Positions 1-32,000 of a DNA stretch of 32,000 nt are shown in pieces; position 1 is the first letter of the stretch, and each line of letters opens with the position of its first letter. This stretch comes from Aliivibrio fischeri ES114 (GTDB lineage Bacteria; Pseudomonadota; Gammaproteobacteria; Enterobacterales; Vibrionaceae): NCBI RefSeq assembly GCF_000011805.1, contig NC_006841.2. The stretch is one strand, 5' to 3'. The notes under the pieces were generated by a model. It was given only the letters and a program-made list of their open reading frames with translations, ran no database searches and was not told where the DNA came from. The position numbers and the translations under genes are program-made.

Positions 1-196
1 ACTATGAAAACAATTGTACAGCATAAAAGCAATAATTCAACAAATAGCTGAACATGAATTTAATTATGTGATATTCATTAAAAAAGAAATTTTAAATATC
101 AAAGCTGGCATTTACAGATAAAAAACACTAAAAATAATCAAGATAATTACGAGGAAAGTAACTTAAATTTAAAGTGTTACAGCGTCACTAAAGTTG

Positions 197-211
197 ATTT
201 ACAGTGTAAAT
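197..211. other. parS2-type centromere site ATTTACAGTGTAAAT
   Basis: Exact match to the Vibrio chromosome-2 ParB2 site consensus NTTTACANTGTAAAN as I recall it. It is a perfect 6+1+6 palindrome and lies in the control region upstream of rctB. Confidence 0.8.
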
Positions 212-216
212 TTTTA

Positions 217-257
217 CGGAAGCGTGAAAAATATTGGCTAAATTACGGTAAGTGTAT
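217..257 (+). repeat. 41-nt GATC-free origin-control repeat, copy 1 (candidate 39-mer-class RctB site)
   Basis: cggaagcgtgaaaaatattggctaaattacggtaagtgtat aligns without gaps to 448-488, with 27/41 identical by hand count. The conserved blocks are CGGAAGC.TG, CTAAATTAC.G and TGTAT. Confidence 0.6.
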
Positions 258-350
258 TTTCAATTAATTTTATGAAAAAAAATTCTTAAAAATTTCGATG
301 TAATATAAGAGATATACTTGGGTCTATTTCCATCTTATCTGAGTAAAATA

Positions 351-434
351 GAAGCATGATCAAGGGGTATATTCCACAAATAAACAGGTGTAAATTGATA
401 AAATGTAAGTTCTCAGCTAAGAAGCATGATCAAG
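351..434 (-). repeat. two identical 14-nt iterons GAAGCATGATCAAG (351-364 and 421-434)
   Basis: Exact 14-nt direct repeat 70 bp apart with a central GATC. It is the reverse orientation of the phased array at 746-851. Confidence 0.8.
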
Positions 435-447
435 CAATAAATAGCTT

Positions 448-488
448 CGGAAGCATGTATCTTTCTTTCTAAATTACAGAGGATGTAT
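448..488 (+). repeat. 41-nt GATC-free origin-control repeat, copy 2
   Basis: cggaagcatgtatctttctttctaaattacagaggatgtat. See copy 1. Its left arm GGAAGCATG equals the iteron half-site but has GTATC in place of GATC. Confidence 0.6.
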
Positions 489-550
489 ATCTGATAAGGC
501 TTCAGAGAAGATCAACGAAAAAATCAAATAATTCACTCAGGTTGATCTAA

Positions 551-575
551 GAAGAATGGTACTTGATCATTCTTC
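551..575 (+). repeat. iteron CTTGATCATTCTTC (562-575) inside an 8-bp inverted repeat GAAGAATG/CATTCTTC
   Basis: Read directly from the sequence: gaagaatggtacttgatcattcttc. Confidence 0.7.
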
Positions 576-723
576 TGAAATACGATTAAAACGCATTAGA
601 CTTAAGATCATCTTAATTTTATAGCTATTAATGAATTAAAAACGTATTTTCGGACTAATCTTTGGTCTTAAATGTCATCCATCAATAAAAGACACCTCTC
701 AAAAAGGGATAAAATAGAAATTC

Positions 724-732
724 TGTGGATAA
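724..732 (-). promoter_or_regulatory. DnaA box (TGTGGATAA, complement of TTATCCACA)
   Basis: Perfect 9-mer consensus. It sits one repeat period upstream of the first phased iteron, as expected for an oriCII minimal origin. Confidence 0.8.
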
Positions 733-745
733 CTTGTGTTTAGAC

Positions 746-851
746 CATGATCATTCTTCAATAAAACTCATGATCATCGATTCAAATGGACGATGATCAT
801 GCTTTTGAGATTTAATGATCATTGATCCAGAGTCATAATGATCATGCTTTC
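746..851 (+). repeat. array of five phased RctB-type iterons (12-mer class, GATC core)
   Basis: The sites are CATGATCATTCTTC 746, CATGATCATCGATT 769, GATGATCATGCTTT 792, AATGATCATTGATC 814 and AATGATCATGCTTTC 837. Core-to-core spacing is 23, 23, 22 and 23 bp. Confidence 0.85.
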
Positions 852-854
852 ATG

Positions 855-1000
855 CGTTTATTTTTTTAATTCTTTATTTTCAGTTACTTAAAAGCAAAAA
901 ACCAACCAGATCATAGATCAATATAATCATATAGATCAGAATTAATCATAAAGATCAGTTTAAAAGAATAATAATTTTTTTCTTTCTTTAAAGATCCATT
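855..1000. other. AT-rich GATC-dense putative unwinding element of oriCII
   Basis: Very AT-rich stretch between the iteron array and rctB. It holds five GATC sites and a 16-nt tandem repeat TAATCATA[T/A]AGATCAG at 924-939 and 943-958. Confidence 0.6.
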
Positions 1001-1046
1001 TCCATTAACCTATACGAAAGAATGATTAAAATACAATTAATGTCAG

Positions 1047-3038
1047 TTGAAAATGAATCATATAAAACCTACAGATAAAGAAAAGATCTACATTCCTCTT
1101 CCAAGAGATCACAAAGGTGGACACTTATTTGAAATCCCAACAAACTTAGTTGATTGGATTTCACAGTACCAACACTTTAAAGGTGTCACCAAAAGCATTT
1201 TGGAATTAATGAATCTTATTTCTTTAAAAGGATTTTCATCTCCAGATGGTTTAGTTTCTACAACTGAAATAATTGAAACAACTGATGGTCATTTGACTCG
1301 TGCAGCAATACAGCAACGTCTACGAACGGCTGTAAACATAGGATTATTTGAACAATTTCCAGTTCGTTTTGAACATGGCCTAGCTGGAAAAACCATGCTT
1401 CATAAATTTATTAATCCTTCTCAACTAATTTCTGCACTTGGGATAACCAGTCTTAAATCAGAACAAAGCCACGAACAAGAAAAACAAAAGCGTTCAAAAG
1501 CACTAGCTCAAACACAAGTAAACCGACAATTCCTAACAGAACACGGTTTAAGTGTACCTCCTAGTATGCGTGATGAAGCTGATCAATTTGTAGTATCTCC
1601 AACTAACTGGGCTGGGATCATAGATCAAGCTTTAGCTCCACCACGAACAAGAAAAAATTATCAGAAAGCCATGGTTGCTATTTCAGGAACAAAAGCAATT
1701 ATTGAAACAAGATCTTCTAAAAACATCATGACAGTTGATGATCTTATGACGCTTTTTGCTTTATTTACTTTAACTGTTCAATATCATGATCATCATCAAG
1801 ACGATTATCATATTCAAACAAAAACAATGGGAAATAAAACACCCATTTACATTACTGATATTCTTACACTTCGTGGTAAAAAAGATTCAGGACCTGCACG
1901 GGATTCTATCCGAGAAAGTATTGATCGTATTGAATTTACAGACTTTCAATTACATGAATTAACAGGCCGTTGGTTAAGTGAAAATATGCCAAAAGGCTTT
2001 AAAAGTGATCGTTTCCGTTTCTTAGCTAGAACGATCACGGCATCTGATGAAGCACCGAAAGAAGGCAAAGATGGTGAGATCAAGATCAAACCAAATTTGT
2101 ATATTTTAGTTTGGGAGCCATCGTTTTATGATGAATTATTAACCAAAGATTACTTCTTTTTGTTTCCACCTGAAATTTTAAAGCAACATACACTAGTATT
2201 TCAGCTCTATAGCTTCTTCAGAAGCCGTTTAGCACGTCGAATGACTGATAACCTACTCCTGAGTGAAATTAATCAAAAACTCGCTCGTAACGTTGATTGG
2301 AGACGTTTTTCATTAGATCTTATTCGAGAACTAAAGAAATTAGCGAAGGATAAAGTTACTGAAGAGCTGTTTATTGTTAATTTATGGGGTTATCACTTAA
2401 CGATTTCGATGCTGGATAGTTCAGAAAAGTTGCCTGATTATCAAATTGATATTCGTTGTGATCCTGAAGAGGTAATTCGATACTCTCGTGCAAGAACAAC
2501 GAATGCTGGAAAGCGTAATATGGCACCAACAATGCCAAACCCTTTACGTAACGAGATCATGCCAAAGCAAGACCTTGATCAGCTTTCCACGATCATTGAT
2601 GGTGAATTTGAGCCTATTAAACGCAATGATCCAAGTAAGAGTGGCCGTTTAGGCCGTAGGGTTAAGCTACGTAAACATTCAGCTGAAATTAATGCTGATG
2701 AATTAACTATCACATTAACCAAATACACGTCAGAGCAAGCGTTAGAGCGCAGTATTACGGCTTTATCTGCTATGACAGGACATAGTTCATCCTCTATTTC
2801 TGATGAGTGCAAAGAACTATTAGATAAACTAGATTATTTAAAAGTTGCTGGTGAGATCTTACCTTACGAAACATTAAGTAAGACGATTGAATTTTATAAT
2901 AGTCAAGATCATGGCAAGCATTTATCCATTGAAAACTTGATCTCTGGATTAGCTGTACGCAGAAAGATCTGTAAGTTGGTTTATGCACAGAACTATGATC
3001 AAGATGTACTGCATGCATTAGATGAAATGGCAGGGTAG
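1047..3038 (+). CDS. rctB: chromosome-II replication initiator RctB
   Basis: The 663-aa ORF has an N-terminal region (LPR.HK.GHLFE...QYQHFKGVTKSI.EL.NLISL.G...DGLVSTTE...TDG.LTRAAIQQRLR) that matches V. cholerae RctB from memory. It lies directly after the iteron/DnaA-box origin. The start is TTG at 1047 or ATG at 1053. Confidence 0.93.
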   Translation: MKMNHIKPTDKEKIYIPLPRDHKGGHLFEIPTNLVDWISQYQHFKGVTKSILELMNLISLKGFSSPDGLVSTTEIIETTDGHLTRAAIQQRLRTAVNIGLFEQFPVRFEHGLAGKTMLHKFINPSQLISALGITSLKSEQSHEQEKQKRSKALAQTQVNRQFLTEHGLSVPPSMRDEADQFVVSPTNWAGIIDQALAPPRTRKNYQKAMVAISGTKAIIETRSSKNIMTVDDLMTLFALFTLTVQYHDHHQDDYHIQTKTMGNKTPIYITDILTLRGKKDSGPARDSIRESIDRIEFTDFQLHELTGRWLSENMPKGFKSDRFRFLARTITASDEAPKEGKDGEIKIKPNLYILVWEPSFYDELLTKDYFFLFPPEILKQHTLVFQLYSFFRSRLARRMTDNLLLSEINQKLARNVDWRRFSLDLIRELKKLAKDKVTEELFIVNLWGYHLTISMLDSSEKLPDYQIDIRCDPEEVIRYSRARTTNAGKRNMAPTMPNPLRNEIMPKQDLDQLSTIIDGEFEPIKRNDPSKSGRLGRRVKLRKHSAEINADELTITLTKYTSEQALERSITALSAMTGHSSSSISDECKELLDKLDYLKVAGEILPYETLSKTIEFYNSQDHGKHLSIENLISGLAVRRKICKLVYAQNYDQDVLHALDEMAG

Positions 3039-3202
3039 TCAATATATTGACATGCTTATGGCTGTTTATTGACAATATGATGACATAAAGAAAAGGGGAG
3101 AGGCTATTATTACTAACGAATAGACAACCTTTGTCCTTTACCAATCGAAAGATTGGCTCATATTGTTACACATCTTACTTTTATTGTTTAAATAATTGTA
3201 TT

Positions 3203-3230
3203 GGCGAGCCTCAGAGCTCGCCGTTTTTTT
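3203..3230 (+). terminator. rho-independent terminator after rctB
   Basis: GGCGAGC-ctcaga-GCTCGCC followed by G and T7. Confidence 0.8.
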
Positions 3231-3273
3231 ATCTGCAATAAATCATTTTTACATTCTCCGTATCCTATGACTC

Positions 3274-3287
3274 CATGATCATTCTTC
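3274..3287 (+). repeat. iteron-like site CATGATCATTCTTC downstream of rctB
   Basis: 14/14 identical to the origin iteron at 746-759. It is intergenic. Confidence 0.7.
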
Positions 3288-3387
3288 CATTGAAAAATAA
3301 GGTGTTAGAGCGTTCGATACTCGTAATTATGAACAATTTTTATTACTCTATACGCCTATTTATTTTCTATTATTGAGATGACTTCCT

Positions 3388-3735
3388 ATGATTGAGCGCC
3401 AAGAAACAAAACAACGCATGAGCCGCATTGTAAAACACAATGGAACGATTTATTTGTGTGGTCAAGTATGTGCTGATGCAACAAAAGACATCACTGAACA
3501 GACACAAACTATGCTAGATAAGGTGGATCTTCTGTTAGAGCAAGCTGGAAGTTCTCGTGAGCATATGCTGTCAGCTACGATCTACATTAAAGATATGAAA
3601 GATTTTGCTGAAATGAATGCGGTATGGGATGCATGGGTTCCTGAAGGCCATGCACCAGCACGTGCATGTGTTGAAGCAAGTATGGCTCGTGAGGCTTTAT
3701 TGGTTGAGATCTCAGTTATCGCGGCTGAAAAGTAA
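3388..3735 (+). CDS. RidA/YjgF/L-PSP family protein
   Basis: 115 aa. Size and motifs ([10 protein letters not shown]..., ...PARACVEA...LVEI) are typical of the Rid family. Confidence 0.8.
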
Positions 3736-3744
3736 TATAAATTA

Positions 3745-3782
3745 AGTGATTACCAATTTATATTGGTGATCACTGCTTTTTT
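3745..3782 (+). terminator. rho-independent terminator after the ridA-family gene
   Basis: AGTGATTACCAAT / ATTGGTGATCACT stem with one G-U pair, followed by GC and T6. Confidence 0.75.
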
Positions 3783-3793
3783 AATCAAACATA

Positions 3794-3906
3794 CTTGATC
3801 ATCTTTCCGTAATTCTTCTGTTTTATTTGATCTCTGTCTTCTTACACCTTGATCATGTTTCTGTGAACAGTATAAGATCTATATTGTTTTGTCATGATCA
3901 TGCTTC
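3794..3906 (+). repeat. three iteron-like sites (3794-3807, 3848-3861, 3893-3906)
   Basis: CTTGATCATCTTTC, CTTGATCATGTTTC and CATGATCATGCTTC. They have 2, 1 and 1 mismatches to the reverse complement of the 351/421 iteron. All share the orientation of the phased array and all are intergenic. Confidence 0.65.
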
Positions 3907-4044
3907 TGTTCTTATTCACTATCTTGTTATTTTTTATCACTATCTATTTCATATATAAGAAATTTAATGCCTCTGACATTTCTCTAACATAACGCCTTAT
4001 TTATTCCGTACACTGCCCGCTTCTTAAGTTAGTTTGGTTTTTTC

Positions 4045-5586
4045 ATGTCTGTTTTCAAATATTCACCGCTCTTTTTCTCTTTATTTTTAACTGCTTGTGG
4101 CTCTGATTCTGAAGATTCATCAGATACTTCAAGTTATTGTGATACGAGTATGGGGAGTAGGGTGAGTGAAAATGGAAGCATGAAAACAACATTTCCTAAA
4201 ATCAGCTGCCAAGTTTTAGTGAATCCGGATATGGGTTTTACTGATTTTCATTCTATTTCAATTAAAGATAACGAATGGAAGCCAGTTCCTTCATACCCTG
4301 AAACCAGTACAGTTTATTATCGCTGGGATTGGTCGGTTTTGCAGCCTACGGATGCTGATTCATTCGATTTCTCTGAAATAGAAGAAGTGGTAACTAAGGC
4401 GAAAAGTGCCAATAAAAAATTAGCTCTACGCATTGTAGCAATGGAAAATACGGGCTACGGAGCAGCAGAAAGCAAATTACCAACATGGTTAATGAACGCT
4501 ATTTCAGGAACAGATGCTCCTAATGGTGTGTTTATTCCTGATTATACGAGCTCTGAGTTTTTAACTGCGGCCAATAAGCTGATAGCTAAATTAGGAGAGG
4601 TATTTGATGATCCTGATTTAATTACAAGCATAGATATCGGTATGGTTGGTTCTTGGGGTGAGTGGAATTTAGAAGACGCTTATCCTGGTGACGGCACGTT
4701 AGGGTTATACGCTAATGGTGAGAAAGGACTATTTTCTAATTTTTCTCGTTTTTCTGAATACGCTGATATGTTCGAATTGGCGTTTACTCAAGTACCTAGA
4801 GTAATGTTAATTGGTTCAGCTAATGAAAATGAAACCTTTTTAGCTCAAGCAACAAGTAGTACAAAACCAGCAGGGTGGCGAGCCGATTGTTTAGGTGATA
4901 AGTACGGTTATTTTTCTAATAGCTGGAGCCATATGGATGAAGGCTACCCTGAGGCATTAGCAAATGCTGAACAAAATGGTTCGTCGGATATTAAAAGCAT
5001 CTGGAAACAAGCTCCAGTTCAGTTTGAAACTTGCGATGATATGACGGTATGGAAAACACATCATTCATACACAATTAACGATGTCACTGAAGTGTTTAAC
5101 TATGCGCTTGATCATCACGCATCATTGATTAACGCAAAATCAAAACCAATTCCTGATGAATTTCAACCTGCGGTTCAAGAGGTGCTTAAAAAACTCGGTT
5201 ATCGTTTTGAATTAATTTCTCTAACGCACTCTAAAGAGGTTTTAGCATCAAGTTCGATGTCTATTACTTCTGAATGGAAAAACAGTGGTGTAGCCCCTTC
5301 TTACTACCCATATCGACTTGCTTATCGTTTTGTTGATGCTTCAGGAAATGTTGAGCCAAAACAAGAGACCTCAAGAAATGTTCTTGACTGGTTGCCTGCA
5401 GAAACAAGAACGGGCACGGCTCCTGTGATTAATATTCAAGATAATATTAAGGCTCCTGCGTCAACAGGCATGTATGATTTACAAGTCGCTTTAGTAAATG
5501 ATCTTGGGGATGCACACATTAAGCTTGCGATAGACATGCCCCAAGAAAATAACTGGTACACGATTTCTAAGGTTACGATTAATTAA
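4045..5586 (+). CDS. lipoprotein, putative glycoside-hydrolase-like TIM-barrel protein (DUF4874/DUF4832-like)
   Basis: Lipobox signal peptide (LFLTAC). NPDMGF and MVGSWGEWN motifs recall that family. The family assignment is from memory only. Confidence 0.6.
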   Translation: MSVFKYSPLFFSLFLTACGSDSEDSSDTSSYCDTSMGSRVSENGSMKTTFPKISCQVLVNPDMGFTDFHSISIKDNEWKPVPSYPETSTVYYRWDWSVLQPTDADSFDFSEIEEVVTKAKSANKKLALRIVAMENTGYGAAESKLPTWLMNAISGTDAPNGVFIPDYTSSEFLTAANKLIAKLGEVFDDPDLITSIDIGMVGSWGEWNLEDAYPGDGTLGLYANGEKGLFSNFSRFSEYADMFELAFTQVPRVMLIGSANENETFLAQATSSTKPAGWRADCLGDKYGYFSNSWSHMDEGYPEALANAEQNGSSDIKSIWKQAPVQFETCDDMTVWKTHHSYTINDVTEVFNYALDHHASLINAKSKPIPDEFQPAVQEVLKKLGYRFELISLTHSKEVLASSSMSITSEWKNSGVAPSYYPYRLAYRFVDASGNVEPKQETSRNVLDWLPAETRTGTAPVINIQDNIKAPASTGMYDLQVALVNDLGDAHIKLAIDMPQENNWYTISKVTIN

Positions 5587-5595
5587 TGTCTTTGT

Positions 5596-5766
5596 TTAAG
5601 GCAGTCTAAGCAATAAGAAATCGTAAAGATGTATGGTCTCTGAGCGAGTTGGAGCCTGCTCATTGATTTGGTTTAATTGATGTTTAATCGTATAGATCCG
5701 AAAACCGACAATAGAGATAAGAATAAATGCAATGACGTAGATAATTGTATGATTTGATATGTTCAT
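5596..5766 (-). CDS. small membrane protein (56 aa), hypothetical
   Basis: An internal ATG at 5766 is preceded by a strong SD (TAAGGTGGGGCAGC-ATG). One TM helix (IIYVIAFILISIVGF). The longer track ORF would read through the terminator at 5885-5920. Confidence 0.4.
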   Translation of the reverse strand: MNISNHTIIYVIAFILISIVGFRIYTIKHQLNQINEQAPTRSETIHLYDFLLLRLP

Positions 5767-5884
5767 GCTGCCCCACCTTATTGAAAAATCAATGATAACG
5801 ACTGCTTGAATTAACCATATCTTAATTGTGGTTTTAATTCTGATAACTGGATTAAAAAAACAGCATAAAGTTGAACTTTTATCC

Positions 5885-5920
5885 AAAAAAACAGCCACTA
5901 TCATCGAGTGGCTGTTTTAT
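5885..5920 (-). terminator. terminator of the M20 peptidase gene, possibly bidirectional
   Basis: ACAGCCACT-atcatcg-AGTGGCTGT, flanked by A6 on one side and TTTTATT on the other. Confidence 0.75.
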
Positions 5921-5943
5921 TATATTTATGATAAACGTTAAGA

Positions 5944-7050
5944 TTAACGAGTTAGATACGCTGCAACGAAACGAGTAATATCAACCATATCTGATACTTT
6001 AATGAATTCTTCTGTTGTATGTACTTTTGACATACCAGTAGAAAGGTTAACCGTTGTTAAGCCTTTTTCATTAAATACGTTTGCATCTGAGCCACCACCA
6101 GTTGGTTTAGTAAACGGATCGATGTTAATGCTTTCAAACGCTTCTTTAATACTTACAACATGTGGGTTTTCATCTGCAATTTTATAAGCGTTGTATGCGC
6201 GAGTAGAGATGATTTCAATTTCAGCACCGTGTTTATCAGCTGCTGCTTTAAATGTTGATTCCATATGCTCAACTTGCTTCGCTAATTTTTCATCATCTAG
6301 AGAACGAGCTTCACCTTCAATGTACAGTTCTGGCATTACAATGTTCGTTGCTTGACCACCACGTACGACACCGATGTTAGCCGTTGTTTCTTCATCAATG
6401 CGTGATAATGTCATATTAGTAATCGCATCAGCAGCAACCGTTAGGGCATTGATGCCTTCTTCTGGAGCTAAACCTGCGTGGGCTGGACGACCTGTAATAG
6501 TTACTTTAAGGTTTTGCTGGCCAGGCGCAGATGTAATGATAGTACCAATAGGGCCACCTGAATCTAGCACGATTGCGTGGTTAGATTGAATGTAGCTCAT
6601 ATCGAAATTTTTAGAACCGTGTAAACCGCCTTCTTCATAAACGGTAAAAGCTAGCTCTAGTGTTTTGTGTTCTTGGTTGTTTTCTTTAATAACTCGAACC
6701 GCTTCCATTACCGCAGCGATACCTGATTTGTCATCGCCACCAAGAATAGTGTTACCTTTAGAGCGGATAACCCCATCTTCAATAATTGGTTCAATGCCGT
6801 TACCTGGCGTTACTGTATCCATGTGAGAGCTAAATATAATGCTTCCCTCTAATGAGCCATCCAATCGAGCATAGATGTTGAAACCATTTGATACATGCTC
6901 TGGTACTGGTAATTTTGATACGGTAAAGCCAAGCTCGCCTAATTGCTCTGCTAACGCTTCTGCAATGGCTTTTTCATTTTTTGATTCACTATCAATCTGG
7001 ATAATATCTAGAAAGTGATTTACTAAACGTTCTTGATTCACTTGAGTCAT
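5944..7050 (-). CDS. M20-family metallopeptidase (PepT-like tripeptidase)
   Basis: 368 aa with SSHMDTV, GGDDKSG and EEGG motifs characteristic of M20 peptidases. Confidence 0.8.
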   Translation of the reverse strand: MTQVNQERLVNHFLDIIQIDSESKNEKAIAEALAEQLGELGFTVSKLPVPEHVSNGFNIYARLDGSLEGSIIFSSHMDTVTPGNGIEPIIEDGVIRSKGNTILGGDDKSGIAAVMEAVRVIKENNQEHKTLELAFTVYEEGGLHGSKNFDMSYIQSNHAIVLDSGGPIGTIITSAPGQQNLKVTITGRPAHAGLAPEEGINALTVAADAITNMTLSRIDEETTANIGVVRGGQATNIVMPELYIEGEARSLDDEKLAKQVEHMESTFKAAADKHGAEIEIISTRAYNAYKIADENPHVVSIKEAFESINIDPFTKPTGGGSDANVFNEKGLTTVNLSTGMSKVHTTEEFIKVSDMVDITRFVAAYLTR

Positions 7051-7275
7051 GATTTTTCTTCTTTCTTAAAGGAAACTTAAAATCACTCTAACCAAAGAAA
7101 GCGCCCAGAAAGATGAACTGAATCAATAAAAGCGCCGACAGCTTTACCATATTCATGCGTTATATCTTAATAATTAAAAGGCATAACAAATAATCAATAT
7201 TTTATAACATTTTGCAACTTTATCGATTCATATCACTCTTATCTATATATTAATAAGAAAGGTAACGAGGTTGCT

Positions 7276-8412
7276 ATGAAATCACGATTAAAAATCACAA
7301 CAGTTGCTCTACTGTTTGCTTCATTTTTTGCTGTTATAACAAGTTTCTTTTCTACCGCTGAAGACATGACTCAGCCAATGAAAGGGGACAATGAGGTTGC
7401 CACTCTTGCAGGGGGATGCTTTTGGTGCACTGAATCTGATTTAGAAAAGTTAGATGGGGTGGTGGATGTGGTTTCTGGTTATTCTGGGGGAACCCTTGAA
7501 AATCCAACCTATAAGCAAGTGTCATCAGGAAAATCGGGTCACATAGAAGTGATTCAAGTGACGTTTGATCCGAAGGTGGTTTCTTATGAACAGATCCTTG
7601 ATCATCTTTTCAGGCATATCGACCCAACAGATAATAAAGGATCGTTTGTTGATCGCGGACCTCAATATCGCCCTGCTATTTTTTATCACAATGAAGATCA
7701 GAAATTGATCGCTCAGAATTTTATGAAAGATATTGATGCAGCAGGGATTTTTCCAAAACCGTTAGCTACTGAGTTAATTGAGTATAAGACATTTTGGCCA
7801 GCAGAAGCGTATCATCAAGATTATTACAAGCGTAATCCTATTCGTTATAAGTATTATCGTCATGGTTCTGGTCGTGATAAGTATTTAGATTCTGTATTTG
7901 GTGAAGATAGAGAGGAAAATCCGAAAACATTACGTCAGTACATTACTGAATATGAAATGGCAGTTAATGTGAAGCCTTACAGTAAGCCTTCTGAAAGTCA
8001 GATCAAGAAGTCTCTGACAGAACTGCAATATTATGTAACGCAAGAAGAGGGAACAGAACGTCCATTTGATAATGCTTATTGGGATAATAAAGCGGAAGGT
8101 ATTTATGTTGATATCGTAAGTGGTGAGCCTTTATTTTCATCAACTGATAAGTATAAATCCGGGACTGGTTGGCCAAGTTTTACGAAACCAATTAATAAAG
8201 CGTACATTGTCGAAGAGGACGATTTCCAGTTATTCACTAAACGTACTGAGATTCGAAGCAAGTTTGCTGATTCACATTTAGGGCATGTTTTTAATGATGG
8301 CCCTAAGCCTACAGGTTTACGTTATTGTATGAATTCTGCTGCGATGCGTTTTGTTGCAAAAGCAGATTTAGAAAAAGAAGGTTACGGTGAATATTTGTAT
8401 TTGTTTAATTAA
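7276..8412 (+). CDS. msrAB: bifunctional methionine sulfoxide reductase MsrA/MsrB with N-terminal signal or anchor sequence
   Basis: GCFWC MsrA motif and [11 protein letters not shown] MsrB motif in one 378-aa ORF. The N-terminus is hydrophobic ([22 protein letters not shown]). Confidence 0.9.
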
Positions 8413-8530
8413 ATAGGTTATAGCTGTATTTAGATTATTGTATATCAAGGGGGCTTATAAATTTTAATTTTTAGGCCTTTTCAGTTAGTCTCCCATGTAT
8501 CGTTAATACTTAATGAGTCAGTTTATTACC

Positions 8531-8833
8531 ATGAATAAGTTCAAGATAATGTTGCTTTTGCTATTTGTTGCAAATACTGTTCAAGCCAAAGAAGATAAAG
8601 AAGCATATCAGGATTGCATTTTTCAATATGTTACTGGGACTGAAGAGCCTAGTGTTTCACTAATGCTAACCAATGCGTGTAAGAAACTTTATATTGATAA
8701 CTTTATGCTAGAAGAAAAAGAGGCCAATTATAATCAATGCTTACTTGATAATCTTCAAAGTTCTAAAAATAAAGTAGCATCATTGAAAGTTAAGCAGGCA
8801 TGTGATCAGAAACATCGTAGCTTTTTCAATTAA
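8531..8833 (+). CDS. secreted hypothetical protein with duplicated C-X20-C module
   Basis: Signal peptide MNKFKIMLLLLFVANTVQA. Four Cys form two equal-spaced pairs. An alternative start lies at 8513. Confidence 0.6.
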   Translation: MNKFKIMLLLLFVANTVQAKEDKEAYQDCIFQYVTGTEEPSVSLMLTNACKKLYIDNFMLEEKEANYNQCLLDNLQSSKNKVASLKVKQACDQKHRSFFN

Positions 8834-8867
8834 TAAATTGATGTTATTTCAGCAAATCAATAGTAAG

Positions 8868-8905
8868 AAAACCCCAGCTCATCAGTGGTTAAGCTAGGGT
8901 TTTTA
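8868..8905. terminator. probable bidirectional terminator between convergent genes
   Basis: ACCCCAGCT / AGCTAGGGT imperfect stem, flanked by AAA and T5. Confidence 0.5.
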
Positions 8906-8921
8906 TTATATAGGTATAATT

Positions 8922-9485
8922 TTATTTATTTTGTGCTGCAATGTGAGTTGCGATTGCATCCATTAATGCTGGTGATAGGCAATCGTAAGTAGGTAGGCCT
9001 AGTTCAACAAAACGAGCACGGATCGCATCCATATCTTTAGGATCTGTACCTGTTTCAATAATAGATGATACAAATGCAGCAAATTGTGGTGCAGACCAAC
9101 CTTTATCAGCTGATAGCTCTGTGTGAACAAAGTCTAAACCGAAGAACGGATGACCTTCGTTATCAATACGACCGTACATGTGAGTACCACACTCTTTACA
9201 TGCATGACGTTTAATTGTTGCTGTTTCATCAATAACAACTAATTTCTCAGCATTTGCGATAACTTCAACATTGCCACGTGGAATCACTGCAACTTGAGAG
9301 AAGATAGCACCTTCTGGTTTCCAACATTTAGAACAGCCACAAGCATGGTTGTGAGCCGTTTGAGCGGTTAGCTTAACTGCTACTTTATTCTCTTTACATT
9401 GACAGTGTAATGTACCGCCTTGGAAGTTTTCATCTGTCGCTGCAAAGCCATTGTCGATTGCTGGATGTAGTTTTGTAATTGTCAT
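8922..9485 (-). CDS. gfa: S-(hydroxymethyl)glutathione synthase (glutathione-dependent formaldehyde-activating enzyme)
   Basis: Near-collinear match from memory to Paracoccus Gfa ([54 protein letters not shown]). The start is moved to the internal ATG at 9485, which has an AGGAAA SD and gives 187 aa. Confidence 0.9.
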
Positions 9486-9888
9486 TTTTTTTCCTGTAAA
9501 TACGTTCAGTATTTTTCGTAATGCGTTGTTCAAGCTTTGAACCTTTATCAAATTTTAGTTAGTTGTTTTCGTTATCTGAGCGCTCAAACGATGGGAGGCA
9601 TTTTTCTCCTTTCTGTGGCGGTAAACAATTAGGTAAATTGTAATTCATTATTACTAATACGTAATAATGTAATCTCCAAGTAAGTGCTCTATTACTTTTG
9701 TGTAATGTTTATATTAGTAAGTGTTGTTTTTATCTTTATGATTTTAAAGGTTTATTTTCATGTTTTTTCTTTTTATAAAAAAATAGCTATTTAATAGGTT
9801 TTGTAAATCACAACTATAAGTACAAGCTATTATCTTTAATTTATTTCTAGGTTTATTCTATCTCCGTAGTTTATTTGGGGATTTAGAG

Positions 9889-10761
9889 ATGACAAAAAGT
9901 GCATTAGTTGTTGAAGGTGGCGCAATGCGTGGCATTTTTGCTAGTGGGGTATTGGATATTTTCATGAAAAATGAATTTATGCCTTATGACTTTGCTATTG
10001 GTGTTTCTGCGGGAGCATCTAATTTATTAGGCTACCTTTCAAATGCACCACAACGCAGTTTTCATGTCATCACTAAATTGGCTACCCATAAACGTTTTTT
10101 TAATATTCCTAGATTTGCAAAAGGCGGGGATCTTGTGGATGTTAAATGGCTTATTGATGAGTCTAATATAAGACATCCTCTTGACTTAGATACGTTATTT
10201 TCTTCTATACCTATGTATGCAGCAGTAACAAACATTGATAGTGGTCATGCTGACTATTATCAAGTTAAAGAAAATAATCTTAATGATGTTATTGAAGCGA
10301 CAACGGCTTTACCAATTGCATATAAATCAACACCTTGTTTTTCTGGAGGATGTTATACCGACGGTGGTGTGGCGGATTCTATTCCAGTTAAAGAGGCCTA
10401 TCGTCGTGGTGCTAGAGATATTACGGTTATTTTATCTCATCCATTAAGTTATGAAATGAAGGCACCTAAATCGTCTTGGTTAATTACGAAATTATTGTCA
10501 CGGTATCCACAAATTGCGAAAGCTATGCTTGTTCGTGCAGATAATTACAATTTATCATTAGAATTCATTCGTAATCCTCCTGAGGGAACGACGGTTCGTG
10601 TTATTGCTCCACCTGAAGATTTTGCAGTTAAACGCCTTTCAATGAAATCTCCTATATTAATGGAAGGTTATCAAATGGGTGTTTCTGCTGGATTAAATCA
10701 TTTATCAAGTCGTGACGGTACATTTGGATTAGATACTGAAAATTGTCATTTCTGTATTTAA
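9889..10761 (+). CDS. patatin-like phospholipase family protein
   Basis: GGAMRG oxyanion motif, GVSAG nucleophile elbow and DGG motif. Confidence 0.85.
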   Translation: MTKSALVVEGGAMRGIFASGVLDIFMKNEFMPYDFAIGVSAGASNLLGYLSNAPQRSFHVITKLATHKRFFNIPRFAKGGDLVDVKWLIDESNIRHPLDLDTLFSSIPMYAAVTNIDSGHADYYQVKENNLNDVIEATTALPIAYKSTPCFSGGCYTDGGVADSIPVKEAYRRGARDITVILSHPLSYEMKAPKSSWLITKLLSRYPQIAKAMLVRADNYNLSLEFIRNPPEGTTVRVIAPPEDFAVKRLSMKSPILMEGYQMGVSAGLNHLSSRDGTFGLDTENCHFCI

Positions 10762-10815
10762 TTCTATTTTTATAAACAGTTTTATCGTGCACTTTATATA
10801 AACAAGGAATCAATC

Positions 10816-12264
10816 ATGAGTAAGAAGTTAACAACAGCAGCAGGCTGTCCTGTTGCACATAACCAAAATGTTCAAACTGCGGGTAAACGTGGCCCTCAAT
10901 TATTGCAAGATGTGTGGTTTTTAGAAAAACTGGCGCATTTTGATCGTGAAGTTATTCCTGAGCGTCGTATGCATGCGAAAGGCTCTGGTGCTTACGGTAC
11001 ATTTACGGTTACTCACGACATTACGAAATATACGAAAGCAAAATTGTTTTCTGAAATTGGTAAACAAACCGAGTTATTCGCGCGTTTCACAACGGTAGCG
11101 GGTGAGCGTGGTGCTGCTGATGCTGAGCGTGATATTCGTGGTTTTGCATTAAAATTCTACACAGAAGAAGGTAACTGGGATTTGGTTGGTAATAATACAC
11201 CCGTATTCTTCCTACGTGATCCACTAAAATTCCCTGATTTAAACCACGCAGTGAAACGCGATCCTCGCACAAATATGCGAAGCGCTAAAAATAACTGGGA
11301 TTTTTGGACATCACTACCTGAAGCACTTCATCAAGTGACCATCGTAATGAGTGATCGTGGTATTCCTGCAACATACCGTCATATGCATGGTTTTGGTAGC
11401 CACACGTTTAGTTTTATTAATAGCGATAATGAGCGTTTTTGGGTTAAATTCCACTTTAAATCACAACAAGGCATTAAAAACTTGTCAGATGCTGAAGCTG
11501 CACAAGTGATTGGTCAAGATCGTGAAAGTCATCAACGTGATTTACTTGAAAGTATTGATAACCAAGATTTCCCTAAATGGACACTAAAAGTTCAGATCAT
11601 GCCAGAAGCGGATGCGGCAACAGTGCCTTACAATCCGTTTGATTTAACAAAAGTATGGCCACATAAAGATTATCCTTTGATTGAAGTGGGTGAGTTTGAG
11701 TTAAACCGTAATCCGCAAAACTTCTTTGCTGAAGTAGAGCAATCGGCATTTAACCCTGCAAACGTAGTTCCTGGTATTAGCTTCTCTCCAGATAAGATGC
11801 TACAAGGTCGTTTATTTGCATACGGTGATGCACAACGCTACCGTTTAGGTGTAAACCACCAACATATTCCTGTGAACGCTCCTCGTTGTCCTGTTCACAG
11901 CTATCACCGTGATGGTGCTATGCGTGTTGATGGTAACTTTGGCAGCACGCTAGGTTATGAACCAAATAATGAAGGCCAATGGGCTGAGCAACCTGATTTT
12001 GCAGAACCAGCATTAAATCTTGATGGTGCAGCTGCGCATTGGGATCACCGTGAAGATGAAGATTACTTCTCACAACCGGGTGATTTATTCCGCTTAATGA
12101 CCGCAGAGCAACAAGCTATATTGTTTGATAATACTGCTCGTAACTTAAATGGCGTACCAAAAGAGATTCAACTTCGTCATTTAAGACATTGTTATAAAGC
12201 TGACCCTGCTTATGGTGAAGGTATCGGTAAACTGCTTGATATTGATGTAAGCGAATTTAATTGA
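10816..12264 (+). CDS. katA: monofunctional haem catalase
   Basis: 482 aa with canonical catalase motifs (RERIPERVVHAKG-like [26 protein letters not shown]). Confidence 0.95.
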
Positions 12265-12281
12265 TAAAAAAGTTAATATAA

Positions 12282-12305
12282 GGCGACGAATGAGTCGCCT
12301 TTTTT
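12282..12305 (+). terminator. rho-independent terminator after the catalase gene
   Basis: GGCGAC-gaatga-GTCGCC followed by T6. Confidence 0.8.
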
Positions 12306-12483
12306 ATGTCTATCATTTTGATTTAAATAAAATTTATCAAAATGATAAAGTCGTTACTGTTATGGTTTTTTTCTTTGTAAAAAATGAGACCGAGTGTTCA
12401 CTTTAAGAAATGGCCATATTCATTTTTTTATTTCTGGGGATATAGTCAATCCAATTGCATTAAATGAACCGGAGAAGTACCCC

Positions 12484-13023
12484 ATGAGTGCATACATTCA
12501 ATTTCCAAAAGAAACGTTTAATAAAACAGCGCCAATTGCTTATGGCGAAGATGAGCAAGAAGTGATGATTGATCAAGTCATTTACGACTATATCTTAAAA
12601 TACAGCAAAGACTTTGCAGAGGCTCAAGGGCTATTATCATTGCTTGTATCTGAAAATAAAGACTTTATTGAGAAAGCTCGTGAATCCTCAGAGATTAAAG
12701 AATCTCGAGCTGATTATATTGTTAATTTGATGAGTTCTGCATTATTGAATGTGTCTCCTGTTCCGCTTGATGCGCATCAAACCGTTGAAATTAATTTTGA
12801 TAATTTAACTTTTCAATGTGGAAAAACTGTAAGTCAGTGTTTTTCTATTCCAGCGTTCATTATGAGCATGATGAGTCAAAATGATGTACAAGAAGTCATT
12901 GAATCTGAACTTGTTCATATTGACGCAAAAGATTTTAATTTCGAACTTTTTAACAGTTATATTCGAGGCATTTTATTCTCACGATTATTTGAGAATAAGA
13001 TCACCGCAGATAACTGGGTCTAG
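12484..13023 (+). CDS. hypothetical acidic protein (179 aa)
   Basis: An ATG at 12484 follows a GGAGAAG SD. The GTG at 12394 used by the track has no SD. I recognise no family. Confidence 0.6.
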   Translation: MSAYIQFPKETFNKTAPIAYGEDEQEVMIDQVIYDYILKYSKDFAEAQGLLSLLVSENKDFIEKARESSEIKESRADYIVNLMSSALLNVSPVPLDAHQTVEINFDNLTFQCGKTVSQCFSIPAFIMSMMSQNDVQEVIESELVHIDAKDFNFELFNSYIRGILFSRLFENKITADNWV

Positions 13024-13034
13024 TCTGATTTTAT

Positions 13035-13068
13035 GAGCGGTTATCATTTGGTATACCGCTCTTTATTA
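13035..13068 (+). terminator. rho-independent terminator
   Basis: GAGCGGT / ACCGCTC stem followed by TTTATTA. Confidence 0.6.
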
Positions 13069-13083
13069 TGATGGTTTACGTGA

Positions 13084-13098
13084 GTTTACATTGTAAAT
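13084..13098. other. second parS2-type site GTTTACATTGTAAAT
   Basis: Exact match to NTTTACANTGTAAAN. It is intergenic. Confidence 0.75.
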
Positions 13099-13290
13099 TT
13101 CATGAAGTGAGTCGAAAGCCAAATTGCTTTTTTCATTTTGTTCATGAGCGACTGGAAAGCAGATAACAAAATGATAAATCGCATTTAATAATGAGCCGAT
13201 ATATCGAGTGAAATCGTCTTTTTTTGCTAGCTTTGTTTGTGTAAGTACTATGCTATTAAGTGCTGTATCGTTCATAAACAAGGAAAGAAA

Positions 13291-14469
13291 ATGACTAATA
13301 AATTAACTTCGCTCACTATTGCTTTTGTTGGCGCATTATCTTCAATGGGAGCACAAGCACATGGCTGGGTTGAATACCCTAGTGCAAGACAAAATACTTG
13401 TTATTTAGATGGAGGTTTTTGGGATAACACCATTCCCAATCAAGCGTGTCAGGCTGCTTATGATGAATCAGGCGCTTTTCCTTTTGTTCAGCGAAATGAA
13501 GTTGCCGCTAATGTACCCAATTATCAAGATATGGCACACGTTCAAGCGATTGTTCGTGATGGTCACTTATGTTCCGCAGGTGATGCTGCTAAGTCTGGAT
13601 TAAACTTAGGCTCATTACATTGGCAGAAAACAGCGATAGCACTGGATGCAAATAACCAGATAGAGCTGATCTTTAATGCGACAGCCCCACATAACCCTTC
13701 TTACTGGCAGTTTTATCTTTCTAATGAAAATTATGATCCAACGGTTCCACTTACTTGGGGAGATCTGGTTCTTATTGATACTGCAGGTAATGTTCCTGTT
13801 GGAGAAGATAAAAAATACCGAATTAAAATAACATTACCAGCAGATAGAAGTGATTCTGCTGTTCTTTATACTCGTTGGCAGCGTGAAGATGCAGCAGGTG
13901 AAGGATTTTATAACTGCAGTGACATTTCGTTTAACGGCTCAGGTACAACACCACCAAAACCAACCGATCCTGTTGAGCCCCCACAATATTCAGACTTAGG
14001 CTATTACATTAATCAAGGATTTGGACCTGTTGAATCTGGAGATACGGTTCGTTTCAGAACGTTTGATTCTACAGGAGCTGAAACTACGGATATTAGCTTA
14101 GCTATTACAGCAAATAATACATCAACATGGTCAGCCGAATTGGCAGGGCAGTTTAATCAACTCAAGAACAAAGAGTGGTTCATTGGTATTTGGCATCAAG
14201 AAATGAATCATTATATGTATGATTCAAATAATATTTATGCAAATAAAGTTTTTGCACCTACAGCGAATGTGAGTTACCAGCTGTCTTTAATTAAAGCCGA
14301 TATCACCCCACCTGTTGAGCCGCCAGTAGAACCGTCAAATCCATGGGATAAAACCGCAACGTACAATGCAGGCGATATCGTGGATCATAACGGAAAAGCA
14401 TGGGTGGCACAGTGGTGGACAAAAGGTGAAGAGCCAGGAACGACAGGTGAATGGGGAGTGTGGCGATAA
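13291..14469 (+). CDS. AA10 lytic polysaccharide monooxygenase with C-terminal chitin-binding-type domain
   Basis: The signal peptide ends AQA, followed by His-1 (HGWVEYP). Pro-rich linkers (PPKPTDPVEPP, PPVEPPVEP) lead to a Trp-rich C-terminal module (AWVAQWWTKGEEPG). The start is set at 13291 after an AAGGAAAG SD. Confidence 0.85.
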   Translation: MTNKLTSLTIAFVGALSSMGAQAHGWVEYPSARQNTCYLDGGFWDNTIPNQACQAAYDESGAFPFVQRNEVAANVPNYQDMAHVQAIVRDGHLCSAGDAAKSGLNLGSLHWQKTAIALDANNQIELIFNATAPHNPSYWQFYLSNENYDPTVPLTWGDLVLIDTAGNVPVGEDKKYRIKITLPADRSDSAVLYTRWQREDAAGEGFYNCSDISFNGSGTTPPKPTDPVEPPQYSDLGYYINQGFGPVESGDTVRFRTFDSTGAETTDISLAITANNTSTWSAELAGQFNQLKNKEWFIGIWHQEMNHYMYDSNNIYANKVFAPTANVSYQLSLIKADITPPVEPPVEPSNPWDKTATYNAGDIVDHNGKAWVAQWWTKGEEPGTTGEWGVWR

Positions 14470-14517
14470 GAAGAACCACTAATTCATATTAATTAAAATA
14501 TATATTACCTAATATAA

Positions 14518-14550
14518 AAGCCCTAAATTAGCCGTTTAGGGCTTTTATTA
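14518..14550 (+). terminator. rho-independent terminator after the LPMO gene
   Basis: AAGCCCTAAA-ttagccg-TTTAGGGCTT followed by TTATT. Confidence 0.8.
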
Positions 14551-14678
14551 TAACCAATGCTTATGAATAACATAATGAGAGCTATTTAGTCTAAAGAGGT
14601 TCAATTTCATATTATTTGCTCAATGATTAAGAACACGAATTCAAGGATGAAATCATTATTTTCAAAATGAGAGTAATT

Positions 14679-15218
14679 ATGAAATTAGTACAAAAAACAC
14701 TATTAGTAGCATCACTTCTATCTTCAACAGCCCTTTATGCTAATGCGCTAGAAGGACATCGAATCGGTTTAGGTTTTAACTCAACGAGCATTGATGATGT
14801 GGCTTTTGATAGTAAGCACTCAACAAGTGGCTTCACTTTAGCGTATGGTTACGATATTAATGATATTGTTGGTATCAACCTTTCTTTGAATAAAGGCAGT
14901 GGAAGTGAATTGATTTTTGATATAGATACATCTACATTTAAGTTTGATACCGATATTGGCTACACATTTCATATGGAAAATGCATCAATTAAGCCCTATG
15001 GTGTGTTGGGCTTTGCTAAGTTTAAAGAAGAACTCAGCGCATTTGGCCAAGATGTTGGCAAATGGGATGATTCCACCATATTTATAGGCGTTGGTACTCG
15101 AGCGACATTTAACCAACATTTTTATACAGATTTAAGATTGGATTTTATGAATCTAAAAGATAGTGGCGATAATATCTTTGCGGATCAATTCTCTTTTACT
15201 GTTGGTTATAAGTTTTAA
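14679..15218 (+). CDS. small outer-membrane beta-barrel protein
   Basis: Signal peptide, alternating beta-strand pattern and a C-terminal GYKF. The ATG at 14679 has a GAGAG SD. An alternative ATG lies at 14667. Confidence 0.75.
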   Translation: MKLVQKTLLVASLLSSTALYANALEGHRIGLGFNSTSIDDVAFDSKHSTSGFTLAYGYDINDIVGINLSLNKGSGSELIFDIDTSTFKFDTDIGYTFHMENASIKPYGVLGFAKFKEELSAFGQDVGKWDDSTIFIGVGTRATFNQHFYTDLRLDFMNLKDSGDNIFADQFSFTVGYKF

Positions 15219-15264
15219 TCAAGTCTAACTTATCCACTATTTTAGTTACTATGATTATTCTTAA

Positions 15265-15292
15265 AGCTCTGGATTTTTCCGGGGCTTTTTTA
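15265..15292 (+). terminator. rho-independent terminator
   Basis: AGCUCUGG / CCGGGGCU stem with two G-U pairs, followed by T6. Confidence 0.65.
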
Positions 15293-15316
15293 TTGTGCAT
15301 TAAAACATCATACTTC

Positions 15317-15346
15317 TCGACAATGTGATCGAGATCTCTGTATAAT
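15317..15346 (+). promoter_or_regulatory. sigma70-type promoter for the ABC-F gene
   Basis: TCGACA, 18-nt spacer, then TATAAT. Confidence 0.5.
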
Positions 15347-15444
15347 CCGCGCCTAGATTTTCTCATTCATCATACTTTCGTCCTTCATCTTTTAGCGCTC
15401 TATCGCTTAATCATGACTTGTCAGTAAACCTAGGAATTACTTCG

Positions 15445-17055
15445 TTGATACAATCAAACAATATCACTATGCAGTTTGGCGCAGAGCCTTTATTCGAAAA
15501 CATTTCAGCAAAATTTGGCAACGGTAACCGTTATGGTTTGATCGGGGCGAATGGTTGCGGAAAATCAACCTTCATGAAGATTCTAAGTGGCGCATTAACT
15601 CCTAGCTCTGGCAATGTATCAATGACACCGGGACAAAAGTTAGGTGTGCTAAGTCAAGATCAATTTGCGTTTGAGCAATTTAACGTAATCGATGTTGTGA
15701 TCATGGGGGACAAAAAATTATGGGAAATCAAACAAGAGCGTGACCGTATCTATTCATTACCTGAAATGAGTGAAGAAGACGGTATGAAAGTGGCAGAGCT
15801 TGAAAGTGAATTTGCTGAAATGGACGGTTACAGCGCTGAAAGTCGTGCTGGTGATATCTTGATCCAAGCGGGTATTGATGAATCACTTCATTTTGGTTTA
15901 ATGCAGCAAGTGGCACCTGGTTGGAAATTGCGTGTGTTATTGGCACAAGCTCTGTTTGCAAACCCTGATATTTTGTTACTTGATGAACCAACCAACAACT
16001 TGGATATTCATACGATCAACTGGTTAGCTGAAGAGCTGAATCAACGTAAATGTACCATGATCATCATTTCGCATGACAGACACTTCTTGAACTCTGTATG
16101 TACGCATATGGCGGACATTGATTATGGCGAATTACGCATTTATCCAGGCAATTATGAGTATTTCTTAGAAGCATCTAGCTTGATCCGTGAGCAATTACTA
16201 GCAGGAAATGCGAAAAAAGAAGCTGAGATTAATGAGCTACAAGATTTCGTAAACCGTTTTGGTGCTAATGCATCGAAAGCGAAACAAGCAAGTTCTCGTG
16301 CCAAGAAAATGGAAAAGATCACTCTGGATGAAGTGAAGTCATCTAGTCGTATGAGCCCATCAATTAATTTTGGTGAAGGTAAAAAATTACACCGCCAAGC
16401 ATTAGAGCTTGAAAACCTAGGTCATGGTTTTGATGGTGACGTTCTATTTAAAGGCGGAGACTTACTGCTTGAAGCGGGTACACGTTTAGCGGTAATTGGT
16501 GAAAATGGTGTAGGTAAAACAACCTTCTTACGTTGTTTAGTTCAAGACTTAAAACAAAACGAAGGTATTGTTAAATGGTCTGAAAACGCTTCTGTGGGTT
16601 ATTGTCCTCAAGATAGCACTGCTGATTTTGATAATGATTTAAGTATTTTCGATTGGATTTCTCAATGGCGTACCGCTAAGCACGATGATCTTATGGTTCG
16701 TGGTATTTTAGGTCGTTTGTTATTTACTGCTGATGATGCAAATAAGAAAGCGCGTAACTGTTCAGGTGGTGAGAAGAACCGTTTATTATTTGGCAAGTTA
16801 ATGATGCAAGATATCAATGTACTTGTTATGGATGAACCAACAAACCACATGGATATGGAAGCGATTGAAGCTCTGAATAATGCGTTAAAAGTGTACCCAG
16901 GTACGCTAATCTTTGTAAGTCATGACCGTGAGTTTGTATCGTCTCTTGCAACGCATATCATTGATATTAAAGATAAGAAGATCATTAACTTCCAAGGCAC
17001 TTATGATGAATATTTAGATCATCAAGTTAAAATGCTTCAGGTTAAAATTGCCTAA
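15445..17055 (+). CDS. ybiT: ABC-F family ATPase, YbiT orthologue
   Basis: Collinear with E. coli YbiT from memory, with two ABC cassettes. A TTG at 15445 (AGGA located 9 nt upstream) gives [12 protein letters not shown], which aligns with E. coli MLVSSNVTMQFG. The track start at 15418 is also TTG. Confidence 0.9.
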
Positions 17056-17081
17056 TTTATTCGCTTTAGGTTAAGATCTTT

Positions 17082-17117
17082 AAAAACGCGAGTTTGATTA
17101 CCAACTCGCGTTTTTTA
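17082..17117 (+). terminator. rho-independent terminator
   Basis: ACGCGAGTT-tgattacc-AACTCGCGT followed by T6. Confidence 0.85.
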
Positions 17118-17140
17118 TTTTGTTTATTTAGGAATTATAT

Positions 17141-17779
17141 ATGTCACTCATTAACTCTAAAGAAGCGGCACCAGCACATACTGTCGTTGTACTCGATTTT
17201 GAAACTACTGGTTTATCTCCAAATCAAGGGGATCGTGCAATCGAAATTGGTGCTGTTAAATTAGAAAATGGTGTGGTGGTTGATCGCTTTCAAGGTTTAA
17301 TGAATCCGGGGTTTAGAGTCAGTCCATTTATAGAAAACTATACTGGTATTTCTAATCGTATGCTTGCAGATGCAGCCAGTTGTGATGAAGTGATGAATGA
17401 GTTTGCCAACTTTATTCAAGGTTGCAATTTGGTTGCTCATAATGCCTCGTTTGATAAGCGTTTTTTAGATGGTGAGTTAGCGTTAATCCAGCGTGAATAT
17501 GATGGGGATTTTGCTTGTTCACTATTAGTGTCTAGACGATTAACTCAAGAAGCGTCGTCGCATAAATTAGGCGATTTGGTTGCTTATCATCAAATTGAAA
17601 ATGATGGTGTATTTCACCGAGCATTAGCTGATGCTGAGGTTACGGCATCATTATGGTTAGTATTATTAGAGACGTTAGAAAGAGAGCACGGAATAGTAAA
17701 TCCAAGCTTTGAATTAATGATGAAGATAGGTAAAACACCTAAAGCATCCATAGCTAACTTTTTGAAAAAGAATCGCTAG
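17141..17779 (+). CDS. DEDDh 3'-5' exonuclease (DnaQ/epsilon-like)
   Basis: Exo I LDFETTG, Exo II HNASFD and Exo III HRALADA motifs. Confidence 0.85.
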   Translation: MSLINSKEAAPAHTVVVLDFETTGLSPNQGDRAIEIGAVKLENGVVVDRFQGLMNPGFRVSPFIENYTGISNRMLADAASCDEVMNEFANFIQGCNLVAHNASFDKRFLDGELALIQREYDGDFACSLLVSRRLTQEASSHKLGDLVAYHQIENDGVFHRALADAEVTASLWLVLLETLEREHGIVNPSFELMMKIGKTPKASIANFLKKNR

Positions 17780-17824
17780 CGGGTCGAAATAGAGCGATTT
17801 ATTTATCGTTATACTCGTTGCGAT

Positions 17825-19300
17825 CTAAAAGCGTCGATTTAGAAGTGTGATAAATTGTCTTTTTCTATCTGACTTCCATCCGTATTCCATGGCTAATGAC
17901 CAATTTTGATTAAATACGTAGTTAGCCCCAACTAAGCTAGCCCATTTATCCGTATTACTTTGTTTTACTTTATAGTCAATACCAACCCCTTCGTAGTTAT
18001 ACGTTCCGGTTAGTGTCAATGTGCTATCTAAATAGGTACCGCCGGCATATACGGCGATAGATTGAGGGCCAGTGATCGGGAATATCTTTCCTACCCTAGG
18101 TGAGATATTGACGATTAAGCCTTCTGCATCATTCTTTTTCATATCAGCGTAAGTTACTGAAATAGGTAGAGTGACGAAATAACTGTTCCACCCTGAAGCC
18201 AATACGGTTCCTAAGGTATAGTTTGTACCTTCTAAATGCGCGGTGACACTTACGCTAGGATCTCTACCTTGAAATATTTTACATATGGGTTTGTTTTTTA
18301 TTAGGCTGCAATCTTTGCCAAGTTGATTAAGTAAATCATCGCCGCTGAATTGTATTCCTATATCAGCCGTCCCTTTAATTTTCCCTACCGCCCCAAAGAC
18401 ATTCATAAAAGGAAATAGCCACGCATCTAGCTTTAGCTGAGGCGATTTTGTGTTATTACTGTTGTTATCAAAAGAAACAAAATCAATAGGGTACTGTTTA
18501 GAGCCATTAATACCCACATCTAAATCACTGATATCCATGTATTGAAAAGTATCTGTATAGATGATGCTTACGCCATAAGGTTTGGGTAATGAGTAACCTT
18601 TATCAATGACTGCTTGTGCATAAAAAGGAAGTGACCTTTCCCATTTTTTCGGGGCTTTTGTTGGTTTTGGTGAATGGCTATCAGCTTCTGTAGGCTCGGT
18701 TTTATTTGGAATCGTAAAGTCACCTAATCCTGTATCGTTTAAATCATGGTTAACGGAGGTTGATAAGTAGCGCAATGTTCCTGTTGCACCGAAACCTGAA
18801 TTTGATAGCACATAGACTGGAACATCGTTTTCTGCATCAAGAAGTGCGGCTGAAGTCGTTGTCCCTTCATCATCAAGGTTTAAGGCCGCTTCAAGTGAAA
18901 GAGTGTGGACTCCTCGCTTGTATTCAGCTATTGCTTCTTCTGTATCAAAAATAGCGAGGGCTTCATAATTACCAAGAGCCAAGCCAATACCAAGGTCATA
19001 TCGGTTAACATCAATATAAGTAATTGAAGAATCTTCATTATTATAAATAGCGCCTCTTCCTGTCGCCCCTCCAATTGCAGGAACCATGATGCCTGATAAA
19101 CTGACTGTACCATAGCCTTTTGCTGATTGAAGTTGGTCGGCAACATCAGGGTAGTCTTTACTGATTTTAGTGATGATCTCAGAGGAGGTGGTATTTATTT
19201 TGTTTCTTACATCGTCTCTGTCTTTTTTGGGAACATGAGAGCTGCAACCTACCAATATTCCTAAATAACAAAACCATAAAATACGAATCACCATATGCAT
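17825..19300 (-). CDS. lipoprotein with an N-terminal SYLF/Ysc84-like region and a C-terminal beta-barrel-like region
   Basis: Lipobox ILVGCSS. It ends in an aromatic residue (RRF) after alternating beta-strand-like sequence. The likely start is the ATG at 19294, based on AGGA spacing. Domain calls are tentative. Confidence 0.7.
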   Translation of the reverse strand: MHMVIRILWFCYLGILVGCSSHVPKKDRDDVRNKINTTSSEIITKISKDYPDVADQLQSAKGYGTVSLSGIMVPAIGGATGRGAIYNNEDSSITYIDVNRYDLGIGLALGNYEALAIFDTEEAIAEYKRGVHTLSLEAALNLDDEGTTTSAALLDAENDVPVYVLSNSGFGATGTLRYLSTSVNHDLNDTGLGDFTIPNKTEPTEADSHSPKPTKAPKKWERSLPFYAQAVIDKGYSLPKPYGVSIIYTDTFQYMDISDLDVGINGSKQYPIDFVSFDNNSNNTKSPQLKLDAWLFPFMNVFGAVGKIKGTADIGIQFSGDDLLNQLGKDCSLIKNKPICKIFQGRDPSVSVTAHLEGTNYTLGTVLASGWNSYFVTLPISVTYADMKKNDAEGLIVNISPRVGKIFPITGPQSIAVYAGGTYLDSTLTLTGTYNYEGVGIDYKVKQSNTDKWASLVGANYVFNQNWSLAMEYGWKSDRKRQFITLLNRRF

Positions 19301-19818
19301 AATCCTTTAGCTAAAGCTGATCGAAGCGAAAAAGAGAGTGGGATCTAAAGCGCATTAATTCTTTTGGCCACCGTATTTGTGAATAATTAAGTATAAGGTA
19401 TTTATTTGTGACTGCTTGGTTTTTAAGGAAATAAAATTACTATTAGTTGTTTTCGTTATTCATTGTCGCTTTTGTTCAATTTTCAAATAAATAGGAAGAT
19501 TATCATACTCTGAACTAATTATATTCTTTCTGTAAAAACGGAAAAATAGTGGGGCTAATTGATGAGAAAAAAAGTAAAACTTCATTTGTTTATCATCTTG
19601 TTGTAAATAATTGCTACCAAGATCTTAAAACGATGAAAAAGAGAGGTTCATCGAAAAACTTTCATTGCTATTTTTTCTGTATACGGTGGTAAAATCTCGG
19701 AGCAAAATAGAGGAGTTTAACCCCCCTGTTTTATGAGGGATTTGCATTAGATTGCTTACCATTGATTTTAAATACTTTTATCAATGGTAAACAATCTACC
19801 ATATGTATGGAGCAACAA

Positions 19819-20880
19819 ATGAGTGAGCAAATTCTCACACTATCGCAACTAGGCTGGCGACCTTATTTTCAACAACAACTGACTTTCGAAGATTTAACTG
19901 ATTTTCAGGTTGGTCGAATTATTGAACAGCATCGAAGCAATGTGATTGTTTTGAGTGAGCAAGGCCAAGTGAGTTTATTACCACCATCTGGTGATGAGCG
20001 TGTTTGTGTGGGTGATTGGGTACTATTTGATGAAGACCTACGAATTCAGCGTGTACTAGATAGACAGTCATTGTTTGATCGTAAAGCACCGGGTTCTAAA
20101 GTCGCATCACAGCTGATTGCTGCGAATGTTGATAGTGTCATGATCGTATGTTCTCTGAATAACGATTTCAATTTGAGCCGTATTGAGCGTTATCTTGCTA
20201 TTGCAAAAGAAGCTGAAGTAGAGCCTGTGGTTGTTCTGACTAAAGCTGATTTATGCGACGATGCTGATGATAAACAAGATCAAGTGCAAAAACTGAATCG
20301 TATGATGAGCGTATACAGTGTGAATGCGCTAGATGCGAAAGAGCTAACAGCGTTACATAGTTATTGTAAAAATGGTCAGACTATCGCTTTCTTAGGTTCA
20401 TCTGGTGTTGGTAAATCAACATTAGTTAATGGATTGCTTGGATTTGAAGCTCAAGAAACGGGCGAAATCCGTGAAGATGACAGCAAAGGTAGACATACAA
20501 CAACACACCGAGCTCTTAAGCTAATGCCACAAGGCGGTTTGTTAATGGATACTCCTGGAATGCGCGAATTGCAACTAGCAGATTGCGAGCAAGGTGTGAA
20601 TGCTACATTTAGTGAGATTACAGATCTTGCGCTAACGTGTCGTTTTAGTGACTGTTCACACACCAAAGAGCCGGGTTGTGCTGTACTAAAAGCGGTTGAT
20701 TCTGGTGAGCTAGATGAGCGTCGTTTGGTGAGCTACCAAAAGCTAATGCGTGAGCAAGCTATTAATGGTGCAAGCCTAGCTGAACAACGCGCAAAGGATA
20801 AAGCCTTTGGTAAAATGGTACATGGTGCTATTGCTGAAGCTCGTAGCCGTAAAAAAGGGTATGAGACAAGCGCTTATTAA
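19819..20880 (+). CDS. rsgA: ribosome small-subunit-dependent GTPase RsgA/YjeQ family (paralogue)
   Basis: G1 motif GSSGVGKST, DTPGMRE and Zn knuckle CRFSDCSHTKEPGCAV. The ATG at 19819 follows a GGAG SD. Confidence 0.85.
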   Translation: MSEQILTLSQLGWRPYFQQQLTFEDLTDFQVGRIIEQHRSNVIVLSEQGQVSLLPPSGDERVCVGDWVLFDEDLRIQRVLDRQSLFDRKAPGSKVASQLIAANVDSVMIVCSLNNDFNLSRIERYLAIAKEAEVEPVVVLTKADLCDDADDKQDQVQKLNRMMSVYSVNALDAKELTALHSYCKNGQTIAFLGSSGVGKSTLVNGLLGFEAQETGEIREDDSKGRHTTTHRALKLMPQGGLLMDTPGMRELQLADCEQGVNATFSEITDLALTCRFSDCSHTKEPGCAVLKAVDSGELDERRLVSYQKLMREQAINGASLAEQRAKDKAFGKMVHGAIAEARSRKKGYETSAY

Positions 20881-20898
20881 TATACAAAGATAACTTAT

Positions 20899-20937
20899 AA
20901 AACCGCCTTTATTATTTTGAATAAAGGCGGTTTTTTG
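20899..20937 (+). terminator. rho-independent terminator
   Basis: AACCGCCTTTAT / ATAAAGGCGGTT stem followed by T-run. Confidence 0.85.
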
Positions 20938-21109
20938 CTATCTGGCTATACAACTATTATATATTTATCTATATGACGTGAATTGAAGGCATTCTTAAAA
21001 ATATTAATTATGTAATCTAGGTGACACCTTGCATGAAGATGGGAGTGGTGTTCTACGTTTTTTAACTGAATAATAGTGGAATGTGTGAATTTAAGAGGGA
21101 ATTAATTAG

Positions 21110-21634
21110 ATGAATAATAAACATATAGGTGAGTTAGTATTAAGTACTGAACAGATAAAAGCTGGTGTTAGGTTAGTTGCTGATAAATTAAATCAACAAT
21201 TTGCAGGTGAGGAGATCATTATAGTATCTATGGTTCCCGGTGGGATTCTTTTTAGTGCGGATCTTGTAAGGGAACTGACGTTAGATATTAAAATGGATTA
21301 TGTTTCATGCCCACATACACCAGGCGATAGTAACAACAGTTCAAATATTGTATACCACCAAAATATACCTATCAAAGAAAAGCATGTTGTACTGGTTGAT
21401 GATGCTATTGAATCAGGAGGTACAATGAAGCGAGTCGCTAGGTATATGGCTGAAGAATTCGGCGTTAAATCACTTTCTATTGCGACGTTATTTGTAAAAC
21501 CGGGTCGAGTTGATATTCCATACCCTCAATATTTTGCTTATGAGATGGAGAATGATGATATGTTGGTTGGCTATGGATTGCCTTGGCAGGATAAACACCG
21601 TAACATTCCGTTTGTTTCGAAACTAATAAAGTAG
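21110..21634 (+). CDS. type I phosphoribosyltransferase, Hpt-like
   Basis: 174 aa, collinear with hypoxanthine PRTases. PRPP loop VVLVDDAIESGGTM. Confidence 0.8.
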   Translation: MNNKHIGELVLSTEQIKAGVRLVADKLNQQFAGEEIIIVSMVPGGILFSADLVRELTLDIKMDYVSCPHTPGDSNNSSNIVYHQNIPIKEKHVVLVDDAIESGGTMKRVARYMAEEFGVKSLSIATLFVKPGRVDIPYPQYFAYEMENDDMLVGYGLPWQDKHRNIPFVSKLIK

Positions 21635-21693
21635 TGTGAGTTTTAGAGCTCCTATTTTAAAAGAATCAATATAGTCCATTAAGAGAATAAGTT

Positions 21694-21945
21694 ATGAACA
21701 ACGATGCAGACATCATCACAAACCTAGAAGATCTAGAAACGTTTTTAATCTCAATTGAAAATGGTGGTTTTGGCTTAACAAATGTTGCCGGTATTGCATT
21801 AGCAACAAGCAATAAAGATGGTCGCCGTTTTGTTGCCGTATTGGATGATAAGCACCAGCTTTTATTGTCTCGTTGGGTAACAGAGGAAGTGTTTCAAACG
21901 GGGCAAGATTTAGTGCGTAACGGTCCAAGCCGAACAACACATTAA
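21694..21945 (+). CDS. hypothetical 83-aa protein
   Basis: An ORF 59 nt downstream of the PRTase gene on the same strand. The SD is weak and I recognise no family. Confidence 0.45.
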   Translation: MNNDADIITNLEDLETFLISIENGGFGLTNVAGIALATSNKDGRRFVAVLDDKHQLLLSRWVTEEVFQTGQDLVRNGPSRTTH

Positions 21946-21960
21946 TTATTGTTCTGAGTT

Positions 21961-22014
21961 CTATTGTTTCTAACTAGGAAAACTGATTTATAAAGTAATG
22001 GTTAGGAACAATAG
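21961..22014. repeat. 14-bp inverted repeat (long hairpin) between convergent genes
   Basis: CTATTGTTTCTAAC (21961-21974) pairs with GTTAGGAACAATAG (22001-22014), with one U-G pair and a 26-nt loop. No U-tract on either strand. Confidence 0.6.
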
Positions 22015-22154
22015 AAAGTAATGATGGCGCATATGAAGAAAACAAACACTATTGCTTCAATCAGCCACTCTTTGTCATCCCAGCCTAATAGTTTTATCTC
22101 TGCTTTCGTTAGTTTGATTTCCAAGTCTTCAAAATCATCATTTAAATCGCACAT
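22002..22154 (-). CDS. small tail-anchored membrane protein (50 aa), paralogue of 24956-25159; not in the ORF track
   Basis: Hand translation gives MCDLNDDFEDLEIKLTKAEIKLLGWDDKEWLIEAIVFVFFICAIITFYCS. AGGA lies 6 nt upstream. It aligns with the N-terminal half of the 67-aa ORF at 24956-25159. Confidence 0.7.
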   Translation of the reverse strand: MCDLNDDFEDLEIKLTKAEIKLLGWDDKEWLIEAIVFVFFICAIITFYCS

Positions 22155-22256
22155 AGCCATTCCTTTTTATGTCTGAAATTTAAAGTGATCTTATCGCTCC
22201 TTTTGGTTTAGAAAAATTGAATAATTTAAAACCAGTATTTAATTAAATTAAACAAG

Positions 22257-22284
22257 AAAGAGGAGGTCGGTACCGCTCCTCTTT
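22257..22284 (-). terminator. terminator of the 76-aa membrane protein gene
   Basis: AAAGAGGAG..CGGTACCG..CTCCTCTTT hairpin. The minus strand continues CTTGTTTAATTT. Confidence 0.65.
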
Positions 22285-22297
22285 GCTTATCTATTTA

Positions 22298-22528
22298 TTA
22301 TTTGATTGTATCCTTTCGATTCATGTACTTAGCGATAAAGTAAGGAGGAATTAAAAAGATTAAAAAATAGATGGATTCATGGATGAATATGGATGCTATT
22401 TTCTCTTCATGGTTTAAGTAAGCAAATAAAGCCGATATATCCAAAAGGATATAGAGTGTTGCTAATACACTTGAAATGATGAAAGCCAAGCCGAGAATAT
22501 CTCTTTGATAAGCTTTTGATATCGTCAT
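22298..22528 (-). CDS. hypothetical small membrane protein (76 aa, 2-3 TM segments)
   Basis: GAAGGA SD 7 nt upstream, hydrophobic segments and its own terminator. Confidence 0.6.
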   Translation of the reverse strand: MTISKAYQRDILGLAFIISSVLATLYILLDISALFAYLNHEEKIASIFIHESIYFLIFLIPPYFIAKYMNRKDTIK

Positions 22529-22844
22529 TTTTATTCCTTCAAAAATGTTAGGTACAAAATAACTTACGCCTAATCATCCGGTGATTTTTTGCGCTATATC
22601 AATAATTATTTTTTGTGTGTGGAAAGTAAGATTTACTATTTGATAATTAAAGAAAAATTGGATTATTGCTGTTAATTACGTTCTTTTATAGTGCTAATTA
22701 ATTGGTAATAATTAACAGTTAAGTAACTATTTTTATACAACCTATTGATAAGAAAGAGAAAGTTTGAGAATTATAAGTCAAAAGTCTGGTTTCATAATAT
22801 GAAAGTGGTAGCATGATCTGGTGTGTTATTTAAGGAATAGAAAA

Positions 22845-23030
22845 ATGGTCACCACCACTCCAACGCGTTTTAAAGTTAAAGTGAACACAAGCAAAGGAAG
22901 CTCTTATTGGACACTTAGTGGTTCTACAACCATTTTTGAAGAAGCTGTTGTTTTTACTATGGAATCCATGCCAGATTTCTTTCGACAGTCGCTTAATCAG
23001 GATTCTATTGAATTATTACCTGTTGAGTAA
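22845..23030 (+). CDS. hypothetical 61-aa protein
   Basis: An ATG at 22845 follows an AAGGAA SD. A strong terminator lies 35 nt downstream. Confidence 0.5.
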   Translation: MVTTTPTRFKVKVNTSKGSSYWTLSGSTTIFEEAVVFTMESMPDFFRQSLNQDSIELLPVE

Positions 23031-23064
23031 AAGAGAAAAAATGCAATTTGTAGTGCATGAGTAT

Positions 23065-23098
23065 AAAGGACAACGTTAATTTAGCGTTGTCCTTTTTA
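23065..23098 (+). terminator. rho-independent terminator
   Basis: AAGGACAACG-ttaatttag-CGTTGTCCTT followed by TTTATTT. Confidence 0.85.
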
Positions 23099-23363
23099 TT
23101 TAATAACTATAAATAGCCATGTATATAGATTATTTATCTGCAATGGTGCGTTATTTTTAATTTATATGAGTGTAAATAACAATATTGTTAGTTATTAATA
23201 AATAAATTTAAGGGTTGGTTCTCATTCTGTTAAATAGAAAAAGTTGACACTTAAGTTTGGGACTTATGCATCAAATGGTGAAAGCTTCAGATGATATAAA
23301 GGCAAAAAATGCACCTACAAAAAGTAGGTGTTAATAATGTCATTATAATTCTGGAGTAGTAGT

Positions 23364-24878
23364 ATGCAAGACAATAATGCACGATTTCCCACGATAGCTA
23401 AGGTTTTGATCCTCAGACAATTTTTATGGGGTGCCGCTTTTTATGGTGCCTTTGTACTTCTCACTAAATTCTTTCTCGATGATCTTAATTATAGCGAAGC
23501 TGATACCATAATGATGATGGGGGCCTTTGGTGCCGTTGGCCCTGTATTTTCTGCCGTTGGTGGTTTTTTAGCTGATAAGTTTATAGGTGCATTTCGTGCT
23601 GTATATATAGGTTATGCCACTTATTTAGCCGGTTTTTTATTATTAGGTATTGGTGCGAGTCAACTTAATGTGCCTATGAGTATTCTGGCTATTGCCTTAA
23701 TTGGTTTTGCTCGTGGATTATCAGCAACATGCCCAACGGTTCTTTTTGGGAATTCATATTCAGAAACTAACCGCGAGGCTTTTCAACAAGGTCTTACTGT
23801 AAATTATTCAATTAACAATCTTGGTTCTTTTTCAGCTAAATATCTTTTTCCTTTTTTAATTGCTTACCTAGCTTATCAAGGCGTATTTTTTGTATCTGCT
23901 ATTTTAATGGCGCTAAATTTACTTATGTTTTATAAGTTCCGTAAAGAGCTAGTGAGTGTTGGTAATGATTTAGATAAAACGCCATTACCACTAAAAACTT
24001 GGGTTATGTTTTTTGCTGGTTCAGCTGCAATGCTAGGTCTAATATTTTGGATATTTTCAAACCTTGAAACGGGTAAATACATTCTTTATACCTTGGGCTT
24101 TGGTGCGATTGGTTATTTTATTTATGAGATAACTCAAGCTACACGCGCATATCAATACAAAATGGTGGCAGTATTAATTACGGTTTGTATTCTTATTGTG
24201 TTCTATTTCTTTTATGGCCAAATGTTTACCTCAATGAACATGTACGCCATTAATTTAATGGATGATACGCTACTTGGTTTTATTCCTATCCATCCTGAAT
24301 CGAATATGGCATTTAACCCTCTATGGTGTTTTGTTCTTGGTGGGCCAATGATTCAACTTTATGCATGGTTAGATCGTAAAGGATATTCGCCAACAATTCC
24401 GACCAAAATTGCGGGTGCATTCATGCTAAGTACCATTGCTTTTGGGTTATTAGGACTTTCTGCAGGATCAATTGGTGAGAATGGTAAAATATCAGCAGAT
24501 TGGATATTACTGGTTCACTTTTTTCAATCAGGGGCTGAGCTTATTGTTGGTGCTTTGGGGGCTGGGTTTATTTTTGAAATGGTGCCACGTTACCTTGCTG
24601 CATTTTCAATTGGTTTACGCGCGGTTGCGATTTCATTAAGTGGTATTTTAGCGGCAGTTATTGCGACTAAAATTGCGTTACCAAAAGACATTGTGTTTAC
24701 ACCAGAAGTGGTTGAAACCGTGTATACCAGTTACTTTTATATGCTAGCGCAAGTTGCGGCATTTATGGCGATTTTAACTTTAGGATTATCTAAAGTGATT
24801 CAAAAGTTAATTGCTCGAGGTGAAGCGTTAGAAGCAGAAGAAAAAGTAGACACAACAATGAGATCAAATATCGGTTGA
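23364..24878 (+). CDS. POT/PTR2-family (MFS) peptide transporter, divergent
   Basis: 504 aa, polytopic. GGFLADKFIGAFR resembles the POT signature GG..AD...G.R. Confidence 0.75.
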   Translation: MQDNNARFPTIAKVLILRQFLWGAAFYGAFVLLTKFFLDDLNYSEADTIMMMGAFGAVGPVFSAVGGFLADKFIGAFRAVYIGYATYLAGFLLLGIGASQLNVPMSILAIALIGFARGLSATCPTVLFGNSYSETNREAFQQGLTVNYSINNLGSFSAKYLFPFLIAYLAYQGVFFVSAILMALNLLMFYKFRKELVSVGNDLDKTPLPLKTWVMFFAGSAAMLGLIFWIFSNLETGKYILYTLGFGAIGYFIYEITQATRAYQYKMVAVLITVCILIVFYFFYGQMFTSMNMYAINLMDDTLLGFIPIHPESNMAFNPLWCFVLGGPMIQLYAWLDRKGYSPTIPTKIAGAFMLSTIAFGLLGLSAGSIGENGKISADWILLVHFFQSGAELIVGALGAGFIFEMVPRYLAAFSIGLRAVAISLSGILAAVIATKIALPKDIVFTPEVVETVYTSYFYMLAQVAAFMAILTLGLSKVIQKLIARGEALEAEEKVDTTMRSNIG

Positions 24879-24904
24879 TATAAAGTAGTAAGATGAGCAA
24901 AAGA

Positions 24905-24937
24905 AATAAGAAAAGAGCGAATAGCTCTTTTCTTATT
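24905..24937. terminator. bidirectional terminator (perfect 14-bp stem)
   Basis: AATAAGAAAAGAGC-gaata-GCTCTTTTCTTATT. There is a T5 run on the minus-strand side. Confidence 0.8.
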
Positions 24938-24955
24938 CTGTTTGGTGGGAAAGAG

Positions 24956-25159
24956 TCAAATTATACCGCCATGTTGAAGTTCATCGGAAAAGGAAAAAAA
25001 GAGATAAGCTCCACTGGAAATCAAGAAAACAAAAACAAGCTCTTCAAAAGTCCAAGTTTTTATATTCCATTTTCTTTTATTCCACCCCAGATCCTTTAAT
25101 TCTTTTTGATCTAATTCTATCTCTAGATCCTTAAAGTAGTCATCTAAATCGTCACACAT
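24956..25159 (-). CDS. small tail-anchored membrane protein (67 aa), paralogue of 22002-22154
   Basis: AGGAGGG SD 6 nt upstream of the ATG. Acidic N-terminus MCDDLDDYFKDLEIELDQKELKDLGW and a hydrophobic C-terminal segment. Terminator 19 nt downstream. Confidence 0.7.
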   Translation of the reverse strand: MCDDLDDYFKDLEIELDQKELKDLGWNKRKWNIKTWTFEELVFVFLISSGAYLFFSFSDELQHGGII

Positions 25160-25485
25160 ACGTAGCCCTCCTAGAACGTAACTATTCAGCTTGATCTAGA
25201 CTACGCCAATTATCTCATTTGCATAGCTGATATAAATTACAGTAATTAATAATATTAGTTATGTATCAGTTAAAATCGACCGATATAAGCTTTACCAATT
25301 AAGTTTGTGTCTTTTTTAGATAAATGGTGATTAATGTGCGTGAGCGTATCTGCTTTCACCTCACTTAATTTTCCTTTTATTGGTAATAAATTTGAGCCAT
25401 GCGTACTATCAATCATGCAGTATTATGTTAGTTTTCAACGACAATTAGCCGCCAATACGACGGCTAATAATGGAGTAATTGAATG

Positions 25486-26298
25486 TTATTTAGATAGTTC
25501 AGCGGCTGTATCAACAAAAATACCTTGGATATCTTTTGCTTCGCGCTCTGTTTGTCCGCCATGTTTTAAAAATGCAGAGATAATAGCGGCTGTTTTTTGC
25601 TCTTTAGCACGCTCTAAAAAGTAACGTAACTCTAATTCTGCACCCGCGTCTTCATCTTTAATTGATGCCGCAATGATCTTTTTGTACATCACAATATCAC
25701 GCACTTCTAATGTGCTAATCACACCTAAAGTCATGGCTAAAAAGTTATCCATTTCCGCTTTAGGAACAAATTGAGTAATGATATTTAAGTTTTCAGCTTG
25801 TTGTGCTGTGAAATCGTTACCCAATAGAAGAGCTTGTAATGCTTTGTTTTTACCCATTCTTCTTGCGAACTGAACCGCACCTTGTCCACCAGTAGGGATG
25901 TTTACGTGAACTTCTGGTTGAGCAAATGCTGCATTCTCGGTGCCATAAGCAAGATCACACGCCATAACAAACTCATTACCGCCCCCACGAGCCACACCAT
26001 CAACTAAAGCAACAGAGACTTGTTTCATTGCTTTGATGTTCATGATCATGTGGTTGAACTCAATAGACGCTGCTTGACCGCCTTGCGTACCGTTGATCAC
26101 GTTTAGATCAAGATGCGCTAAAAAGAAGGTTTCATGCAATGATTTAAACACCACAACTTTAGTATCTCTGTCATCTTTTAAAGAAAGTACATACTCATTA
26201 ATTTCGTTAATTAGATTAATGGTTAATACATTCACTGGTGGGTTATTGATAGCTACTGTTGCGATGCCATTTTGGTTAGTGATTGATAATGTTTTCAT
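25486..26298 (-). CDS. enoyl-CoA hydratase/isomerase (crotonase) family protein
   Basis: 270 aa with a typical crotonase N-terminus (GIATVAINNPPVN...) and oxyanion-hole region GGGNEF. GAGGAAG SD. Confidence 0.85.
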   Translation of the reverse strand: MKTLSITNQNGIATVAINNPPVNVLTINLINEINEYVLSLKDDRDTKVVVFKSLHETFFLAHLDLNVINGTQGGQAASIEFNHMIMNIKAMKQVSVALVDGVARGGGNEFVMACDLAYGTENAAFAQPEVHVNIPTGGQGAVQFARRMGKNKALQALLLGNDFTAQQAENLNIITQFVPKAEMDNFLAMTLGVISTLEVRDIVMYKKIIAASIKDEDAGAELELRYFLERAKEQKTAAIISAFLKHGGQTEREAKDIQGIFVDTAAELSK

Positions 26299-26477
26299 AA
26301 TGTACTTCCTCTAAATCGCCTATCGGCTAGTTTAAATATGGTTACGTTGAGAGAGTGTCCTCTGCGTCAGTGAGGTAACTATAAGCAATCCATTAGATGA
26401 GAAAAATACTAATAAAGACACAATATTGATGCTAAAATTGCACCAATGCTGTTTTTATTTATTCTCGTGAGGCTCAA

Positions 26478-27428
26478 ATGGATTTTTCTAATCGCTTACT
26501 TTTATTGTTAGAGGTCACTGAACTTGGCTCTTTTACTAATGTTGCAGAGCAAAAGAATCTTGATCGCTCAGTCATTTCAAAGCAGATAAGTCGTTTAGAA
26601 GAAGAGTTAGGGGTTCGCTTACTTAACCGCACCACGCGCTCGTTATCATTAACCGCTGCGGGTAATGAGATGGTCAACCAAGCAAAGCTATTGCGTGATT
26701 TGCTTAATAACACTCACCGTTTAGCGCAAAACTATCATTCTGAACCAAGAGGGATATTACGAATTACCAGTTCAATGATGTTTGGACGACAGTACGTTCA
26801 AGATGCAATCTCGGTTTTTCAGAAGCAATATCCAGATGTGAAGTGCGAGCTGAGATTAGAAGATAGAGTGGTGGATATTGTGCAAGAAGGCTTTGATATT
26901 GGTTTTCGTATTGGCAGACCAAAGAACTCCAGTTTGATCTCACGTAAAATTGCTCGAAGCCGTTTGTTAATTGTCGCGTCGCCTGATTTTATTCAACAGC
27001 ATGGGAAAATAGAGACGATTGAAAAGCTAGAATCTCTACCCGCGACGATTTATGCAGCTCCCGGTTTATTTATTGATAAATTTACTTATCTTGATGAAAA
27101 CAAGGTTGAACAACAGTTTCATTTGAATGTCGCGTATAAAGTGAATGATGTTGAAATGGTAGTAAAAAGTGCGGTAGCGGGTAATACGCTTGCAGTAGTC
27201 ACAGCCCAAATGATTGAAAACGAAATTATTGAAGGAAAGCTTATCCCAATAATGACGCATTTGAATCTTGAAGATTTTGGAACTTTTTTTGCTGTATACC
27301 CACATCGAGATGCCCCCATCAAAACCAAGTTATTTATTGATGTTTTAAAATCGATTATTGGAGAGGACTCTCCGATGTGGGAGAAAAATATACCAGATTT
27401 CGCCAAATTGTACGGTGGTACGAAGTAG
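26478..27428 (+). CDS. LysR-family transcriptional regulator
   Basis: N-terminal wHTH (LGSFTNVAEQKNLDRSVISKQISRLEEELGVRLLNRTTR). It is divergent from the crotonase gene. Confidence 0.9.
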   Translation: MDFSNRLLLLLEVTELGSFTNVAEQKNLDRSVISKQISRLEEELGVRLLNRTTRSLSLTAAGNEMVNQAKLLRDLLNNTHRLAQNYHSEPRGILRITSSMMFGRQYVQDAISVFQKQYPDVKCELRLEDRVVDIVQEGFDIGFRIGRPKNSSLISRKIARSRLLIVASPDFIQQHGKIETIEKLESLPATIYAAPGLFIDKFTYLDENKVEQQFHLNVAYKVNDVEMVVKSAVAGNTLAVVTAQMIENEIIEGKLIPIMTHLNLEDFGTFFAVYPHRDAPIKTKLFIDVLKSIIGEDSPMWEKNIPDFAKLYGGTK

Positions 27429-27454
27429 TTTGTCGGTTTAGCTTTGAGCTGTTT

Positions 27455-27880
27455 TTAAGCGTTAAGGTTTCTCGCCATCTTCTCTGCAATACGCTTAAAT
27501 TCAGCGATCTCTTCATCAGAGAGATCCATCGACATCTTTTCAAACATACTTTTATCAATCCCCGAGATTTTTTTCATAATCTCTTTGCCACCTTCAGTGA
27601 TACGAAGGCATTGGCTTCGCTTATCTTCAGGATTAGGCTCTTTAATGATGAGTTCTTGTGTTAATAAAGAGCTTAAAAGGCGTGTGACTTGAGCTTTATC
27701 TCTATGTAAATAATTAGCAATATCAATGGCTGTACAATGTGGTTTGTGGTTAATGATCTTGATAACACGCACATGCATAGGAGTGATCCCAAGCGCTAAT
27801 TCTTCAATTTGGTCATGTAAATTACGCTTTAATGTATGCACGAGCGTGAACAAACTCTCTAACGATTTTCTTTCTGACAT
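27455..27880 (-). CDS. MarR-family transcriptional regulator
   Basis: wHTH region (CTAIDIANYLHRDKAQVTRLLSSLLTQELI). The start is set at the internal ATG at 27880 (141 aa), because the track start lies inside the operator and has no SD. Confidence 0.85.
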   Translation of the reverse strand: MSERKSLESLFTLVHTLKRNLHDQIEELALGITPMHVRVIKIINHKPHCTAIDIANYLHRDKAQVTRLLSSLLTQELIIKEPNPEDKRSQCLRITEGGKEIMKKISGIDKSMFEKMSMDLSDEEIAEFKRIAEKMARNLNA

Positions 27881-27902
27881 TAAACTCTCACCATGAAAAG
27901 TG

Positions 27903-27944
27903 GTTGACATTATCAACTAAAAATATATAGTTGATATTATCAAC
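27903..27944. promoter_or_regulatory. tandem palindromic operator boxes overlapping a sigma70 promoter
   Basis: GTTGACATTATCAAC (27903-27917) and GTTGATATTATCAAC (27930-27944). TTGACA (27904-27909), a 16-nt spacer and TATAGT (27926-27931) face the + strand gene. Confidence 0.7.
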
Positions 27945-28027
27945 TTAATTGAGCGTTCTTTCAAGAGGAAGCTCAAATCAGTTTGTTGTTATTTACGACA
28001 CAATTCAGATTATTAGAAGGTAGAACT

Positions 28028-28330
28028 ATGATCCCTAAAATTAGAAAAGATAAGTGTTACCGAGTGACAATTGAAGAGATAACACCAGAGCAAGAAGTGG
28101 CTCAAACATTAGCATTTGAATTTCAAGATCGTGAAGATGTATTTAATATCGTGAACAACCTAAAGCAAAAAAGTGGTTTAGAGCCAGAAGTAGCAACCAG
28201 AGTAGGTGTTGCATTGCGTTTATTGGGTCCTGTGATGATGGCAAATCGTAAACATGAATTGTTTGCTGACTTTATGCCGCACTTTAAAACCTTTATGCAG
28301 AATTTGAAGAGTAAAGTGAAAGGCAAATAA
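28028..28330 (+). CDS. hypothetical 100-aa protein (possibly DUF3861-like)
   Basis: An ATG at 28028 follows a GAAGG SD. It is divergent from marR and has a terminator downstream. The family guess is from memory only. Confidence 0.65.
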   Translation: MIPKIRKDKCYRVTIEEITPEQEVAQTLAFEFQDREDVFNIVNNLKQKSGLEPEVATRVGVALRLLGPVMMANRKHELFADFMPHFKTFMQNLKSKVKGK

Positions 28331-28363
28331 GAAAGTAATGCTTTAAGAGCATATTGAAAATCT

Positions 28364-28396
28364 AAAGCCGAGTGAGATATACACTCGGCTTTTTTG
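28364..28396. terminator. bidirectional terminator
   Basis: AAAGCCGAGTG-agatata-CACTCGGCTTT followed by TTTT. The minus side continues TTTAGATTTTC. Confidence 0.85.
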
Positions 28397-28397
28397 C

Positions 28398-29642
28398 TTA
28401 CGCTCTGCGCTTTTTAAAAGCATACCAACCGGCGCTTAGTAAAGTTTTAAGTACCACACTAAATGCACTCAATTGAGGGTCAGCGTCCTTTCCATCTGCA
28501 ATACGCCACATTTGATGCTCATACCAAACAAGTCCTACCATCGCCATTTTATCTAATGCAGGTTTGCCTGTTGTTGGTTCTGCTAACGGCATTCCATAGT
28601 TTGAATCGTGCATTAATTTATTTGGGAAATCAGGGTCAACAGCCATGGTTCGTGCAATACCGATAAAGTCAGTCGCAGAGGTATTTAAGGCTTCATTCAT
28701 TGCAGGGGCAGAGCGAAAACCACCAGTCACAACCAAAGGTGTATTAACTAGTGTTCTTACTTTTTCCATGTAATCCATAAAGTAAGCTTCACGTTTAACG
28801 GTACTTTCTTTTACTGGTTTATTTTTATCTTTGGCTCCCATCATTGATGGACTCTCGTAAGTGCCGCCAGATATCTCAATTAAGTCGATGCCATTATTAC
28901 TTAAGGCTTGCACAACCTGCATTGATTCTTTTTCAGTGAAACCGCCTTTCATAAAATCGGCACTATTAAGCTTAATGCCTACCGGGAATTCAGCCCCAAC
29001 TTCTTTACGAATAGCATTATATACTTCGAGTACGAAACGCAGTCGGTTTTCTAATGAACCACCCCATTTGTCGTTTCGTTTATTGTGCCTTGAGGATAAA
29101 AATTGACTAACAAGATAACCATGAGCACCATGAATTTGTACTCCAGTAAAGCCTGCTTGCTTTGCTAGTTTGGCACTGGTAGCGAATTTAGTAATGATCT
29201 CATGGATTTCACTCTCAGTGAGGGCTCGTGGAGTATTAAAGCCTTTTTCTAACCCACGCTCTAGTGAGATAGCTGAGGGAGCAACAGGGTTAGCACATAG
29301 AAATTTTGGAATTTGCTTACCTGGATGGTTAAGTTGCATCCATATGTGTGAGCTATTTTGCGTGCCTGCCTTTGCCCATTCACTAAATAATCTAAGGTCA
29401 CTTTTATCATCTAAAACCACATTCTTAGGCTCGCCAAGGGCGGTTCTATCCACCATGACATTGCCTGTCATCGATAAACCAATACCACCTTTAGCCCAAC
29501 GCGCGTATAAGGTTACCAAACCAGAAGTAGGGTTATGCAGTTTATCGCCAAGCTGTTCACTCATTGCCGATTTGAAAAGACGGTTTTTAATAACTTGACC
29601 ATTGGTAAGAGTAAATGGCTGGTTGAGATTTATCGAATTCAT
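28398..29642 (-). CDS. NADH:flavin oxidoreductase, Old Yellow Enzyme family
   Basis: 414 aa with a TIM-barrel OYE pattern (FKSAMSE, HGAHGYL.SQFLS, GGF). Confidence 0.85.
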   Translation of the reverse strand: MNSINLNQPFTLTNGQVIKNRLFKSAMSEQLGDKLHNPTSGLVTLYARWAKGGIGLSMTGNVMVDRTALGEPKNVVLDDKSDLRLFSEWAKAGTQNSSHIWMQLNHPGKQIPKFLCANPVAPSAISLERGLEKGFNTPRALTESEIHEIITKFATSAKLAKQAGFTGVQIHGAHGYLVSQFLSSRHNKRNDKWGGSLENRLRFVLEVYNAIRKEVGAEFPVGIKLNSADFMKGGFTEKESMQVVQALSNNGIDLIEISGGTYESPSMMGAKDKNKPVKESTVKREAYFMDYMEKVRTLVNTPLVVTGGFRSAPAMNEALNTSATDFIGIARTMAVDPDFPNKLMHDSNYGMPLAEPTTGKPALDKMAMVGLVWYEHQMWRIADGKDADPQLSAFSVVLKTLLSAGWYAFKKRRA

Positions 29643-29672
29643 ACGTGCCTTATGGTTATATTATTATGTGAT

Positions 29673-29708
29673 TAGGGCGTGTTAATCATAAAAGATCAAC
29701 ACGCCCTA
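29673..29708. repeat. perfect 11-bp GC-rich inverted repeat TAGGGCGTGTT / AACACGCCCTA
   Basis: The loop is 14 nt. It lies between the MFS stop (29782) and the OYE start (29642). No U-tract on either strand. Confidence 0.7.
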
Positions 29709-29781
29709 GTTAGTATGCACTATTTTATCGATATAAATGTAAAGATTGCACAATTTGTATGCGCGTATGTTAATACTATAT

Positions 29782-30981
29782 TTAGCCAACCATCTCGCAT
29801 TGTCCTTCGATTTTTACTTTCTGTTTCTTCTCTAACACTTCAAATACAATCAACAGTACTGCTGCGATGATGGCACCGATAAAGCATAAATACAGTGCGC
29901 TGTAATAGTTGTATAGTTCACCTACCACACCAACTAAAACACTGGATACCAACACACTGATATTCAACATGTTTGAGAATAGGGTAGACGCAGTGCCTAA
30001 TCTGTCTTTCATCATATCTTGTAATGCAACCATACCAAGCGTTGCACAAACACCAATAAAGAAACCATTCAGTATTTGAGCTATTAACATTGAAGTAAAG
30101 CTGGTGCTTGAAAGCATAACAAGAAAGAACATAGCGCCAGATATAACACCAAGGGTCATTACTCTGGTTGTACCCATTTTCTCAGCCATTTTTCCTGCTC
30201 CAAGCATCACAGGGATCTCGCATGCTGCAGCCACACCAAACATCAGTCCTAACCAACTAACATCCACTTGTAACTCTTGTGAAAGATACAAAGGCATACT
30301 TGTAATGTACAAATTGTTAGCTGAAAAGGCACAGACGATAATGAAACAATAGAGGATTACTATGCGTCCGAGAGGCTTATGTTCAGTAATTGCGGCTGTT
30401 TTTTCTTCTTTTGTTACGACGTTATCAGGAATAAATTTAGCAATGATCAGTATTGCTACTGATACTGTTATAGCAGAGACAGCAAATGCTGCACTGAATC
30501 CAAATTGTGCTTTAAGCATGAATGCTGCTGGTGGGCCAAATACCCAAGCTATGGCAAGACCCGCTCGCATTGTTGCTAAAAAACTGGTGCTGTTGGTAAC
30601 GTGTCTGTCACCATATTCACGACCTAAAGCAAACAGTTGACCAAAAGAAGCACCACTTACGCTCCCAAATACGACCGCCATGGTAATCGCTAACCAATAA
30701 TCACGAATAACAGTAAAACTGGCGACTAAAATTAAGTAGCTTGCTAGTGATATCATCAGAATGGTTTTACGATTCCAATGCGTGTCTGAGCGTTTAGCAA
30801 TAAATTGAGATACGATCACTGAACTGCTGACTGCAAGTGTCATATATAGACTCAGCATCATTGGTGAAGCATCTAGCTCTTCAACAATGAATAGGCTTGA
30901 TAGTGGATAAAAAAATGCACTGCAAAGCCCCGTTATAAAAGCGGTAAAAATAAATAGTAAAGAGGTTTTATCTTTATACAT
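29782..30981 (-). CDS. MFS sugar-efflux transporter (SetA/SotB-like)
   Basis: 399 aa with 12 predicted TM segments. The N-terminal region resembles the E. coli Set family from memory. Confidence 0.75.
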   Translation of the reverse strand: MYKDKTSLLFIFTAFITGLCSAFFYPLSSLFIVEELDASPMMLSLYMTLAVSSSVIVSQFIAKRSDTHWNRKTILMISLASYLILVASFTVIRDYWLAITMAVVFGSVSGASFGQLFALGREYGDRHVTNSTSFLATMRAGLAIAWVFGPPAAFMLKAQFGFSAAFAVSAITVSVAILIIAKFIPDNVVTKEEKTAAITEHKPLGRIVILYCFIIVCAFSANNLYITSMPLYLSQELQVDVSWLGLMFGVAAACEIPVMLGAGKMAEKMGTTRVMTLGVISGAMFFLVMLSSTSFTSMLIAQILNGFFIGVCATLGMVALQDMMKDRLGTASTLFSNMLNISVLVSSVLVGVVGELYNYYSALYLCFIGAIIAAVLLIVFEVLEKKQKVKIEGQCEMVG

Positions 30982-31172
30982 AACTCAATTCCAGTATACG
31001 AAATGTGGTTTAAGTGATCATTTGGTTTTACGGGTAGTCTACTTAATGATGAGCCTATTAATTGATGTTATTCGAGCTAGATCTAATACTATTCATTCAT
31101 CTTGTTATGCTTCTTTGACAGAAAATTATCACCATACTATTCTGAAACGGAAAGGAATCGATTGGAGTAGCA

Positions 31173-32000
31173 ATGAAGCTGTTTAAAGAGCATGTACTGA
31201 ATTTACCTAATTTTGACTGGATCGTAAGAGAGTTTCATTGTCGAGTTGAAGATAATGAGTTTGCGTGCTCTTGGCATTATCATTCTGAGTATGAATTGGT
31301 GTTGTATCTTGATCCTGATGGGGCATTTCAAGGTAGCTATTTTGCAGGTGATGCAATTGGTGATATTCACCATAATTCTTTATTTCTTTATGGCCCTGGT
31401 TTACCTCATATGGTGGCAGGAAGAAGTGTGAAGGTAGAACAGTCAAAGCACCACACTTTAATTATCTGGTTTGCTCATCATTGGGTTGAACGCTTAATTG
31501 CACTTATTCCTGAAGCAAGAAACTTAAAACGTTTATTGGATAATTCGGCTTATGGACTGTCGTTTAGCGTAGAGGTAGCACTGAAGGTATCGGAATTATT
31601 AAAACAAGCAACATCATTAGATCGCCACCAACAAGCTGTAAAAGTTATTGAGATAGTAGTGAGCCTTGCTGATGATATTGAAGCAAAGAAATTATCAACA
31701 ACACCTTATCGAATTAAACCTCTTTCGGACGATTCAGAATTTAATCACCGCATTGAACGAGCGACGAGATACATAGAAAAACACTATGGTGATGCGATAA
31801 AGATTGCTGATTTATGCAAACGACTTCATATGAGTGAGAGCTCGGCTTATCGTATGTTTGAAAAACATTATGGGATGAGTTTTTCTGATCATATAAAGCA
31901 ATACCGCATTGGTAAAGCTTGTGAATTGTTAGCGAGTACTAACTTACCTGTTTCGCTTGTTGCTGAGAAAACAGGGTTTAAAAATATATCTAATTTTAAT
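31173..32000 (+). CDS. AraC-family transcriptional regulator, 3' end outside the window; absent from the ORF track
   Basis: Hand translation from the ATG at 31173 (GGAG SD) gives 276 codons with no stop up to the window edge. The C-terminal part has an AraC HTH (IADLCKRLHMSESSAYRMFEKHYGMSFSDHIKQYRIGKACELL). It is divergent from the MFS gene. Confidence 0.85.
   Translation, partial: MKLFKEHVLNLPNFDWIVREFHCRVEDNEFACSWHYHSEYELVLYLDPDGAFQGSYFAGDAIGDIHHNSLFLYGPGLPHMVAGRSVKVEQSKHHTLIIWFAHHWVERLIALIPEARNLKRLLDNSAYGLSFSVEVALKVSELLKQATSLDRHQQAVKVIEIVVSLADDIEAKKLSTTPYRIKPLSDDSEFNHRIERATRYIEKHYGDAIKIADLCKRLHMSESSAYRMFEKHYGMSFSDHIKQYRIGKACELLASTNLPVSLVAEKTGFKNISNFN

Follow-up and report, generated by a model that had tools for sequence, protein, structure and literature searches.

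Conserved iteron-like sites immediately 3' of rctB in Aliivibrio fischeri as a probable auxiliary RctB locus of the chromosome 2 origin

Four iteron-like sites lie just downstream of rctB, the chromosome 2 initiator gene, in Aliivibrio fischeri ES114. They are probably genuine RctB binding sites and, by their sequence and by analogy with Vibrio cholerae, would form an auxiliary locus that restrains re-initiation at ori2 by titration and/or handcuffing/looping. The evidence, drawn from a 32,000-nt stretch of contig NC_006841.2 (hereafter the window, to which all positions refer) and from related genomes, consists of sequence identity to sites already tested in V. cholerae, non-randomness, conservation across the family that is independent of gene context, and selection acting at the DNA level. 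That RctB binds these sites in A. fischeri, that the effect is negative, and that titration and looping are divided among the sites is inferred from the V. cholerae work.

The rctB region

The rctB gene (1047-3038, plus strand) encodes a 663-aa ORF with matches to Pfam PF11826 and PF18622, and the RctB protein of the window is 100% identical to the A. fischeri emors.2.1 protein. Judged by its sequence elements, the DNA upstream is a typical chromosome 2 origin. The ori2-min iteron array (746-851, plus strand) has five strict iterons, starting at 747, 770, 793, 815, and 838 with a spacing of 22-23 bp; a DnaA box is found at 724-732 on the minus strand, and an AT-rich element with six ATCA repeats at ~900-960. 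An incII-like region extends from 217 to 575 and includes a 39-mer (217-254), a 39-mer-like element (448-485) with TTACAG where TTACGG is expected, and regulatory iterons at 351-364 and 421-434 (both minus strand) and at 562-575 (plus strand).

On the 3' side of rctB, the order is a non-coding block with a terminator, site 1, a RidA-family gene with its own terminator, sites 2-4, and a DUF4832 lipoprotein gene starting at 4045. The first-pass annotation had placed the four sites in the two intergenic regions that flank a 115-aa RidA-family ORF, and this is the arrangement found: the regions are 3039-3387 and 3736-4044 (658 bp together), and the intervening RidA/L-PSP family gene (3388-3735, plus strand; terminator at 3745-3782) matches PF01042 with E = 9e-28. 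The sites are 0.2-0.9 kb past the rctB stop codon and 2.4-3.1 kb from the origin iteron array. Lying between site 1 and sites 2-4, the RidA-family gene is a passenger: Vibrio species and one Aliivibrio MAG lack it at this point but, without exception, retain downstream iterons.

An Rfam search of positions 1-6000 gave no match to the conserved block that follows rctB, which is srvg23535, a published sRNA that is not curated. The homologue of this V. alginolyticus sRNA gene lies between rctB and site 1 at 3105-3232 on the plus strand and is conserved; it has a conserved core (3115-3180), an intrinsic terminator (3202-3232), and a promoter-like TTGACA upstream at 3047. As estimated from printed sequences, the first downstream iteron begins ~20-55 bp past the sRNA terminator in most species that carry the sRNA.

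Four iteron-like sites downstream of rctB

The sequences and starting positions originally reported for the sites (3274, 3794, 3848, and 3893, all on the plus strand) are exact. The iteron part of site 1, CATGATCATTCTTC (3274-3287), has one mismatch to the V. cholerae reference iteron and is, as claimed, identical to the origin iteron at 746. Site 2, CTTGATCATCTTTC (3794-3807), is 12-mer-like with two mismatches to TTGATCATGCTT; site 3, CTTGATCATGTTTC (3848-3861), has one mismatch to the same sequence; and site 4, CATGATCATGCTTC (3893-3906), contains ATGATCATGCTT without mismatch. The published V. cholerae RctB iteron consensus, (A/T)TGATCATGCTT (Table S1 of PMC3937223), is matched by all four with 0-2 mismatches. 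Each (4/4) contains WTGATCA, that is, A or T followed by the hexamer that holds the Dam GATC. Of the V. cholerae iterons, only the TGATCA hexamer is conserved in full, and CTGATCAAAAC, where C precedes the hexamer, was tested and showed no RctB binding. Relative to TGCTT of the 12-mer, the 3' flank has no mismatch in site 4, one each in sites 1 and 3, and two in site 2.

Two of the sites are identical to sequences that have been assayed. The ATGATCATGCTT within site 4 is the V. cholerae reference iteron and chrII-1; in V. cholerae it binds RctB and, supplied in trans, brings mini-chrII copy number to <0.1 (PMC3937223). On its opposite strand, site 3 reads ATGATCAAGGT, which is the active, RctB-binding chrII-5 of V. 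cholerae. The minus strand of site 2 reads ATGATCAAGTA, and both of these minus-strand sequences can be taken as 11-mers (AGGT/AGTG flank). The assertion that all four sites share the orientation of the phased array is thus ambiguous for sites 2 and 3, because TGATCA is palindromic and the opposite strands are of the V. cholerae 11-mer type.

Site 2 was considered as a 39-mer and rejected: it has a 39-mer-like start (CGGAAAGATGATCAAG) and is adjoined by TTACGG on the minus strand (3807-3812), but there is no second arm at the correct spacing. The same CGGAAAGATGATCAAG variant is also found 3' of rctB in V. fortis, V. sp. D404a, and V. sp. Of7-15. A search for 39-mer features at sites 3 and 4 found none, and sites 2-4 are treated here as putative plain iterons.

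The downstream sites are separated by 520, 54, and 45 bp, as opposed to the 22-23 bp phasing of the origin, and do not make up a head-to-tail phased array. This spacing excludes an origin function but not iteron identity, because incII regulatory iterons and extra-origin iterons are also unphased. Nor is the cluster a pseudo-origin, a possibility rejected because no DnaA box or ATCA-repeat element adjoins it: no DnaA box with <=1 mismatch was found in 3039-4044, and the AT-rich stretch there has one ATCA as against six in the real unwinding element.

The first-pass annotation had judged four such sites next to rctB unlikely to be a chance occurrence, and the statistics are indeed far above chance both in the whole window and locally. 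The 14-nt pattern CWTGATCATNYTTC has eight exact matches in 32 kb, whereas dinucleotide shuffles predict 0.01; four are in the origin (351 and 421, minus strand; 562 and 746, plus strand), four are the downstream sites, and the pattern occurs nowhere else in the window. It was, of course, derived from the sites themselves, and patterns from the V. cholerae literature were therefore used as well. The literature-derived TGATCATNNTT gave 13 matches against 0.93 expected, 10 of them within the origin or the downstream cluster. In the 658 bp of intergenic DNA, WTGATCATNNTT was observed four times where a first-order Markov model predicts 0.027 (Poisson P ~2e-8), an estimate that is conservative because the training sequence includes the sites. 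Comparable matches in coding sequence had also been listed at 1785, 7597, and 16056; the latter two stand as looser matches, whereas that at 1785 (TGATCATCATC) is weaker, and one more iteron-like match in a coding region was found at 2991 on the minus strand.

Site 1 as a putative composite element

The iteron reported at 3274 is present, but by sequence site 1 appears to be an iteron nested in a 39-mer-like element rather than a plain iteron. The putative composite (3252-3289) reads TGGAAGAATGATCATGGAGTCATAGGATACGGAGAATG on the minus strand, with the nested iteron ATGATCATTCTT on the plus strand. Its minus-strand frame is yGGAA, 21 nt, and wTACGG, which is the exact spacing of the RctB 39-mer (CGGAA, N21, TTACGG). 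It departs from a 39-mer in that T replaces C at position 1 and ATACGG replaces TTACGG, and the GATC of its nested iteron sets it apart from the 39-mer class, which is defined by having no GATC.

A relaxed 39-mer pattern, applied to the window and 13 loci, matched only origin 39-mers and site 1, the latter in the window and in A. sifiae. A position weight matrix built from 92 distinct origin 39-mers was then used to score 1.15 million positions outside the origin in 69 loci; values above 8 bits were obtained only at site 1, in nine Aliivibrio loci (9-13 bits, compared with 23-37 bits for true 39-mers). Among 10 Aliivibrio, 30 of the 38 columns of the composite are invariant, whereas the flanks have 9/20 and 45/102 (~45%). 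The conserved block around site 1 in these ten species reaches past the iteron to an invariant CCGTATC..TATG.

One natural iteron-in-39-mer composite is known, chrII-10 of V. cholerae (PMC3937223), and the A. fischeri element is identical to it at 26 of 38 positions, in register. chrII-10 strongly inhibits mini-chrII replication, and extra RctB gives no relief (PMC3937223); its 39-mer part binds when the DNA is unmethylated.

Conservation among the Vibrionaceae

A comparative set of 69 rctB loci, one per species, was assembled from Aliivibrio, Vibrio, Photobacterium, and Enterovibrio. The first-pass annotation had made conservation in relatives a test of its proposal, and the sites passed: a strict iteron is present <=1 kb 3' of rctB in 59 of the 69 Vibrionaceae loci. 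Across the whole set, the strict 12-mer WTGATCATNNTT occurs at 8.2 per kb in the origin and 1.78 per kb in the first kb after rctB; the figures are 0.118 for the rctB coding sequence, 0.113 for the region 1-4 kb downstream, and 0.006 far upstream. Iteron density in the first kb therefore exceeds that of adjacent DNA ~15-fold. Enterovibrio, Photobacterium, and V. viridaestus had no iteron within 1 kb 3' of rctB in this set, and the absence of downstream sites from Enterovibrio and Photobacterium implies that the locus is not essential to RctB replicons.

The number, position, and orientation of the sites differ by clade, which points to turnover under selection. The V. cholerae group has one site at ~+250, the V. 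halioticoli group has sites at +9 and +470, the V. litoralis group has two minus-strand sites at +45 and +81, and the V. splendidus group has three sites; V. bivalvicida and others have inverted pairs. In V. cholerae itself, the site is TGGAACGATGATCAAGG, ~256 bp after the rctB stop codon, a conserved iteron-like sequence that is non-consensus. The downstream sites share an extended consensus of 16 nt, (C)GGAA(G/C)(C/G)ATGATCAAG. Gene context also varies, the neighbor being ridA in Aliivibrio and a convergent VCA0003-like gene in most Vibrio, and two extra genes lie between sites in other Aliivibrio.

Site 1 is universal within Aliivibrio. Other Aliivibrio have an ortholog of site 4, likewise upstream of the lipoprotein gene, and it forms an invariant block in a 65%-identity alignment. 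Sites 2 and 3 occur in A. fischeri alone; in their place, the other Aliivibrio carry two iterons in inverted orientation, which lie in a different spacer beyond the two additional genes. Within A. fischeri, sites 1-3 are kept in all eight sequences (8/8), and one strain, whose DNA is different from ~3862 onward, is without site 4. The idea that this architecture is ancestral to RctB-family plasmids was discarded: in the two RctB-like megaplasmid replicons that were examined for repeats, pAWOD_2 (A. wodanis) and pAM7 (V. rotiferianus), iterons are found only upstream of the rep gene.

Selection on an iteron inside a coding sequence

The convergent VCA0003-like ORF that follows rctB in most Vibrio has no Pfam match, and in 31 Vibrio loci an iteron lies within its coding sequence, where the peptide R-K-H-D-Q-V is encoded by CGR AAG CAT GAT CAA GTR. 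Codon choice across the embedded iteron is nearly fixed (AAG 31/0, CAT 30/1, GAT 31/0, and CAA 31/0), whereas the same codons account for ~40-65% of use elsewhere in the same genes. The VCA0003-like proteins are otherwise as little as 30% identical, and in clades without the embedded iteron (the V. cholerae and V. litoralis groups), the peptide is not conserved. Since synonymous positions are fixed and the peptide is not conserved where the iteron is absent, the constraint is on the binding site and not on the protein. Selection, as read from these codon patterns, thus acts at the DNA level on the embedded iteron, which speaks both against chance or neutral relics and against the regulation of any particular neighboring gene.

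Discussion

Titration or handcuffing by RctB, as proposed in the first-pass annotation, is the best-supported reading of these iteron-like, non-random, and conserved sites, although its description as an undescribed layer of control does not hold. Sites 2-4, as Dam-methylatable 12-mer/11-mer iterons, would titrate RctB when fully methylated. The composite at site 1 would pair through RctB with the origin 29-mer, the 39-mers, or the iterons by handcuffing or looping, possibly closing a loop around the 2.2-kb rctB gene. Both activities would restrain re-initiation at ori2. The model draws on V. cholerae, where single iterons in trans titrate RctB and lower mini-chrII copy number (PMC3937223), where RctB-iteron binding needs full Dam methylation, and where the 39-mers are dominant inhibitory sites, bound independently of methylation and bridged into loops by RctB oligomers. 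Linkage of the sites to rctB (the first kb compared with the next 3 kb) is tighter than pure titration needs, and this favors a role in cis or inheritance as one replicon module.

Against this reading, the RctB ChIP-seq peaks listed for V. cholerae include no separate one directly 3' of rctB. V. cholerae, however, has a single, non-consensus site there, ~2.3 kb from the 58x origin peak, and its iteron occupancy has been described as transient and weak, with other iteron peaks of only 2-3x. The low 39-mer score of site 1, the dispersed spacing with a gene in between, the strain and the genera in which sites are missing, and the two megaplasmids with upstream iterons only likewise weigh against the reading.

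We raise tentatively, as a possibility of rather low probability, a more specific form of this model: the rctB-distal sites may be a conserved third arm of ori2 control that joins the 29-mer/39-mer "inhibition complex" and loops out rctB together with the srvg23535 sRNA gene. If so, initiator expression would be physically coupled to origin licensing, through an arm that is present from Aliivibrio to V. cholerae and is missing from ori2 models.

As incII iterons of V. cholerae are also able to counter 39-mers, it is uncertain whether the effect is negative. The sites might bind RctB and yet act positively, engaging the inhibitory 29-mer and 39-mers, freeing the origin iterons, and promoting timely initiation. 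V. cholerae regulatory iterons do antagonize 39-mer inhibition, promoting or inhibiting according to whether a 39-mer is present, and both the sequence and the conservation evidence fit such a role equally well. However, every isolated extra-origin iteron tested in V. cholerae reduced copy number in trans, and site 1 includes a 39-mer-like element, a class that is purely inhibitory; we consider a positive role unlikely.

The GATC content of the region counts in favor of the main reading but also suggests an alternative to it. GATC density is 9-17 per kb from the origin through rctB, rises to 41/kb in 3790-3910, and falls to 1-7/kb beyond 4 kb, so that a GATC-rich domain runs from the origin across rctB and ends directly after site 4; the same trend is seen as an average over the 69 loci. 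This domain is consistent with a functional origin domain that reaches to site 4. The sites might matter mainly as GATCs that extend a Dam/SeqA sequestration domain over ori2 and rctB, with RctB binding being secondary, and the density, its drop past 4 kb, and the 69-locus trend are as this would predict. Conservation, however, goes well past GATC to a 12-16 nt iteron consensus, the frozen codons span the whole iteron and not GATC alone, and the other GATCs of the region are not conserved likewise, making sequestration as the main function quite improbable.

A further suggestion of the first-pass annotation was that RctB regulates the neighboring genes. Acting at these sites as a transcription factor, it could control the srvg23535-like sRNA or one of the two protein genes, ridA and that for the DUF4832 lipoprotein. 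In favor of this, the sites are all intergenic and precede the start codons of ridA and the lipoprotein gene by 115-250 bp, the position of site 4 upstream of the lipoprotein gene is kept across Aliivibrio, and V. cholerae papers report that RctB represses its own promoter. Against this, the flanking genes vary by clade while the sites persist, many Vibrio sites are inside or at the 3' end of the convergent gene, and no promoter-like matches overlap the sites; moreover, other V. cholerae promoters that contain RctB sites were affected little or not at all by them, those authors concluding that RctB regulates only its own gene. Because the neighbors differ while the sites stay and some sites are within coding sequence, regulation of neighboring genes is, in our judgment, very unlikely. 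Least probable, and strongly disfavored, is the view that the sites now serve no function and arose by chance or as neutral remnants of a past duplication of the origin; it would accord with the one strain without site 4, the genera without downstream sites, and the lack of a listed V. cholerae ChIP-seq peak, but not with a chance expectation of 0.01-0.03, the ~15-fold density in 69 species, invariant blocks in otherwise diverged intergenic alignments, frozen synonymous positions at the embedded site, or the absence of a DnaA box and an ATCA-repeat unwinding element beside the cluster.

Relation to known systems

The first-pass annotation had taken it that in V. cholerae all RctB sites are upstream of rctB, a premise that is out of date given the published extra-origin sites and the conserved site after rctB. 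Baek & Chattoraj 2014 (PMC3937223) described chrII-1, -5, -6, -9, -10, and -11, a "datA-like" locus, and further V. cholerae RctB sites are listed by Niault et al. 2025 (PMC11711613). The A. fischeri sites resemble the chrII sites in initiator family and motifs, site 4 corresponding to chrII-1, the other strand of site 3 to chrII-5, and site 1 approximately to chrII-10, and in being outside ori2 and near enough to it for early replication. The chrII sites, which bind RctB and reduce mini-chrII copy number, are however spread over 74 kb, ~40 kb from ori2 and on the other side of the origin, whereas those of A. fischeri are 0.2-0.9 kb past the rctB stop codon, at a position conserved in most of the family.

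Plasmids offer a parallel in layout. The incA locus of P1 controls copy number by titration and handcuffing, and incC of the F plasmid is a further case of iterons placed 3' of the initiator gene. A second iteron cluster beyond the initiator gene is accordingly not new in principle, P1 having the order oriR/incC, repA, incA (AF234172). In both P1 and A. fischeri, origin-type iterons occur 3' of the initiator gene in addition to those of the upstream origin. The nine 19-bp RepA iterons of incA form a tight array, ~31 bp apart and abutting repA; the A. fischeri locus is not a dense tandem array of the P1 incA or F incC type, its four sites being dispersed over 630 bp, split by ridA, preceded by an sRNA gene, and inclusive of one 39-mer-like composite. 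Unlike P1, RctB replicons also already own a separate upstream inc region, incII. The downstream cluster is like incII of ori2 in combining iterons with a 39-mer-type element, for which methylation-dependent and methylation-independent binding, respectively, would be expected by analogy, but incII is on the parAB2 side of ori2-min and in every ori2 model, whereas the cluster is on the far side of rctB.

In E. coli, datA works on the initiator DnaA through IHF-dependent DnaA-ATP hydrolysis. The resemblance of the A. fischeri cluster to datA is functional only, initiator and mechanism both being different. In concept, datA is a group of initiator sites near the origin that, after its duplication, reduces initiation potential (cited in PMC3937223), and the A. 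fischeri cluster would be comparable. The concept is already known from P1 incA and from V. cholerae, whose extra-origin iterons and composite 39-mer have a datA-like action, and the downstream sites are not a new kind of control. Searches of the open-access literature found no mention of iterons 3' of rctB, nor of VCA0003 together with rctB; that such sites directly follow rctB, and that this location is conserved in Aliivibrio as well as in Vibrio, V. cholerae included, is apparently unreported there.

Significance

Should the titration effect prove to be only small, the result would be incremental. Many mini-chromosome constructs in which rctB is supplied from another plasmid or promoter may be without the downstream sites. 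The Vibrionaceae ori2 is a model of a plasmid-type replicon that has become a cell-cycle-controlled chromosome, and its control map (incII, ori2-min, the 29-mer, crtS, and distant titration sites) is regarded as fairly complete. With conserved RctB sites 3' of rctB, the map would gain a component, one under selection strong enough to freeze synonymous codons of a neighboring gene.

Small-RNA gene directly after rctB

A conserved small-RNA gene lies directly 3′ of rctB on the same strand (window 3047-3232, +), and the same gene is found ~65 to ~275 bp after the rctB stop at other rctB loci (L001-L066). A promoter-like TTGACA precedes its core (CGAATAGACAACCTTTGTCC...AGATTGGCTCATATTGTTACA), which is followed by an intrinsic terminator. 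By position and sequence it corresponds to srvg23535 of V. alginolyticus, which was described as missing in V. cholerae and in non-Vibrio (PMC6186989). By blastn, the core is present in 46 of the 69 loci compared (one per species), including those of V. cholerae, V. mimicus and ten Aliivibrio; a search of window 1-6000 against Rfam returned no entry matching it. Three TGACA motifs (TTGACA at 3047, TTGACA at 3069 and TGACA at 3081) stand just 3′ of the rctB stop, within 3047-3085, and do not vary across the ten Aliivibrio. They are probably the promoter of the small RNA, and possibly a regulator site in addition.

Iterons within and beyond the downstream cluster

An additional A. fischeri strain (GCA_001640545.1, locus L077) loses all similarity to the window a few bases past site 3, the predicted RctB site at 3848. 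The divergent segment, at ~1675-2350 of its locus, corresponds to the window from ~3862. Site 4 (3893) and the lipoprotein gene are missing there; in their place are ~650 bp that are extremely rich in A and T, and a gene of the AraC type (HTH_18). The conserved ori2 module of that strain seems to end at site 3.

In eight other Aliivibrio loci (L002-L004, L006, L007, L009, L010 and L062), two consensus iterons form an almost perfect inverted pair ~2095 to ~2150 bp after the rctB stop. The layout is GAAGCATGATCAAG, 12 nt, then CTTGATCATGCTTC, with starts 26-27 bp apart, and the pair is flanked by two genes, of 435 aa and 270 aa, neither of which is at the corresponding position in A. fischeri.

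In Vibrio, a putative iteron is embedded in coding sequence, that of the VCA0003-like gene convergent to rctB (in locus L037, 6396-6938, -), with homologues in about 31 Vibrio loci (L016, L052 and L065 among them). Wherever the iteron is present, the RKHDQV codons are always CGR AAG CAT GAT CAA GTR, the synonymous sites being frozen; in clades lacking the embedded iteron the RKHDQV peptide is not kept. The protein itself has no match in Pfam.

Within coding sequence of the window there are two near-iterons, CTTGATCATCTTTT (7597-7610, +), which is one position off the strict pattern and resembles site 2 (3794), and CATGATCATCATTT (16056-16069, +). Together with a match at 2991 (-), they make three matches outside the clusters over the whole window versus 0.93 expected, which is not clearly above chance.

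The two RctB-like megaplasmid replicons, V. rotiferianus pAM7 (1300-2700 of its locus) and A. wodanis pAWOD_2 (1470-2000), have their own repeats, and only upstream of rep. The pAM7 iterons, CCGTAAGATC, recur at 22-bp spacing and join the reverse complement of TTACGG with GATC; its 44-nt repeats, which end in TTACGGAA..ACAGGCATG, are reminiscent of the RctB 39-mers. The pAWOD_2 repeats are thirteen 34-bp tandem units, and a Tus-like gene is convergent with rep on that plasmid.

GATC density around ori2 and rctB

GATC density is high over window 1-3900, with 16/kb in the origin, 12/kb in rctB and 41/kb in the downstream cluster (3790-3910), past which it drops to 1-7/kb. The means over the 69 loci are 15/kb in the origin, 9.4/kb in rctB and 8.7/kb in the first kilobase downstream, with 4.8/kb further downstream and 3.1/kb far upstream. 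This high density, continuing through the origin, rctB and the downstream cluster, suggests a Dam/SeqA domain that would span the whole initiator gene.
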